Shown: positions 1 to 64,000 of the stretch, piece by piece
Layout: each line of letters starts with the position of its first letter
Numbering within the stretch: the first letter of the stretch is position 1
From: Parcubacteria group bacterium Gr01-1014_3
GTDB taxonomy: Bacteria > Patescibacteriota > Minisyncoccia > UBA6257 > WO2-44-18
Length of the DNA: 64,000 bases
NCBI GenBank assembly: GCA_007376445.1
Contig: VMGF01000002.1
Span: 167,928 to 231,927, forward strand
Direction of reading: 5' to 3'
The notes under the pieces: model-generated
What the model was told of the DNA's origin: nothing
Databases searched by the model: none
Seen by the model: only the letters and a program-made list of their open reading frames with translations
Translations under genes and position numbers: made by a program

Positions 1-639
1 TTCGAACTTAGAAAACGTCGGACCATTCTCCAGGGTAGAGAAATCTACCGCCGTGCCGAGCTGATGCTCGGAATAACCCTGATCGGCGGAGAATTGATTG
101 GAAGTCCCGGCGCCATAAGTCACCGAATAGCCGGATTTTACCGAAGCCTGCTCATAAAACGATCGGTAGGCGGATAAGATCAGTAAATTCATTCCCTCAG
201 CCTTCGCCGCTTCGAGCAGGCTGCCTAGACGGCCCGAAACTCCCGAGTGGATCAGCTGAGTCCGATTCTTTTCATATAGATATTGCGGATCGAGGCTGGA
301 AAGCTGGGCCGGGGCATAGTTTTCGCTCAAAAAATAAACCTTGGAATATTTCCGCAACAACTCCGGATCGGTGGCGCTCCACTTTTGAAGATTCCCCACG
401 ATGCTAGAGAGTTCGCTGATCTTTACCTCAAAGGCGCCGGTCTTGCTCCGCTCGGTATTTAAGGCCTGGAGCAGATTGTTGTTCTCCTCCCCCGCTTTGA
501 CGAGCGACTGCTCAAGATCGGTGATCTTAGCGCCACGAGCGGTATTCTCTTCTGAGGTTTGCCAGTAGCTATATCCGCCATAACCAAGCAATCCCGCTCC
601 GCCGATGATCAATAAAATTTTGGTTAAATTGAGCTTCAT
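1..639 (-). CDS. D-Ala-D-Ala carboxypeptidase, VanY/M15 family (5' part; continues left of window)
   Basis: Translation of the minus strand from the ATG at 637-639 gives MKLNLTKILLIIGG (membrane anchor) and later ...GYSEHQLGTAVDF, the M15 zinc-binding motif. Not in the ORF track because it is truncated. Confidence 0.65.
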   Translation of the reverse strand, partial: MKLNLTKILLIIGGAGLLGYGGYSYWQTSEENTARGAKITDLEQSLVKAGEENNNLLQALNTERSKTGAFEVKISELSSIVGNLQKWSATDPELLRKYSKVYFLSENYAPAQLSSLDPQYLYEKNRTQLIHSGVSGRLGSLLEAAKAEGMNLLILSAYRSFYEQASVKSGYSVTYGAGTSNQFSADQGYSEHQLGTAVDFSTLENGPTFSKFE

Positions 640-743
640 CCCGTTAGAGATTTTGAAAAATAATTTTATAATATTCGCCGACATTAAAACAATTCATTTT
701 CCCTCGCTATGATTTTGCCGAAGTCGACATTATCTCTAACGGG
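640..743. repeat. CCCGTTAGA inverted-repeat element, copy 1 (CCCGTTAGAGAT ... ATCTCTAACGGG, AT-rich interior)
   Basis: Perfect 12-bp terminal inverted repeat. The right end abuts the ATG of the VanY-like gene on the minus strand (TCTAACGGG|ATG). Confidence 0.7.
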
Positions 744-827
744 ACTTCACTGATTAATTTTAACATGAATTATACCGCCCGATTTTCTTATGGGCTAATT
801 CGTGCGAATTAGCCCATAAGACTAAAT

Positions 828-1964
828 TTATTTTTGGCCCAGCATTTTACTCACTACGCGCTTGGCGCTCATAAAACAGGCAACTTGAGTGGCGGCGCCG
901 GCGATCGTGACGGTATTCCCTTTAAATTGAATGAATGGTTGATAATTCTTGGTAACCCCGAAGGTCCCAGACCAGGCATACTCGGCCCGAAGGTTCAGAT
1001 AAGGAAATAATTTCTTTAGAAAAGTTTTTATATTTTTTAAATGCGGGAAATGCGGATCTTTTTTCTTATGTTTTTTATTCACAGTCAGCGTCCCAAATCC
1101 GGCTAGGATTCTTCTATCCTTAGTTACTTTGAAGTAGGTATAACGATTTCTGGCGTCAAAAATTATTTTTTTCTTCACCAGCCCGGTTTTGGTCAATTCG
1201 CCTTCTGTCAGAGGCCGTGTAACAATAATCGTTGATTTCTGACTTTTTACCTGTTTCGCGGGATGATCCGCGTCTATAGCCATAATAAGTTTTTTATATT
1301 TTATGGTGCCATGCCCAGTTCTGGCCGTGTTTCCGGACAATTCTAAAAGAGCGGTGTTTTCGTAGATTTTAACCCCGTATTTCTCCACTGCTTTGGAAAA
1401 ATTTTGGGTGAACTTCAAAGGATTCAGGGAGAGTCCGTGATTGATAGATAATATTCCTTGGGTGAAAAGTTCGGTATTAATTTCCTCTTTTAATTCCTTG
1501 CCGCTAAGAAATTTAGTGGCCTGTTCGAGGTTTTTTTCTGCCTCGTATTCTTTTCGCAAGTAATTTATCAGGGATCTGTGTTTGAAGGCGCAATACAGGG
1601 TATCTTGCGGCTCAGCGTCGCAATCTATCTTCTCGTCCTGAATAACTTTTTTGATGCCCTGCAATCCTTCACGAATCGCTCGCCAATATATTTTACCTTT
1701 ATTTTTTCCGTAAGTTTTAATGATCTGTAAGAGATCTGATTCTCCGCGCAACACTAGAGTACCCGCCGCTTTTCCCGTGGCGCCACTCGCGATGTGGAGC
1801 TTTTCAATTAAAACAATGTTTTTGGCTCCGGATTTCGCGAGAAAATAAGCGGCCGACACTCCGGTAACTCCGCCGCCGACAATAAGATAATCGCACTCTA
1901 TGTCGCTTTGTAATTCTGGTCTGACTTTGTAGCCAGGATTTTTCCAAAAGACTTCAAATTTCAT
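828..1964 (-). CDS. FAD-dependent oxidoreductase (DadA/glycine-oxidase-like)
   Basis: DYLIVGGGVTGVSAAYFLAK Rossmann motif. Likely starts at the internal Met (MKFEVFW); the longer ORF would overlap the next gene. Confidence 0.65.
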   Translation of the reverse strand: MKFEVFWKNPGYKVRPELQSDIECDYLIVGGGVTGVSAAYFLAKSGAKNIVLIEKLHIASGATGKAAGTLVLRGESDLLQIIKTYGKNKGKIYWRAIREGLQGIKKVIQDEKIDCDAEPQDTLYCAFKHRSLINYLRKEYEAEKNLEQATKFLSGKELKEEINTELFTQGILSINHGLSLNPLKFTQNFSKAVEKYGVKIYENTALLELSGNTARTGHGTIKYKKLIMAIDADHPAKQVKSQKSTIIVTRPLTEGELTKTGLVKKKIIFDARNRYTYFKVTKDRRILAGFGTLTVNKKHKKKDPHFPHLKNIKTFLKKLFPYLNLRAEYAWSGTFGVTKNYQPFIQFKGNTVTIAGAATQVACFMSAKRVVSKMLGQK

Positions 1965-2008
1965 GAATACATTGAAGTATAGAGGAATTCTGATATGATT
2001 TAAAGAAT

Positions 2009-3163
2009 ATGAAATTCGATTTCTTGGTTCTGGGAGCAACGGGAATGCAAGGCAGAATCGTCACGGCCGATTTGATTGGAAAGGGTTACAAAGTTTTTGG
2101 TTCTAGCCGGCACGCGAAGGGGTTAGAAAAAGTTCAAGAACAGCATCCGACTTTTCAGTTTGAGGAGTTGGATCTATCCGATAGTAAAAAGATCGCGGAA
2201 TTAATCTCCAGAGTTAATCCGGGAGTCGTCATCAACTGCGCCGAAGGAGATTGGAACTTCGAAGTTTATCAGGCGGCTCTTGAAGCGGGAGCGAATGTGA
2301 TTGATCTTGGTTCCGATATTCCGACCACTCAAAAGCAGATGGCCCTTGATCAAGCGTTCAAAGAAAAAGGACTGACCGCTATTACCGGCTGTGGTTCCAC
2401 GCCGGGAGTAAACGACGTGATGCTCAGATACGCGTCAGGCTTTTTAGACACCATTGATACGATCGAGGCGGGTTTTGCCTGGAATTCCGAGCCTCAAACA
2501 TTCGTCGTGCCATTTTCGATGGAAAGCATCTTCGAGGAGTTCACTGATCCGGCGCAGGTCTTTGAAAACGGCGAGTGGGGCGTGAAAGTGCCTATGGAAA
2601 CCGTTCAAGACAAAGAATTCCGTGAAGTAGGAAATCAAAAAGTCTTTCTAGTCCGGCATCCGGAAACTTACACCTTTTATTACTACTTCCAGGATCTCGG
2701 GGTGAAAACAGTTCGCTTCTACGCCGGATTCCCCGATCATTCCTTTAATGTCATACAAGATTATATAAAACGGGGGCTAACTAAAGATCGGAAGTTTTGT
2801 TTGGATGGAGAAAATTGCGCCCCCCTCACAGCTCTTACTAAAATCCTTCAGGAAAAACACGCTCCGCCGGAAGGATATGAGGAAAAAGAAAATTTGTGGG
2901 TTTCTCTGACCGGCACTAAAAACGGCAGAAAGGAAACGATCTTGATGGAATGCATCGTCCCGACTCTCCCCGACTGGAAGAGCGCCGGTTGCAATATTGA
3001 TACCGGCTTTCCGGCTTCAATCATGGCTCAGATGATCCTAAATAAAGTAGTTGCTGACCGTGGCAGTTTTGCCCCGGCCGGGATTATTCCGCCGGAACCA
3101 TTTTTCGAGGAATTGAAAAAGAGAAGCATGAGAATCTACATGAACGGAGCGCAAATCGTTTAA
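2009..3163 (+). CDS. saccharopine dehydrogenase-like NAD(P)-binding oxidoreductase
   Basis: N-terminal LVLGATGMQGRIV Rossmann motif; Sacchrp_dh-like length and architecture. Confidence 0.55.
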   Translation: MKFDFLVLGATGMQGRIVTADLIGKGYKVFGSSRHAKGLEKVQEQHPTFQFEELDLSDSKKIAELISRVNPGVVINCAEGDWNFEVYQAALEAGANVIDLGSDIPTTQKQMALDQAFKEKGLTAITGCGSTPGVNDVMLRYASGFLDTIDTIEAGFAWNSEPQTFVVPFSMESIFEEFTDPAQVFENGEWGVKVPMETVQDKEFREVGNQKVFLVRHPETYTFYYYFQDLGVKTVRFYAGFPDHSFNVIQDYIKRGLTKDRKFCLDGENCAPLTALTKILQEKHAPPEGYEEKENLWVSLTGTKNGRKETILMECIVPTLPDWKSAGCNIDTGFPASIMAQMILNKVVADRGSFAPAGIIPPEPFFEELKKRSMRIYMNGAQIV

Positions 3164-4461
3164 GCGGCTGAATCACCAGCTACATAACCGGTCGTCCAAC
3201 AGAGTTGAAGCGAGTAGCCGCCCGAGGGCCGATCTACATTTAATACGTCGCCAACGAGATAAAGCCATGGGATTAAGCGGGACTGCATTGTTTTGAAATT
3301 CACCTCTTCGAGCGCCACACCCCCGGACGAAACAATCGCTTTATTGGCCCCGAGTAAACCGGAAACATTGAGCGGAACCGCTTTCAGGAGCGCGACTATT
3401 TTCTTTCGAGATTCGGCGCTGACGCTGTGATTGGCCGTCTCCCCGCTGATCTCGGCAATCTCCAAAAGCGCGGACACTAGCGCGGCGGGGATCAGTTTGT
3501 TTAAAACATTTTTCAGCTTTTTATTGCTCTCGCCTATTAAAAGTTCCTGGAGTTTTTTGCGAAGCGAACCAAGATCGGTCTTTGGAAAAAGATCGAGCTC
3601 GATAACTACCTCGCCATATTTTAAAAGTTCGCCAATCTCTTTGCTTATATTCAAGACCGTCGGGCCGCTGATGCCAAAGTGCGTAAAGAGAAGTTTGCCA
3701 TTCACGCTGATCTGTTTTTGCCGGTTTTGTCCTCCAGAGGCGGATCCGCCCCAGGCGGAAAAAATCGTGAGCTTGATGTCTTTTAACGTAACGCCGCCAA
3801 GTTTTTTGGCCCACGCGTCTGAAAGTGCAATCGGAACAAGAGCGAAATCGTTGTCGACGATTGTATGCCCTAGTTTTTTAAGCCATTTGAATCCTTCGCC
3901 GGTCGAGCCGGTCTCCGGACGGGATGTGCCGCCAGTAGCCAGAACGCACGACTTGGTGATAATTTCCCCGCCCACATCGCTAAGCGAAGTGTGGCGGGCA
4001 GGTTTTCCGCCTTTTACTTTGATAATAATATTTTTTGTATCCGGATCGACTGAAAGCCCGGCAACCTCAACGCCCGTCTGAACTTTCACGCCACCCTCTT
4101 TCATATACTCAACCAGCACATCCCAGACGGACTTCGCGCTATCCGATACCGGGAAAATTCTACCCTCATTTTCTTCTTTGGTGGCCATGCCTCTTTTGTT
4201 AAAAAAATCTAGCGCTTCTGTAACTCCAAACTGGGAAAAAGCGGAAAAAAGAAACTGGTCATTGCCTTTGTATTTTTCAACCATCAGACGAACCGCCGGT
4301 TTATTGTTGGTCACATTACACCGCCCACCGCCGGTAATAAGCAGTTTTTTGCCCAAACCAGGATTCTTTTCAAGTAATAAAACAGAACGGCCTTTGCTTG
4401 CCGCTCTACCAGCCGCCATCATCCCAGCCGGCCCTCCGCCGATAACTACGACGTCATACAT
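3160..4461 (-). CDS. HI0933/YhiN-family FAD flavoprotein
   Basis: VVVIGGGPAGMMAA and GGGRCNVTN motifs. Carries the in-frame palindromic element (FSAWGGSASGGQ). Confidence 0.7.
   Translation of the reverse strand: MYDVVVIGGGPAGMMAAGRAASKGRSVLLLEKNPGLGKKLLITGGGRCNVTNNKPAVRLMVEKYKGNDQFLFSAFSQFGVTEALDFFNKRGMATKEENEGRIFPVSDSAKSVWDVLVEYMKEGGVKVQTGVEVAGLSVDPDTKNIIIKVKGGKPARHTSLSDVGGEIITKSCVLATGGTSRPETGSTGEGFKWLKKLGHTIVDNDFALVPIALSDAWAKKLGGVTLKDIKLTIFSAWGGSASGGQNRQKQISVNGKLLFTHFGISGPTVLNISKEIGELLKYGEVVIELDLFPKTDLGSLRKKLQELLIGESNKKLKNVLNKLIPAALVSALLEIAEISGETANHSVSAESRKKIVALLKAVPLNVSGLLGANKAIVSSGGVALEEVNFKTMQSRLIPWLYLVGDVLNVDRPSGGYSLQLCWTTGYVAGDSAA
3730..3762 (-). repeat. in-frame double-hairpin palindromic mini-element, copy 1
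   Basis: Plus strand TCCTCCagaGGCGGATCCGCCccaGGCGGAAAA; sense strand of host gene TTT TCC GCC tgg GGC GGA TCC GCC tct GGA GGA. Confidence 0.8.
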
Positions 4462-4928
4462 TAAGACTTTAATCCGGCGTCCTTCAGGATTTTTATTAAC
4501 TGAGGATCCCAGCTACGATCGATCTTACGGAAATGCTTCCATTCATAATAATCGCAATGCTTACTATCCAACTCAGGGCCTTTCCAGGGTTTTATTGGCT
4601 TCATTAAAAACGCGAAGTCGATATTTTGCAGAGGTTTTACGCCAAATGGGCCTTCTGGGAAGCGCAGATCGTAGACTCCGATCAATCGTACGACCTTGGC
4701 GTCGATCGACATCTCCTCTTTAGTTTTCCTTACCGCCGCCGCTTCAAGAGATTCCCCTTTTTTCATGCGGCCTCCAGGAATCCACCACCCATCTTTTACT
4801 GGCTGGTTCTTGCGCTTTATGACCAAAAAACCGTCGCTGGTTTCAATCAACAGATCGACGGTTACAATTGGCATCTCTGCCAATATCTTTTTATATACGT
4901 TAAGCGGAATGAAGCTTTTCTTCGCCAT
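4461..4928 (-). CDS. NUDIX hydrolase
   Basis: Nudix box GGRMKKGESLEAAAVRKTKEEMSI. Confidence 0.75.
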   Translation of the reverse strand: MAKKSFIPLNVYKKILAEMPIVTVDLLIETSDGFLVIKRKNQPVKDGWWIPGGRMKKGESLEAAAVRKTKEEMSIDAKVVRLIGVYDLRFPEGPFGVKPLQNIDFAFLMKPIKPWKGPELDSKHCDYYEWKHFRKIDRSWDPQLIKILKDAGLKS

Positions 4929-6186
4929 TTTTAGTAATTATATGCGGATACGGCATCGGGAAAAAGAGCTTGCCGCCCTGCTCCAGATACGGCCGCTCGC
5001 GCTTGATCAATTCATCTTTAAAGAACCAGATCAACACCAACATCGCGCTGGGCTTTAATTCTCTGGCGCGTTCTTCAGAAACTAATTCAATATCGGTGCC
5101 TAAAGTTTTCAAACCGACTTTCTCCGGATTCCGCTCGCTCAAATACGGAATCATCTTTTTATCTATGCCGAAAAACTGCAACAAAACATTGCCCTTGGTG
5201 GAAGCGCCCAAACCGATTACCATTCCTCCTTTTTCTTTTTCCGCTTTAATGAAATCAAGCGTCGTCTTTTTCAGAGCGTCGATCTTGCGGGAAAATTCCC
5301 GGTAAGTTTCCGCGTCATATAATCGCATCTGCTTTTCTTTTTCATAAATCTCGGCAAGAGCTGCTGAAATTGGCCGAGGATTATTTTTATGGGTGACAAA
5401 AATTCTCAAACTGCCCCCGTTAACGGTGTTTAAAGAGGCGTCAAAAATATACAGATCATGACGATTCATTAAATTTTCCAAAACCTGCAAGGAATAATAC
5501 AAAAGATGTTCGTGGCAGATATCATAAAAATTCAATGTTTCCAGCGTAGTCGGCAAATGGCTTAGCTGAACACACCACACCCCATCAGGCGCTAAAACGG
5601 ACTTAATCTCGGAAACAAACGCATTGGGATCGTCGAGATCGTAGAACATAGCCACTGAGCTGATCGAGCGGAACTTCGCGCCGCCGCTCGCATTGAATAC
5701 TTTTGGTCCGGAAAAATAATCCTTGATGATAGTAATCGACTTATCTAATCCGCTGATGTCAATATTTTGCGCCGGATCAATGCCGCGCCTGATCGTATCG
5801 GTCGGAAAATAGCTCAACATCGTGCCGTCATTGCAGCCGATATCCAGAACGTGATCCCCCGGATTCAAAGTGATCTTTTGCGAAATCTCTTTAACGATGT
5901 CTTGTAGGGCCTCGCGCATCATTGGATTCGTGCCGGAACGATAAAAATAGCTGCGGTACATCAGATCACGATCTACAGTTTCTTTCAGCTGAACCAGGCC
6001 GCAGGCGGATTCATTTTTACTCCGATCACACAAAACCAGCGTAAGCGGGATCCGGATCTTGGAAAGTTCTTCCTTAGAATTATCCGCCACGAATGAAGAG
6101 GCCAGATATTGCTCGCCTAACCCGATAACCTCGGTGAGATCCGGATTTCCGCAAATACGGCACTTTTGTACTGTAGAATAATACAT
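4900..6186 (-). CDS. SAM-dependent (sugar) C-methyltransferase with N-terminal zinc-ribbon
   Basis: N-terminal CRICGN...CDR...C zinc ribbon; LDIGCNDG SAM motif I; C-methyltransferase-like C-terminal domain. Confidence 0.55.
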   Translation of the reverse strand: MYYSTVQKCRICGNPDLTEVIGLGEQYLASSFVADNSKEELSKIRIPLTLVLCDRSKNESACGLVQLKETVDRDLMYRSYFYRSGTNPMMREALQDIVKEISQKITLNPGDHVLDIGCNDGTMLSYFPTDTIRRGIDPAQNIDISGLDKSITIIKDYFSGPKVFNASGGAKFRSISSVAMFYDLDDPNAFVSEIKSVLAPDGVWCVQLSHLPTTLETLNFYDICHEHLLYYSLQVLENLMNRHDLYIFDASLNTVNGGSLRIFVTHKNNPRPISAALAEIYEKEKQMRLYDAETYREFSRKIDALKKTTLDFIKAEKEKGGMVIGLGASTKGNVLLQFFGIDKKMIPYLSERNPEKVGLKTLGTDIELVSEERARELKPSAMLVLIWFFKDELIKRERPYLEQGGKLFFPMPYPHIITKNGEEKLHSA

Positions 6187-6855
6187 TTATTTTTTAGTAA
6201 AACGCTCTTTCAGCATCAGCATTAAAATTTCCCAGCCGGTTTTAAATGGCGACATTTTTCGCACACCGCCGATGCGCTCCGGTTCATCTGCCGCGATCTC
6301 TGCCACGCGCAATCCCCGCTTGATGAATTTGATCGGCATTTGAATGGACCAGGACAATCCCTTGGCATCCATATTCAGATCTTTGAAAACCGATCTCCGG
6401 TATCCCCGAAAACCAACCAATACATCCGAATACGATGACCAAAAAAGAAGATTGACCATTTTTGTAAACATCCAATTACCCTTTGATGTTAAAAAGTCAT
6501 CATCATAATTCACGGCTGGTGGCTTATACCGCGAAGCAATGACAAAATCGTAACCCTCATTCAACTTATTTACCACATCAGAAATCTTTTCTGGAAGGGA
6601 ATTGCCGTCCGCCGGAAATTCGATCACGAAATCTCCCGTGGCCAGTTCATAACCCTCCTGCATGGCATTTCCATAGCCCTTGCCGGACTGACGATGAACC
6701 CGGTAGCCGTTGGCGCGGCAAAACTCAACGGTCCCATCCGTAGATCCCCCGTCAACGACTATCAGCTCGTCCACCCATTCTTTTTTAATTTTTGGCAGCA
6801 CCGCCCGGACCGCCTCAATCTCGTTCAGTGTTGGCGCGATTAATGTGACTTTCAT
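6187..6855 (-). CDS. family 2 glycosyltransferase (DPM synthase-like)
   Basis: LIVVDGGSTDGT and DxD-type motifs; about 220 aa GT2 catalytic domain. Confidence 0.75.
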   Translation of the reverse strand: MKVTLIAPTLNEIEAVRAVLPKIKKEWVDELIVVDGGSTDGTVEFCRANGYRVHRQSGKGYGNAMQEGYELATGDFVIEFPADGNSLPEKISDVVNKLNEGYDFVIASRYKPPAVNYDDDFLTSKGNWMFTKMVNLLFWSSYSDVLVGFRGYRRSVFKDLNMDAKGLSWSIQMPIKFIKRGLRVAEIAADEPERIGGVRKMSPFKTGWEILMLMLKERFTKK

Positions 6856-7838
6856 AATCCTCGTTTTGCCTTTTCCGTTTTATACCAATTAATAGTACTG
6901 GCTAAACCATCTCGTAGCAAGATTCTCGAAGAAAAACCGATCTTTTCCTTTGCCTTCCGGGTATCACAAGTTCGCCGAGGCTGACCGTCCGGCTTAGTGG
7001 AGTCAAACACGATGTCTAATTTAGCGCCGGTAAGCTCAACTAATAATTTGGCAAGATCCCCGATGGAGGTCTCTTCATCGCTTCCGATATTCAGCGGATC
7101 GGCCACCGGATATTTTTCGCACACATCTAAAAGGCCGCGCGCGAAATCTTTCGCGTAAAGAAATGATCTGGTTTGCTTCCCGCTGCCCCAGACCACCAGT
7201 GGATTCTCGCCGCTCAATATCCGCTTGATCAAACTCGGGATCACATGATTGGTCGGGGCGAAAAAATCATCCCTGGGGCCATACGCGTTGTAAGGGCGGG
7301 CTATCGCTATCTTCATGCCGAATTCTTCGGCGTATGCTTTTCCAAGATACTCCTCCATCCGCTTTGACCAGCCATAGCCGGCATTGCTTGGATCCGGCTG
7401 ATCTTTCACGCCTTCCTCTTCTGGAGTCGGGCTGGTCGTATTCGTGGGGTAAACACAGGCCGAGCTGACCACTAAAAAACGCTCAACGCCAACCTCACGC
7501 GCGGCATCAATGACATTCATAAATGAGGTTATGTTGTCCCGGAACAAGCTCGCGTGGTGAGCCATGCTATGCGCGATTCCGCCGCCCTTAGCCGCCGCCA
7601 GGTTCAAAACGATCTCCTGGCCTTTCATGGCACGTAAAACACTCGGTTTATCAAATAGATCGACCTCAACAACGGTAATCTTATCGCGTACAGATTCTAA
7701 GAAATCTAATTTAGTGGTTTTGCGGACCGGAACAGTCACTTTCGCTCCACGCTCCACCAGCATTTCTACTAAGTGACTTCCAATAAGCCCGGCGCCACCG
7801 GTGACAAATACTTTTTTATTTGCATAAAAATCAGCCAT
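6852..7838 (-). CDS. NAD-dependent epimerase/dehydratase (SDR extended family)
   Basis: VFVTGGAGLIGSHLV Rossmann motif; YxxxK region. Confidence 0.8.
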   Translation of the reverse strand: MADFYANKKVFVTGGAGLIGSHLVEMLVERGAKVTVPVRKTTKLDFLESVRDKITVVEVDLFDKPSVLRAMKGQEIVLNLAAAKGGGIAHSMAHHASLFRDNITSFMNVIDAAREVGVERFLVVSSACVYPTNTTSPTPEEEGVKDQPDPSNAGYGWSKRMEEYLGKAYAEEFGMKIAIARPYNAYGPRDDFFAPTNHVIPSLIKRILSGENPLVVWGSGKQTRSFLYAKDFARGLLDVCEKYPVADPLNIGSDEETSIGDLAKLLVELTGAKLDIVFDSTKPDGQPRRTCDTRKAKEKIGFSSRILLRDGLASTINWYKTEKAKRGL

Positions 7839-7876
7839 TAATGTATTCCGATTCTATTATAAATACGCCCTCTCCG

Positions 7877-9781
7877 TCAACGAATAATTTTATAAATACT
7901 GACCGAATTATCCCGATAAATTCTCTCTAATTCCGGGTCCAGATCTAAGTCGCGTATGCCTATTTGTGACTCTAACGGGCCGACATATACATATTCGGCA
8001 TTTAACTTAGTCCAACCTGCCTTCACCGCGCTATACCGACCGAGTAACTCTTCTACCTTTTCGGCTTTTTTCTCCGCGATAACTGCATGATCGGAGGCGG
8101 AGATATACTGATCAAATGAACCGTACCGGCTTGGAAAATAATTGCCGAATAAATTACCGAAGCTATCGTTGAGATTGCTGCCTTTGTCCGGAAAACATTC
8201 ATATCCTTCGCAACCAGCGTCCATCTTACTGCTGAGCCGAGCTCGCAAAGTCTTTTCTGTAACTCCAAAGACTTTATGCGCCATCAAATAACGATCTTCC
8301 AGTTCCCGCATACTTAAGAGAGAAGTGAAGGCGGTGGCGAGATATGGGCGGACGGCGGTGTGCGTTGTTAGGTAAAAAGAAGTCATAGTTGATGGCGACA
8401 CCATCGCCGGCTCGCCGGGAAGATTTTCATTGATCCATCGCCATGATCGCGCGACATCGCTCGGAAATTTATAGTAATCCACGAGATGTGACTGCATGCA
8501 GCAACTGATCTTGGCGATATTGATAGCTTTCTTGGCCATTAAAAATACGCTCAATACGATCAGCAATCCAATAAATATCTTTTTTAATGCCGGCCAACGA
8601 ATTTCCAAACGAGAAAAGATTTCATACGCGAAAATAAATAAAATAATAAAAATAATGGGAGAAATTGAGCGGCGGAAAAATTGCGGCACGGGAACGTATC
8701 CGATCACCACCTGTACATTCCAGACAACGGTCATGGCAGCTAAAAGACCGCCTAGCCAAATGGCTTTGAGGCGGTCACGCTTCCAATAAAGTACGTACGC
8801 GACTACGGCTAGGGCCACATATACCAAGTATTCCGCCCATAAATTCGAGTTAAATCCGAAACTTCTGCCAGGAGCAATGCCTTCGCGCCAAATAAAATCT
8901 TCGGCTCCGCTGGTGTGGCTGAAAGCAAAATAAATCGCGAAATACGGGACCACGGTAATCACTAAAGCGAGGAGGAGAATCAAATAATTTTTAAATCTGA
9001 TAGGCTCTTGCTTGCGCATAAACCAAGCGGCGATGAAAAGCAGGCCGACTACGATGGTCCAATAAACCCAGTGATGAAAATAGGTATAGAAAATAAGTCC
9101 GGCAGCCGCGCCAGCGACGATGGCAGTTTTACGGGCTGGATTACGCCAGAAAATATACATCGCGAGAATGGCCAAAAGATATATCGGGTATGTCAGCAAT
9201 GGTTCGTCAATTCTCGCCAGGTACAGCTGATCAAACTGAGTATTCACCATCGGAATGAAGTTATTCAGAAAAAATGCCTGAAATTCCGCCAATCCCTGCC
9301 ACTTATAAAAAGGTAATTTCACAATGATCGGCGTCAGCGTGGCCACCAGAGCGAAGAAGATCGCGCGGAGACGGGAAATAAAAAGCGCGCGGCCCAGCAG
9401 GTACGCGATTATAAAAATAATACCGACAAAGACAAACTGCGCCGCGATATACGCGGAATCCGTGTTCCCCTTAAACAAAAACATGAATAGGGAAAAGGCG
9501 GCTGTTGGAATTATATTTTGTATGGTTGGCGGCTGTTCCTCTGCGTATAGTTCGGACGGAGGAAAATGACCATCATAAACCTCATGAGCCCGCGGAAGAT
9601 AAGCCTGTACGGAATCTCGGTAAGTTTTATATTGCGATAAAACGAACTCTTCGCCGGAAGATTCTATATTTTTCTGGACCATCAACGGCGGACCGGCATA
9701 AAAAAATCCTACAGCCAGCGCGAGCGTAAGCACGATAAACCCATAGCGATACTGATAAAAAAATGCCTTCACGGCTTCCAT
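7877..9781 (-). CDS. polytopic membrane protein, putative GT-C-type glycosyltransferase or polymerase
   Basis: More than 12 predicted TM helices in the N-terminal two-thirds plus a soluble C-terminal domain. Sits in an operon with GT2, epimerase and methyltransferase genes. Confidence 0.45.
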   Translation of the reverse strand: MEAVKAFFYQYRYGFIVLTLALAVGFFYAGPPLMVQKNIESSGEEFVLSQYKTYRDSVQAYLPRAHEVYDGHFPPSELYAEEQPPTIQNIIPTAAFSLFMFLFKGNTDSAYIAAQFVFVGIIFIIAYLLGRALFISRLRAIFFALVATLTPIIVKLPFYKWQGLAEFQAFFLNNFIPMVNTQFDQLYLARIDEPLLTYPIYLLAILAMYIFWRNPARKTAIVAGAAAGLIFYTYFHHWVYWTIVVGLLFIAAWFMRKQEPIRFKNYLILLLALVITVVPYFAIYFAFSHTSGAEDFIWREGIAPGRSFGFNSNLWAEYLVYVALAVVAYVLYWKRDRLKAIWLGGLLAAMTVVWNVQVVIGYVPVPQFFRRSISPIIFIILFIFAYEIFSRLEIRWPALKKIFIGLLIVLSVFLMAKKAINIAKISCCMQSHLVDYYKFPSDVARSWRWINENLPGEPAMVSPSTMTSFYLTTHTAVRPYLATAFTSLLSMRELEDRYLMAHKVFGVTEKTLRARLSSKMDAGCEGYECFPDKGSNLNDSFGNLFGNYFPSRYGSFDQYISASDHAVIAEKKAEKVEELLGRYSAVKAGWTKLNAEYVYVGPLESQIGIRDLDLDPELERIYRDNSVSIYKIIR

Positions 9782-9868
9782 CGTTTGAGATTAACACGCG
9801 AGGAATTCATTGGGCAAATTCCGCTTAATACGATTAGGCCTATTTGGGTCTAAATGCCGTAGATTGAT

Positions 9869-9936
9869 CCCGTTAGAAACCGCGCCCGCGCTTAGCGCGC
9901 CCCGGAGGGGCCTATGGGCGGGCTGTTTCTAACGGG
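9869..9936. repeat. CCCGTTAGA inverted-repeat element, copy 2 (68 bp, GC-rich nested-hairpin core)
   Basis: CCCGTTAGAAAC ... GTTTCTAACGGG with internal GCCCGC/GCGGGC and GCCCCggaGGGGC stems. Confidence 0.75.
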
Positions 9937-9937
9937 A

Positions 9938-9966
9938 TTGACATATATAATAGAATATGGTATAAT
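9938..9966 (+). promoter_or_regulatory. consensus sigma70 promoter fused to the element (TTGACA-17-TATAAT)
   Basis: TTGACA at 9938-9943, exact 17-nt spacer, TATAAT at 9961-9966. ATG of the next gene at 9976. Confidence 0.6.
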
Positions 9967-9975
9967 ATAGGAGTT

Positions 9976-10485
9976 ATGATTTACTATGACAACATCCCCC
10001 ATTATTCGCAGTTCCTGGATATCCCGCGCGTTGAGTGGCGGGCCGAAGGCTGTGGAATCGCGGCTTTAGCCATGGAAATTGAGTTCTATAAGCCAAAAAG
10101 CGTGTCTATTCCTTCCCTGCTCTCCCAGGCTATTAAGTCTGGCGCGCATGAGCTTGGTGTCGGCTGGAAGCATAAGCAGTTAGCCGATCTCGCTGAATTG
10201 TATGGCTTAGACGGAATTAACTATGACCTTACCGGCATGAGCAAGCAAGAAGCTTTTGGTGAGTTTAAGGATCGCTTAGCGGAAGGACCGGTGATCGTAT
10301 CCGTCCACAATAAGTTCGATCCTAGGGCTGCTCTTGGCCACATGGTAGTGGTAACCGGTATGGATAACGGTTACGTCTTTTATCACGATCCGGCCTATGA
10401 TAATAAGATCGCGAAAATGATCTCTGAGAAAGGATTTATGAAGGGTTGGAAACAGCGCTTCATCACGGTGCGAGAAAAATCCTAG
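9976..10485 (+). CDS. C39-like/papain-like cysteine peptidase domain protein
   Basis: AEGCGIAALAM (catalytic Cys context) and GHMVVVTG (His) resemble Peptidase_C39_2. Confidence 0.45.
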   Translation: MIYYDNIPHYSQFLDIPRVEWRAEGCGIAALAMEIEFYKPKSVSIPSLLSQAIKSGAHELGVGWKHKQLADLAELYGLDGINYDLTGMSKQEAFGEFKDRLAEGPVIVSVHNKFDPRAALGHMVVVTGMDNGYVFYHDPAYDNKIAKMISEKGFMKGWKQRFITVREKS

Positions 10486-10491
10486 AACTAA

Positions 10492-10518
10492 AAAGACCCC
10501 GCTTGCGGGGTCTTTTTA
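10492..10518 (+). terminator. rho-independent terminator
   Basis: AAAGACCCCGCttgcGCGGGGTCTTTTT. Confidence 0.7.
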
Positions 10519-10711
10519 GTGAGGACTCCAGTATCTATACCAAAGCTTTCGCCCTGCTCGGTTCACCCTTACGAATAAACCTTCTGTTCCAAAATCCTCA
10601 TTCTTATTTTCAAAAATAAATGCATCAGTGTCAAGGTAGTCCTTGGGGATAACTATTCCACTATTCATGCGCCTTTCCTTATTCGCCCATTCGTACGAAT
10701 AAGGCCGTAAG

Positions 10712-10739
10712 AGAAAATAAAAAAACCGCGGTTAGGCGG
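10712..10739 (-). terminator. rho-independent terminator
   Basis: On the minus strand: AACCGCctaaccGCGGTTTTTTTT. Confidence 0.65.
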
Positions 10740-11177
10740 TTATTTTGCTTCTTTCTTCAGCTTTTTCAGTTCGGCCTTCAGTTCATTAAAATCATCGAAA
10801 ACACCGGTCGCGAAAAGATACATCACGTCCCAGCGCTCTGGGTCATCCACTAGAATATAGCCCCTTTTGCCTTTTCCAAGATGAACTCCCAGCTCCAGGT
10901 GCCCAGACTTTCCGGCCGGCATCTGAAGAACCGCGATGTCGCATTCATCCAGATGCTTCCGGTCGAACTGGAACACATGCTTGGCGGCGTAACCCTTCAG
11001 CGCTTCTTTGAAACTATGTCCTCTGCCTTTTTCATAATCGCGCCACTTGTCATCCGCTTCCGGACCGGCTGCATACCAGTCATCAAACACTTCAAATCCC
11101 AATTCTCTGATCTGATTTGCCAACTTAGGAACTTCCGGATTTCTCAAAGAGCCTATCAGATAGACCTTCATGGCCAT
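10740..11177 (-). CDS. nucleoside 2-deoxyribosyltransferase-like protein
   Basis: KVYLIGSL ... AGKSGHLELGVHLGKGK resembles the Nuc_deoxyrib_tr fold (active-site Glu context). Internal Met start preferred. Confidence 0.45.
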   Translation of the reverse strand: MAMKVYLIGSLRNPEVPKLANQIRELGFEVFDDWYAAGPEADDKWRDYEKGRGHSFKEALKGYAAKHVFQFDRKHLDECDIAVLQMPAGKSGHLELGVHLGKGKRGYILVDDPERWDVMYLFATGVFDDFNELKAELKKLKKEAK

Positions 11178-11281
11178 CTTGATTCCTTTCTTAGAACACC
11201 TCCAATTTAGCAAAGGATTTTAAGTCGCGCAAGTTTGAAATTTTTAAACTTTGAGTTATAATACAAAGCAGTTCTTAATAT

Positions 11282-11572
11282 TCCCCGGTAGCTCAGCGGT
11301 AGAGCAGCTCGCTGTGAAATAGCGCAGCCTCCTAGAGTAATCTAGGTTGAATAACGAGGTGAACTCGGTGAAACCCCTTTGGGGCAATACCGAGCCAAGC
11401 CCAGATGAAAATCTGGGAAGGTGTAGAGACTATCCCGAAAGGGAGTACTCCAGCGAAAGCTGGCGGAAGCGCCTCGATCCGACAAAGGTCGGATATGATA
11501 TAGTCCACCCCTATTAGTAATAGTAGGACAAGTGTAACGAGAAGGTCCCAGGTTCGATCCCTGGCCGGGGAG
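11282..11572 (+). tRNA. tRNA interrupted by a roughly 219-nt group I intron in the anticodon loop; mature anticodon most likely GUU (Asn), alternatively UGU (Thr)
   Basis: 5' half TCCCCGG-TA-GCTC-AGCGGTA-GAGC-A-GCTCG-CUGU; 3' half UAA-CGAGA-AGGTC-CCAGG-TTCGATC-CCTGG-CCGGGGA-G. P1 pairs exon GCUGU with intron GCAGC through a U.G wobble. Confidence 0.7.
11316..11534 (+). ncRNA. group I intron (self-splicing type) within the tRNA
   Basis: Conserved core elements GACUAUC (R, about 11428) and GAUAUAGUCC (S, about 11498); terminal G; 5' exon ends in U. Confidence 0.65.
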
Positions 11573-11617
11573 CAAATAAAAAAGCCAAGTATTTCAACTT
11601 GGCTAAAAATTTCACGA

Positions 11618-11932
11618 CTACGCATTGGCCATGAGCATCTGCCGATGGGAATGCTCCTTCTTCATCTTCCCGAGCGTAGTAGTTTCCCATGTCGCGAAAA
11701 GATCATCTGCCTTGAGCCATCCATCATGATTGCTAGAACCGGGACCGAGAACATCGCGCTGCAGCTTACCATCCCAAAACGCATAGCAGATAGTAATGAA
11801 CCGCTTTGACTTCTTATTCCACTGAATTGCTCCCGTCTCATACCCTTTTGGGCGGATAAGGCATCCTTCGTCTTTGGCTCTCTGCATTGCGGTCAAAAAG
11901 TCCATATTCATACCTCCTAGAACTTGCCACAT
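11618..11932 (-). CDS. hypothetical protein
   Basis: ORF only; no recognisable motif. Confidence 0.35.
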   Translation of the reverse strand: MWQVLGGMNMDFLTAMQRAKDEGCLIRPKGYETGAIQWNKKSKRFITICYAFWDGKLQRDVLGPGSSNHDGWLKADDLFATWETTTLGKMKKEHSHRQMLMANA

Positions 11933-12021
11933 ATTACAATATAAAATTTTCTATGTCAAATCGCTTGCGCTTGTAAAAACGCTTTGTTAAATTTTAGTCA
12001 GTACATTCAAGGAGTGGCCAG

Positions 12022-12465
12022 TTGAAACTGCCGAACCAATATTGGACCAAGAAAGATATTCAGGATGTTAAGAAGGCGAAAAGTTTTGGCGATCTTTCGG
12101 TGGTAGCAATGCGGGTGGTCGCGCGGATGCCCCAGCCGGTTGGCGAGGTTTGCGGACCGATCACCTCCGGCGGACTCGGCTCACGAGAAAAGAATCTAAA
12201 AGCCTTTAATCAGGCAATCGATAAGCTACGTAAAGCCGGCAACTGCATTTTTGATCAGATTCCGTTTGAGGAAAAGCTTTACGAGTTCACGCAGGCTAAG
12301 TGGTATAAAGGCGGACTTCAGCTCTTGAGTGAGTTTTATCTTCCGATCTTCAAGTCAGGACTGATCGATACTTTCTACTTTATGTCGCTCTGGCACACCT
12401 CAATGGGAGCCAAGTGGGAGCATGATCAGGCCAAGGCGCTTGGGATCAGGATAGTTTATTTATAA
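12022..12465 (+). CDS. hypothetical protein (TTG start, AAGGAG RBS)
   Basis: RBS AAGGAG 8 nt upstream of TTG. CGPITSGG motif; possibly a nucleoside-transferase-like fold. Confidence 0.4.
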   Translation: MKLPNQYWTKKDIQDVKKAKSFGDLSVVAMRVVARMPQPVGEVCGPITSGGLGSREKNLKAFNQAIDKLRKAGNCIFDQIPFEEKLYEFTQAKWYKGGLQLLSEFYLPIFKSGLIDTFYFMSLWHTSMGAKWEHDQAKALGIRIVYL

Positions 12466-12470
12466 AAAAG

Positions 12471-12505
12471 TCCCCTTCCGCCAGTTGGCGGAGGGGATTT
12501 TTATT
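12471..12505. terminator. bidirectional rho-independent terminator (TCCCCT-TCCGCCagttGGCGGA-GGGGA + T-run)
   Basis: Hairpin flanked by A-run and T-run between convergent genes. Confidence 0.7.
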
Positions 12506-12808
12506 TTAGTCGCGCATATTTACTTCATAAGTCTCTCGGTATGATATCACATAGCGTACCGGGATCAATACGACCATACGGCCCGCAGCGCCTTTGGGTA
12601 TGTAGGTTACCCTCAGACAATCTTCGTTCGTAGCCAAAGCTTTGATCGGCTGTTCATCGATCTCGGCGCTCGGGGCTAATTGATAGGCTGGATTCAAAGA
12701 TTCGACAACCAAATCTTCTGGAAGAATGTGCCCGTCCAGCAACCAATCGGAGCCACTCCGCTCAAGATACCAATTGAAAAGGATTACGACCCTGCGAAAA
12801 GACCACAT
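12506..12808 (-). CDS. hypothetical small protein
   Basis: ORF preceded by the family-3 leader that supplies GGGAGG 6 nt upstream of the ATG. Confidence 0.45.
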   Translation of the reverse strand: MWSFRRVVILFNWYLERSGSDWLLDGHILPEDLVVESLNPAYQLAPSAEIDEQPIKALATNEDCLRVTYIPKGAAGRMVVLIPVRYVISYRETYEVNMRD

Positions 12809-12814
12809 ATTTAG

Positions 12815-12882
12815 CCTCCCTAAATCAAATCCCTGATTTGATCGGGCGACCTAACTCACCACATAGTGAGTTAGGTTTAGCC
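12815..12882 (-). promoter_or_regulatory. conserved structured 5' leader (family 3, copy A)
   Basis: mRNA sense: GGCUAAACC-[ACCUAACUCAC..GUGAGUUAGGU hairpin]-CGCCCG-[AUCAAAU cagggAUUUGAU hairpin]-UUAGGGAGG-N6-AUG. Confidence 0.6.
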
Positions 12883-12949
12883 TCAAATCACTGGCCCAAC
12901 TATACCACTATATATAGAAGACGTCCAGGCTTGGTTCTAAGCCGCCCTA

Positions 12950-12978
12950 TTGACATTTAGCATTCTATCTATTATAAT
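12950..12978 (+). promoter_or_regulatory. consensus sigma70 promoter (TTGACA-17-TATAAT)
   Basis: Exact -35 and -10 hexamers with a 17-nt spacer, upstream of the surface-protein gene. Confidence 0.55.
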
Positions 12979-13006
12979 GTGCCTATCAAATAAAAAGGAA
13001 CGAAGT

Positions 13007-13106
13007 CCCGTTAGAACTGGCCAATACGGCTATTTCTAGGGAGGCATCGTAAAAAAAATACACATAAAATATGAAGATAATTAAAAATATCACCAGTTCT
13101 AACGGG
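13007..13106. repeat. CCCGTTAGA inverted-repeat element, copy 3 (CCCGTTAGAAC ... GTTCTAACGGG)
   Basis: 11-bp perfect terminal inverted repeat around an AT-rich interior that contains GGGAGG. The right end abuts the ATG at 13107. Confidence 0.65.
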
Positions 13107-14612
13107 ATGAAAAAACTCATCGTTTTCGGCCTTTTAATGGGCCTGATCGCAGTCAATTTAATACAAGTTAACGTCGTGGAAGCGGCCAGCGAGCCGTGGT
13201 GCTATTTCATCTTCCAGAAGTGCAATGACAACGATGATTCCAGCGCGCCTAGCTCCGCTCCGGCGACTAATAATCCTCCGGTTTGGACTAGTGGGCAGAC
13301 TTCTTATAGCGCCAAAACTGGCGAGCTTTTACAGTTCACGGTAAACGCCATGGATCCGGAAGGAGCCACGCTCATCTATCGGGCTTCTTTTATTCCAAAC
13401 AGCGCGAACTTTAACGAAAACACTCATGTCTTTTCTTGGACTCCAAGTGACAACCAGCTTGGTAATTATTCCATTGAATTCAGCGCTTATGACGGCACTA
13501 ACCGCATTTACCAGAACATTAACGTCCAGGTCATTAAGGGCGTTCAGAATCCGGGCAACAGCCGCCCAGTTTGGACCACGATTCCAAGTCAAACCGCTTA
13601 TGTCGGCCAGACTTTGCAATTCTCTGTCTATGCCAACGACAACGACGGCGACACTGTAAACTATTCCGCTTTGAATTTACCGAGCGGCTCTAACTTCCAA
13701 GAATCCAACCGGACTTTCACTTGGAATCCGAGCTCCGGCCAGGTTGGTTCTCACATCGTCAGCTTCCGCGCTTCTGATGGCACCAACTATGCCGATATGG
13801 GCGTGACTATCACTGTCATCAATGGCACTCCGGTCGTGGGAAATAATAAACCGGTTTTAACCGGCTTCAACCCGCCGATCCGCGCCAATGTCGGTAAGCT
13901 CTATATTTATGATGTTAATTCTACTGATCCAGATGGCGACCCGATCTTCTATATTTTGAATTCCGGTCCGGCCGGTCTGACGATGAATTCCGTCAACGGC
14001 GTTATCAGCTGGGTTCCGTCCGCGAATCAGTTGAACTTCAATCAGGTCAACTTCTCCGTCTCTGACGGCAAGACTCCGACTACTGTCAGCTTCTTCATCT
14101 TCGTGGAAGCCGCGACCGCTCCGGCTCCGGCTGAACCGATCATTGTTGAGCCAAGCGAAGCTCGCGTAGTTATCAGCGATTTGAGCATGCGCGCTGAGGA
14201 TGGCGTGGTCATTGTTTCTTGGAATACCAATATTCCGACCCGCGCTCGCGTGATCTTCGGTGATACTTCCGAAGCGACTAAGACCCGCAACTTTACCTAT
14301 GACGACGCGACTCCGGAAATTCTCGCTATGAGCCGGGACCATGAAGTGAAGCTTGAAGATTTGGAAATGGAAAAGGTTTATTACCTCCGCGCGGTCGCCA
14401 AGACCGACGGCCAGACCGTCACCAGCCGCGAAGTCACCTTTGTGCAACTTCCTGGCCAGGGTGGTCTCCAGTTCTTTGGAGCCGCTTCCCTCTTGTCCAC
14501 CTTGGGCAACTTGCTGACGGAACCGATCGTACTCTTACTCGCGATTGTCGGCATGTTGATCTTTATGTATCTCCAGAATAAGAAAATCGCGAAGCTGAAA
14601 TCACCGTTATAA
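13107..14612 (+). CDS. cell-surface protein with four Ig-like (He_PIG/cadherin-like) repeats and a C-terminal TM anchor
   Basis: Signal peptide MKKLIVFGLLMGLIAV. Four roughly 90-aa repeats (PVWT..G.T..F.V.A.D.DGD). C-terminal hydrophobic helix. An alternative start exists at 13071. Confidence 0.6.
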   Translation: MKKLIVFGLLMGLIAVNLIQVNVVEAASEPWCYFIFQKCNDNDDSSAPSSAPATNNPPVWTSGQTSYSAKTGELLQFTVNAMDPEGATLIYRASFIPNSANFNENTHVFSWTPSDNQLGNYSIEFSAYDGTNRIYQNINVQVIKGVQNPGNSRPVWTTIPSQTAYVGQTLQFSVYANDNDGDTVNYSALNLPSGSNFQESNRTFTWNPSSGQVGSHIVSFRASDGTNYADMGVTITVINGTPVVGNNKPVLTGFNPPIRANVGKLYIYDVNSTDPDGDPIFYILNSGPAGLTMNSVNGVISWVPSANQLNFNQVNFSVSDGKTPTTVSFFIFVEAATAPAPAEPIIVEPSEARVVISDLSMRAEDGVVIVSWNTNIPTRARVIFGDTSEATKTRNFTYDDATPEILAMSRDHEVKLEDLEMEKVYYLRAVAKTDGQTVTSREVTFVQLPGQGGLQFFGAASLLSTLGNLLTEPIVLLLAIVGMLIFMYLQNKKIAKLKSPL

Positions 14613-14621
14613 CGAAGTTTC

Positions 14622-14653
14622 AAAACCGCCCGGTCGAATGACCGGGCGGTTTT
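14622..14653 (+). terminator. rho-independent terminator (AAAACCGCCCGGTCgaatGACCGGGCGGTTTT)
   Basis: Perfect 10-bp stem plus T-run. Confidence 0.75.
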
Positions 14654-14669
14654 GTTGTATAATAAAACA

Positions 14670-15386
14670 ATGAGGCTGCACAGATTCATCGGAAATTTTA
14701 ATCTATCAAAAAACAAGCTGACTATTTCGGATAAGGAAATAGTGAATCAGATCCTTAAAGTTCTTCGGCTTAAGGTTGGCGATGAGATCTATCTCGGCGA
14801 TGGGAAAGAGAATAGCGCGCTCGCGAAAATTTCGGCAATTTCTAAAACCGGCATCGAAGTTCAGCTTTCTGAAGTTGGTAAAAATGAGAGTGAACTTCCG
14901 GTTTACGGCATTCTTTACTGTTCGATTCTCAAGCGGGAAAATTTTGAACTGGTGGCGCAAAAAGCTACCGAGATCGGCATCAAAGAGATCGTACCAATCA
15001 TTTCTAGCCGAACCATCAAACTAAGCCTACGCGAAGACCGCCTGGAGAAAATCATAAAAGAAGCGGCGGAGCAGTCCGGCCGGGGCGAACTTCCGATTCT
15101 CCATAAACCGATGAAGTTCGATGACGCGCTGACGCACTCACGAGCCAATGATTTAAATGTATTTTGTCATCCGGGCGGCGAACTACTGAAAGACATAAAA
15201 CACGCATTTCAAAAGGTGGGAATTTTCGTGGGGCCGGAGGGTGGCTGGGACGAAGCGGAAGAAAAGGCGGTGACTAACTTAAGCACAGGCGCCGGACACT
15301 ACAAGATTGCCAACCTCGGCCCACTCACACTCCGCGCGGAAACCGCCGCGATCGTGGCTACTTATGCCGTCTTAAATCTGAAGTAA
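14670..15386 (+). CDS. rsmE: 16S rRNA (uracil1498-N3)-methyltransferase
   Basis: RsmE-like N-terminal PUA-like domain and C-terminal SPOUT domain. Length about 240 aa. TATAAT 10 nt upstream. Confidence 0.7.
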   Translation: MRLHRFIGNFNLSKNKLTISDKEIVNQILKVLRLKVGDEIYLGDGKENSALAKISAISKTGIEVQLSEVGKNESELPVYGILYCSILKRENFELVAQKATEIGIKEIVPIISSRTIKLSLREDRLEKIIKEAAEQSGRGELPILHKPMKFDDALTHSRANDLNVFCHPGGELLKDIKHAFQKVGIFVGPEGGWDEAEEKAVTNLSTGAGHYKIANLGPLTLRAETAAIVATYAVLNLK

Positions 15387-15391
15387 ATAAA

Positions 15392-15721
15392 ATGGAGCTC
15401 ATCAAATTTGAAGATTTTCAGAAGATAGAGCTCAAAATTGCCAAAGTTCTGGAGGCCAGCCAGGTTGAAGGCTCGGACAAACTTTTAAAACTGAAAGTTT
15501 CGCTTGGCGAAGCCGGAGAACGACAAATAATTGCCGGGATCGGAAAAAGCTATGAGCCGGATTTTTTGATCGGCAAAGAAGTCGCCATCGTGGCCAATCT
15601 CGAACCGCGGATGCTGATGGGGCTGGAAAGCCAAGGCATGATCTTAGCCGCCAAGGGCGAAGCTGGGCCAATCGTGCTCTTTCCGGAAAAGGAAGTCTCG
15701 CCAGGAGCCACAATAAGTTAG
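15392..15721 (+). CDS. tRNA-binding domain protein (CsaA/Trbp111/MetRS C-terminal-like)
   Basis: IELKIAKVLEA ... KLKVSLGE ... IIAGI ... LEPRMLMG, an OB-fold tRNA-binding signature. Confidence 0.7.
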   Translation: MELIKFEDFQKIELKIAKVLEASQVEGSDKLLKLKVSLGEAGERQIIAGIGKSYEPDFLIGKEVAIVANLEPRMLMGLESQGMILAAKGEAGPIVLFPEKEVSPGATIS

Positions 15722-15778
15722 TAATTAAGTAATTGGTAATTTGTAATTACATAATGACTTAATAACTCAATTACTAAA

Positions 15779-16837
15779 TTGAATTCATCTTTTTTTCTTA
15801 AAATTTTGTTTCTATTGGTAGCCTTAGTGGTCGTCGGATCTTTTGCTGTTCCTGACCCGGAACCTATCGTTTTAGATATTTCCGTGAGCGACATCACGAT
15901 CGAGCCGATCAAGGAAGTAATAACGGCGCCAAAGCCAGCTCCAATTACTAAACCGAAACCCGTCCCTGTCGTGGTATCTAAACCTCCAGTCATTGAAATA
16001 CCAACAAGCACCCCAATCGTTGAAGTACCAGCTGTAGTTAAACCACTCACGCCATCTCTCCCGCCTTTAACTCAAAATGATCTTGAAAATATTATGTACG
16101 CGGTGGTGCGAATCCGCTGCGGCGGAACTTATGGATCTGGCGCTGTGATCCGAGTTGAAGATAAACGCTACGCGCTGACGGCCGCTCACGTGGTGGTGGA
16201 TCGGATCGCGGCGAAAAAAGAAACTTGTGATATTATTTTCCCAAGAAAAGATGATTTTGGAGTATTTAAAGAAGCTTATTATCGGCCGGGCAAGATCTTG
16301 GCGCCGGAACAGACCCAATCACAATATAAAAATAACGCCCATGATATCGCTGTCCTGGAAATCTTGCCGATAGAAGAAGACGCGCGGGTATTTCCGGATG
16401 GCCAGCCATTCGTGAATTACGCTTTTTGCCCAGCCAATACACTTCAGGACGACACGCTTTTGATCGGCTACCCGATCAACGCCGGAACTACGGCCACTCC
16501 GGGCGGGGTTATATCTAAATTCCCAGGCGTGGTCGCCCAATATTCTGATATCGATGGAGTTGAAGCGCGGGCCGAAGCTCAATTCTCCGGCGGTTTTGCT
16601 TATTACCCGATTTTAAAAAATACCAAAGATACTACCAGCTATCACCCGATCACCATTAGCGTCAGCACTAATAATTTCTCCGGCGCTTCCGGCGGATTAG
16701 TTTTTAATATCAGCAAACAATGCGTTCTTGGTATCAACACCGCCACCGGCTCGGTAAATAATGTAATTTACGGAATCAGTATGAACCCGGCATTCCAGCC
16801 AATCGTAGATTTCCTGGAAACCGCGATGAGTTTGTAA
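15779..16837 (+). CDS. secreted trypsin-like (S1) serine protease with Pro-rich linker
   Basis: Signal peptide, then PKPAPITKPKPVPVV linker. TAAHVV (His) and GASGG (Ser) motifs. Confidence 0.65.
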   Translation: MNSSFFLKILFLLVALVVVGSFAVPDPEPIVLDISVSDITIEPIKEVITAPKPAPITKPKPVPVVVSKPPVIEIPTSTPIVEVPAVVKPLTPSLPPLTQNDLENIMYAVVRIRCGGTYGSGAVIRVEDKRYALTAAHVVVDRIAAKKETCDIIFPRKDDFGVFKEAYYRPGKILAPEQTQSQYKNNAHDIAVLEILPIEEDARVFPDGQPFVNYAFCPANTLQDDTLLIGYPINAGTTATPGGVISKFPGVVAQYSDIDGVEARAEAQFSGGFAYYPILKNTKDTTSYHPITISVSTNNFSGASGGLVFNISKQCVLGINTATGSVNNVIYGISMNPAFQPIVDFLETAMSL

Positions 16838-18874
16838 TTATTGCACCACCACTTTTCCACCAGCCTTAAAGACATTGCTCGCCGGCCACCAGGAGCCGAA
16901 CTCAAAAGATTCATCCGCTAAAAACTCTACCGTGCCGATCTGTCCGGGAGCTAAGCCTCCAGTTTTAAATTTGGAGCTACGCACTTCCAATCCAGCCGGA
17001 TAAACATTTTCTCTGCGGATGATGAAAGTAATTCTGACCTTGGCGCCGCGCGGCACGGTCAAAACTGACGACGGATAAAAACCGGCATCATCGGCCTCGA
17101 TCTTGAATTCACGGATAGACGGCTCGGTCGTGGAAGTAGGCTTAATAGGTTCAATTTCAAGCGGCATGATGATCGGATCGATAGTCGGAGCTGGCTTCGG
17201 AGTCGGCGCCATGACAGGAGTTTTAACGCCAAGGCACTCCTGATACGCCTTATTCAATGCTTCAGATTTTATCTGATAATCCTTCTCGCTGAGCAGATTG
17301 GAGATGACCAACTCTTTCAAACGGCGCATTTCGGACAGGATCTTTTCGCAGGCATCGGAGGTTCTCGGTTCTATGGTTTTTTGCTCAACCGCCGGCCGGA
17401 GAGCGCCTTCAATCATGCGGGCCAGATCCTGTAAAAAACCTTTGACGTGGCCGATGTGAAGATTGGCCCCAGCCAAATCTTTCTTCGCGAACGCGTCCCG
17501 GGCATACTGGAGGTGTTGCTTGGCCTGATCCAATAAGGCATAGGCTTTCGGATTATTTTCCTGGGTCATCTTGCGATCGATCAGGAGCATCTCGTATTTT
17601 TTAATCCGAAGATCAAATTCGGCAAATATCTTTTCAAGCTCACCGGTATCGGTGGTATTTTTTTCTCCCAGCAATCTGATCGCGTTTCTCGCTAAAACCT
17701 CAGCAGATCTAGCCTGCCCGAAAGCTTCCCCGGCTTTCCCGTTAGTCAGGGCAGAGCCAGCTTCGCGTAAATGCGCCTCGGCTTCTTTGAGTAGCGATGC
17801 CGCCACGCCAGTCGTGTCTTTACGTTCGGCAAGCAGTTTTTTAGCCTCTTCGATAACCTTGGCGGCCCGATCCATCTGCTCTTTTGCTCGTTGAGTGAGG
17901 TCTTCCTCACCTTTGATCAAAGCCTCATAGCTGGAGGATATTTTCCTGATCGCCTCGGAAACCCGGCGGTCAGCCTGCTCCCGAATTTCCTGTAAAATTA
18001 CCGAACGCCGGACATAGTCACCCGGCAAACCCTCAATAGCTTCGCCCACTCCTTCCACTCCATCTTTATCTAAAACATCATTCAGATCTTTTTCTAACTG
18101 CTCGCCGAGACCGTGGCGAAGTTTCTCAAATGCCTCGCGAACATCTTCAGAAGATTTCCTTTGGATGCGGTCGATGATCTCCAGAGACCGGATGTGCTTC
18201 AACTCTCCTCCCTCACCCTCCAAGAGAGCCTGCTCAAATTTTGCCACTAAATTAGAGGGATCTTCTTTGTCAGCCGCGGCGGCGATACCCTCTTCGATAT
18301 TGCCCTTAGCATCTTCGGCGATATCTTTGATCTCTTGCGAATCATCAAAACGGGTGATCAGTTCATCGAAAACTTTTTCATGCTGAATGGTCCGTTCGGC
18401 TAGTTTGGAAAGCAGTTTATCCACTTCCGGGTTTTTAGAAGTTTCACGCAGAGCTTCAAGTCGGGCCTTCAATCTCGCTTGCGCTGCCTGGTAATTTTCC
18501 ACGGCGTCTAAAATCGCCTCGTGATCATCCCCGCTCACCTCCTCTACCTTCTTAAGCTCGGCTAGTTTAGTGTTGGCGATATCTAGCTCAAGTGTGACGC
18601 GACTGGTTGGGTTGAAAGTAAAAACTCTCTGAATAGTCCGTCCCAGTTCCTTAAAAAAATAAAACGGGTTGGATGGCAAGATTCCCGGATTCTCCACGCC
18701 AAGTTCGGCGGCAGAAACCGATTCATCCGCGGAAATTGTTATTTCGACGGGCTCACCCGCCGCCGTTAAAACTCCGGCGGGCAAGCCCGCTTGGGCGAGG
18801 GCAAAGTTGGTAATACCAGCGCTGGATAAGGTCATTAAGCCAGCCGCGGTTAAACTGATAATGATTTTTTTCAT
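16838..18874 (-). CDS. secreted helical/coiled-coil protein with C-terminal cupredoxin-like beta domain
   Basis: Signal peptide, long helical region, Pro-rich linker, then about 90-aa beta-rich C-terminal domain. Confidence 0.4.
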   Translation of the reverse strand: MKKIIISLTAAGLMTLSSAGITNFALAQAGLPAGVLTAAGEPVEITISADESVSAAELGVENPGILPSNPFYFFKELGRTIQRVFTFNPTSRVTLELDIANTKLAELKKVEEVSGDDHEAILDAVENYQAAQARLKARLEALRETSKNPEVDKLLSKLAERTIQHEKVFDELITRFDDSQEIKDIAEDAKGNIEEGIAAAADKEDPSNLVAKFEQALLEGEGGELKHIRSLEIIDRIQRKSSEDVREAFEKLRHGLGEQLEKDLNDVLDKDGVEGVGEAIEGLPGDYVRRSVILQEIREQADRRVSEAIRKISSSYEALIKGEEDLTQRAKEQMDRAAKVIEEAKKLLAERKDTTGVAASLLKEAEAHLREAGSALTNGKAGEAFGQARSAEVLARNAIRLLGEKNTTDTGELEKIFAEFDLRIKKYEMLLIDRKMTQENNPKAYALLDQAKQHLQYARDAFAKKDLAGANLHIGHVKGFLQDLARMIEGALRPAVEQKTIEPRTSDACEKILSEMRRLKELVISNLLSEKDYQIKSEALNKAYQECLGVKTPVMAPTPKPAPTIDPIIMPLEIEPIKPTSTTEPSIREFKIEADDAGFYPSSVLTVPRGAKVRITFIIRRENVYPAGLEVRSSKFKTGGLAPGQIGTVEFLADESFEFGSWWPASNVFKAGGKVVVQ

Positions 18875-18906
18875 ATATTACATAATAGCATAAAATAGGG
18901 CGGCAT

Positions 18907-19731
18907 TTGACAGCTTCTATTCTAAAAACTAAAATTATACCTATGATTAAAAAATTAATAACAACGGTCGCTTTGTCGTTAGTAGTCGCCATGCCAGTCG
19001 CGGCGCAGGAAGCTACAAACGTCCAGCCTACCGGTATTAGAAAAGAGGTTCGAGAAATGCGGGAAGAAACCCTCAAGGATATAAAGGGTATTCGGACCGA
19101 TGCTCAAGCTCAAGTAAAGAGCCTGCGCGATAGCCTACAGGTTGATCTGAAGGCCAAGAGAGAAGAGTTCCAGAAAACAGTTGACGCGAAACGCGAAGAA
19201 GTAAAAACTAAAATCGAGGCTCAGCGCGCGGAATTAAAGGCCCGCCTGGAAAAAATTAAAGATGAGCGCAAGAAGTCGTTAGTCGAGAAGTTGGCGAAGA
19301 GACTCGACGAAATTAACGACAACCGGACCAGGCACTATGGTGAAGTCGTGACTAAAATCGAAAAATCCCTGGAGCGTGTTGCTTCCAGGACCGATAAGGC
19401 CGCTAGCCGAGGATTAGATGTAGCCGCGGTAAAAACCGCGATTGAAGCCGCCAAGAAAGCGATTGCCGATGCCCGGACCGCTATTCAGACTCAAGCCGGT
19501 AAAACCTATCCGATCAACGTGACTACCGAAGTAGCCCTCCGCGCCGCTGTTAAAGCCGCGCATGACGCTTTGAAGGATGATCTTAAGAAAGTTCATGATG
19601 CTGTAAAAGCCGCTCATGACGCCGTCCGCAAGGCCGCTGTGGCTTTAGCGCAAATTCCAAAAGTAGATGATGATTCCGCAACCACAACTCCTTCTTCGGT
19701 CGACAACAACAATCCAACTAATAATCCGTAA
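18907..19731 (+). CDS. secreted coiled-coil protein
   Basis: Signal or TM helix at N-terminus, then heptad-rich sequence with an Asn/Pro tail. Confidence 0.4.
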   Translation: MTASILKTKIIPMIKKLITTVALSLVVAMPVAAQEATNVQPTGIRKEVREMREETLKDIKGIRTDAQAQVKSLRDSLQVDLKAKREEFQKTVDAKREEVKTKIEAQRAELKARLEKIKDERKKSLVEKLAKRLDEINDNRTRHYGEVVTKIEKSLERVASRTDKAASRGLDVAAVKTAIEAAKKAIADARTAIQTQAGKTYPINVTTEVALRAAVKAAHDALKDDLKKVHDAVKAAHDAVRKAAVALAQIPKVDDDSATTTPSSVDNNNPTNNP

Positions 19732-19742
19732 ACATTAAACCT

Positions 19743-19949
19743 ATGAGCAAAACACTTATGGCGATCGTCGTTTTGGCGGTAGTAGTTATCTTGGGCTTCT
19801 GGCTGATGGGTCCATCCGCTGAGGCTCCGAGCGATACCGCCAGCGAAGCCGATACTACGGCGATGATCTCGCAGGAATTAGACAGCGTGAATCTTGGCGA
19901 TCTGGATAAGGAAATGCAAGATGTCACAGCCGAGTTGAACAACCTCTAA
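19743..19949 (+). CDS. small membrane protein
   Basis: Single TM helix, acidic tail. Confidence 0.35.
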   Translation: MSKTLMAIVVLAVVVILGFWLMGPSAEAPSDTASEADTTAMISQELDSVNLGDLDKEMQDVTAELNNL

Positions 19950-19954
19950 AAATA

Positions 19955-19989
19955 AAAAACCACCCGGTCGAATGACTGGGTGGTTTTTT
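19955..19989 (+). terminator. rho-independent terminator (paralog of the 14622 hairpin with compensatory stem changes)
   Basis: AAAAACCACCCGGTCgaatGACTGGGTGGTTTTTT. Confidence 0.75.
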
Positions 19990-20014
19990 ATTTCAAATCG
20001 TTTAAAATAGAAAC

Positions 20015-20725
20015 ATGCATAAAAAACTCTCAGGATTTTTGAATCTGCCAACTGCAATATTTTTAGCCGGACTAATGGTCGCCGTAGCCCTCATCTACGC
20101 CACGGGAAAAGATATCATTCAGCCAGCCTCGCCAGCTCAGCTAGGCGGGCCGAGCCAAGCCAATGTTTTTGATACCCTACTCGCTGGTTCAGATTATTAC
20201 GTACGTGGCAATCCGAACGCGCCCGTGAAGATCATCGAATATTCGGATCTTGAATGTCCATTTTGTAAAAAATTTCAATTAACCATGCAGGAAGTCATGA
20301 GCGCTTATGGCGATCAGGTGGCTTGGATCTATAAGCATTTCCCGCTAGATAGTATTCACTCGAAAGCCCGCGCGGAGGCGAATGCCGCCGAATGCGCCGG
20401 CGAACAGGGCGGTAATAAATCCTTTTGGGATTATCTCGACCGGATCTTCGCCATTACGCCATCGAATAATGGCCTCGACCTGAATGAACTCCCAAAAATC
20501 GCGCAATCTTTGAACTTAAACATGCAAAAATTTCAGCAATGCCTGACTTCAAATAAGTTTGCCTCTCGTATTGAGTCGCATTATCAGGAAGGATTGGAAG
20601 TCGGCGCGCTTGGAACTCCATATTCGATCGTGATCGCGCCAAATGGACAAAAAGGCGTGATTAATGGCGCTCAAGATTATTCCGCGGTTAAGAAGATCAT
20701 CGACACCGCGTTAAAGCTTAAATAG
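20015..20725 (+). CDS. DsbA-family thiol:disulfide oxidoreductase
   Basis: N-terminal TM helix. CPFC active site within a thioredoxin fold. Confidence 0.7.
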   Translation: MHKKLSGFLNLPTAIFLAGLMVAVALIYATGKDIIQPASPAQLGGPSQANVFDTLLAGSDYYVRGNPNAPVKIIEYSDLECPFCKKFQLTMQEVMSAYGDQVAWIYKHFPLDSIHSKARAEANAAECAGEQGGNKSFWDYLDRIFAITPSNNGLDLNELPKIAQSLNLNMQKFQQCLTSNKFASRIESHYQEGLEVGALGTPYSIVIAPNGQKGVINGAQDYSAVKKIIDTALKLK

Positions 20726-21127
20726 TTACTTTTTATCTTCGCAATTAACCGGTTCTGAACTTAGGAACTGGGCCGGTAAAATACTTTCGGCAGCCTTTGT
20801 TAAAACCGAGGAAAGCAGGCTGGGCTTGTCATCATTCTTCGCGCGAAGATCGGTAATCAGTTTTTCCGCTTCTTCGGCAAAGCTTTTCGGAATCGTACTC
20901 GTGGTCTTTACTTCAACTAACTTGGTCTCTAATTTAGAGATCACTTTTTCCCGCTTCTCTGCTGGAGTTGATAAAAAATCTTCCGCTGCCTCTTTGACCT
21001 TAGCGGGGGCGGCTTTAAGCTCAGAAATCGCCGTTTTAGCCTTATTTGCCACGTCTTCGGGTAAGCCATAGAGAAAGACCCACCCGGCTAACGCCGTGGA
21101 GATAATGATGAAAAATAAGGTCTTCAT
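20726..21127 (-). CDS. hypothetical secreted/membrane-anchored protein
   Basis: N-terminal TM helix MKTLFFIIISTALAGWVFL. Confidence 0.4.
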   Translation of the reverse strand: MKTLFFIIISTALAGWVFLYGLPEDVANKAKTAISELKAAPAKVKEAAEDFLSTPAEKREKVISKLETKLVEVKTTSTIPKSFAEEAEKLITDLRAKNDDKPSLLSSVLTKAAESILPAQFLSSEPVNCEDKK

Positions 21128-21187
21128 AAATTCATTATATCATCACTAAATAAAAAGCCCTCCAACTGATTAGTTGGAGGGGAATTA

Positions 21188-23449
21188 TTATCTCAGCTCA
21201 CAAGCACCAGCCGAGCAGGCCAGCTCGCGGGCGCCTTTTGTCTCATCATCCTTTTCGTAAAGCAGGATCTGAGAGAAATCTATCTCGGGAAAATTCTTGG
21301 CCATCTCTTCGTACTGCTCTTTGGTAATTTCTTCGTAGGGAGCCAGAGAATAAACGTGCTCTTCGCGGGGAAAGAAAGAAAGTCCGCCAACCATATCCCA
21401 GTTCTTATCCAGCCAGTTAGCGACCTCAAGCCACTCACTCTTACCGACATAAACCGAAACGGAAGGGTTGTGCTCGGTGAAATTTTCTTTTACCAACTTC
21501 CAGCGTTCCAGCTGTTGCAAAGCAGTCACGTCTTTCATAGTAATAGAACCTTCCGGAGATTTTACCGGGAATTCCAGCACGTAAGTCGCCGCCGTATCCT
21601 CGTTCTGTCCGTTCTCCGGGAAATAGTTGATTTTCTGATCTTTGAGCATCTTAAACAAACTGTCAGTGGCCGAAATCCGGTATCGCCGAATGTAATACGG
21701 GAAATAACGGGTGTGTAGGCCGGAGGATGAATCAACCAGCTGAGAAACAGTGCCCGATGGCTTAACACAAGTAACCGCCACGGATGAATTGATGCCGATC
21801 CGCTTGGAATACAGCCGGTTGGTCGCGATAGCATGCGTCTTCAGCTTCTGGAAAATTTCCGGATTATTTAGCAGTGGACAGTCCCACTGACCAGTAATCG
21901 AAACACCCAGTAAGCGCTCTTGTTCGCAGTTCTTCTGCCACTCTTCTGATAGATATGGGAAATAAGTCAGCGAGGACTGATAAGTGCCGAGAATCGAAGC
22001 AATTCTAATCTTTTTCAACAGCGTTTCTTCGGTATCTTCCGCGCGCGCCACGACCTCGGTCAGATTACAGAATTCTTTGGATTTCAGCACGATCTCACCG
22101 CAAGGATTGGTGCCGCAGGTATCAGCGTCTTTCGCGAATATTTTCCAGCGCCTGGCCGGAAGTTGTTTTTCCAGTCCACCGCGATTAAAGATGCCGCGCT
22201 CACCACTGCCAGCCTTCGCCAGCGCGAGCCATTCTTCCATAAACTCGACCGTATCAGGTTTTTGATTGTAAGCAACGGAGTTATTCGCCATCTTACGCTG
22301 TTCATCGGTCTGGTGGAAATAACCGGTTTTGGCGGCTCGCATATCGAGATCATCCAGATCCGAAAGCGAAAGCATGGCACTCCGGCGGACTCCGCCCATC
22401 TCCACGATCTCACCGATCTTACAGAGAATGTCGTGGACATCGATCGGCTTCAGCCGACGACCTTGGCGCTTCAAAATTCTTTGACGAGTAAACTCCATCA
22501 AGGCCATTAGTGGCCCCGGACCGGAACTACGTCCACCCATCGTGCGCAAACGCGTGCCAGCCCTACGAATCTTGGAATAGTCGAATTTAACATCTTCACC
22601 GGCATACCAGGTCTCCATTCCGAAAATTATCGTGTCCGCCCAGCCTTCTTTGCTATCCGGAACGACATGAACCGGCCGCGTTTTTCCTGCCTGCTTCTTG
22701 ATCTGTGGAAGCTGTTCGACATTCTGGTATTCAACCGAGAAGCCGACACCCGTGCCGCACATCGAAAGATACATAACTTCACCGAAATCCCTGATTTTAG
22801 TAATCGCCACGAACGAGCAGTTATACGCCGCGGCATTAGTCGCCGCAGCCGCTTTACCGGCGCTCCATATCAGACGCATTGAAGGCATCGCACCTTGCGT
22901 TAAAATTGCTTCCCGAACCTCGGCGTATTCTTCATCGGTCAACTTATCGCCAAGATTTTCCTTCATAAAGGCCATATAGCGATCTACAGACTCGACCCAG
23001 GTCTCGCGGCGCACTTCTTCTTCGATCCAACGCGAATAGCTGCGAAAATAAATGAATTCACCTTCCAGTCCGCGGAAGTATTTCTTACTTTCCGCGACCA
23101 GCTGCTTGACCCTCTCTGGTACAACCCGGCTCTTTTCGCGGAGCTCGGCTCGATTCACCCGATAAAGGATGTAAGCTTTGGCGGTTTTCGCGTATTCCTC
23201 AAGAATCAGAATTTTTTCGGCGGTATCTTGAATTTGCTCGATATTTAAAACCTGCTTGGGACGATATTCCTTCAGCAGATCAGCGACAACCTTATCAGCT
23301 ACCTTATAAGCATCTTTCTCACTTCCTTCACCGACAGCCTGCATAGCTTTCCAGACGGCCGCGGCAATCCGCTCTTCGTTAAAAGGCACAACACTGCCAT
23401 CGCGTTTTCTCACCTGAGTAAACATTTTGGCGTTTTTGTCTTTTTGCAC
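21188..23449 (-). CDS. nrdJ: adenosylcobalamin-dependent ribonucleotide reductase, class II (GTG start)
   Basis: N-terminal ATP-cone (VRKRDGSVVPFNEERI). About 750 aa. Cys/Glu active-site region conserved among class I/II RNRs. No NrdB partner present. Confidence 0.8.
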   Translation of the reverse strand: MQKDKNAKMFTQVRKRDGSVVPFNEERIAAAVWKAMQAVGEGSEKDAYKVADKVVADLLKEYRPKQVLNIEQIQDTAEKILILEEYAKTAKAYILYRVNRAELREKSRVVPERVKQLVAESKKYFRGLEGEFIYFRSYSRWIEEEVRRETWVESVDRYMAFMKENLGDKLTDEEYAEVREAILTQGAMPSMRLIWSAGKAAAATNAAAYNCSFVAITKIRDFGEVMYLSMCGTGVGFSVEYQNVEQLPQIKKQAGKTRPVHVVPDSKEGWADTIIFGMETWYAGEDVKFDYSKIRRAGTRLRTMGGRSSGPGPLMALMEFTRQRILKRQGRRLKPIDVHDILCKIGEIVEMGGVRRSAMLSLSDLDDLDMRAAKTGYFHQTDEQRKMANNSVAYNQKPDTVEFMEEWLALAKAGSGERGIFNRGGLEKQLPARRWKIFAKDADTCGTNPCGEIVLKSKEFCNLTEVVARAEDTEETLLKKIRIASILGTYQSSLTYFPYLSEEWQKNCEQERLLGVSITGQWDCPLLNNPEIFQKLKTHAIATNRLYSKRIGINSSVAVTCVKPSGTVSQLVDSSSGLHTRYFPYYIRRYRISATDSLFKMLKDQKINYFPENGQNEDTAATYVLEFPVKSPEGSITMKDVTALQQLERWKLVKENFTEHNPSVSVYVGKSEWLEVANWLDKNWDMVGGLSFFPREEHVYSLAPYEEITKEQYEEMAKNFPEIDFSQILLYEKDDETKGARELACSAGACELR

Positions 23450-23547
23450 TAGTCTCTCCCCTTTCTCTAAAGAGAAAAATTGATTTGTAAAACTACTAAT
23501 TACAAATTATACAGGAGCGGTACAAAAAAGAACAATATTTTGGATTG

Positions 23548-23619
23548 TGCCGCGGGAGGGAATTGAACCCCCGACACGACGCTCTTCAGGCGTCTGCTCT
23601 ACCACTGAGCTACCGCGGC
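23548..23619 (-). tRNA. tRNA-Phe (GAA)
   Basis: GCCGCGG-TA-GCTC-AGTGGTA-GAGC ... GACGC-CUGAAGA-GCGUC ... TTCAATT T-loop. Cloverleaf folds. Confidence 0.85.
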
Positions 23620-23688
23620 AATAGGAACATTTTATCACATTCTTGAATTATATCAATTATAAAAAACTACCGCTTGGGTAGTTTTTAA

Positions 23689-24309
23689 TTATTTTATTAC
23701 ACGCTTTTTCTTATTTTCTTCCTGTTTACGTTCAAGGTCGGAATTCAAGAATACAAATTTATAATAATCTATTTCCAACCCGGCTTTTTCCAACTCATCG
23801 CTGATGTCCTGAAGGTTCTTCTCCAAAATTTTCTTGATCTCCGGGGTAATTTCAATCGCCTGATAAAAATTAAAATCGTATTCCGGAGCAAGGGCGGCGC
23901 CGATCTTATCAAGGCTCGCGCCGTAGAAATTATCGCACCGATTCACGCCACTGCACCGGTATCGCCCATCAGGCATTAGTGTAATGGCGGCGAGGTGCAT
24001 GATCCTATCAATGCCAGAAACATGGTGATCGGGGGTTTTCATATAGTCCACGTAATGCCCGAGCCATATTAGCCAAGCCCGCTGGCCTTTATTCATAGCC
24101 GCTACAACTTCTACAGAAGCTCCGTCTTCACAATCCCCTTTTCCCATGGAAAGAGTGTAGGGCACGCCTTGCCATTTATCTTCACCCTCCGGCTCGGCAA
24201 CATATTCGAATCTCGCGCCACTAACCGGTAGTCGGTAATCATCCCGGAAAATACTACACGCCAATAAAAATAAAAGCGGGGTAACAAAAAACGCGCGTTT
24301 TATATTCAT
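23689..24309 (-). CDS. transglutaminase-like cysteine peptidase lipoprotein
   Basis: Lipobox LLAC. KGDCEDGA (Cys), DHHVSG (His) and Asp spacing as in the BTLCP/transglutaminase-like core. Confidence 0.5.
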   Translation of the reverse strand: MNIKRAFFVTPLLFLLACSIFRDDYRLPVSGARFEYVAEPEGEDKWQGVPYTLSMGKGDCEDGASVEVVAAMNKGQRAWLIWLGHYVDYMKTPDHHVSGIDRIMHLAAITLMPDGRYRCSGVNRCDNFYGASLDKIGAALAPEYDFNFYQAIEITPEIKKILEKNLQDISDELEKAGLEIDYYKFVFLNSDLERKQEENKKKRVIK

Positions 24310-24360
24310 GCAAACCCTCTTCTTTCAAAAGACTTATTTAATTATACCAATTCACGGAAT

Positions 24361-26139
24361 CTAGCTCTCCTTTTTCTTCAAAGATTCTGCAATAGCTTTT
24401 TTAAGCGCTTCGATATCTACTGGTTTTTTTATCGAGCTCATTGGTTTTATATTTTTAGCCTCTTCATCAATCAGATCCGGCGGACGCGAAACTAGTTCTT
24501 TTAAGGACGCCTGCTTGGCCGGCGCTTGTGGGATATTTTCGAATTTTGGCTTGCCCGCCTCTGGCGCTGGCTTGAGTGGAATACGAGGACTTTCCTGGCG
24601 ATCAACCCTGGTCGCCTTTGGCGCCGCCATAGGCGGGTAAATTGGCGTTATGGGTATCTCGCGACGGATATCAACCCTACGAATTTCGGGCTTGCCCGCC
24701 ATGGCGGGCTTATTGCCATAGCTAGTTTGATTTTGATGACCAGGCGCTTCTCTACGAAAACCGTCCATATTGCCCATGCTGATCGGACGATCGGGGCGAT
24801 ATTCTGGACGTGGCCGCCGGATGTCACTACCCATTTGATCTCCTCCTGCGCCACCCTGTTGAAGAAACTCTCCGGCGATCTTTGCTGAAACCACGGCAAT
24901 TGGAGTGGCGTAGGTCTTACGGGTATACTCAATGATCTCCTGAGCATAGGAAGTTGGGGGTTTAGAAATCGGATCCATGGTTTTAGCGGAAAAAGGCCGC
25001 GAAGCCACGCCGTCGATCATCAACTTCACGTAAACGTTATATTTCGCCAGATTCAAAATATCGGTAGCCATAAAATCCGGTTCATATTCTTTTTCTAAAA
25101 ATTCCGCGTCCTCCGCGCCAACCCGGAAGGTTATTAGAGTGCCGACGTTACCGAAAACCGCGTCCCTCATCCTAGTATTCATATCGTGAACCAGCTGACG
25201 GATATATTGATGCGCCAGAATAAGCGAAAGGCGGTATTTTCTGGCCTCAGATAAAATATTCGCGAAAGAATCGGTGGCAAAATTCTGAAACTCGTCTACA
25301 TATAAGAAAAAGTCTTTGCGATCTTTTTCCGCTAAATCAACGCGAGACATAGCCGCTAATTGTAGTTTAGTGATGATCATGGCGCCAAGAAGGGCGGAGT
25401 TATCCTCGCCGATACGGCCCTTGGATAGGTTGAAAATCAGGATTTTCTGCTCATCCATAGCCCTCCGTAAATTCATGGCCGATTTTGGCTGACCAAGAAT
25501 GTTGCGGACGGTTGGATTAGCGACCAGCTGACCGATCTTATTTTGAATAGCGGCAGTCGCTTCGGTCTCGAATTTTTGCGCGTAACGCGCGTACTCATTA
25601 ACCCAAAAACCTTTAATGACCGGGTCTTTCAGCTGGTCAACGATCCTGGCGCGGTATTCCTTGTCGGAGAAGATCCTTAACACACCAAGAATAGTAGAAT
25701 CGCTGAACTCAAGAAGCGCCAAGAGGGCGTTATTCAAAATGTATTCCATGCGAGCGGACCAGACATCCGGCCAGATCTTTTTGAAGACGCCCATGATACT
25801 GGACGCGATCAGCGGGCGCATCTCGTTGGTAACCTGCTCTAATGGATTAAAGGCGATCGGAAAATCGCTGTCGGATGGATTGAAATAGATAACGTCCTTG
25901 ATGCGCTCTTTTGGAACATAATCCAACATCTTTTCCGCGAAATCTCCGTGCGGATCCACCACGCCAACGCCGTGACCGTTCATGATGTCAGAAATAACCA
26001 TGTTCTCCAGCATGGTGGTTTTACCCATTCCGGTCTTACCGATGATGTACATGTGGCGGCGGCGGTCATCTACTTTAATGCCGAATTTTTTATTCGCCCC
26101 GCGGAAATTGGTTTGTCCAAATAATGTAATTTTATCCAT
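24361..26139 (-). CDS. TraG/VirD4-like (T4CP-like) P-loop ATPase with long disordered Pro/Arg-rich C-terminal tail
   Basis: Walker A IIGKTGMGKTT; Walker B FFLYVDEFQNF; ILAHQ motif. No TM segment. About 160-aa low-complexity tail. Confidence 0.5.
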   Translation of the reverse strand: MDKITLFGQTNFRGANKKFGIKVDDRRRHMYIIGKTGMGKTTMLENMVISDIMNGHGVGVVDPHGDFAEKMLDYVPKERIKDVIYFNPSDSDFPIAFNPLEQVTNEMRPLIASSIMGVFKKIWPDVWSARMEYILNNALLALLEFSDSTILGVLRIFSDKEYRARIVDQLKDPVIKGFWVNEYARYAQKFETEATAAIQNKIGQLVANPTVRNILGQPKSAMNLRRAMDEQKILIFNLSKGRIGEDNSALLGAMIITKLQLAAMSRVDLAEKDRKDFFLYVDEFQNFATDSFANILSEARKYRLSLILAHQYIRQLVHDMNTRMRDAVFGNVGTLITFRVGAEDAEFLEKEYEPDFMATDILNLAKYNVYVKLMIDGVASRPFSAKTMDPISKPPTSYAQEIIEYTRKTYATPIAVVSAKIAGEFLQQGGAGGDQMGSDIRRPRPEYRPDRPISMGNMDGFRREAPGHQNQTSYGNKPAMAGKPEIRRVDIRREIPITPIYPPMAAPKATRVDRQESPRIPLKPAPEAGKPKFENIPQAPAKQASLKELVSRPPDLIDEEAKNIKPMSSIKKPVDIEALKKAIAESLKKKES

Positions 26140-26160
26140 ATAGTTTATTAACCGTTGCCA

Positions 26161-27417
26161 TTATTCTACCGGTAATTCGGCCGGTGGCTCGCCTTTCTTG
26201 GTGCCTAAGCGACGCAACAGCGGAGCTTCAACAACGATACTCGGGAAGTGATAAAGCGTGGCTAATTCTTCGATATTTAAGATGCCTACCTTACGTGGCC
26301 AGTACCGGCGCCGATAAGCTTCAAAAAGTTGGCGTTTCTTTAAGAAAACTACTTGTTTTTTAAACAATCCTCGTCCGATGGTGATAGTGTTTGTGTTCGG
26401 CCGGAGACCGTTGATGTGTTGCCCGGTAAACTGGTGGAAGGTAGACATAATAGCCGCGATGTTGCCGCGGGTAAAACTTTTTCGCTTATCGATATAAAGA
26501 AACCGGACATTGGATTCAAAAGCGATCTTACTAAGCTTAGTCTCGACAGCCTCCACGACATCTTTCTCGCCGGGAGTCAGAGCCAGCATCCTAGTTTCTT
26601 TTTCTGGCTTCATCGCCTCCGGCCATTCCGGAGGTTTGACAGGAGCATTGAATAAATTTTTCGCGAAGGTAATGATGCCATCAACGAATCCCGCCGGAGC
26701 CGGCGGAGCTTTCCGTCCGATCAGTTTATCACGGATCACCTCGCCTTTCTTTTTCCATTCCGGGCCGGTCGGCCGGATCAAAATTTGAATCCAAACCGCC
26801 TCGTCGCTTTTCAAGCGAGACATAGCCTCAGCAACCGTGGCGATCGGATCCAACCGCTTTTCCGGAACACTTTCCTCAAAATATTCATGAGTGCGGATCG
26901 GATAGGCGTCTTCTCTTATCAAATGATAGTCAGTGCCCCAGATATCATAAACTTTGTTCGGCAAGGTGGCCGGCATCATGTCCATGTAGTCACTGGTGGC
27001 CAAACTGATCTCCGCGTCCGGATATTGGGCGTAAATAGCTGATTCGATCAAATTCCGATGGCCTTCAATACAACGAATATAAAAATGGATGCCGCTGGAA
27101 TGGCCGACTAACTCAAAGGACATAAAATCCTCTTTTATTTTTCCGTCCCAATATTTTTCAGTAAAACGAAGACCGAAGGAATACATACCATAGCAAGCGG
27201 CAAAAACCTGCTCCATCGCCTTTGGAGTTTTCTCAATTCCCTGCGGGATCTTCGCTTCTAATAGAACCCATTTTTGGCTACGAAGATAGTTGACGTATAC
27301 ATAATAGATCCAAAACTCCCAGGCAACGAAAATTAGCGCCAAGGGCAATAAAATCCACCAAGTGGCGCTTAAAACTATAAGAATACTATTTAAAATTCCT
27401 TGAAGAACTTCTATCAT
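26161..27417 (-). CDS. membrane-anchored protein of unknown function (partner of the ATPase)
   Basis: N-terminal TM hairpin followed by about 370-aa soluble domain. Stop is 22 nt before the ATPase start. Confidence 0.45.
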   Translation of the reverse strand: MIEVLQGILNSILIVLSATWWILLPLALIFVAWEFWIYYVYVNYLRSQKWVLLEAKIPQGIEKTPKAMEQVFAACYGMYSFGLRFTEKYWDGKIKEDFMSFELVGHSSGIHFYIRCIEGHRNLIESAIYAQYPDAEISLATSDYMDMMPATLPNKVYDIWGTDYHLIREDAYPIRTHEYFEESVPEKRLDPIATVAEAMSRLKSDEAVWIQILIRPTGPEWKKKGEVIRDKLIGRKAPPAPAGFVDGIITFAKNLFNAPVKPPEWPEAMKPEKETRMLALTPGEKDVVEAVETKLSKIAFESNVRFLYIDKRKSFTRGNIAAIMSTFHQFTGQHINGLRPNTNTITIGRGLFKKQVVFLKKRQLFEAYRRRYWPRKVGILNIEELATLYHFPSIVVEAPLLRRLGTKKGEPPAELPVE

Positions 27418-27507
27418 GAGTAATCGCTGAAGTGTCAGCTAATCATATTTCCGCGGATAAGTTTATTATACCACGGCCCAACTCTGACACTATAAGCAAT
27501 TCCTCGA

Positions 27508-28536
27508 TTAAACTAGGGTCGTATAACGGCCGTCCTCTAACCTCTTAAAGTGCTTCTTATTCTGGAGGTTGATGAGAATGGTGTTTTCCTTGAACAAACG
27601 ATCCTTCAAGACATGTCCCATGACTTCTTTCGGCTTAAGCGGACCGTGCTGTTTGATGAAGTGAGCGATGATCTCGCGGGCGGTGCCCGGAACGATACCG
27701 AACTCTTTCAAGCTATAAGTGCCTTTGCCAACCAAAACGAATTTGTCGTCCTTGATCAGTTCGTTGTGGATAGTTGGAGCGTGAACCGGAGTAGCCTTCA
27801 ACTCGCTGACTTTCTTAGCTAATTCATTGAAGTGCATCGGGCGCTGTTCTTTCTTCAAAACCAAGTAGGCCCAATCGCGGGCAGTCTTCGGATTGATCTC
27901 AGCGGCGGCGGACGGACCGACTTCGCCATAACGGTTAACCGCTACATGCTTAGAGATCGCCGCGTAACCCATCGCTACCGAGTCAGTTAAATTAGCCGCC
28001 TTGGCGGTAGAAGCAAAAACGGCGTTATATTCGCCTTTCTTAGAATTCCAGCCATTCAAAACCTTAGATACGAAACCTAAAGCTTTCTTCTGATCATCGG
28101 AACCAATGTGCCAATGAGCTCGGTGGTCATCGGTTTCTTTAGCGAACTTGAATGAACCGCAAACTTCCAGCAGGAATTTTACTTTATTAGAAAGAAGGGC
28201 AACCGGTTCTTTATCCGTGGCCAGAGAAACTAAATCGCCGGAAAGGAAATCCTCTCGGCGGCAATTACCCGCATTTTTTAAATTAGCCGAAACTGCGGAG
28301 ACAAAAGACGCCAAATCAACTGAAGCGGCTTTTGCCTTAACGGTTTTCAAAGCCAATGCCTCGATCTGACGGATACGCTCACGAGTCAAATTATATTTAG
28401 TGCCTAGTTCAGCGAGGGTTTTGGAGTCCGCGCTAGTTAGACCATAACGACCTTCTAAAACCTCTTTGTGGCGGACCGGAAGACCGACGAGAATCGCCTT
28501 TACGAATTGATTGATTTTATAATTCGGGCTGGACAT
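27508..28536 (-). CDS. DNA-binding protein with N-terminal sigma-70 region-4-like HTH and C-terminal HARE-HTH
   Basis: TLAELGTKYNLTRERIRQIEALAL (region 4.2-like); C-terminal MHFNELAKKV...FVLVGKGTYSLKEFG (HARE-HTH-like). Confidence 0.45.
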   Translation of the reverse strand: MSSPNYKINQFVKAILVGLPVRHKEVLEGRYGLTSADSKTLAELGTKYNLTRERIRQIEALALKTVKAKAASVDLASFVSAVSANLKNAGNCRREDFLSGDLVSLATDKEPVALLSNKVKFLLEVCGSFKFAKETDDHRAHWHIGSDDQKKALGFVSKVLNGWNSKKGEYNAVFASTAKAANLTDSVAMGYAAISKHVAVNRYGEVGPSAAAEINPKTARDWAYLVLKKEQRPMHFNELAKKVSELKATPVHAPTIHNELIKDDKFVLVGKGTYSLKEFGIVPGTAREIIAHFIKQHGPLKPKEVMGHVLKDRLFKENTILINLQNKKHFKRLEDGRYTTLV

Positions 28537-28622
28537 GTGTTTATATTTATATTGGTTTTACTCGGAAATTCTAACACATTTCAAAATATAGGTCAATAGG
28601 CTAACTGGCTGGTCAAAAACCC

Positions 28623-29543
28623 CTAAATTCTCTTGTTTTTTTGCCATAAAGTGAGAAGAGGGCTGGCAATAAAAATTGAAGAGTAAGTGCCGAAAACCGT
28701 ACCCACCAGTATCACCAAAATGAAATACTTAAGAGCCGCCGGACCGAGGAAAAATAGGGCTAAAAGCGTCAAAACTAGGGTCAGGGAGGTGTTGATCGAT
28801 CGGGCCATAGTTTCATTGACGCTCCGGTTAACTAGATTGTTAAAATCCTCGGAGGAACTACCAGATTTACCGGCAAACGAGATCCGTAAGTTTTCCCGGA
28901 TACGATCAAAGACCACGATCGTGTCGTGCACCGAAAAACCCATCACTACCAGGACCGCCACGATGAAATTAGTATCAACTTCGACGTTCAAGAAATAACC
29001 CAGCACCGCGAACATGCCCGCCGGGATCAGCGCGTCGTGGAACAGCGTCAAAAGAGTGATGATGCCATACTTCCAAGAACTCACCGGCTTCGAAACCTTG
29101 CGGAACGCGAATGCCACATAAAGAGAGATGCCGAGCAAGACTAAGCCAAAGGCGATCAGGGCTTTTTGACGGAGATCATTACCTACCGTCGGTCCGATGT
29201 TCTGAAACTGCATCTCCTCTACCTTTCCAAATTTCTTTTGCAGACCCTGGAGCGCAATCCCTTTTTGCTGTTCGGTGATATCTTTGGCGCGGATCAAAAA
29301 ACTTTGCCCATCCCCTCCCTGCGGCAAAACTATCGCGTCCGGAACATTGAACTGATTTATCAAAGACTCAACAAGCTCTTCTTTTACCACTGTATTTTCA
29401 CTGAATTTCAGTTCCCAGGCCACGCCACCGGCAAAATCAATTCCTGGCTTTAAACCAAAGAAAAGAATCGCCGCGATGCTTAGGGCGGTCATGGCGCCGG
29501 AGAAACCAAGGTAGATATATTTTTTGCCGATTACGTTCATCAT
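28623..29543 (-). CDS. secF: protein translocase subunit SecF
   Basis: Six TM helices; SecD/SecF family motifs; immediately downstream of secD. Confidence 0.85.
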   Translation of the reverse strand: MMNVIGKKYIYLGFSGAMTALSIAAILFFGLKPGIDFAGGVAWELKFSENTVVKEELVESLINQFNVPDAIVLPQGGDGQSFLIRAKDITEQQKGIALQGLQKKFGKVEEMQFQNIGPTVGNDLRQKALIAFGLVLLGISLYVAFAFRKVSKPVSSWKYGIITLLTLFHDALIPAGMFAVLGYFLNVEVDTNFIVAVLVVMGFSVHDTIVVFDRIRENLRISFAGKSGSSSEDFNNLVNRSVNETMARSINTSLTLVLTLLALFFLGPAALKYFILVILVGTVFGTYSSIFIASPLLTLWQKNKRI

Positions 29544-29544
29544 T

Positions 29545-30771
29545 TTATTTAGTAAGACTTCTTAAGATCGCGCGAGTGACCGTGATCGCGCTAAACATGC
29601 TCATCAACACACCCACCAATAAAGCCAGGGCAAAACCGCGGACGAAGCTTGAGGTGAAGTAATACAAGATTACCGAAGTGATAATAGTAGAAATATTGGA
29701 ATCACGGATCGAAGTCCAGGCTCGCTTGAAGCCCTCCTCTAAAGCGGCAGAAAACGGCGCGCCTTTTTTCACTTCCTCTTTAGTCCGAGCGAATACCAAA
29801 ATGTTGGCGTCCACGGCCATACCTATAGATAGGATGAAGCCGGCAATGCCCGAAAGGGTCATGGTGATGCCAACAAGCTTGAAGACCGCGAGTGTCAGTA
29901 TAATGTAAATCACTAAAGCCAGCGCGGAAAAGAGGCCGAGGCGACGGTAATAAAGGATCATAAATAGGATGATAGCGAGGGTGCCGATCATTCCAGCAAA
30001 GAGCGCTTTATTTAAAGAATCCAGGCCCAAAGAAGGACCGATGGTCTGCTGGCTGATGACTTTAACCGGCGCCGGCAAGGCTCCGGCATTCAGTAAGCTG
30101 ACAAGCTGCTGAGCTTCTTTGAAGGTGAACTGGCCGGAGATTTGCGCTTCGCCGCCAGCGATCTTTTCCTGAACGACCGGAATTGAAATAATATTACCGT
30201 CGAGTAAGATACCGATTGGCTTTCCGACTGAGCGGATGGTCATTTCTTCAAATAATCTTGATCCTTCTTTATCAAAGGAGATGGCGATCTGCGGCAGGCC
30301 GGTTTGCGGATTAGTGACCACCTGCGCGGTCTTGAGGTAACGTCCAGTCAACTTGGTTGGGAGAAACTCTACTTCACCTTCTTTAGCGGTAGACTTTACT
30401 TCACGGAACTCCAGCTGGGCCGTGCGGCCGATCTGATTGATGGCGGCCTGTACGTCTTTGATACCGGCAAGCTCCACCGTGATCTGATATGAATCGCCCT
30501 GTTTGGCCGTGGTCACGCGCGGTTCGCTGACGCCGAATACATTCACGCGCTTCTCCAACACATCGCGTAGACCATTCATGACCGAACTCCGGTCAGCCGC
30601 CGCCACAGAAGACATATCCACTTCATATACTAAGTAAGTGCCACCCACTAGATCCAAGCCGAGATTCCACGGCAAAACTTTCGAGCCAAGTCCTTTCGGA
30701 TAAATGAAAAATCCGGCCAGAACGGTCAGTACCAAAACAAAAAATAAAATCAGTTGAGCCTTTGATCGCAT
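29545..30771 (-). CDS. secD: protein translocase subunit SecD
   Basis: Periplasmic domain plus six-TM C-terminal domain. Adjacent to secF. Confidence 0.85.
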   Translation of the reverse strand: MRSKAQLILFFVLVLTVLAGFFIYPKGLGSKVLPWNLGLDLVGGTYLVYEVDMSSVAAADRSSVMNGLRDVLEKRVNVFGVSEPRVTTAKQGDSYQITVELAGIKDVQAAINQIGRTAQLEFREVKSTAKEGEVEFLPTKLTGRYLKTAQVVTNPQTGLPQIAISFDKEGSRLFEEMTIRSVGKPIGILLDGNIISIPVVQEKIAGGEAQISGQFTFKEAQQLVSLLNAGALPAPVKVISQQTIGPSLGLDSLNKALFAGMIGTLAIILFMILYYRRLGLFSALALVIYIILTLAVFKLVGITMTLSGIAGFILSIGMAVDANILVFARTKEEVKKGAPFSAALEEGFKRAWTSIRDSNISTIITSVILYYFTSSFVRGFALALLVGVLMSMFSAITVTRAILRSLTK

Positions 30772-31000
30772 AAGTTAAAAAGTGATTTTAAGTATAAACA
30801 ATTAAATAAAACTTTCAACCCCACGCCCCCCCCACAGGAACAAGGCTTTCGCTCCGCTCAAGCTCGAACACTTCCGCCGCACCCCGACCCCCGCTTAAGA
30901 CACCTTCGGTTTCTTACCCTCGTCCGCCATCCGCCAACTGGCGGAGGCGGACTCGGATCTTCCTGGTACGGGGTGCGGCTGGTTCGATTCCATGTAGCAA

Positions 31001-31037
31001 ATCAAAAACTGGCCTTAGGCCAGTTTTTGATTTGGTG
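31001..31037. terminator. perfect palindrome CAAATCAAAAACTGGCC-tta-GGCCAGTTTTTGATTTG (bidirectional terminator 3' of tRNA-Lys)
   Basis: 17-bp perfect stem with T/A runs. Confidence 0.65.
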
Positions 31038-31106
31038 CCCCCACATGGAATCGAACCATGGTCAACTGCTTAAAAGGCAGCTGCTCTACCATTGAGCTAT
31101 GGAGGC
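31033..31106 (-). tRNA. tRNA-Lys (UUU)
   Basis: GCCUCCA-UA-GCUC-AAUGGUA-GAGC ... CUGCC-UUUUAAG-GCAG ... GGTTCGATTCC. CCA encoded. Confidence 0.8.
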
Positions 31107-31179
31107 TTGATACGAAAAATATTAATACAAAAATTGAGTTTGGTAAAGAGAGCGTATATAATGTACCTAGCTATTTGAG

Positions 31180-31458
31180 GTGAAAATGACCAAACGAAAT
31201 AAGGTCAATCTAGAACCCCTTTTCCGAGTGAACTACCGAATGCGCGTGTATGATCCAACTCGTGAAGAGATGTCGGAAAGCGAACGGGAAGAAATTATCA
31301 ATGCCGCGACGCCGGAGCAGGCTCTCGAAAAAGCGAAAGAAAAACTGGAGATAATCGCCCAAAGAACCGAGCAGGATTTCGGAGCCTCGCTATATGAATT
31401 CACCAACTTTCTAGTAACAGCCATCTGCCCGCACTGTCGCGGAACTGGACTTGCTTAA
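31180..31458 (+). CDS. hypothetical small protein ending in a DnaJ-type CPHCRGTG zinc-finger motif
   Basis: ORF; C-terminal CxxCxGxG. Confidence 0.35.
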   Translation: MKMTKRNKVNLEPLFRVNYRMRVYDPTREEMSESEREEIINAATPEQALEKAKEKLEIIAQRTEQDFGASLYEFTNFLVTAICPHCRGTGLA

Positions 31459-31486
31459 ACGCCCCGATATATCGGGGCGTTTTCTT

Positions 31487-32590
31487 CTAAATCTCTTCCG
31501 CTAGCTCCTCCAACAGTTTCTTCGCCTTCGCGCTTAATTTTTTCGGAGTTTTCACGTGCCACTCTATATAAAGATCACCGCGGCCAAAACCGCCAAAGCG
31601 CTTCATGCCGCGTCCGGACACCCGAAGTTGTTCTTTCAAATTAAAATCCGCCGGAATTTCCACGTGAATCTTCTCGCCGGAAATATCCTGAACCTCGATC
31701 TTTTTTCCAAGCACCGCGTCCACGAAGCCAACTTCTTTTTTCAGCAACAAATCATCGCCATGGCGTTCAAAGTTCTTATCGGCTTTCACTTTAATACGAA
31801 TATATAAGTCGCCCTGCTCGGCGCCGCGCTCTCCCACTTCACCAGCCTTGGTAATCTTCATCATCTGGCCATCACCGACACCCGGAGTTATATCGATCTC
31901 AAGAGTCCTCTCGCCTATCGCGCGGCCAACGCCTTTGCAGGTTGAGCAGGTCTTGTTTGGGATCTGGCCGGTGCCGCTGCACTTGGCGCAGGCCCGGACT
32001 TGGGAAAAACTGCCGAAGAATGTATTCCGCGCTTCACGGATCTCTCCGCGGCCGTTGCAGGTGTCACAGGTAGTCGTGCCTTCCTTTGGGAAATGACCGA
32101 CGCCAGCGCATTCTTTACAAGCTATAAAAGTTTTAATGTGAACCGCCCGCTTCACTCCGGTAAACGCCTCTTCAAGAGTAATTTGTTGAACCACTTCAAG
32201 ATCCGCGCCCCGCTGATAAGTCTTTCGTTTCTTAACTCCCAAGCCCTCGAAGATCGCGTCAAAAACTTCGCTCATATTACCCATATCTTCAAAATTGGAC
32301 GGATCAAAGCCCGCGCCGAAATCAAAACCACCGAAAGGATTGCCAAATGGGCCGTCTCCTCCCGAGGAGGATCCGCCTCCGGCGGAAAAAACCCGGCCAA
32401 ACTGGTCGTACTGCGACCGTTTGTCTTTGTTGGAGAGCACCTGATAAGCCTCATTGATCTCTTTAAATTTCTGCTCATCGCCGTGAGATTTATCCGGATG
32501 ATACTGATGCGCCAGCTTGCGATAAGCTTTTTTAATATCTTCCTCAGTCGCTTCTTTCTCCACGCCTAAAATTTTGTAGTAGTCTTTCAT
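31487..32590 (-). CDS. dnaJ: molecular chaperone DnaJ
   Basis: J domain with HPD. G/F region. Four CxxCxGxG repeats. Carries the in-frame palindromic element in the G/F region. Confidence 0.9.
   Translation of the reverse strand: MKDYYKILGVEKEATEEDIKKAYRKLAHQYHPDKSHGDEQKFKEINEAYQVLSNKDKRSQYDQFGRVFSAGGGSSSGGDGPFGNPFGGFDFGAGFDPSNFEDMGNMSEVFDAIFEGLGVKKRKTYQRGADLEVVQQITLEEAFTGVKRAVHIKTFIACKECAGVGHFPKEGTTTCDTCNGRGEIREARNTFFGSFSQVRACAKCSGTGQIPNKTCSTCKGVGRAIGERTLEIDITPGVGDGQMMKITKAGEVGERGAEQGDLYIRIKVKADKNFERHGDDLLLKKEVGFVDAVLGKKIEVQDISGEKIHVEIPADFNLKEQLRVSGRGMKRFGGFGRGDLYIEWHVKTPKKLSAKAKKLLEELAEEI
32357..32391 (-). repeat. in-frame double-hairpin palindromic mini-element, copy 2
   Basis: TCCTCCcgaGGAGGATCCGCCtccGGCGGAAAAAA; sense strand encodes FSAGGGSSSGGD. 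Confidence 0.8.
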
Positions 32591-32694
32591 GTGTTTACAC
32601 TGTATAACACCAATCTACGAATTTTACACGAATGACACGAATATTTGTGGCATTAGTGTCCATTTGTGGATTTGTGTTTTGTTTATTACGGACT

Positions 32695-33621
32695 TTATAA
32701 ACTTATTACGTATTTCTCGACGCTTTGGGTTTGTATTTTGAAAAATCCTAGATTAAAAAGCGCCTGATAAAGCAGCCAGCCCAGGCCAAGCGCCAGCCAG
32801 TTCACGAAGATCAGTAGGAATTTTATCAACAAAAAGATTAGGAATCCGCCGAAGACCAGAAAAACCGTCCGTAGAATTGGCGGAAGATTAGATAGACGGC
32901 CGAGAGTTAAGTCGTAGAGAATGTCCGTGATCGTGTCGGCCGGACGGATCTTGAGTCCGGTAAAATTACCGATCACTTCCGCGACACGCTGGGCCGCTTC
33001 CTGCACAATCAACTGACGCGCGCCGGGAGCGATACTGTCGGCTTCTTTGGGTAAAAGCTTTAAAGAAATATCGGTCAGAGAATTTTCAATAGAAAACTTC
33101 GGAATATAAGCCGAGGCGATAGGCTCGAGCGGACGGATTGCGATACCGATATGCTGCTTAGCCGCGGCGGGGTCTTCAAAATCCAAGATCGAAATAAAGG
33201 CCACGATCACGAAAATCGCGATGGCGGATGAAGCTCCCCTCAGAATCACCTGGCCGGTTTTGAAAAAACGGATCTCGAGATTATTTTTAACCTCCAGCCG
33301 TCCGTTATAGTAAGCGCTGATCAATAAAGCGATCGCGATAAGAATAGCCGCGAACATCACCAAGGAAAGCGAACCGCCGAGAAAAATGGTCATCGCCGCG
33401 ACCTGCGCCACGATCATGCCAGCGCTGATCAAAAAATTGTCCACTAAAAGGACCTGAATAACGAAAGCTGAAAGAAATAAAACGGAGGCGATGAACGTCC
33501 AAAATGCCGAGGAGAAACTGCCGATGCTTAATAAATTACCCGCGGCATAGCTGAAAATAAGGGCGAAGAAAGCCACTACCCCACCCAGAGAAATGATTTT
33601 TGTGATTACAGGTCGATTCAT
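32695..33621 (-). CDS. polytopic membrane protein of unknown function embedded in the dnaK operon
   Basis: About 7 TM helices; no conserved motif recognised. Confidence 0.45.
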   Translation of the reverse strand: MNRPVITKIISLGGVVAFFALIFSYAAGNLLSIGSFSSAFWTFIASVLFLSAFVIQVLLVDNFLISAGMIVAQVAAMTIFLGGSLSLVMFAAILIAIALLISAYYNGRLEVKNNLEIRFFKTGQVILRGASSAIAIFVIVAFISILDFEDPAAAKQHIGIAIRPLEPIASAYIPKFSIENSLTDISLKLLPKEADSIAPGARQLIVQEAAQRVAEVIGNFTGLKIRPADTITDILYDLTLGRLSNLPPILRTVFLVFGGFLIFLLIKFLLIFVNWLALGLGWLLYQALFNLGFFKIQTQSVEKYVISL

Positions 33622-33666
33622 CCTCTATCAAATGGCTATATAAATTAATTGTACCACAAGGCGGCC

Positions 33667-35541
33667 TTAAGCGGCCTTCGGGGGTTCTTGCTTACTATTC
33701 ATCGCCGACCCGATTTTTTGGATCTCAGCTGACAACTCCGAAACAGCCGCTTTAATTGCCTCGCTGTCCTGGCCATCTTTGACCGATTTTACTTTTTCGA
33801 TCTTGGCGGTGATAGCGTCTTGAATTTCTTTGGGAACTTTATCGCCCGCGTCTTTCAAGGATTTTTCGGAAACATAAACCAGCTGCTCGGCGTTGTTTTT
33901 TGACTCCACTAAATCTTTTTTCTTGCGGTCTTCATCGGCGTGCTTAGCCGCTTCGTTTTTTAATCGCTCGATCTCTTCCTTGGATAAATTCGTGGAAGCC
34001 TCGATGCGAACAGATTGCGTGCGGCCGGATGCTTTGTCTTTGGCAGAGACGCTCAAAATGCCGTTGGCATCAATATCAAAAGTAACTTCAACTTGCGGCG
34101 CGCCGCGCGGAGACGGAGGAATACCATCCAGAATAAATCTGGCTAAAGTTTTATTGTCGGAAGCCATCGAACGCTCACCCTGAAGAATATGGATCTCTAC
34201 TGAAGTTTGATTATCAGCCGCGGTTGAGAATACCTGACTCTTGGCAGTCGGAATGGTGGTATTTTTTTCGATCAGTTTGGTCATTACGCTTCCTAGGGTT
34301 TCAATACCAACCGAAAGCGGGGTAACATCGAGCAAAAGCACGTCTTTAACTTCACCTTCTGGTTTACGGCCTTCTTCTTTAGCCGACAGAATTTCTGCCT
34401 GAACCGCGGCGCCAATCGCCACTACTTCGTCCGGATTCACGCCGAGATGCGGCTCTTTGCCGAACATTTTTTTCACCGCTTCCTGTATCGCCGGCATACG
34501 AGTCTGCCCGCCAACCATAACGATCTCATTGATGTCAGAAATTTTAAATCCGGCGTCTTTCACCGTCTTTTGGGTAAGCTCGATCGAACGATCCAGCATA
34601 TCCTGAACCAAAGATTCCAATTTGGCGCGAGTCAGCTTCATCGCGAAGTGTTTCGGACCGGAAGCATCGGAGCTGATGTAAGGAATGCTGATCTCCGTCT
34701 CCAAGGACGCGGAAAGTTCATGTTTGGCGCGCTCAGCCGCCTCTTTCAGGCGCTGAACCGCGAGCATATCCTTACTGACATCAATACCCTCCTGTTTTTT
34801 GTACTCTGCGACTAAAAATTCATTTATCCGTTTATCAAAATCATCACCACCCAGGTGCGTATCGCCGCCAGTCGCGCGGACTTCGATAGTATTGTCGGCG
34901 ATCTCCAGTACGGATACATCAAAGGTACCGCCACCAAAATCATAAACGACGATCTTTTCATTCTTCGCTTTGTTTAAACCATAGGCCAACGCCGCCGCGG
35001 TCGGCTCGTTGATAATGCGATGTACTTTAAATCCAGCGATCTCACCGGCGTTTTTGGTGGCCTGACGCTGGCTGTCGTCAAAATATGCCGGCACAGTGAT
35101 CACGGCGCCATCGATCTTTTCACCAAGACGCGCCTCGGCGTCAGCTTTGAGTTTGGCAAGAACCATGGCGGAAATTTCTTCCGGCTTGTACCAGGTAGCC
35201 TGCCCTGAGACCCCCGAAGGGTCACCCATTTTCACATCCACGCCGCCGGTCGCGGATTCTTTGATGTCGTATGGCAGCCATTTCTTATCGCTCTGCACCT
35301 CCGCGTCGGAAAATTTGCGGCCGATCAGCCGCTTTACGGAATAAATAGTGTTCTTCGGATTTACGCCGCCCTGGCGTTTAGCCAAAAGCCCGGCAACACG
35401 TTCGTTGTTTTTAGTGATCGCCACGATCGAAGGCGTGGTGCGGTTGCCTTCGGAATTTTCTAAAATTCTCGGCGAACCAGCGTCCACTACCGCCACCGCG
35501 GAATTAGTTGTACCAAGATCAATACCAATTATTTTACTCAT
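33667..35541 (-). CDS. dnaK: molecular chaperone DnaK (Hsp70)
   Basis: [18 protein letters not shown] and VGGQTRMP Hsp70 signatures. Confidence 0.95.
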
Positions 35542-35659
35542 GTGAAATTTATAATTTACAATTTTTAATTTTCATTCAATTTTCAATTTGTTAATTTTCA
35601 AGTTGTTTGTTTATTGGTACTTGTAAATTGATTGGAAATTGTTAATTGATAATTGAAAA

Positions 35660-36109
35660 TTATTTATTCTGACCTTTGCTTAATTTAATTCTTACTGGCT
35701 TTATAACCTTACCGTTCAGTATATACCCTTGTTCCAATACCTCGGCGATCGATCCTGGCGGATGATCGGATTCCATCTCGCCTACCGCTTCGTGAAAGGA
35801 TGGATCAAATGTTCCGCCAGCTTCCACTATCATCGCTTCCACTCCCTGACGCTTAAGCGTATCGGCGATCTGAGACCTTATCATATATATACCCTTATCC
35901 ACCGGTCCTTGTTTCTCCAGCGCCGCGATAGCCAGGTCAAAGTTATCCAATGAACCAACCAGGTCCTTAATAATAGAGATGTTGGCGAATTTAGCGAACT
36001 CTTCAAAACGTTTTTGCTCATCTTTCTGATAATTGATCAGATCAGCCTTGGCGCGCTTCCAGCCGTTGAGATATTCCTCTGTTAAATTTTCCGTCTTTTT
36101 ATCATCCAT
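35660..36109 (-). CDS. grpE: nucleotide exchange factor GrpE
   Basis: GrpE-like coiled-coil plus C-terminal beta domain (GTFDPSFHEAV). Confidence 0.85.
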   Translation of the reverse strand: MDDKKTENLTEEYLNGWKRAKADLINYQKDEQKRFEEFAKFANISIIKDLVGSLDNFDLAIAALEKQGPVDKGIYMIRSQIADTLKRQGVEAMIVEAGGTFDPSFHEAVGEMESDHPPGSIAEVLEQGYILNGKVIKPVRIKLSKGQNK

Positions 36110-36163
36110 CTTGGTGATATTATAGCTAAGTTTGTAAGGTCCGTAAAGTCGAAAGTCAGCTAG

Positions 36164-36198
36164 AAAGCTTTATAGACTTTATGAACTTTATAGACTTT
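36164..36198. repeat. shared upstream motif AAAGCTTTATAGACTTTA(T/A)GAACTTT (copy 1, grpE/corA-like divergent region)
   Basis: Near-identical copy at 40191-40223 upstream of recR. Confidence 0.55.
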
Positions 36199-36215
36199 CT
36201 ACTATAATTAAGTAT

Positions 36216-37121
36216 ATGTGGATAACGAAGGGTAAGGCTAACTGGATCGACATTTTGAAGCCGACCAAGGCCGATATTGATTTCCTTAAAAAACAACACA
36301 AGTTCCATCCGATCATTCTCGACGAACTTTTGCATCTCTCCGCCCGCTCCCGGGTTGAGTTTTATCAGAGCTATCTTTTTTTAACTTATCACCTGCCGAT
36401 ATACGACCAGGAACTCAAAACTTCCCGCCGGGCGGAAATTGACTTTCTAATCACTAAAGACGAGATCATCACCGTCCACTATGAGGACCTGGAGCCGATC
36501 AGCACGTTCATGCGGACGATCAGCAATCAGCCCGCCATCAAAACTCGCGCCTTCGAAAGTTCGGAACGCCTCGCGTATTACCTGATCCAGGAGATCATTC
36601 ACTTTTCGATGCGACAGCTCCGGCATGTTGAAGAAAACATCCGGTATATTTCACAGGAAATATTCAAACATAAGGAAGCCGAAATGCTGCAAAAAATTTC
36701 CTACGCGAAACGCGACATCTTGGATTATGGCGTCATCAGCTCTCCCCAGGAAATTCTTTTGAATTCCCTATTGGAAGTCGGCACGAAATTCTGGGGACCC
36801 GAGCATCGGATCTATCTTTCCGATCTAGTTGGCGATCACTACAAGGTTACCCAGCACCTGGAAAACTACCGCCAGGTCATCGAATCGCTCGAAACCACGA
36901 ATGGCCAGCTCTTGAACGCTAAAACCAACCACGTCATGCAGCGTTTCACCATCTTCGCGTTTTTGGCTTTTCCGATCTCTTTGTTCTTCTCGCTCCTCTC
37001 GGTAAGTTTTATTGGTAACTTCATCCTTGCCTCACCAACGCGCTTTTGGGCTATCTTTATCGGTGTCGGCGCCCTGATCATTTCGCTGGTATTATTCTTT
37101 AGGAAAAAAGGATGGCTATAA
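36216..37121 (+). CDS. CorA-like divalent cation transporter family protein (GMN motif replaced by GNF)
   Basis: Cytoplasmic N-terminal domain plus two C-terminal TM helices. Loop reads FIGNF rather than YGMNF. Confidence 0.5.
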   Translation: MWITKGKANWIDILKPTKADIDFLKKQHKFHPIILDELLHLSARSRVEFYQSYLFLTYHLPIYDQELKTSRRAEIDFLITKDEIITVHYEDLEPISTFMRTISNQPAIKTRAFESSERLAYYLIQEIIHFSMRQLRHVEENIRYISQEIFKHKEAEMLQKISYAKRDILDYGVISSPQEILLNSLLEVGTKFWGPEHRIYLSDLVGDHYKVTQHLENYRQVIESLETTNGQLLNAKTNHVMQRFTIFAFLAFPISLFFSLLSVSFIGNFILASPTRFWAIFIGVGALIISLVLFFRKKGWL

Positions 37122-37248
37122 CCGCTTCGCGGCAAATTCCAAATGACAAATTTCAATTATCAAATAAATTCCGGGTCGTCCAGAATTTCGATCATTGATA
37201 TTTGGAGCTTATTTGTAATTTGGCGCTTGGAATTTGGAATTTTTAATT

Positions 37249-38712
37249 ATGCAAATCTTTAATTCTCTCTCTCAAACAAAAGAAAAACTCGAAGACGTGA
37301 TAACCGGCAAAAAAGTCCGGCTCTTCGTCTGCGGTCCCACGGTCTATCACGACGCGCACATCGGCAACGCCCGCACCTATATTTCTTTTGATATTATCGC
37401 CCGCTATCTCCGCTCGGCCGGTTTCAGAGTTTATTATCTCCAGAATATCACCGATATCGACGATAAGATCATCCGCCGCTCGGCCGCGGAAAACACTACC
37501 CCGCAAGCGCTCGCCAAAAAATATGAAAAGATCTATCACGAAGATGAGAAAAAGCTCGGAATCATCTCGGTCAATAAATACGCCCGGGCGACTTCCTATA
37601 TAAAGCAGATCGTGAAGCAGGTGCAGACCCTGATCGACAAAGGCCACGCCTACAAGATTGACGACGGATATTACTTCGACCTCTCCACTTTTCCGGATTA
37701 CGGCAAACTCGCCCGCCGGACGGTACTTCAGGCGGAAGATTCCACTTCGCGTATTGATGAGAATCCGAATAAAAAAAATCGGGGTGATTTCGTGCTGTGG
37801 AAATTTTCTTCCGCCCAAGGCGGATCCTCCTCCGGAGGAAAAGAAGGCGCCGCCCCTACCGGGGGCGAGCCTCGCCCTGAGGCAGGGCGGGAGCCATCTT
37901 GGAACACCAAGTTAGGCAGTGGACGGCCAGGCTGGCACATCGAAGACACGGCGATCACCGAGTATCAGTTCGGCCCACAGTATGATATTCACGGTGGCGC
38001 GATCGATCTGAAGTTCCCCCATCACGAAGCCGAGATCGCCCAACAGGAGGCCGCCTCCGGCAAAAAACCGATGGTGAAGATCTGGATGCACGCGGGCTTT
38101 TTAAATATCGGCGGAGAGAAGATGTCGAAGAGCTTTGGTGAATTCGTCACGATCCGGGAATTTTTAGAAAAACATTCCGCGCTAGTCTTGCGATTCATGG
38201 TGGCAAGTCACCACTACCGAGCGCCGATGGATTACTCTGAGGCGTTGCTCCGGCAATCCAAAAATACCTTACTCAATCTAATGGGTTTTCTGGGGAAGTT
38301 GGAGATGGCCCGAGGCTCCGCCAAAGCCTTGGCGGCGGAAGAGTTAGTAAAGAAAATGGCGGAGGAATTCCAAGCCGCCATGCAAGACGATTTCAATACG
38401 CCAGAAGCTCTCGCGGCAATATTTTCGCTGATCAATCAGTTCCAAAAATCTGTTTGGGAGCTGGATAAAAAATCAGCCAAGTTGATCACAAAATCCATCG
38501 TCAGCTCGCTTGAAGTCCTAGGGCTAGAGCTTCCGAAGGTCAAAATCCCCTCTCAAATCCAGAAAAAAGTGAAGGAGCGAGAGTTATACAGAGGAAATGC
38601 ACAATTTATCCCAGCAGACACTTTGCGGCAAGAAATAGAAGCGTTAGGATATACAGTAGACGACACACCCCGCGGACCATTAGTATTGCCGCGGGAAATA
38701 ACTAATTCCTAA
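37249..38712 (+). CDS. cysS: cysteine--tRNA ligase
   Basis: HIGN (HIGH), KMSKS and GRPGWHIE motifs. About 27-aa insertion after DFVLWK made of palindromic elements. Confidence 0.85.
   Translation: MQIFNSLSQTKEKLEDVITGKKVRLFVCGPTVYHDAHIGNARTYISFDIIARYLRSAGFRVYYLQNITDIDDKIIRRSAAENTTPQALAKKYEKIYHEDEKKLGIISVNKYARATSYIKQIVKQVQTLIDKGHAYKIDDGYYFDLSTFPDYGKLARRTVLQAEDSTSRIDENPNKKNRGDFVLWKFSSAQGGSSSGGKEGAAPTGGEPRPEAGREPSWNTKLGSGRPGWHIEDTAITEYQFGPQYDIHGGAIDLKFPHHEAEIAQQEAASGKKPMVKIWMHAGFLNIGGEKMSKSFGEFVTIREFLEKHSALVLRFMVASHHYRAPMDYSEALLRQSKNTLLNLMGFLGKLEMARGSAKALAAEELVKKMAEEFQAAMQDDFNTPEALAAIFSLINQFQKSVWELDKKSAKLITKSIVSSLEVLGLELPKVKIPSQIQKKVKERELYRGNAQFIPADTLRQEIEALGYTVDDTPRGPLVLPREITNS
37806..37842 (+). 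repeat. in-frame double-hairpin palindromic mini-element, copy 3 (followed by three more GC hairpins to about 37896)
   Basis: TTT TCT TCC GCC caa GGC GGA TCC TCC tcc GGA GGA AAA encodes FSSAQGGSSSGGK. Confidence 0.8.
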
Positions 38713-38811
38713 ATTGTTGAATTTTAAATTTTTAATTATAAATTTGAAATTAATTTAAAATTTCAAAATTTAAAATTGAAAATTACGCAAAGTTAGGTTA
38801 ATTAGAAATTT

Positions 38812-40164
38812 ATGGCCAAAAAGTTATTAAAGCTTCCACCGAGCAACGTCGAAGCGGAACAGTCCGTGATCGGCGCTTTAATGCTGGATAAAAACGCGAT
38901 CATCAACGTGGCGGACATTCTCCAGCCGGACGATTTTTATACGCCCGCCAACGCCAAGATCTATGAAACTATTCTGGAGCTTTACGCGAAAAGCCAGCCG
39001 ATCGATATTCTGAGCGTCAGTAATCGCCTCAAAGAAAAAGAGTATCTCCAAGACATTGGTGGCTCTACTTATGTTTCCAAACTCATTGACGGAGTTCCGA
39101 CAGCGTCGCATGTCGCCTACTACGCCAACCTGGTCAAAGAAAAGAAAATTATGCGTGATCTGATTCACGCCTCCGCCAAGATCACCGAAAAAGCTTTTGA
39201 TGTGTCGGGTAACCTGGATGAAACTTTAGACGAAATCGAACGATCGATCTTCGGCATCTCCCAGCGCGCCGTGCCGCAAAAATTCGTCCTGATCAAAGAT
39301 GAACTCCCTAAAGCCTACGAACGCGTGGAAAAACTGCATCGTGGTGAAAAAGCTCTCGGTGGTTTGGGCACCGGTTTCATCCAACTCGACAACATCACCT
39401 CCGGTCTCCGGCCATCCGATATGATCGTCATCGGCGCCCGGCCTTCGCTTGGTAAAACTTCCCTGGCGCTGGATATCGCCAGGCACGTGGCGCTCAATGA
39501 GAAAGTCCCGGTTGGTATATTCTCACTTGAAATGTCGCGTGATCAGCTGGTGGACCGCTTGCTCTCGGCCGTTTCCGGCGTGCCTCTCTGGAAACTCCGC
39601 ACCGGCCGCTTGAGCGATGAAGCCGATTTTGAGCTTCTTCAAGCTGGTTTGGACAAACTCTCCGGCGCCCCAATATTCATAGAAGACAACGCTTCGCCAA
39701 ATATCCTGGAGATGCGCTCCATGGCCCGTCGTCTGCAAGCCGAACACGGCCTCGGACTCCTGGTCATCGATTATCTTCAGCTCATCCAGCCCCGCACCAA
39801 GTCGGATAACGTAGTTCAGCAGGTCACCGAAGTCTCCCGCGGCATCAAGGGCCTGGCCCGTGAACTAAATATCCCGGTCATCGCTCTCTCTCAGCTATCC
39901 CGTAACGTCGAACAGCGCGAAACTGGTGTACCTCGGCTCGCCGACCTTCGTGAGTCCGGCTCTATCGAACAAGACAGCGATTTAGTTATGTTCATCTCCA
40001 GAAAAGACAAAACTAAAACCAATCTTCCGCCGGAAGAAGAAAACTGCGTTGAAATTCACATCGCTAAGCACCGCAACGGTCCGCTCGGTATGGTTAAGTT
40101 AAAATTCGATTCAGACAGAGTCAGCTTCCAGAATATCGACACGGCGCATACGAACGCTAGTTAA
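38812..40164 (+). CDS. dnaB: replicative DNA helicase DnaB
   Basis: DnaB N-terminal domain (AEQSVIGALMLD); Walker A GARPSLGKTS; RecA-like C-terminal domain. Confidence 0.9.
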   Translation: MAKKLLKLPPSNVEAEQSVIGALMLDKNAIINVADILQPDDFYTPANAKIYETILELYAKSQPIDILSVSNRLKEKEYLQDIGGSTYVSKLIDGVPTASHVAYYANLVKEKKIMRDLIHASAKITEKAFDVSGNLDETLDEIERSIFGISQRAVPQKFVLIKDELPKAYERVEKLHRGEKALGGLGTGFIQLDNITSGLRPSDMIVIGARPSLGKTSLALDIARHVALNEKVPVGIFSLEMSRDQLVDRLLSAVSGVPLWKLRTGRLSDEADFELLQAGLDKLSGAPIFIEDNASPNILEMRSMARRLQAEHGLGLLVIDYLQLIQPRTKSDNVVQQVTEVSRGIKGLARELNIPVIALSQLSRNVEQRETGVPRLADLRESGSIEQDSDLVMFISRKDKTKTNLPPEEENCVEIHIAKHRNGPLGMVKLKFDSDRVSFQNIDTAHTNAS

Positions 40165-40190
40165 AAGTCCATCAAGTCCGTAAGGTCCAT

Positions 40191-40223
40191 AAAGCTTTAT
40201 AGACTTTAAGAACTTTCGACTTT
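40191..40223. repeat. shared upstream motif, copy 2 (upstream of recR)
   Basis: AAAGCTTTATAGACTTTAAGAACTTTCGACTTT. Confidence 0.55.
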
Positions 40224-40234
40224 AGACTAATCCT

Positions 40235-40813
40235 ATGCTTCCTGAACCCATAAAAAATCTAGTAGACCAGTTGGCGCAACTGCCGTCGATTGGGCCGCGC
40301 CAAGCTATCCGCCTAGCCTTTCATATTAAAAATCGTGGTGATAGCGCCGTGGAGCAGTTAGCTTCCTCGATAGCCGGACTGGCCAAGCTGAAGACTTGTC
40401 CGAGTTGCTTCTTGGTGCATGAAAGCGGAAATTCGGCGGGCCTCTGCCATATCTGCGATAATCCTCAGCGCGATCCGAAACTGGTAGCCGTGGTAGAAAA
40501 AGAGACCGATCTCATCTCGCTTGAACGAACCCAGAGGTATGGCGGGCGGTACTTGATCCTTGGCGAATTAAAAAAGGATGGCTCATTAAGCATTGAACAG
40601 AAAGCCAGGCTAGCCTCGATTAAAGATGCCGAAGAGATAATTTTAGGCATCAGCCCGACGACCTTCGGCGACCTGAATGTGGCCTTCATCAATCAGGAGT
40701 TAAAAAACTCCGCTAAAAAAATCACCCGCCTCGGCCGCGGCTTGCCGACCGGCGGCGAGATCGAATTCGCGGACGACGAAACTCTGGGAAGCGCTCTTGA
40801 AAATCGAAATTAG
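40235..40813 (+). CDS. recR: recombination protein RecR
   Basis: HhH motif; C4 zinc finger CPSC...CHIC; Toprim domain. Confidence 0.9.
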   Translation: MLPEPIKNLVDQLAQLPSIGPRQAIRLAFHIKNRGDSAVEQLASSIAGLAKLKTCPSCFLVHESGNSAGLCHICDNPQRDPKLVAVVEKETDLISLERTQRYGGRYLILGELKKDGSLSIEQKARLASIKDAEEIILGISPTTFGDLNVAFINQELKNSAKKITRLGRGLPTGGEIEFADDETLGSALENRN

Positions 40814-40839
40814 TTCTGGTATTATATCTTCAGTATTTT

Positions 40840-40907
40840 GGCTAAACCAAATTCGTTATGTGGCGAATTTGGTCGCCCGATCAAATCAGGGATTTGATTT
40901 AGGGAGG
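40840..40907 (+). promoter_or_regulatory. conserved structured 5' leader (family 3, copy C)
   Basis: GGCUAAACC-[AAAUUCG..CGAAUUU hairpin]-GGUCGCCCG-[AUCAAAUcagggAUUUGAU]-UUAGGGAGG-N5-AUG. Confidence 0.6.
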
Positions 40908-40912
40908 TGGCG

Positions 40913-41182
40913 ATGAACGCGAAGCGTCTGATCATGGGAGCGATTGCTGTTATCGGCCTCGCATTATCTTCAATAGGAATTTATGGCTACATTACGCACG
41001 ACAAGGTATTGGCCGATAATGTTGGTGTCTTAACTGGACTCGTGATTATGATGCTGGTGGCCATGTACTGGCCCAAGGTGGAAAAGCAGGCCTGTGGTGA
41101 CTGCGGATTCGAACACTGTAAATGTAATCCGCCGGCCAAAGAGGGAAAACCGGCCGAAGAGAAGAAGGACGAAAAGTGCTGA
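40913..41182 (+). CDS. small two-TM membrane protein with C-terminal Cys-rich motif (CGDCGFEHCKC)
   Basis: ATG 5 nt after GGGAGG. Two hydrophobic helices. Confidence 0.45.
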   Translation: MNAKRLIMGAIAVIGLALSSIGIYGYITHDKVLADNVGVLTGLVIMMLVAMYWPKVEKQACGDCGFEHCKCNPPAKEGKPAEEKKDEKC

Positions 41183-41245
41183 GGCGGACATAAGCCAGGC
41201 GCGTGACGCCCAGATTCAAAAAGTCCCCATTACGGGGACTTTTTT

Positions 41246-41557
41246 CTATTTAATACTGGTAATCTCTACTTCCGTGAAATACTGGCGGTGTCCTTTCTTT
41301 TTGCGCTGGCGGGTCTTGGAGTGATACTTGAAGACAATAAGCTTCTTGTGGCGGTTCTGGGTGATGACCTTCGCGTCTACTTTAGCACCGCTGACATAAG
41401 GAGCGCCGACTTTGACATCGTCGCCATCAGTAGTCATCAAAACTTTATCAAACACAATATTGCCGTTCACTTCGGCCTCCAATTTCTCAATTTTTAGTTT
41501 TTGACCGAGGGTTACAACGTATTGTTTACCACCCGTTTCTATAACTGCTAAATTCAT
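41246..41557 (-). CDS. rplU: 50S ribosomal protein L21
   Basis: MNLAVIETGGKQYVV...KVLM...GAP L21 signature. Confidence 0.85.
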   Translation of the reverse strand: MNLAVIETGGKQYVVTLGQKLKIEKLEAEVNGNIVFDKVLMTTDGDDVKVGAPYVSGAKVDAKVITQNRHKKLIVFKYHSKTRQRKKKGHRQYFTEVEITSIK

Positions 41558-41574
41558 TTTATTATTTGATCAAT

Positions 41575-41680
41575 GGTGTGATTACGAATATCGAATTTAT
41601 ACGAACAAGCGAATAAACGAATTACGAATTAACCATTCGATTATTCGTATATTCGTTCAGATTGGTTATTCGCTAATTAA
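41575..41680. repeat. TTCGTATA/CGAATA-word repeat block (family 7, copy 1)
   Basis: 3' 46 nt are 41/46 identical to 50656-50701. Ends at the stop of the minus-strand gene. Confidence 0.6.
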
Positions 41681-41987
41681 TGGATAGTATAACAGCCAGT
41701 ACGATCAAAAGCAAGAGCGCGATCAAGGTTGAAGAGAAATAAAATAATCTGGATAAAAATATATCCCGCGCGGAAAAAGCCTTTCCTAAACCAAGATTCA
41801 TTAGGACCATTCCAGAAACCAGGATCAGAATACCCAATACATCGCCCCGGTCGCCAAGCAGATCGATCCCCCGCTCGTTGCTAAAGTGGATCACCATAAT
41901 ATCCGCGCTGGAGCTCAAGAAATTAAAATAAAGTCCCCAAGAAATTGCCAGCAATATTAAACTCAAAGTCGCTATTATCTTTGCCAT
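41673..41987 (-). CDS. small three-TM membrane protein
   Basis: Hydrophobic ORF. Confidence 0.4.
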   Translation of the reverse strand: MAKIIATLSLILLAISWGLYFNFLSSSADIMVIHFSNERGIDLLGDRGDVLGILILVSGMVLMNLGLGKAFSARDIFLSRLFYFSSTLIALLLLIVLAVILSIN

Positions 41988-42120
41988 CTACAGTTATTGG
42001 AATTCTTTTTCTTCATATAAATTTTATACTCCACCAATATACGAATCAAGCGCGAATATACTAATTCGTGAATCTGTATATTGGTATATTAGTGCTAGAT
42101 TGGTCATATTAGTGAAGTTT

Positions 42121-43398
42121 TTATAGTGTAAATGAAGCCGTTAAAGCTTCAAGCAACGACCGGTCCTGCTCGTTGATGTCTTCAGTCGGTGGCACCTCGA
42201 CTTTGAACGGATTCACATAACTCCCGAATTTATGCATTTCGTAATGAAGGTGCGGCCCCGTGGAAAGTCCGGTCGAGCCAACATAGCCAACCACCTGGCC
42301 CTGCTTCACATGCGCCCCTTTTCTGATGCCTTTTGGTAGGGCTGAAAAATGGCCGTAGCGGGTGGTATAGGTGTCGTTGTGGCGGACAGTCACCGAGAGC
42401 CCATAGTAGCCATTCCAACCGGCCTGCGTGACCGTGCCATCGCCCACCGAGACGGCCGGAGTGCCGGTGTTAGCCACGTAATCTATGCCACGATGCGGAG
42501 ATACCTTTTTGGTGATCGGATTGAGTCTGGCGCCGGTATAGCCGGAGCTGATGTATTTATATTGAAGCGGAGATTTTAAGAAAATTTTCTGAAGCGATTT
42601 CCCTTTTTCGTCATAATATCCAATCTTAGTATTCGGGCCTTCAAATAAATAACCGTTGAAAGTTTCGCCATCATTAATAAACTGGGCTGCTAAGATCCGG
42701 CCGGGCATTGCATACTCGCCATCCAGATACCGATCTTCATGAATTACCTTGAAAGAATCACCGCTCCGGATATCGGCTGCAAAATCCACCTGCCAGGCAA
42801 AGACTTCGGCGACCGCGAGCGCCAGGCGCTGATCAAAGCCTGAGCCGACCATGGTCTCATAAAGTGAAGTCTCGATCGTGCCGCTGGCTTCGCTGATCTT
42901 TACCTCATACGGAATATCGGCGACTTCCACCAACCAGCCCACCGCGGCAGGCAAGCCTGCCTGCCGGTAGGCATGGCTCGGTGGCGAGACCAGACCTTCT
43001 TCGGCTTCTAAAACCTGCGCTGTTAAATTGGCGCCATCCGGTGAAGAAGTCGCTACCCAGATGGTCAACTGTCTTTCGGTATCAATTTTATAAATCAACT
43101 TCTCAAAGATCGCGCCGGTGTGATCATATTGGAAAATTGCCTCGCGACCGGCGATGATGGTCGCGAAATCATAAACCGGTTTAGCCGCCGCCAGAATTTC
43201 AGAAGCCGTGCCAGTGGAAAAACCCTGACCGGTCATAAAGCTGATAAAGGTGGCACCGGCCGGGACTTTAGAGCGGATAATTACCTTGGACGGTTCAGGT
43301 TTGATAAAAAGTTTTTCTATCCCGCCGGTCAGGCCAGAAACGACCGCGAGAATCCCGAAAATGGCCAATCCCGCCGGAATTATTAGCTTTCTTGACAT
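42121..43398 (-). CDS. M23-family (LytM-like) metallopeptidase
   Basis: HRGIDY...GSTGLSTGPHLHYE M23 motifs; N-terminal TM. Confidence 0.75.
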   Translation of the reverse strand: MSRKLIIPAGLAIFGILAVVSGLTGGIEKLFIKPEPSKVIIRSKVPAGATFISFMTGQGFSTGTASEILAAAKPVYDFATIIAGREAIFQYDHTGAIFEKLIYKIDTERQLTIWVATSSPDGANLTAQVLEAEEGLVSPPSHAYRQAGLPAAVGWLVEVADIPYEVKISEASGTIETSLYETMVGSGFDQRLALAVAEVFAWQVDFAADIRSGDSFKVIHEDRYLDGEYAMPGRILAAQFINDGETFNGYLFEGPNTKIGYYDEKGKSLQKIFLKSPLQYKYISSGYTGARLNPITKKVSPHRGIDYVANTGTPAVSVGDGTVTQAGWNGYYGLSVTVRHNDTYTTRYGHFSALPKGIRKGAHVKQGQVVGYVGSTGLSTGPHLHYEMHKFGSYVNPFKVEVPPTEDINEQDRSLLEALTASFTL

Positions 43399-43519
43399 TG
43401 AGAAAATAATATGCTATAATTTAACCAGTATCTTTTATATGTGTGGAGGCGCAAGCCGACGCCAAAGGCGGGCAAGCCTTCACACCAAAGCTCGGCAGAT
43501 ATGCTGAATTTTGGTGTGA

Positions 43520-43591
43520 AGGCCTGTAGCTCAGAGGCTAGAGCATCCGACTCATAATCGGTTGACCAGGGTTCGATTCCCTGCAGGCCCA
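43520..43591 (+). tRNA. tRNA-Met (CAU); position 1-72 mismatch (A.C)
   Basis: AGGCCUG-UA-GCUC-AGAGGCUA-GAGC ... CUCAUAA anticodon loop ... CAGGG-TTCGATT-CCCTG. Confidence 0.75.
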
Positions 43592-43597
43592 TACCTT

Positions 43598-43625
43598 ATA
43601 CCCCCAACCTTGGGGGTATTAATTT
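43598..43625 (+). terminator. rho-independent terminator (ATACCCCCAAccTTGGGGGTAT + T/A run)
   Basis: 10-bp perfect stem directly after the tRNA. Confidence 0.65.
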
Positions 43626-43639
43626 ACAATTTTCAATTA

Positions 43640-44497
43640 TCACTTTTCAAACTTGATCGCGCTAATAGCAAGGAACATTGGGATCTCTTTTCGGATACGA
43701 TTCTCCGCCTTGGCTCGCGGTCCTGGTTCGCTCTCTTTGTGCGATATCCACTCTTCCAGGTTCTCAACTAGAAAACCCGCTTTAGCGAGCGAACCAAAAT
43801 ACGCCGAAAGCGGCCGGTGGAAAGACCAGGTAATTTCCTTTGGTTTATCGCCCGGATGCATCTGGATCGGCACTTTCATCTCCGACATATAACTGTCGAT
43901 GCGGCGATACTGAGATTTCCGCTCTTCGTCCCAGCCCCAGCCGCTTTGGCGTGGAATGCGGAAAACCGGATGATTCATCACGATCACTAACTTACCGCCG
44001 AATTTCAAGATTCGATGAGCTTCACGGAAAACACCATCCATTTCGGCGATATTTTGAACCGTAAGAATCTTTACCACAGCATCAAAGTAATTAGTCTTGA
44101 AGAGGCTTAACTTATCGGCTGGAGCCACTTCATAGCGGATCTTTTTATCCGAACGCTTCCGAGCAATATTGATCAGCTCCGTCGAGACATCAACTCCGAT
44201 AACTTCGGCGCCTTTTTTGAAAAATTCGCGCGCGAAATATCCCTGTCCGCAAGCAAGGTCAAGAATATACTGCCCTTTCCGGAGATCGAGCAATCGCAAA
44301 ACACCAGGTAAAATCACCTGGCTCTGATAGGTACCTTCCCTGCCCTCCATCATCGTGTCGTACCATTTGGCAACTTTGCCCCAGGAGGTTGGTTTATCCC
44401 ACCTAGCTTTCGCTTGGCGAGGCTCGCCCAAAGGTTGGGCGGCTTCTCTTCGCGGACCGCCCCGGCTCGGGCCTGGTCTACCTTCCATTTTTCGCAT
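43640..44497 (-). CDS. class I SAM-dependent methyltransferase with Arg-rich N-terminal extension
   Basis: ILDLACGQGYF motif I, post-I acidic residue, motif II; about 60-aa basic N-terminal tail. Confidence 0.7.
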   Translation of the reverse strand: MRKMEGRPGPSRGGPRREAAQPLGEPRQAKARWDKPTSWGKVAKWYDTMMEGREGTYQSQVILPGVLRLLDLRKGQYILDLACGQGYFAREFFKKGAEVIGVDVSTELINIARKRSDKKIRYEVAPADKLSLFKTNYFDAVVKILTVQNIAEMDGVFREAHRILKFGGKLVIVMNHPVFRIPRQSGWGWDEERKSQYRRIDSYMSEMKVPIQMHPGDKPKEITWSFHRPLSAYFGSLAKAGFLVENLEEWISHKESEPGPRAKAENRIRKEIPMFLAISAIKFEK

Positions 44498-44602
44498 AGG
44501 ACTATTTTAGCAGAAAAACACATCTTTTGGAAGCTCGAAAAATTGACATTAGGAATAAAAATTTTTAGAATAGTACCAGTCTTTTAACAGCGAGGAGGAA
44601 TT

Positions 44603-44953
44603 ATGGACCTAGTGATTCTGTTCGGGTCTTTTGCTAGGCCATTGGCAGTAGTTTTATTCATTGCCTGCGGCTATGTTTTTGCAATTGGAAATGTTTGGCT
44701 ATCTTTAATCCTGGGACTAGCCGGTCTTTGTCTCAGCTTCTTTTCGATAACGACAGCCTCCACGCAACCCTGTACTCCGGAAATAGAGGTCCGGCAACCG
44801 ATAAATTATAATGATCCCGAAACCTGCGTCCTCTGCAAGGCTGAAACGCCATATAAGAAAAACACCCACATCGATCATCGTCAGCACTACATCGAAGGCT
44901 CCGGCCAACTCTGCGAAAAGTGCTTTAAAGAAACTTACGGGGAGGAGTCGTGA
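44603..44953 (+). CDS. small membrane protein with C-terminal CxxC...CxxC zinc ribbon
   Basis: Two TM helices; CVLCKA...CEKC. Confidence 0.4.
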   Translation: MDLVILFGSFARPLAVVLFIACGYVFAIGNVWLSLILGLAGLCLSFFSITTASTQPCTPEIEVRQPINYNDPETCVLCKAETPYKKNTHIDHRQHYIEGSGQLCEKCFKETYGEES

Positions 44954-45156
44954 GCGCCACGTCCTCGCTGATATTCGCCTTCGTCTTTCTCGTATTGTTC
45001 GGTTCTACCTGCCGTTCCATTAGCCGGTGCCTAAAGAAGATGAATACTTCTCAGTCGCAAGGCTTGGTCTGGACCCTACACGGCCTGACAATTCTCGCGC
45101 TGGTTGCTTTTGTGCTATCCCTTTACTTCGCCGTGGTGACTTTCACAAAATCATAA
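44950..45156 (+). CDS. small membrane protein (ATGA-overlapped with the previous gene)
   Basis: Two hydrophobic helices. Terminator AAACCGCCCaataaGGGCGGTTTTTT follows at about 45155-45182. Confidence 0.35.
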   Translation: MSATSSLIFAFVFLVLFGSTCRSISRCLKKMNTSQSQGLVWTLHGLTILALVAFVLSLYFAVVTFTKS

Positions 45157-45196
45157 AACCGCCCAATAAGGGCGGTTTTTTATACTAAATAAAAAC

Positions 45197-45979
45197 CTAG
45201 GAGGGCCATTCGGGGCCTTTAGACTCAATTTGTCCGATCCGATCCAGGAATTTAATCAGAAGCCATCCTTCGTCCAACTCGAACCACCGCTCGCCCGTAC
45301 GTAATCTGGGGCTACTTTGATATTTGTGGTGATTGTTGTGCAATCCTTCGCCACAGGTTAGAAAAGCGATGAATCGGTTGTTGTAGGCGTCGGCGTCTTT
45401 ATAGGTTTTATAACCCCTCTTGTGACAGTGCGAGTTAACTAATCCGGTAGCAAGAAGATAATCGAGGCCGAGAAGAAGATGCGCGCCCGCGCCGAACAAT
45501 ACACCGATGAAAAAACCTAAACTTAACAACCATCCAAACACACCAAAAACAACACAGACTAGTATGAAACCAGATAATAGGCCTAAATTACTATGCTTAT
45601 CTAACCAGTCATACGTAGGAACTCCCTTTCCCCAATAATTAAGATCAATTTTTTTGGCTTCGCTCTGGTAAAGAAAAATATTCCCGAGCAGAACACTCCA
45701 ATAACCATTCACGAATGGGCTGTGAGGATCGCCTTCAATGTCGGTATATTTATGATGCTTTCGATGAACAGCCGCGAATTCTCTTGGTATAGATCCTAGA
45801 AGCAGCCAGCAGCTAACGCGGAAGATCATTTCCGCGGGCCTTTTTAGTTTAAAGGAGAAATGCGTGAGAGAGCGATGAAGGTAAACGGTGGTAGTAAGTT
45901 TCGCGACCTTGCTTATAATCCGCTCATAAAGAATGCTCGCGATCAAAATTATGATCACCGACGTCCAGGTGGTTGTCAT
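45197..45979 (-). CDS. acyl-CoA/acyl-lipid fatty-acid desaturase (Delta9-like)
   Basis: His boxes HRKHH and HNNHH plus GEGWHNNHH-like context; TM helices. Confidence 0.65.
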   Translation of the reverse strand: MTTTWTSVIIILIASILYERIISKVAKLTTTVYLHRSLTHFSFKLKRPAEMIFRVSCWLLLGSIPREFAAVHRKHHKYTDIEGDPHSPFVNGYWSVLLGNIFLYQSEAKKIDLNYWGKGVPTYDWLDKHSNLGLLSGFILVCVVFGVFGWLLSLGFFIGVLFGAGAHLLLGLDYLLATGLVNSHCHKRGYKTYKDADAYNNRFIAFLTCGEGLHNNHHKYQSSPRLRTGERWFELDEGWLLIKFLDRIGQIESKGPEWPS

Positions 45980-46028
45980 TCTGAAACTCCTTGGATTTCA
46001 AGAAACTGCTATTAGCCTAAACGAAAAT

Positions 46029-46247
46029 CTAAAGAATTTCAACAATCTTCTTTTTTGAGGTGTGGCCGGCGACAATTCGCACAGCGCCAGCTGGAACCTT
46101 AAAATATTTCGCGATGGCCGAAATAACCGCGCCGTTCGCCTTCCCCTGCACCGGCGGTTCTTTTACCGATACACGATAATTTATCTCGTCGAGCTTTTCT
46201 ACTGATTGCTCATGAGCATTGGCCTTCACCTGAATAAAAATCTTCAT
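46029..46247 (-). CDS. YggU/DUF167 family protein
   Basis: KIFIQVKANA...GKANGAVISAIAKYF...VAGHTSKKKIVEI matches DUF167. Confidence 0.7.
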   Translation of the reverse strand: MKIFIQVKANAHEQSVEKLDEINYRVSVKEPPVQGKANGAVISAIAKYFKVPAGAVRIVAGHTSKKKIVEIL

Positions 46248-46284
46248 CTTTATATTATATCAATAAAAAAACCGCCATTGGCGG

Positions 46285-46539
46285 TTAGTGTGAGATTGAT
46301 GTATTCGTGAACCACGAGGACCACTTCCAATAAGTTATGTGCCAGCCACATTTTTTACAAGTCTTACTAACCCTTGGCTCTCTTGTTGCGGACATCATCA
46401 AGATCGGCTTTTCAACCATGATCTCTTCCATTTCCCAATCATGCTTACAAAAGACTTGCCGAAGATAATTGACGAACCAGCGCATACAACCTCCAATAGA
46501 AACTAGTGTGATGATAAATAATAAACATGTATCTGTCAA
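46285..46539 (-). CDS. hypothetical small membrane/CxxC protein
   Basis: ORF only. Confidence 0.3.
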   Translation of the reverse strand: MTDTCLLFIITLVSIGGCMRWFVNYLRQVFCKHDWEMEEIMVEKPILMMSATREPRVSKTCKKCGWHITYWKWSSWFTNTSISH

Positions 46540-46558
46540 GAAATAAAAAGGCCCAGCT

Positions 46559-47398
46559 TTATACTGAGCCTAGCTTCTGGAAAGTCTTCACGGCGTTCAT
46601 GAAGTACGCTTCGGCTTTCTTTCGATTGTATTTATCGTTTCCGTATCCTTCACCGAGCTTGTCGCGAAGGCCGCCTTCCGCGTCGATCGAGAATCTGACA
46701 CCGTCAAGCTTATTGCCCATGCGACGCTTGATCTCCGTCAATGATTTCGCGACTGTCTTACCATTCAAGCCACCGGCAAATCCCAACTTAGATGCCGAGC
46801 AAAAATCCAGCATATTCTTGGCCACGAACGTGGCAAGCTGTGGATTCAGCGGAGTTCCTGTGCCACCAGAAGCATCAATCAGGAAATGATCGGCGTACGG
46901 CTCCATCTTGGCAACGCTATGCATCATCACATTGATCGGAAAATCCGTCAGAAATTCTTTGTGCATTTGAATTATAATTTTCAGCTGCGGATACTTTTCG
47001 CGAATGCGCGCCATCTGATCTGGCGTAATTTTAGTCAGCACTTTATTAAGCTGTAATCCTTTTACGATTTGAGGATCATGCCCGCCCATCTTTTCAAAGA
47101 TCTCATCGACCGAACTCTTAAGCTCCGCGAAATTCTTCGCGCTGAAATGAATTACGGTAAAAATCTCTTTGTGATACGAAATGGCATGGTCAAAAATTCC
47201 CCAAATTTCTTCAATGGCCGGTAATCTCCTGTTCTGATTCTTCTCGCCGCGTAAACTGCGTTCGGTAACTTGAACTCCGATCTGCGGGGCGTGTAATGGG
47301 TAGCCGGTTTTGCACAAAACCCGCTGAACCATTTTGGCGGTCCAGATCGCGTCAAACATGCTGGTGATGCCAACGATACCGATATACGGTCGTTCCAT
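46559..47398 (-). CDS. TIM-barrel-like protein, distantly TrpF(PRAI)-like; function unknown
   Basis: FLIDASGGTGTPL resembles the PRAI phosphate-binding loop. Weak. Confidence 0.3.
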   Translation of the reverse strand: MERPYIGIVGITSMFDAIWTAKMVQRVLCKTGYPLHAPQIGVQVTERSLRGEKNQNRRLPAIEEIWGIFDHAISYHKEIFTVIHFSAKNFAELKSSVDEIFEKMGGHDPQIVKGLQLNKVLTKITPDQMARIREKYPQLKIIIQMHKEFLTDFPINVMMHSVAKMEPYADHFLIDASGGTGTPLNPQLATFVAKNMLDFCSASKLGFAGGLNGKTVAKSLTEIKRRMGNKLDGVRFSIDAEGGLRDKLGEGYGNDKYNRKKAEAYFMNAVKTFQKLGSV

Positions 47399-47436
47399 TT
47401 CGTCCCCTTTTTCAATGTGCGTAGGGAAATTTTAAC

Positions 47437-47994
47437 TTAATCTAAAAGTTTTCTCAACAACTCATCCCAAGTTTTGACGCGAGAAAAGGCCGGGGTATCC
47501 GAAAAAACCCCGTGTTGATCAAAAAGGTATTTATTTTTCACGCTGGCTAAAACATCCAGGATCCGAATCTCATCGTCCACATAATGCGTGACTCCCAAGC
47601 GGCGCGCCTCAGTCTCTTTATCGATCGGATCTTTTACGAAAAACGCGTTCGCTTCATTAAAATACAGCGGCCAGAGGTCATGTTTTTTTAAAAGTTCTTT
47701 GGCAACAGCGGCATTCTGTCGTCGAGAAATAAGATAAAATGGCATTTTTGATTCCTTAACCGCCGATAATCCCGCCAAAGCGCCATCTAGCATGGGCGAT
47801 TGAAGCGCGTAATTTGGATCGTCATAAAGCTCGTGTTGAATTTCATGCAAAATCGGCCCAGGAATATAGTTCCGGATCAAGGATGAGACGGTCTGCTCCG
47901 GTTTTAAGACAAAGCCTCGCTTTGCGGCGAGAAGGATCTTTGGCATAGTGTGGTCGATGATGACTCCGTCCATATCGAATCCGAATATTTTCAT
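47437..47994 (-). CDS. HAD-superfamily 5'(3')-deoxyribonucleotidase-like phosphatase
   Basis: HAD motif I FDMDGVI; conserved downstream Asp motifs. Confidence 0.55.
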   Translation of the reverse strand: MKIFGFDMDGVIIDHTMPKILLAAKRGFVLKPEQTVSSLIRNYIPGPILHEIQHELYDDPNYALQSPMLDGALAGLSAVKESKMPFYLISRRQNAAVAKELLKKHDLWPLYFNEANAFFVKDPIDKETEARRLGVTHYVDDEIRILDVLASVKNKYLFDQHGVFSDTPAFSRVKTWDELLRKLLD

Positions 47995-48168
47995 AATAGT
48001 TTTAATATAGCAGAAACTTATTCATCCCGCACCTTGCTTCTACGCGTAGAAGCAAGGTGCGGGATTGACAACTCGGCAAATAAATCTTTTTTTGGCTTTT
48101 TTCTTGTAAAAGATTGTATTACTCTACTATATAGTGCTTTGACAAAATTCCATTGAAAGGAAAAGGCC

Positions 48169-48861
48169 ATGCCAAAGTGGAACATCGCGCGTGATGAATA
48201 TTTTAAAAGATTGAATCTGCAGCCGATCGATTTTCTGGAGCGCATCCGCGTACCTAAATTGGATCGCTTAACTGCAGTTATTCCATTGAGGGATATTGCC
48301 GTGGTTGAAGCGGTTTCTGTCATTCATAAAGATCTTCTTGGCGAACTGATCAAAAAGATCACCACTCTCGACAAGCAAAATCTTTGCGCGCAGCCGCGCT
48401 TTACGATTACCAAGCTCGACCCGCGCTCGCTTAAGATCGGGCAGAAATTCGTGTACAGGGAAACTTATCAGAGCATCGTGGAGCACATGGCCGATAAATT
48501 CTCAGACTACGCGATGTCGGCTCGCGGCTTCAGCGATCTCGGCGCGTATTTTGTCTTCGGACAAGACACTGCCGGCGCCTACTCCATGGCCTGTTATCTG
48601 CCTCCCATTATTGAGCGGCATGGCGACGACCTGGTGGTGATGGACGGCATTCACCGCAACTTTCTGGCTAAGCAGATGGGTATCACGCTGAACGCTATCG
48701 TGCTGGAAAACGTTTCGGCGCCATTCCCCTGCGCGGTCAAGAGCTGGTCGGAAATCCAAGTAATTCCCGTGGCTGATAAACCAAAGGCTCTCGAGGACCG
48801 ATATTTCAGTCTACGAAAAGAGCTGTTCCGTGATCTAAAATATTTAGGGATTGATGGATGA
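48169..48861 (+). CDS. ParB/Srx-like nuclease-domain protein
   Basis: VMDGIHRNFLAKQMG (ParB N-terminal DGxHR motif). Confidence 0.5.
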   Translation: MPKWNIARDEYFKRLNLQPIDFLERIRVPKLDRLTAVIPLRDIAVVEAVSVIHKDLLGELIKKITTLDKQNLCAQPRFTITKLDPRSLKIGQKFVYRETYQSIVEHMADKFSDYAMSARGFSDLGAYFVFGQDTAGAYSMACYLPPIIERHGDDLVVMDGIHRNFLAKQMGITLNAIVLENVSAPFPCAVKSWSEIQVIPVADKPKALEDRYFSLRKELFRDLKYLGIDG

Positions 48862-49385
48862 TAAAACAACCGCCGGAAGAAATTCACTGCCATGCTAAGG
48901 CCATGGAGATCTTCGTCAAGAAAGCGCACGAAGCAAAGTTATACCGGCCGGTGGCCGTGGCGATCATCCAGAACCGCCATAACAAGATTCTCATCGTGGA
49001 ATCGGCAAAGAATAAAAATGAATCCAATCCGCCTCAAGGCGGCATTGAAGAAGACGAGGAGATCATTGACGCTCTCTTCCGGGAAATAAAGGAAGAGGTT
49101 GGCATCAGCAAAAAACACTTGAAACTAACCGCCTACTTAGGCGTCCAGGATCTGGACTCACAGAAATCCAAGCGGGGCGCTCGCGGATTCGCTCTCGGAA
49201 AAAGATATTTCTTTTTTTGTCTGCGATATCGCGGACCCGCGAAGATCAAGATCCAGAAGTCGGAAGTGAAAAATTACCGCTGGGTTCGGCTCGGCGCCAT
49301 GAAACGGGCCCTAGCCAAGACCCGGCGAAGCAAGCGTTTAATGTTGCTGGAATTTTTCCAGCGGGCCGGGCCTTATCTAACCTAA
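48858..49385 (+). CDS. NUDIX hydrolase (start overlaps previous stop, ATGA)
   Basis: Nudix box GGIEEDEEIIDALFREIKEEVGI. Confidence 0.7.
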   Translation: MIKQPPEEIHCHAKAMEIFVKKAHEAKLYRPVAVAIIQNRHNKILIVESAKNKNESNPPQGGIEEDEEIIDALFREIKEEVGISKKHLKLTAYLGVQDLDSQKSKRGARGFALGKRYFFFCLRYRGPAKIKIQKSEVKNYRWVRLGAMKRALAKTRRSKRLMLLEFFQRAGPYLT

Positions 49386-49395
49386 GGAGGGAAAG

Positions 49396-50118
49396 ATGGC
49401 CACGAATGAAAAAATATTTGAAGAAAAGGCCCAGACAATCCTGAAATACCTGAAAAGCTCGAAGCGATACGACGAAAGCTTTATGCCAAGACCATTCTTC
49501 ATTGAATTCACCGGGTCACCTTCAGCTGGCAAAACTACGACTATCACCGAGTTGGACAAGTTCCTTCGTCGGCAAGGCTTCAGAGTTTTACGCCCACAAG
49601 AAGGCGCCGAAGTGGTCCGCCATATTTCCCGCTCTACACCGCTTTATAACATCCGAACGGCGCTCTATGCGCTTGTGATGCTGATCGATCTAAGCCATGG
49701 CCACCTTTATGATATCGTTATCTTCGATCGCTGCGCTTTCGATGCTTATAGCTGGATGATGTACTGGGAAGAAAAGGAACAGCTTGGCGAAGACGAAAAG
49801 ATGCTTCTGCAGTCCTTCTTCCTCTCCCGTTTCTGGATAGACAAGATCGATGCCGCTTACTTCATGGTCTGCAATCCCGAGATAGCGATGCAACGCGAAC
49901 AACGGATCGCTCTTAGCCAAAAATTGGGCGAAACGACAAACCCGAAAACTATCCATTCCTTGATCGGCCGCTACCGAACCGCCCACATAGAATTGTCTCC
50001 GAGGTTCAAACAACTTCAGCTCATTGATACCACGCAGATGGGCGAACAAGAAATGGTAGAAATGATCGCCAAGAAGACCCTGGATATTCTAGAACAGAAA
50101 GCCAAGACCTCTCGATAG
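49396..50118 (+). CDS. P-loop deoxynucleoside/nucleotide kinase-like protein
   Basis: Walker A FTGSPSAGKTT; dNK-like length; DRC motif. Confidence 0.5.
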   Translation: MATNEKIFEEKAQTILKYLKSSKRYDESFMPRPFFIEFTGSPSAGKTTTITELDKFLRRQGFRVLRPQEGAEVVRHISRSTPLYNIRTALYALVMLIDLSHGHLYDIVIFDRCAFDAYSWMMYWEEKEQLGEDEKMLLQSFFLSRFWIDKIDAAYFMVCNPEIAMQREQRIALSQKLGETTNPKTIHSLIGRYRTAHIELSPRFKQLQLIDTTQMGEQEMVEMIAKKTLDILEQKAKTSR

Positions 50119-50138
50119 AGAGGTCTTTTTTAATTTCA

Positions 50139-50600
50139 CTATCGGAATCTTATCGAAACCCTCACATCCGCATCATGTTCTGGAAGACCAGATGGATTAT
50201 CCTTTTGGAAAACCAGCGTGCCGGTATCGGTCGCCGGGGCTTTAAATTCCAAGGTCGCCTCAAATGGCACAAGCTCAATAGTCATCCAGTTGTCCTGCGC
50301 CTGCGCGACAGCTATCGCGATCTGATTGCCATTGCCGTCTAAAAGCTTGATCGGGAAAGATGCCTCAAAATACCAGATCCCCCTCGCCTCTCCGGTGATC
50401 TTGAACGGACTTTTGATTATGGAATTGGCCAAACTCTTATCCAACTTCACCACATCACCAAGATTAATAACGGAGTTACCACTAGGCTGATTGCTATCAA
50501 TGATCAGCTCCGGAACATCCGGTGTCCGGCTGGTATAAAAAATCACGCCCGCGATAACCGCGACTAAAGCCATGATCGATAATGCAACAAGGTTTTTCAT
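50139..50600 (-). CDS. hypothetical secreted protein
   Basis: N-terminal TM/signal MKNLVALSIMALVAVIAGVIF. Confidence 0.4.
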   Translation of the reverse strand: MKNLVALSIMALVAVIAGVIFYTSRTPDVPELIIDSNQPSGNSVINLGDVVKLDKSLANSIIKSPFKITGEARGIWYFEASFPIKLLDGNGNQIAIAVAQAQDNWMTIELVPFEATLEFKAPATDTGTLVFQKDNPSGLPEHDADVRVSIRFR

Positions 50601-50701
50601 AAATTAACTAATAACGAATTTGTTACGAATAAGCAAATATACGAATATGTGCCGATTCGTTTATTCGTATATTAGTTCAGATTAGTTATTCGTTAATTTG
50701 G
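50601..50701. repeat. TTCGTATA/CGAATA-word repeat block (family 7, copy 2)
   Basis: GATTCGTTTATTCGTATATTAGTTCAGATTAGTTATTCGTTAATT. Ends at the truB stop. Confidence 0.6.
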
Positions 50702-51377
50702 TGAAATCCGCCAGAGTTAAAGCTTTCTCTTTTTTTCCTCCGGAGGAGGATCCGCCTCTGGCGGAAAATTGACCTACCCGCGTCCTCTCCAGGCCGGCCA
50801 AATACCCGCCAACTTTTAATTTTTTGCCCAAATCCCGCGCCAATGAACGGATATAAACTCCTGGGCCGGTCACCACCCGCAATTCTAAAAATGGCCACTT
50901 ATATTTCAATAAGGAGATCTTTTTAATGAATGCCGGGCGGGATTTCATCTTAACTTTCTGACCTTTCCTGGCGAGCTTATAAGCTTCTTTGCCGGCGATC
51001 TTGATCGCGCTGAAAATCGGCGGTGTCTGGCGGATATTTCCAACGAATTTTTTCATTGCCACGCGAATCTCTTTCAGCTCCGGTTTCTTGGAAAATTCAA
51101 CCGCGGATTTTTCACCTTCATCATCGTCGGTCGTGCTGTAAAATCCTAGCTTAATCTTGGCTAGATATTCTTTTTCTTTTTTGACGACTTCGCCGAGTTG
51201 TTTTGTGCCAGGACGGCCGATGCCGATCACCAGAACACCGCTGGCCAGCGGATCTAAAGTTCCAGCATGCCCGATCTTGCGGATGCCGGTGATTTTCCGG
51301 AGGCGGTTCAAAAAGCCGTTAGAAGTCGGTCCTTTCGGTTTATACGCGCCATAAATACCTTCAATGGTCTTCTTCAT
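50682..51377 (-). CDS. truB: tRNA pseudouridine(55) synthase
   Basis: GHAGTLDPLASGVL catalytic motif. C-terminal PUA-like region interrupted by the in-frame element. Confidence 0.85.
   Translation of the reverse strand: MKKTIEGIYGAYKPKGPTSNGFLNRLRKITGIRKIGHAGTLDPLASGVLVIGIGRPGTKQLGEVVKKEKEYLAKIKLGFYSTTDDDEGEKSAVEFSKKPELKEIRVAMKKFVGNIRQTPPIFSAIKIAGKEAYKLARKGQKVKMKSRPAFIKKISLLKYKWPFLELRVVTGPGVYIRSLARDLGKKLKVGGYLAGLERTRVGQFSARGGSSSGGKKEKALTLADFTKLTNN
50736..50768 (-). repeat. in-frame double-hairpin palindromic mini-element, copy 4
   Basis: TCCTCCggaGGAGGATCCGCCtctGGCGGAAAA; sense strand encodes FSARGGSSSGGKK. Confidence 0.8.
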
Positions 51378-51985
51378 TAGACGAATTTTTGGATCTGGGG
51401 CAAAAGTTGCTCGATCGCTATGTGACGGTGCCCTATCTTCGACTCTTCGGCAATCGTCATTTCTCCCAAGGCCTTGCCGATCTTCGGAACGTAAAATAAA
51501 GAACGGAACGGAAATCCGGGAGTAATTTTAGAAACCGTTTTTTCCAAGATAAACCCGCGGGTAATTCCCTCCGCCAGGATCGGCTTGGAATCTTTTGTAT
51601 GTTTGATCGCGACTACCACTCTAAATTGCGCGCCTCTCCTGCCAAATGGCACGCCCTTAAGCTTTTCCAGGGCAGTGTCTATCAACTCTTCGTCGGTACA
51701 CTTCCGACCAAGCCATCGGCGGGATAAAACTCCCGGCTCGCCGTTCAGATAATCAATTTCCAGGCCGGAATCCTCGGCCAAAACCGGCTTATCAAAAAGC
51801 GGGGCGTAATATTCCACTTTTTTAATAGCATTCTCTTCGAAAGTTTTACCGTCTTCCTCCGGCTCATCCTGAACTTTTAAATCTTTGAGTGTATATAATT
51901 TAAAATCCGCGCCTAAGAGCGCCTGATATTCAATGATCTTTCCCGGATTATGCGTCGCGATGATTAACTCTTTCATTTGCGCCAA
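51377..51985 (-). CDS. rdgB: non-canonical purine NTP pyrophosphatase (RdgB/HAM1)
   Basis: IATHNPGK ... EDSGLEIDYLNGEPGV HAM1 motifs. Confidence 0.8.
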   Translation of the reverse strand: MAQMKELIIATHNPGKIIEYQALLGADFKLYTLKDLKVQDEPEEDGKTFEENAIKKVEYYAPLFDKPVLAEDSGLEIDYLNGEPGVLSRRWLGRKCTDEELIDTALEKLKGVPFGRRGAQFRVVVAIKHTKDSKPILAEGITRGFILEKTVSKITPGFPFRSLFYVPKIGKALGEMTIAEESKIGHRHIAIEQLLPQIQKFV

Positions 51986-51986
51986 A

Positions 51987-52835
51987 TTATATCACAAAAC
52001 AAGATTTTAGTATATCCAGATTATCCTTATCCGGTCCGAGATCATCAAATCCCGGCACCTCCAACATCCAGGCCTTATTATGCAAAGATTTTTCACTGGC
52101 TAAATTACGAAAACCCTCCAAGCCGATCTTTCCAACGCCAAGATTCTCGTGGCGGTCGTGATGTGAATCGCATTCGCTCTTAGAATCGTTGATATGCATC
52201 GCCACTAGATTTTCCAAACCGATGTGCCGATCAATTTCTTTCAAGAGCTTCTTAATATTATCTGACTCGTAAGATTTAATAATTCCGGACTCAAAAATAT
52301 GCGCCGTATCCAGACAAAATTTCGCCCGCGGTGAATCCGCTAATTTTAAGATTCGGCCGATCTCTTCGGGATCCGATCCGATCTTGGTTCCTCCGCCGGC
52401 GCCGTTCTCCAGGATCAACTGAGCCTTGCCGGGCACGGATTCCAGCGCTAGCCGCATGCCTTCAGCCACTTTTTTCACCGCGCGGCCGTTATCTCCATCT
52501 TTGGCGGAGCCGACATGAAAAATTAAACCATTCGCGCCGAGCATTTCGACGATCTTGAGATGCGCGGTTAAATTATCCACCGATTTAAACCAAAGGTCAG
52601 CGTTATCGCTCGCCAGATTCACCAAATAGCTGGCATGCAAATAAACCTCCGCGATTTCACTTTCTTTCCAATGCTTCTGAAATGCCTCAATCTCCGTCTT
52701 GGACGGAAATTTAACCGACCATTGTCGCGGTGACGAACCGAAAAACTGCACTGCCCTGGCCCCTAAACGAGTTCCATTCTCAATTGCCTGGTACAATCCG
52801 CCGGCCGTCGAAACATGCGCTCCGAGTTTTAACAT
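51987..52835 (-). CDS. nfo: deoxyribonuclease IV (endonuclease IV)
   Basis: TIM-barrel AP endonuclease family 2 motifs (GAHVS, HASYLVNLAS, HINDSK). Confidence 0.85.
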   Translation of the reverse strand: MLKLGAHVSTAGGLYQAIENGTRLGARAVQFFGSSPRQWSVKFPSKTEIEAFQKHWKESEIAEVYLHASYLVNLASDNADLWFKSVDNLTAHLKIVEMLGANGLIFHVGSAKDGDNGRAVKKVAEGMRLALESVPGKAQLILENGAGGGTKIGSDPEEIGRILKLADSPRAKFCLDTAHIFESGIIKSYESDNIKKLLKEIDRHIGLENLVAMHINDSKSECDSHHDRHENLGVGKIGLEGFRNLASEKSLHNKAWMLEVPGFDDLGPDKDNLDILKSCFVI

Positions 52836-52838
52836 TAA

Positions 52839-53840
52839 TTAAACTTTATCCGAACGGGGCGGAACTGCCAAATACGACATCAGCCATCCTACAATACCGG
52901 CGATCACGATCGAGCCCGTCCAAAGATGAATCGACATCCAGGTACCCTCGGTCAACATAACTATCAAGAAAAATCCTTTGTAAAATATCGCCGGCGCCAA
53001 AAACGCGGTCAGGCGGAACCGCCGGACCGACCAAGGCCAGTGTGTGGAAATCGAGTAAATAATATCCATCACTAATCCGGAAACAATCGCGCCAATCACG
53101 AAATAATAAAAGTCATGCATAAAACTCAAACCGAACGCGGGAAGCGAAAAAAGTATCGTGAAACTGCCGAACGGCAACCTAATCTTTTTCAGTAAAATCA
53201 ACAAACCTCCCATCAAAATCCCGGTTTGAATGAGAAGGCTTCCCACGCTCAACGCTTCACTATAAAAAATCCGCGCGGTTTTCTGGCTCAGAAGCGGCCA
53301 GGGCCGGGAAGACAAGCTCACATATTGAGTCATAAAAGCTATCACCGACATTAAAACGGCAAGGGCAATGACCGCCAAAATTTTATGACTCACGTTAGCT
53401 TTTTCCCGGCTGTACCAGAGCGCGCGGATCGGCGCGGTCACTATGAACCCAAGCCCGATCGCAAGAAGAAGATGTGTCGGACTCAAAAGCGCGTCCACAT
53501 TCGATTCAATACCGAAAATAAGGTGCCAGGCCATATCCAGCGCGCCACCGAGGCCAAAAATTATCACTCCGACTATCGATAATACATATTCCTTAGGCAC
53601 GGACCTTAGCCAGGAATACCCTCGCCTCCTTCCAATGATCGCGTAGATGAGCAAGGCAATGCCGAGCAAACCAAACCCTCCATAGAAGATCGCGTGCCAG
53701 GGCGTAAAGAAAGTTTCCAGCGCGGAATCCAAATGATTATGCGCCCAGCCATCTACATAAAGACCGCCGACAAAGATTGCCGAAAAAATAACGAATACAA
53801 TATCAAAAAATAAATTTGGTTTGGGGTATTTAACCGGCAT
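52839..53840 (-). CDS. polytopic membrane protein of unknown function
   Basis: About 9 TM helices. Confidence 0.4.
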   Translation of the reverse strand: MPVKYPKPNLFFDIVFVIFSAIFVGGLYVDGWAHNHLDSALETFFTPWHAIFYGGFGLLGIALLIYAIIGRRRGYSWLRSVPKEYVLSIVGVIIFGLGGALDMAWHLIFGIESNVDALLSPTHLLLAIGLGFIVTAPIRALWYSREKANVSHKILAVIALAVLMSVIAFMTQYVSLSSRPWPLLSQKTARIFYSEALSVGSLLIQTGILMGGLLILLKKIRLPFGSFTILFSLPAFGLSFMHDFYYFVIGAIVSGLVMDIIYSISTHWPWSVRRFRLTAFLAPAIFYKGFFLIVMLTEGTWMSIHLWTGSIVIAGIVGWLMSYLAVPPRSDKV

Positions 53841-53846
53841 ATCTGA

Positions 53847-54284
53847 TTATTTTAGCTTTTTCACGCCATACCCGCCAATCACCAGTCCGGCGGATATCAA
53901 TACTAAATTTTTAATCACAAACTCCCCTTCCACGGTAAGCAGAAGCGGATTGTACCCGGAAAAAAACATTGCCGGCTTAAGAATAAAAGTAAAAAGCGTG
54001 CCAGCCATCTGCAGCCAAAGAAGGGCCAGTGTCGCGCGAAGAGCGATATTAAAGATTAAACCAAGCCCAACCGCGGCCTCCCAGATCCCAAGTATTAAAA
54101 TGAATTCCTTTGTCGGAAAGAAATAATAAGTTTCTTGGATTAACCCAACCACCGGACTGACCCCGAAAACCTTTAAAAGTCCGAACCAGAGAAAAACGAT
54201 TCCCAAACAAACTCGCAGAATCGGCACCGCCCAAGCATGCATCCGGTCTATAAAAACTTCATCTAAAACTTTTAACCAGGTCAT
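53847..54284 (-). CDS. DoxX-family membrane protein
   Basis: Four TM helices with DoxX-like RVCLGIVFLWFGLLK. Confidence 0.6.
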   Translation of the reverse strand: MTWLKVLDEVFIDRMHAWAVPILRVCLGIVFLWFGLLKVFGVSPVVGLIQETYYFFPTKEFILILGIWEAAVGLGLIFNIALRATLALLWLQMAGTLFTFILKPAMFFSGYNPLLLTVEGEFVIKNLVLISAGLVIGGYGVKKLK

Positions 54285-54344
54285 TTTTTAATTATACAAT
54301 AGAAAAATAAAAACCGCTCCGATTTCTCGGAGCGGTATAATATG

Positions 54345-55679
54345 CTACTTTTTCTCTTCTTTCTTCTGGCCCTTCACTTCGAGGTCCAGCGCCAAATCCT
54401 TGGCCGTCTTCACCGTCAGCATATCGATCAAAGCCTGCGCGCCATTCGTGGTACCAGACTGATTACTCGGCCCCATCACCACGCTCGGCACCCAATGGCC
54501 TTGATACTTGGCGATCGCGTCAGCGTACAGCCGGTTCACCTCAATGTAGGCATCCAGCTTCTGCTTGAGCGCGCCGTCAGCTTCCATGATCATGCGCTTC
54601 TTTTCCGACTCACCCTGGCCGTCCAAGATATTCCTCTGCTTGTTCGCTTCCGCCGCGTCTCTCTGCAGTTTGGCGACCTCAACCTCACGCTGAGCGTTGG
54701 TCTCGCCGACCTGCTTCTGAAGCTTGGCGACCGAAAGTTCCCTGGCCGCCGCGGTCTCGGCAACTTCCTTTTCCTTGGAAGCCTCAACCACCGCGCGAAC
54801 CTTCTTCTGCTCTTCCTCATACTTCGCCTTCATAACCTCGGCCTTACCCTTCGCTTCCTCGGTCAGCGCGTCCTGCTCGGCCTTCTGCGCGTTGGCGCGA
54901 GCCGTCGCGACTGCCATCAGGGCCTGTTGCTGAGCCGCGATCTGCTCCTTAACCTTGTCCGCGTACACGAAGTTCTTGATCTCAAAATTAGACAATGAAA
55001 TACCGGTTCCGTGGAAAGGATTCGCCTGACGGACAACATTACCCTTGGTGTCCCTGCGGATCACCTTTACGATCCGGGTAACTGTGTCGCCGGAGACTGG
55101 ATCCTTTTCCTTGTGAATCTCTTCATCGATCTCGTAAAGACCGTTCTGAACCTGATCCCAAGCCCAGTTTACATACTCCGGTCGCTTCTCCGAGTAAGAT
55201 TCGCGAGCCGACATCAAGTTGGCTGTGCGGTTTAGGGCATTTCGGATCACCGGCAGAAGCAGTTTGTTCTCCACGTCATGGTGGCTGCGAAAGCCGTGCT
55301 TCATAGCGAGCGCAATTGCCTCCTGTTCGATGTTAGGCATCGACACACGGCAAGTTCCCGAGATCTTACAAGCCGAGCCGTCGTTAAAAGTTACCTCAAT
55401 GCTTTGATCTGCCAACTTGCCTTCGTTGTGATCGGCGGTAAAAAAGAAAGTTTCGGCTTTCGGCCAGGTCGTGATCGTGCCGAACCACTGCCACCACATT
55501 CCAGGGTCCATCTTAACAGACATCTCACCGTAAATCGCTGACTGCTTGATCTGATAAGTATCGGGAGCATTTGTTTCAACAATACTTCCACCAAGAAATA
55601 CCGCGAACAATAAAACCACAACCGCGGCCACACCGAGAACCACCTTTTTGACGGGAAATTCATTTTGTTCCATCGCCAC
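54345..55679 (-). CDS. SPFH/band-7 domain protein with C-terminal coiled coil
   Basis: N-terminal TM, SPFH-like core, long Ala/Glu/Lys-rich coiled coil. Confidence 0.6.
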   Translation of the reverse strand: MAMEQNEFPVKKVVLGVAAVVVLLFAVFLGGSIVETNAPDTYQIKQSAIYGEMSVKMDPGMWWQWFGTITTWPKAETFFFTADHNEGKLADQSIEVTFNDGSACKISGTCRVSMPNIEQEAIALAMKHGFRSHHDVENKLLLPVIRNALNRTANLMSARESYSEKRPEYVNWAWDQVQNGLYEIDEEIHKEKDPVSGDTVTRIVKVIRRDTKGNVVRQANPFHGTGISLSNFEIKNFVYADKVKEQIAAQQQALMAVATARANAQKAEQDALTEEAKGKAEVMKAKYEEEQKKVRAVVEASKEKEVAETAAARELSVAKLQKQVGETNAQREVEVAKLQRDAAEANKQRNILDGQGESEKKRMIMEADGALKQKLDAYIEVNRLYADAIAKYQGHWVPSVVMGPSNQSGTTNGAQALIDMLTVKTAKDLALDLEVKGQKKEEKK

Positions 55680-55770
55680 TTCTCCTTCTGCCTTTTGGGC
55701 AGCTTTGAGGTTAAATGCCCCGCCTTACGACATGTAAAGCGGGGCATGCCTGGAACCAAATAAGTTAAAG

Positions 55771-56082
55771 TTATTTATCCTTAACTTCCCAACGACCTGA
55801 GTCAAATTCGGCAAGCTCGTTTCGCAAGCGCAGAATCTCGGCGTCTAACTCCGCTAACTGTTCCGCGACATCCTGATGCGCGAGCTCTTCAAGTTCTTTC
55901 TGTTTCTTCTTCAGTTCATCGAGCTTCTTTCGAAGCTTAGCGCCATATTTCGGATCCCTCTCATCAAACTGACCGGTATCCTTGTTTCCTATTAATCTAA
56001 GAATTGGTCGAACAACGGCGAGCCACAGAATCGAGAAAATCGCGACAATCATGATCGCTTCCAGCAATACCTGAATAAGCAT
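55771..56082 (-). CDS. small membrane protein with coiled-coil tail
   Basis: ATG 7 nt after GGGAGG supplied by the family-3 leader. Confidence 0.45.
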   Translation of the reverse strand: MLIQVLLEAIMIVAIFSILWLAVVRPILRLIGNKDTGQFDERDPKYGAKLRKKLDELKKKQKELEELAHQDVAEQLAELDAEILRLRNELAEFDSGRWEVKDK

Positions 56083-56089
56083 CTAGCCA

Positions 56090-56155
56090 CCTCCCTAAAT
56101 CAAATCCCTGATTTGATCGGGCGACCAACTTGCCACAAGGCAAGTTGGTTTAGCC
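56090..56155 (-). promoter_or_regulatory. conserved structured 5' leader (family 3, copy B)
   Basis: GGCUAAACC-[AACUUGCC uugu GGCAAGUU]-GGUCGCCCG-[AUCAAAUcagggAUUUGAU]-UUAGGGAGG-N7-AUG. Confidence 0.6.
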
Positions 56156-56233
56156 TTCTCTAGTTATAAAAGTGCCGAACTACCTTAACAGAAACCTTTG
56201 CGATAGTCAATTAGACCCACGCCGTTGGCGGGG

Positions 56234-56288
56234 TTAATTTCCGGCTAGCCGGAAATTAAAATGCCCCTGCTGTTTTCACAGCAGGGGC
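56234..56288 (-). terminator. tandem perfect hairpins (TTAATTTCCGGCTAGCCGGAAATTAA and GCCCCTGCTGttttcaCAGCAGGGGC) downstream of the GC-rich gene
   Basis: On the minus strand the second hairpin is followed by AUUUUAAUUU. Confidence 0.6.
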
Positions 56289-56293
56289 GGGTA

Positions 56294-56716
56294 CTACATC
56301 GAGATCCTGGAATTCGGCGGGAAGGCCTTGGCCTGAGCCGCTTCGGCTCGGCGTTCGGCGGCCGCCCTCAGGATACCGTGCCTCACGGAACCTTCGGAGA
56401 CGATGACCGGAAACGGGCCGGACCAGTCGATCTGGTGGTTGGCGTGCAGTTCATTGAGCTGCTGCGCCACCTCCACCGCCACCACCCGGCCGTGCCAACC
56501 ACCGACAGTGTCGATCGGTCCGATGAGCGGTACGGCGAGCACCGAGATCTGCCCGTTGCGGAACGTACCGATAACACGATACTCCCGCTCGCTCGGAATC
56601 CGTCCGCGCTTCCGGCCAGACCACTCCACAAAAAACGGAGGATCCAGCACATCCCGCCTGGCGGGAAGCTGAGACATCGGAACGATCGGAATGCCGTTCA
56701 TCAACTCGAAAGCCAT
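56294..56716 (-). CDS. hypothetical protein, GC-rich (about 62% GC against about 48% background)
   Basis: ORF with strongly atypical composition; no motif recognised. Confidence 0.45.
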   Translation of the reverse strand: MAFELMNGIPIVPMSQLPARRDVLDPPFFVEWSGRKRGRIPSEREYRVIGTFRNGQISVLAVPLIGPIDTVGGWHGRVVAVEVAQQLNELHANHQIDWSGPFPVIVSEGSVRHGILRAAAERRAEAAQAKAFPPNSRISM

Positions 56717-56819
56717 CAGATACCTCCCTAAGTTGTTAATCTACACTTCGTATATTATAGCATACCTTATAATTAAAGTCAAATAATAAAGCCCAGTCAT
56801 TCGACTGGGCTAGTTTTCG

Positions 56820-57725
56820 CTAGTATTCGGCTCGCTGAGGCTTGTCCTGAGCTTGCTTGTGGTGAGCTTGTCGAATCCGTCGAACGGACTTCCTCTTCTG
56901 ACCATAGTCATCGAGGGAGAACTTGAAGAGCGGTTCCTCGATCCACTCGCTGTCCGGATCACGCCAGGTCGGATCGATTACGCAATGTTCCATGAGAAAG
57001 AAGTTGTTAATTGGCAAATTATATCTATATTCTCCCGATAGATAATGCCTATATGGGCTAACAAAAACTCTCATCTTCCGGTCATCATCCAGTTCGATAA
57101 TCAACGGCCAGCGCTCGCCTGCCGGCTCTATTTTCAAGAGCTTGGCGGATCTGACGTAAATCGAAGTCAGCGGTTCGGTATTGGTCTGGAGTTCTGGCGC
57201 GGCTGGCTGACTGACATTCGTAGCCACCGCCATCGGTTCTGCCGGCATCTTAGCCGCCGCGGTCAGCCGATCAATTTCGGCCTTCTTCTCGCTAAGCGCC
57301 TTAGTTTGCATCATACAAATGCAGAACAAGACTACTGTAGCCAGCGTCACAGCCCCAATAACTATACCCATAGTCGCAGTTCGATTATCAAGCTCGTTAT
57401 TTGATCTCCACTCCCTATTCCTCAAACCATAGCTTTCCCTTTGCGCTTCATCCAACTGTTTCCCTATTTTATTATTCTCATTAACCAGAAGCAGATTTTG
57501 CTCTTTCTGAACACGAAGATCTTCCACGCTAGGACCATGCGAAATGACGCGCAGATTCTCCGCCTCCACACGTTTGTTTTCAGCCTCTAGCTTAGCGATG
57601 TAATCCTCAGCCTCTTCCATCGTCATACCCAGATCGCCGCGCGGCTCATTTGGATTAAAAACAATGTCATCCTCCTCGATCGGCTTCGCGTCACTCGGCA
57701 AATCCTTCTTCGGCTCATCAGCCAT
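56820..57725 (-). CDS. hypothetical membrane protein (single central TM)
   Basis: ORF. GGAGG RBS. TCCGCCagttGGCGGA hairpin in the 5' UTR (57740-57755). Confidence 0.45.
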   Translation of the reverse strand: MADEPKKDLPSDAKPIEEDDIVFNPNEPRGDLGMTMEEAEDYIAKLEAENKRVEAENLRVISHGPSVEDLRVQKEQNLLLVNENNKIGKQLDEAQRESYGLRNREWRSNNELDNRTATMGIVIGAVTLATVVLFCICMMQTKALSEKKAEIDRLTAAAKMPAEPMAVATNVSQPAAPELQTNTEPLTSIYVRSAKLLKIEPAGERWPLIIELDDDRKMRVFVSPYRHYLSGEYRYNLPINNFFLMEHCVIDPTWRDPDSEWIEEPLFKFSLDDYGQKRKSVRRIRQAHHKQAQDKPQRAEY

Positions 57726-57845
57726 ACAACCTCCTTGCCTCCGCCAGTTGGCGGATGGCGGGCGAATACTGTAAAGAAACTTTGAATATATTAATAAAAT
57801 ACACCGATAAAGTCAACCGCTCGATTAATTTCTCATGATATTGAT

Positions 57846-57913
57846 CCCGTTAGAAGTCGCGCCCGCGCTTTGCGCGCCCCAAAGGGGCCTATGGGCGGGC
57901 TACTTCTAACGGG
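57846..57913. repeat. CCCGTTAGA inverted-repeat element, copy 4 (68 bp, about 90% identical to copy 2 with compensatory stem changes)
   Basis: CCCGTTAGAAGT ... ACTTCTAACGGG; inner GCCCCaaaGGGGC hairpin. Confidence 0.75.
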
Positions 57914-57914
57914 A

Positions 57915-57943
57915 TTGACAATAGGCTTAATGTATGCTATAAT
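57915..57943 (+). promoter_or_regulatory. consensus sigma70 promoter fused to the element (TTGACA-17-TATAAT)
   Basis: Same offset from the element as at 9938. AAGGAGA RBS and ATG at 57993. Confidence 0.6.
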
Positions 57944-57992
57944 CCAAAAAGTAATTTAGAGTGCTTTTTAACAACTTCAATAAGGAGAACCC

Positions 57993-58424
57993 ATGGTCGA
58001 CACATCAGCTTACGGATCCCAGATTCTGGACCTGGTCGCGGCTCGAGAAACCGCCGTCAAAAAGTACACGGCGCGGGACGCGGCCTGGAAGGAGCGGCAG
58101 ATGACCAAGGAGCAGCGTCAGGCCGAAGAGGAGAACGAGATCCAGCGGGCCAAGGTGGAGATCCTAAGGATCGAGGCGCGAATCATGGAGGTCAAGGAGC
58201 TCGGGGGAACGAGGCTGGAGAATATCCGCTTTGTGCCCCTGTCCATCTGCGCGATGCCCGTCAGCGTCCAAAGCTGGTACGAGATCCGCACGTCCTGGAT
58301 CAGAAATCCGGAGCGCATGATCTTGGCGGCTTTCGATCGTGGTAACCGCCGGATTGACTTCGCTGAGAAGATCGACCCGACGACTCAGACCAGAGGCTTC
58401 TCTGTTTCGATCTCCTGGGACTAA
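57993..58424 (+). CDS. hypothetical protein (GC-rich orphan)
   Basis: ORF with RBS AAGGAGA 5 nt upstream; about 58% GC. Confidence 0.45.
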   Translation: MVDTSAYGSQILDLVAARETAVKKYTARDAAWKERQMTKEQRQAEEENEIQRAKVEILRIEARIMEVKELGGTRLENIRFVPLSICAMPVSVQSWYEIRTSWIRNPERMILAAFDRGNRRIDFAEKIDPTTQTRGFSVSISWD

Positions 58425-58427
58425 AGT

Positions 58428-58458
58428 AAAAAGCCGAGCGCAATGCTCGGCTTTTTTT
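58428..58458. terminator. bidirectional rho-independent terminator (AAAAGCCGAGCgcaatGCTCGGCTTTTTTT)
   Basis: Between convergent genes. Confidence 0.75.
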
Positions 58459-58461
58459 ATT

Positions 58462-58929
58462 TTAACCGCTATCAAAATCCCGGATGTAGGTACCGCATTT
58501 CGCGCAATGAATTTCGCCATCTCCCCACATAATGCTGTGATTCCGGACATCGTATTGATCGGAACCGCAATCGGGACAATTCAGCTTGCTACCGGCCTTA
58601 CGTCTAGCCTCAAGGTAATCCTTGACCGCTTGGTAAATCATTGCCCTCATAAAGATCTCGTTTTTGGTCAGGCCAGAAAAATCTTTGAGCGTCTTAGGAT
58701 CCAGCTTAACCATCAGAGTCTCTACATTCTCTTCGGCTTGCAGGTCGGCGCGCATCCGATCAACGCAATGCGAACAAGGAGGTTCTTCTTTATATTTCAA
58801 TAAAAAAATCTCGACTGCCTTATCAACCAGAGCCTCTGGCTTTTTTCTGTCTTTCTCCGCGTAACGATTCAGATCCTTCAGATACTTCTGATTCAGAGCG
58901 ATCGAGAAAATGAGATCTTCCTTCATCAT
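58462..58929 (-). CDS. hypothetical protein with C-terminal zinc ribbon (CPDC...CAKC)
   Basis: Internal Met start preferred (MMKEDLIF). Confidence 0.35.
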   Translation of the reverse strand: MMKEDLIFSIALNQKYLKDLNRYAEKDRKKPEALVDKAVEIFLLKYKEEPPCSHCVDRMRADLQAEENVETLMVKLDPKTLKDFSGLTKNEIFMRAMIYQAVKDYLEARRKAGSKLNCPDCGSDQYDVRNHSIMWGDGEIHCAKCGTYIRDFDSG

Positions 58930-59031
58930 GCGAAACCTTAAATGAACCGACATTATCGTAGCATGGACATTCTGGATTTGACAAATCAAAAAGAATCTTA
59001 TATTATTTATCCAGATTTTTGAGGAGGAATT

Positions 59032-59256
59032 ATGGACGCGAATTGCCGGTACTGCGGAAGTCCGGAAGGCTCCGAATGCCACAAGCACTGTCCGGCATTA
59101 GCTGGGCCTGGAGAAAAAGAGATCTGGGAGCGTGGTTACAAAAACGGCCGGATCGGAAAGCCTTATGATGGCTATGGGCCGCATTACAATTTGGGCTATC
59201 TCCGCGGCAAAGCCGAGCTAGACGTCGCGGTTGCCGAACAACCACCCGGCTGGTAA
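59032..59256 (+). CDS. small Cys-rich protein (CRYC...CHKHC), GC-rich
   Basis: ORF with GGAGG RBS. Terminator GCCCCGC...GCGGGGC + T-run follows at about 59270-59310. Confidence 0.35.
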   Translation: MDANCRYCGSPEGSECHKHCPALAGPGEKEIWERGYKNGRIGKPYDGYGPHYNLGYLRGKAELDVAVAEQPPGW

Positions 59257-59336
59257 TCAGCTGAAGCCCCGCCAACATCTTATAAAGTTGTAGCGGGGCA
59301 TTATTTTTTAGTAATATATTAAGTTAAAATAAGAAA

Positions 59337-60311
59337 ATGCTAATCGACGAAGTAAAAATCAGGGTTAATTCTGGAAAAGGCGGCAAGGGCGCTATAGCTT
59401 TTGATAAAAACAAAATGGCCATCGGTCCGGCCGGAGGTAGCGGCGGTAATGGCGGCAGTGTTTATCTGGAGGGCATTATTGATCTGGGCGCTTTGCGTCA
59501 ATTTAGGCATCAGAAAGAACACGCGGCCGAGAACGGCCGGGATGGCCGCGGGCAATATCTCGATGGACACGTTGGTGAAGACTTAACCCTGAAAGTTCCG
59601 GTCGGCACCGTCGTTCACAATCTGGACACGGATTTTAAAGAAGAAATCACGAAAGTCGGTCAACGGATCATGGTAGCTAAAGGTGGCCGGGGTGGTAAAG
59701 GTAATTTCCTCTTCCGCGCGCCGCACCGCACCAGCCCAATGATCGCCCAGCCCGGTTTGCCTGGCGAGAGCTACAATCTCCTTCTCGAATTAAAGATGAT
59801 CGCCGATGTTGGCCTGATTGGCTTACCGAATGCCGGTAAATCCAGCCTAATCAATGAACTCACCGCCGCGAAAAGCAAGGTGGCGAACTATCCCTTTACC
59901 ACGCTTGAGCCAAACCTCGGCGTTTATTATGAATTAATTCTAGCCGATATCCCGGGACTGATCGAAGGCGCTTCCACCGGGAAAGGTCTTGGCACGAAAT
60001 TTTTGCGTCACATCGAAAGAACCACTGTGCTTTTTCATCTGATCTCGGCTGAATCTGCTAAACCGGTCACTGATTATAAAGTCATCCGCGCCGAACTAAA
60101 AAAACATAATCCGAAGCTAATCGAAAAAGATGAGTATGTATTTTTAAGCAAAACCGATCTAACCACGCCGGCGAACGTTAAAAAGACAATGGCTATTTTG
60201 AAAAAACAAAATCCGAAAATAGCGGCCATTTCGATTCATGATTGGGATAGCTTAGAAAAAGTGAAAAAGATTTTGAATAAGATCAAAGCAGAGAAAATGG
60301 GTGGAGTATAA
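59337..60311 (+). CDS. obg: GTPase Obg/CgtA
   Basis: Obg fold Gly-rich N-terminal domain; G1-G4 motifs (GLPNAGKS, DIPG, SKTD). Confidence 0.9.
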   Translation: MLIDEVKIRVNSGKGGKGAIAFDKNKMAIGPAGGSGGNGGSVYLEGIIDLGALRQFRHQKEHAAENGRDGRGQYLDGHVGEDLTLKVPVGTVVHNLDTDFKEEITKVGQRIMVAKGGRGGKGNFLFRAPHRTSPMIAQPGLPGESYNLLLELKMIADVGLIGLPNAGKSSLINELTAAKSKVANYPFTTLEPNLGVYYELILADIPGLIEGASTGKGLGTKFLRHIERTTVLFHLISAESAKPVTDYKVIRAELKKHNPKLIEKDEYVFLSKTDLTTPANVKKTMAILKKQNPKIAAISIHDWDSLEKVKKILNKIKAEKMGGV

Positions 60312-60351
60312 ATAAAAGGCCCCTCATGACCTAAGTCATAAGGGGCCAACG

Positions 60352-60810
60352 TCAGCGGGGCGGGGGTTTCGAGCGGCGTCTTCGCTCCAGCTCTTCCTTG
60401 CCGGGACCGGCGAAGTAGAACTTGATCGTCGCCCGGGCATTCATAGCGTTCGCTTCCGCGATTGCCGATGGAATGCCCCAGACCCAGAACATCGACAGGG
60501 AAATGAACTGACCGGCCTGCGGTCCTTCCTGGGACGCCCAGTTGAGAGTTCCCGCGAGGTCCCAGGCGCCGATCACCGCCGGCACCGCCTGCCACGGCTC
60601 GCCATTGATGGCGAGATACGCGCTTCCGGCGCCCGGAATGACGTTCAGCGCGCCGGCCAGCAACGGGCTGACCACCGGCTTTTCTGGTAAGCCCAACTCG
60701 CGGATCTCGCGGATCTGCCAACGCTCCTCATCAGAGAGCGGATGCAGGGCGCACCCCATCGCTGTAATCGCCGTGAACCCGATCAGAACCAACAGAACCA
60801 GCTTCTTCAT
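60352..60810 (-). CDS. hypothetical lipoprotein, GC-rich (about 63% GC)
   Basis: Signal plus lipobox (TAMGC). Many spurious overlapping ORFs in other frames, typical of a high-GC insert. Confidence 0.45.
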   Translation of the reverse strand: MKKLVLLVLIGFTAITAMGCALHPLSDEERWQIREIRELGLPEKPVVSPLLAGALNVIPGAGSAYLAINGEPWQAVPAVIGAWDLAGTLNWASQEGPQAGQFISLSMFWVWGIPSAIAEANAMNARATIKFYFAGPGKEELERRRRSKPPPR

Positions 60811-60879
60811 TAACCACCTCCATTTTATACTCGAAAGTAACTGTGGGCAGTATAGCAGAAAATAAGAGATTTGTCAATC

Positions 60880-62931
<2,052 letters not shown>

Positions 62932-62971
62932 TCACAAAAAACCGGCTTTTTGCCGGTTTTAATCAATCATT

Positions 62972-63589
62972 TTACGAAGTTTTCTCAATCAACTTCCGAT
63001 ATACCAAAACCGTGGCCATCATGGAAACCGGCACCGTCACGAGCAGGCCCACGAATAAGATCAGGCTGCCGGCCAGGTTGATCAGCGCAAGCACGAAAAG
63101 CAAGACAAAAAGTTCCCAGACATGACCCTTGGTCATTGCCCAGCTGGCCTTCAGGGCCTCGATCGGATTCATGCCTTTATCGATGATTAAGTAATCAAAA
63201 AACTTTAGGCGGACTGCCAAGATAATTCCGGGAATAATCAAAAGAATTAAGCCGGCCGCCACAGCGACGCCATATAAAACTGAGCCGATGAAATACTTGA
63301 AAAACCACGGAGCGCCGGACCAGAGGTCTTTAAAAATGGCCGGATGACCAGCGTTCAGCTTAAGCGAAATCCGCAATAAACCGATGGTCACAAAAGTCTG
63401 GAGTACCCAGCTGACGATATTTAGCATGCCCAGCTTAACCGGCTCCTGGCCGATTTCGGCGGCAAACAGTGATGGCAAAAAGGAAACCAAGCCCATCACG
63501 ATGCCAACTATCAAAAATAATTTGAAGTTTTTCGTAAACTGCCCCCAGCCGTACTCAAGAGTGCTTTTTAAATTAAATAGTTTCGGCAT
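62972..63589 (-). CDS. DUF975-like polytopic membrane protein
   Basis: Five or six TM helices with a Gly/Trp-rich N-terminus. Confidence 0.45.
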   Translation of the reverse strand: MPKLFNLKSTLEYGWGQFTKNFKLFLIVGIVMGLVSFLPSLFAAEIGQEPVKLGMLNIVSWVLQTFVTIGLLRISLKLNAGHPAIFKDLWSGAPWFFKYFIGSVLYGVAVAAGLILLIIPGIILAVRLKFFDYLIIDKGMNPIEALKASWAMTKGHVWELFVLLFVLALINLAGSLILFVGLLVTVPVSMMATVLVYRKLIEKTS

Positions 63590-63590
63590 C

Positions 63591-63983
63591 TTAGAAATAT
63601 TTATCTATTATAACATGCCCGCAAAATAAATAGAGCATTGAAGCAGTGGCGAGAAATGGCCCGAACGGCAAAGCGTCTTTCCAGCCCCTCTTCCCGCTTA
63701 GTAAAATACCCGTCGCTGCTAATCCGCCAAATATAAACGCGCCCATCAGGATCACTAATATCCCCTGCCAGCCGAATAAGAATCCCAGCGCGCCAGCCAG
63801 CTTTAAATCGCCTAACCCCATGCCGCGGCCTTTGGTTAATAAGACTATTAGGCTAAAAATTACCAAACCAATCGCCGCGCCCAGCAAATGGTCTTTCCAA
63901 ACTGCCCAATCGGATATACCTGAAACTCCTATTAAAGCCGCGCCGCCCAGAACCAACGCAAGATTCAGTTGGTCCGGTATCAC
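63591..63983 (-). CDS. A24-family prepilin peptidase-like protein (short TadV/CpaA type)
   Basis: GMGLGDLKLAGALGFLFGW matches the A24 catalytic Asp region. May extend beyond the window end. Confidence 0.5.
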   Translation of the reverse strand: MIPDQLNLALVLGGAALIGVSGISDWAVWKDHLLGAAIGLVIFSLIVLLTKGRGMGLGDLKLAGALGFLFGWQGILVILMGAFIFGGLAATGILLSGKRGWKDALPFGPFLATASMLYLFCGHVIIDKYF

Positions 63984-64000
63984 GTAATGTCGAAGATCGA

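What the first reader, a model, noticed from the sequence alone, without database searches (positions are those of the whole stretch)
37806..37896. cysS carries a roughly 27-aa insertion built from the mini-element plus three further GC hairpins
Between DFVLWK and GEPSW, where E. coli CysRS has about 5 residues, this gene has FSSAQGGSSSGGKEGAAPTGGEPRPEAG. The first part is mini-element copy 3. The rest is CGCCCC-tacc-GGGGCG, GGGCGAG-cc-TCGCCC and CCCTG-ag-gCAGGG hairpins. This looks like serial accretion of palindromes into a surface loop of an essential aminoacyl-tRNA synthetase.
Basis: partly seen in the sequence, partly recalled or inferred. Interest (0 to 1): 0.65.

Follow-up and report, generated by a model that had tools for sequence, protein, structure and literature searches.

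The report
Translated palindromic repeats inside cysS
The cysteinyl-tRNA synthetase gene of this candidate-phyla-radiation bacterium carries two tiny hairpin-forming DNA repeats inserted in frame side by side. Both belong to widespread repeat families that colonise protein-coding genes, much as the selfish palindromic elements of Rickettsia do, but they are far shorter.

Summary
The loop of cysS (37234..38712) between DFVLWK and EPSW has 29 residues, against 5 in its closest homologues, a net gain of 24 aa (72 nt).

The gain is two elements, not four hairpins:
- **Element 1 (37810-37839):** a 30-nt double hairpin encoding SAxGGSSSGG.
- **Element 2 (37849-37890):** a 42-nt double hairpin encoding AAPTGGEPRPEAGR.
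- Three native codons (KEG) lie between them.

Element 1 has four in-frame copies in the window: a flavoprotein, DnaJ, CysRS and TruB. Relatives at 82-90% identity have empty sites, showing an exact 30-nt gain at TTY^AAA/CAA with no target duplication.

Both elements belong to large families. Coding copies are almost all in one reading phase (79 of 89 for element 1). Stems covary. The DNA is more conserved than the host genes.

Element 2 sits at the same CysRS site in several lineages whose sister sequences lack it. AlphaFold2 predicts the insert to be a disordered loop.

Best reading: proliferating palindromic repeats, translated and tolerated in a permissive loop. They work like Rickettsia palindromic elements but are much shorter and occur across phyla. 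What mobilises them is unknown. I found no published description.

The parts
37234..38712 (+). cysS (cysteinyl-tRNA synthetase) host gene. The ORF starts at TTG 37234. The NCBI protein of 487 aa implies a start at 37249.
   Evidence: Pfam tRNA-synt_1e 8e-101 and DALR_2. 100% identical to NCBI 'cysteinyl-tRNA synthetase, Parcubacteria group bacterium Gr01-1014_3'. AlphaFold2 mean pLDDT 91.9. Foldseek target-normalised TM 0.87-0.90 to 1u0b and 8qhp.
37810..37839 (+). Sequence TCCGCC-caa-GGCGGA|TCCTCC-tcc-GGAGGA: 30 nt, two 6-bp hairpins, translated as SAQGGSSSGG.
   Evidence: Absent from all 119 listed CysRS homologues.
37840..37848 (+). Native codons AAA GAA GGC (KEG) lying between the two inserted elements.
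   Evidence: Orthologues read WKFSKEG-EPSW. L001 has TTT TCC AAA GAA GGC directly before element 2.
37849..37890 (+). Element 2. Sequence GCCGCCCC-tacc-GGGGGCGAG|cCTCGCCCTG-agg-CAGGGCGG: 42 nt, two hairpins with related stems, translated as AAPTGGEPRPEAGR.
   Evidence: Same unit at the same codon boundary in L001 (38/42 nt identical) and L002. Family of at least 120 metagenome loci. Stem covariation.
3730..3759 (-). Element 1 copy in the HI0933-like flavoprotein gene (3160..4461), translated as SAWGGSASGG.
   Evidence: Empty site in the 90%-identical relative L247. Filled in L249 and, with extra nested hairpins, in L248.
32357..32386 (-). Element 1 copy in dnaJ (31487..32590), in the G/F-rich linker, translated as SAGGGSSSGG.
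50736..50765 (-). Element 1 copy in truB (50682..51377), translated as SARGGSSSGG.
   Evidence: Absent from all 120 homologues, including those at 87, 84 and 82% identity. The DNA of L245 and L246 shows CAA TTY^AAA AAA as the empty site.
44402..44443 (-). Degenerate copy of element 2 in the N-terminus of the methyltransferase-like ORF 43640..44497, translated as AAQPLGEPRQAKAR.
3967..4002 (-). A third in-frame hairpin element in the flavoprotein gene (36 nt, PARHTSLSDVGG). It shows that one gene can hold several such elements.
   Evidence: Present only in P0241, P0242 and one further unidentified sequence among 120 homologues. 36/36 nt identical in L247, against 84% for the rest of the gene.

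Best explanation
The extra 24 residues of this CysRS are two in-frame copies of short, GC-rich, double-hairpin repeat elements. These elements proliferate in the genomes of Patescibacteria and of several other uncultivated phyla.

**Shown**
- Element 1 (30 nt) and element 2 (36-48 nt) are sequence families with many copies, both in intergenic hairpin mosaics and inside genes.
- Element 1 is gained as an exact 30-nt block at a T-run/A-rich junction, with no target-site duplication.
- Its presence varies among relatives that are about 90% identical.
- Coding copies are overwhelmingly in the one phase that gives a Gly/Ser-rich peptide (element 1) or a Pro/Gly/charged peptide (element 2).
- Stems are kept complementary by covariation.
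- The element DNA is more conserved than the host gene.

**Inferred**
- The elements are copied at the DNA level, probably through single-stranded hairpin intermediates, by a machinery acting in trans that I did not identify.
- They are transcribed and translated with the host protein.
- Only copies that fall in a harmless phase and in a permissive surface loop survive selection.
- In cysS, element 2 came first (or inserts recurrently at this site) and element 1 landed nine bases upstream later.
- The insert gives CysRS a disordered surface loop and no new function.
For: **Insertion relative to orthologues.**

**Element 1 in the window.** Four copies, all inside ORFs, all in the same phase and the same orientation relative to the gene.

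**Empty versus filled sites.**
- truB: window CAA TTT[30 nt]AAA AAA, against CAA TTT AAA AAA in L246 (82%) and CAA TTC AAA AAA in L245 (87%).
- Flavoprotein: ATT TTT[30 nt]CAA AAC, against ATT TTC CAA AAT in L247 (90%).

**Family size and phase bias.**
Of 131 distinct hits (127 in the fetched loci plus the 4 window copies), 89 lie in open frames of at least 150 codons and 79 of those are in phase 0. The 42 remaining hits split 14/14/14.
- Element 2: at least 120 metagenome loci, with 51 of 77 hits in long ORFs in the AAPxGGEPRP frame.

**Hairpins maintained.**
- Element 1: T..A stem variant seen 14 times against 1.4 expected (Fisher 1e-15).
- Element 2: free positions N1:N7 are 93% Watson-Crick, with CG, AT, TA and GC types all present. 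Between the window and L001 there is a compensatory change CCTG..CAGG to CTTG..CAAG.

**DNA conservation above coding constraint.**
- Element 2 is 90% identical between the window and L001, against 64% for the rest of cysS.
- Codons for identical residues are identical in 10/10 cases inside the element, against 51% outside.

**Patchy phylogeny.**
- Element-2 carriers are scattered in the CysRS tree, each next to a sister that lacks it.
- The flavoprotein presence/absence patterns of two elements conflict among four relatives about 90% identical.

**Structure.** The insert is predicted as a low-confidence coil in a confident model.

**Intergenic copies.** They lie in mosaics of other hairpin modules.
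Against: - No mobilising enzyme was found. There is no transposase among 35 window ORFs. E. coli RAYT has no relative in 1.79 Mb of fetched loci, though that test is weak.
- Translation of the insert is inferred from phase bias and intact ORFs, not observed.
- Near-identity of a 30-nt element across phyla is not explained by simple vertical selfish spread.
- Element 2 at exactly the same codon boundary in several CysRS and IF-2 lineages needs site preference, microhomology (the native GGCGAGCC equals the element's centre) or ancient insertion with many precise losses. I cannot tell which.
- The uniform orientation of the four window copies is unexplained, since both orientations would encode almost the same peptide.
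- The surface-loop claim rests on a predicted structure only.
Confidence: 0.7

Rival explanations
1. The hairpins are selected for a function at the RNA or DNA level, and the peptide is a by-product. Candidate functions are pausing of ribosomes or RNA polymerase for co-translational folding, an mRNA stability or processing site, or a protein-binding palindrome.
For: - Stems covary and the DNA is more conserved than coding needs alone would require.
- The region folds better than shuffles (z = -3.4).
- The orientation relative to the gene is uniform in the window.
Against: - The same sequence occurs in unrelated genes, in unrelated positions and in intergenic mosaics in many phyla.
- Close relatives do without it.
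- No Rfam family reaches its threshold: the best hit is 23 bits against a gathering score of 40.
- There is no terminator signal on the sense strand.
- Covariation is equally expected if hairpins are needed for the copying mechanism.
Confidence: 0.1
2. The elements act like DNA-uptake signal sequences. Fragments that carry them are taken up preferentially and replace resident alleles by homologous recombination, so the sequence spreads by molecular drive rather than by transposition.
For: - Gain is seamless, with no target duplication.
- Presence/absence patterns among close relatives are phylogenetically incompatible, as recombination would produce.
- There is a reading-frame preference inside genes.
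- From my own knowledge: uptake sequences of Haemophilus and Neisseria show frame preferences and occur as inverted pairs. CPR bacteria are thought to depend on DNA uptake.
Against: - Known uptake sequences arise by point mutation within existing sequence, not as 30-48-nt insertions.
- They are lineage-specific, whereas this element is shared across phyla.
- Density is low here, 4 copies in 64 kb.
- Same-site copies in orthologues only 60-75% identical are too diverged for homologous replacement.
Confidence: 0.06
3. The insert is an adaptive, function-bearing extension of CysRS, such as a flexible linker or a new interaction surface in the connective-polypeptide region, recruited from repeat DNA.
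For: - The WK..EPSW loop is expanded in about 40% of Parcubacteria CysRS, with several different insert families.
- The reading frame is kept.
Against: - The insert sequences are generic repeat-family peptides shared with DnaJ, TruB, a flavoprotein, IF-2 and others.
- The closest orthologues lack them.
- The insert is predicted to be disordered.
- Substitutions between the window and L001 in element 2 are all non-synonymous and preserve the DNA stem rather than the peptide.
Confidence: 0.06
4. The hairpins arose on the spot by replication slippage or template switching in a GC-rich loop, independently in each gene, with no copying from other loci.
For: - Palindromes can arise by template switching (my own knowledge).
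- L248 shows further hairpins nested at one site.
Against: - Copies in unrelated genes and genomes share 25-30 of 30 nt, including the loop-closing bases.
- Shuffles give no chance match to the cysS 30-mer in the window.
- My own estimate for a random-sequence match to the scan pattern in the whole genome collection is about 0.07, against at least 120 loci found.
Confidence: 0.03
5. The elements are not translated. They are bypassed by ribosomes, as with T4 gene 60 or the mitochondrial 'byp' elements, or they are removed from the mRNA.
For: They are short GC-rich hairpins inside genes of a moderately AT-rich genome, superficially like the byp elements of yeast mitochondria (my own knowledge).
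Against: - Coding copies are multiples of three and contain no stop codon.
- 79 of 89 are in one phase, a constraint that a skipped element would not need.
- There are no matching take-off and landing codons: TTT precedes and AAA or CAA follows.
Confidence: 0.03
6. The elements are an assembly or sequencing artefact.
For: - All the listed hits are metagenome-assembled genomes or metagenome contigs.
- The element contains a GGATCC core reminiscent of cloning linkers.
Against: - The elements are found in assemblies from many independent projects.
- They are always ORF-preserving, with a phase bias, covarying stems and clean empty sites in relatives.
Confidence: 0.02

Closest known systems
Rickettsia palindromic elements (RPEs; Ogata et al. 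2000, as summarised in PMC10969869)
   Same: - Palindromic repeat families that insert in frame into unrelated housekeeping genes as well as intergenic DNA.
- They add a conserved peptide without destroying the host protein.
- They are interpreted as selfish DNA tolerated at permissive positions.
   Different: - RPEs are about 100-150 bp and confined to Rickettsia.
- The elements here are 30-48 nt and built as two consecutive hairpins with the same stem.
- They have no sequence relation to RPEs that I could test.
- They occur in Patescibacteria and several other phyla.
REP/BIME repeats mobilised by RAYT (REP-associated tyrosine transposases) and other IS200/IS605-type hairpin elements
   Same: - Hairpins of 20-40 nt, often in pairs and in mosaics with other modules.
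- Seamless gain without target duplication and apparently precise loss. From my own knowledge, single-strand HUH transposition gives this pattern.
   Different: - REPs are by definition extragenic and carry a conserved GTAG end. These elements lack GTAG and sit in frame inside genes.
- No RAYT or TnpA was found.
MITEs found inside genes (Correia, ERIC, BOX; review PMC10969869)
   Same: Non-autonomous short repeats with inverted symmetry that can create in-frame fusions.
   Different: MITEs are usually 50-500 bp, AT-rich and flanked by target-site duplications. These elements are 30-48 nt, GC-rich and have no duplication.
[quoted passage not shown]
   Same: Coding sequence with dyad symmetry, giving a similar peptide on both strands. 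Punctate distribution across distant taxa.
   Different: PARCELs are 25-residue amphipathic units in tandem arrays in surface proteins of unknown function. These elements are single 10-16-residue inserts in housekeeping enzymes.
Mobile GC clusters and 'byp' elements of yeast mitochondria (my own knowledge)
   Same: Short GC-rich hairpin elements that invade genes of a more AT-rich genome.
   Different: Byps are skipped by the ribosome and need not keep the frame. These elements keep frame and phase.

Membership tests
Rickettsia palindromic elements (RPE) | Repeat of about 100-150 bp | tested here: not met
   Element 1 is 30 nt. Element 2 is 36-48 nt.
Rickettsia palindromic elements (RPE) | Palindromic, hairpin-forming sequence | tested here: met
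   Folds. Stem covariation.
Rickettsia palindromic elements (RPE) | In-frame insertion in unrelated protein-coding genes, plus intergenic copies | tested here: met
Rickettsia palindromic elements (RPE) | Inserted peptide lies at the protein surface, away from the active site | tested here: inconclusive
   The CysRS insert is a low-pLDDT coil in a predicted model. The flavoprotein insert aligns to a turn of 2i0z. No solved structure, and distance to the active site was not measured.
Rickettsia palindromic elements (RPE) | Sequence homology to RPE families 1-10; host genus Rickettsia | not tested
   No RPE sequences were at hand. The host is a Parcubacteria bacterium.
REP/BIME (RAYT-associated) | Imperfect palindrome of 20-40 nt, often in pairs or mosaics | tested here: met
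REP/BIME (RAYT-associated) | Extragenic location | tested here: not met
   All four window copies lie inside genes, as do 79 of 131 family hits overall, in frame.
REP/BIME (RAYT-associated) | Conserved GTAG-type tetranucleotide at the hairpin foot | tested here: not met
   Flanks are T-rich 5' and A-rich 3', with no GTAG.
REP/BIME (RAYT-associated) | A RAYT gene in the same genome | tested here: inconclusive
   None in 35 window ORFs. phmmer with E. coli RayT found nothing in 1.79 Mb of loci. Only 64 kb of this genome was available.
MITE | Target-site duplication flanking the element | tested here: not met
   The truB and flavoprotein empty and filled sites differ by exactly the 30-nt element.
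MITE | Terminal inverted repeats, length about 50-500 bp, AT-rich | tested here: not met
   The elements are 30-48 nt. The insert region is 66-70% GC in a window of 47% GC.
IS200/IS605-derived hairpin elements (PATE-like) | No target duplication; seamless excision | tested here: met
   No duplication. Precise absence in relatives, with conflicting presence patterns. Recombination is an alternative explanation for the loss.
IS200/IS605-derived hairpin elements (PATE-like) | Insertion 3' of a fixed tetra- or pentanucleotide | tested here: inconclusive
   The 5' flank is TTT or TTY in the four window copies. T is at 58/74/51% at positions -3..-1 in 79 coding copies. This could also be a codon or selection effect.
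IS200/IS605-derived hairpin elements (PATE-like) | Cognate Y1 (HUH) transposase that recognises the hairpins | not testable with these tools
   Needs complete carrier genomes and biochemistry. The partial search was negative.
Programmed translational bypass elements (T4 gene 60, mitochondrial byps) | Matching take-off and landing codons; stop codon or frame break within the element | tested here: not met
   TTT precedes and AAA or CAA follows. There are no stops, the length is a multiple of 3 and there is a strong phase bias.
PARCEL | 25-residue amphipathic unit in tandem arrays | tested here: not met
   These are single 10- or 14-residue Gly/Ser or Pro/Gly/charged inserts. PARCEL definition from PMC2996958.
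DNA uptake signal sequences (USS/DUS) | Short motif (about 10-12 nt), very abundant, lineage-specific, arising by point mutation | tested here: not met
   The units are 30-48 nt and gained as insertions, with 4 copies per 64 kb, and are shared across phyla.

The most novel reading that the evidence does not exclude
Elements 1 and 2 are members of a cross-phylum class of ultra-short (30-48 nt) non-autonomous mobile hairpin elements.
- They insert seamlessly at preferred sites (a T-run/A-run junction for element 1; G|E codon boundaries with microhomology for element 2).
- They can be lost precisely.
- They are mobilised in trans by a single-strand DNA enzyme not yet recognised, or spread by a recombination-based drive, in groundwater and sediment communities.

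They would then be a general and so far undescribed motor of loop growth ('hairpin accretion') in essential proteins of Patescibacteria, Omnitrophota and other uncultivated bacteria.
Probability: 0.3. Interest if true: 0.85.

Novelty: new variant of a known kind. Interest (0 to 1): 0.65.

Why it matters
- **Genome biology.** Even the small, streamlined genomes of candidate-phyla-radiation bacteria would be colonised by selfish palindromic DNA inside essential genes. Much of the loop-length variation in their proteins, for example in about 40% of Parcubacteria CysRS, could come from repeat insertion rather than gradual evolution.
- **Practical consequences.** The elements confound protein alignments, phylogenomic markers and gene calling. 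They also give strain-level presence/absence markers.
- **Mechanism.** The seamless, site-preferring gain of a 30-nt nested palindrome that is almost identical across phyla points to a mobilisation mechanism, or a horizontal vector, that has not been described for elements this small.

Tried and rejected
- **Terminator reading.** In element 1 the T-run precedes and the A-run follows the hairpins on both strands, the wrong way round. There is no sense-strand terminator in cysS.
- **Known RNA families.** Nothing reached threshold on the insert, on ten loci with intergenic copies or elsewhere in the window apart from tRNAs and a group I intron.
- **Convergent Gly/Ser linkers.** Rejected. Codon choice is identical between copies, the unit is palindromic and it also occurs intergenically.
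- **Single ancestral insertion of element 2 in CysRS.** Disfavoured by the scattered distribution in the tree, but not excluded if precise loss is frequent.
- **Search for a mobilising enzyme.** No transposase among 35 window ORFs. E. coli RayT against all ORFs of 1.79 Mb of loci gave no hit. Both results are inconclusive.
- **Kiritimatiellae locus L007.** The two copies 1.8 kb apart are not IS ends. They are part of a 185-nt intergenic repeat unit.
- **Viral contigs.** Only two hits for element 1, with unclear context.
- **Literature.** Seven full-text searches found no description of these elements in CPR bacteria. The peptide string GGSASGG occurs only in synthetic linkers and unrelated contexts.
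- **Other insert families of the CysRS loop.** L250 shows direct CGCGGA repeats and L251 shows another hairpin module. They were not pursued.
Full report
**1. What is in the sequence**

The window comes from Parcubacteria group bacterium Gr01-1014_3, a candidate-phyla-radiation (CPR) bacterium. The CysRS and the flavoprotein are 100% identical to NCBI proteins of that metagenome-assembled genome.

cysS is the ORF 37234..38712 (+). It matches Pfam tRNA-synt_1e at 8e-101 and DALR_2. Between DFVLWK and EPSW it encodes FSSAQGGSSSGGKEGAAPTGGEPRPEAGR, 29 residues.

Among the 119 best homologues, the modal loop is 5 residues (FSKPG, FSKEG, FKKEN). That includes all those at 64-65% identity except P0015. 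Coxiella CysRS (3tqo) also has 5. FS and KEG are native, so the net gain is 24 residues (72 nt).

GC content rises to 66-70% over the insert, in a window that averages 47%.

**2. The insert is two elements, not four hairpins**

*Element 1 (37810-37839)* is TCCGCC-caa-GGCGGA|TCCTCC-tcc-GGAGGA, two 6-bp hairpins back to back.
- The DNA fold has z = -3.5, with 0 of 200 shuffles as stable.
- It has four copies in the window: 3730-3759(-), 32357-32386(-), 37810-37839(+) and 50736-50765(-).
- Shuffles of the window give no chance matches.

*Native spacer.* Three native codons, AAA GAA GGC (37840-37848), follow element 1.

*Element 2 (37849-37890)* is GCCGCCCC-tacc-GGGGGCGAG|cCTCGCCCTG-agg-CAGGGCGG.
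- On its own this half folds no better than many shuffles (z = -1.9).
- It is nevertheless a defined unit. It sits at the same codon boundary in the CysRS genes of L001 (P0017) and L002 (P0015).
- A degenerate copy is read in frame in the N-terminus of a methyltransferase-like ORF at 44402-44443(-).

**3. Element 1 behaves as an inserted, dispensable block**

All four window copies lie inside genes. All are read in the same phase as (F)-S-A-x-G-G-S-S/A-S-G-G, and all have the same orientation relative to the gene. The hosts are an HI0933-like flavoprotein, DnaJ (in its G/F linker), CysRS and TruB.

*TruB.*
- None of 120 homologues has the element, including three at 87, 84 and 82% identity.
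- At the DNA level the window reads CAA TTT [30 nt] AAA AAA. L246 reads CAA TTT AAA AAA and L245 reads CAA TTC AAA AAA.
- This is an exact 30-nt gain with no target-site duplication.

*Flavoprotein.*
- The 90%-identical relative L247 has the empty site ATT TTC CAA AAT.
- L249 (75% identical) has a filled site with different loop bases.
- L248 (82% identical) has the element with the same rare TGG loop as the window. Further hairpins are nested inside it, giving a 29-residue insert.
- The window's flavoprotein carries a third hairpin element (PARHTSLSDVGG, 3967-4002). Among the relatives whose DNA I fetched, only L247 shares it.
- The two presence/absence patterns conflict among four relatives that are about 90% identical. 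At least one precise loss, a repeated gain, or recombination must therefore have occurred.

**4. Both elements are large families**

*Element 1.*
All the listed loci are metagenome-assembled genomes. About half are Patescibacteria of many classes. The rest are Omnitrophota, Kiritimatiellae, Lentisphaerae, Ignavibacteria, Elusimicrobia, Planctomycetales, Chloroflexota and others.
- My rough estimate of the number of chance matches is below one.
- There are 131 distinct hits: 127 in the fetched loci plus the 4 window copies. Of these, 89 lie in an open frame of at least 150 codons, and 79 of those are in the Ser-Ala-x-Gly-Gly phase. The 42 hits without a long frame split 14/14/14.
- Flanks are T-rich on the 5' side and A-rich on the 3' side. 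This matches the empty sites TTY^AAA and TTY^CAA.
- The variant stem TCCTCC pairs with GGAGGA far more often than chance: 14 observed against 1.4 expected (Fisher 1e-15).

*Element 2.*
- It was found in at least 120 metagenome loci, mostly groundwater.
- Of 77 hits in long ORFs, 51 are in the frame giving AAPxGGEPRPxxxGRE.
- Positions left free in the search pattern keep Watson-Crick pairing. N1:N7 is 93% paired, with CG, AT, TA and GC types. The second stem varies in length but stays complementary.
- Between the window and L001, the four differences in 42 nt are all non-synonymous. Two of them are a compensatory pair in the second stem.

*Hosts elsewhere.*
- IF-2, at one and the same site in three contigs.
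- CysRS: L147 at the same site, and L175 in antisense orientation a few residues downstream.
- Enzymes whose flanking peptides look like ThrRS, AlaRS, IleRS/ValRS and fructose-bisphosphate aldolase. I judged these from conserved motifs only, not from a search.

*Intergenic copies* lie in mosaics with other hairpin modules, much like BIMEs.

**5. The elements are conserved as DNA, beyond coding constraint**

| Comparison | Element | Rest of gene |
|---|---|---|
| Element 2, cysS, window vs L001 | 90% nt identical | 64% |
| Same pair, codons for identical residues that are also identical in DNA | 10/10 | 51% |
| Element 3, flavoprotein, window vs L247 | 36/36 nt | 84% |

In a neighbour-joining tree of CysRS, the element-2 carriers (P0001, P0015, P0017, P0049, L147, L175) are scattered. 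Each is next to a sister with the short loop. Either the site is hit repeatedly, or an old insertion has been lost precisely many times. The native site GGC GAG CC equals the 8-nt centre of element 2, which hints at microhomology. This hint is untested.

**6. Structure**

- AlphaFold2 with 105 aligned sequences gives mean pLDDT 91.9 and pTM 0.91. Residues 187-217 are coil, and pLDDT is below 50 at 191-204.
- The model matches solved CysRS structures, with target-normalised TM scores of 0.87 to 1u0b and 0.90 to 8qhp.
- The insert lies between two strands of the connective-polypeptide region, about 15 residues before the conserved GRPGWHIE motif. From my own knowledge, that motif holds a zinc ligand in E. 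coli CysRS.
- In other Parcubacteria the same loop holds unrelated inserts of 10-35 residues. It is therefore a permissive site.
- In the flavoprotein, element 1 aligns to a turn of 2i0z.

**7. How it most likely works**

*Shown.* These are repeat families gained as exact blocks. They are variable among close relatives, phase-biased in genes, hairpin-preserving and conserved at the DNA level.

*Inferred.*
- The elements are copied through DNA hairpin intermediates by a machinery acting in trans.
- Insertions that break a gene, or that give the basic (RRRRIRLRR) or proline/acidic (PPEADPP) phases, are removed by selection.
- Survivors are translated as flexible loops.
- In cysS, element 2 came first, or inserts recurrently there. 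Element 1 landed nine bases upstream at TTTTCT^AAA.

The seamless gain and apparent precise loss resemble single-strand HUH (IS200/IS605, RAYT) transposition. I found no such enzyme, and the available DNA is too little to exclude one.

I reject translational bypass, a terminator role, convergent linkers and artefact for the reasons listed under rivals. An RNA-level role and an uptake-signal-like drive remain possible at low probability.

**8. Comparison with what is known**

- **Closest analogue.** The Rickettsia palindromic elements: selfish palindromic repeats inserted in frame in housekeeping genes (PMC10969869). These elements work like RPEs but fail the size criterion and occur in other hosts.
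- **REP/BIME.** They share small hairpins, mosaics and the lack of duplication. They fail the extragenic criterion and lack the GTAG end.
- **MITEs.** They fail on target duplication, size and composition.
- **PARCELs.** They share only dyad-symmetric coding sequence.

Seven full-text searches found no description of such elements in CPR bacteria.

I file the finding as a new variant of a known kind.

**9. Verdict**

The finding opens onto a wider and apparently undescribed phenomenon: very short double-hairpin repeats, shared across uncultivated phyla, that lengthen loops of essential proteins.

The main gaps are the mobilising mechanism, direct proof of translation, and the cause of same-site recurrence.

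Interest 0.65.

Noticed in passing
window 3967-4002 (-): A third in-frame hairpin element (36 nt, PARHTSLSDVGG) in the HI0933-like flavoprotein gene. Present in only 3 of 120 homologues. 36/36 nt identical in the 90%-identical relative L247, while the rest of the gene is 84% identical.
   Followed up: partly
window 44402-44443 (-): A degenerate copy of element 2 is read in frame (AAQPLGEPRQAKAR) in the N-terminal extension of the methyltransferase-like ORF 43640..44497.
   Followed up: partly
L248:242-1642 (flavoprotein P0244): At the same site as the window's element 1, and sharing its rare TGG loop, this relative has a 29-residue insert. Further hairpins are nested inside the element. It is a clear example of serial accretion.
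   Followed up: partly
L132, L142, L146 (IF-2 genes); L147, L175 (CysRS genes): Element 2 occupies one and the same site in three IF-2 genes (..K|AAPxGGEPRPxxGR|EAGGITQ). It also recurs in CysRS in both orientations. The native G|E boundary and the microhomology GGCGAGCC may guide insertion.
   Followed up: partly
CysRS homologues P0044-P0120; L250:1001-2473; L251:1001-2452: The WK..EPSW loop of Parcubacteria CysRS holds other recurrent insert families: TDAD/NAD...KK.MKIIDG and HANSAP...NAKAPMRI. The L250 loop contains three CGCGGA direct repeats. L251 contains a TCGCTTCGCTCG module also seen in intergenic mosaics.
   Followed up: partly
L007:4569-4752 and 6390-6572; L008:1400-1429: In a Kiritimatiellae MAG the double hairpin is part of a 185-nt intergenic repeat unit together with a GTCATTCCGAGCG-type hairpin module. 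In an Elusimicrobia MAG the element is nested inside a VIAS|SEAKQSH-coding module. This suggests a shared pool of hairpin modules across phyla.
   Followed up: partly
window 11227-11527 (+): A group I intron match (Rfam RF00028, 57.8 bits, full length). A tRNA-like arm lies at 11272-11318, but ARAGORN calls no tRNA there.
   Followed up: no
window 9863-9943 and 57840-57920: An 81-nt intergenic element, 91% identical between its two copies. It has a long outer stem (CCCGTTAGAA..TTCTAACGGG) enclosing nested GC hairpins, placed between TTGAT and TTGACA.
   Followed up: no
window 12815-12882 (-), 40840-40911 (+), 56086-56131 (-): A conserved 46-68-nt leader (hairpin AAATCAAATCCCTGATTTGATT followed by GGGAGGTG) lies directly upstream of three small ORFs of about 90-100 aa. 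It may be a shared 5' UTR regulatory element.
   Followed up: no
window 35541-35663, 38719-38786, 61295-61328, 62400-62437: Very AT-rich intergenic spacers (GC 11-15% around 38.7 kb) carry phased GAAATTG / TAATTT-type short repeats. They flank the corA-cysS-dnaB block.
   Followed up: no
window 12460-12500, 30920-30953, 57737-57765: Intergenic single hairpins TCCGCC-AGTT-GGCGGA share the stem of element 1. The copy at 12460-12500 has the layout of a bidirectional intrinsic terminator, with an A-run, the hairpin and a T-run.
   Followed up: partly
window 3730-3759, 32357-32386, 37810-37839, 50736-50765: In all four copies the GCC-stem hairpin comes first in the direction of the host gene. The second hairpin has a clean TCC stem in three copies and a hybrid, mismatched stem (TCCGCC..GGAGGA) in the flavoprotein copy. 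Either orientation would give nearly the same peptide. This is unexplained.
   Followed up: no
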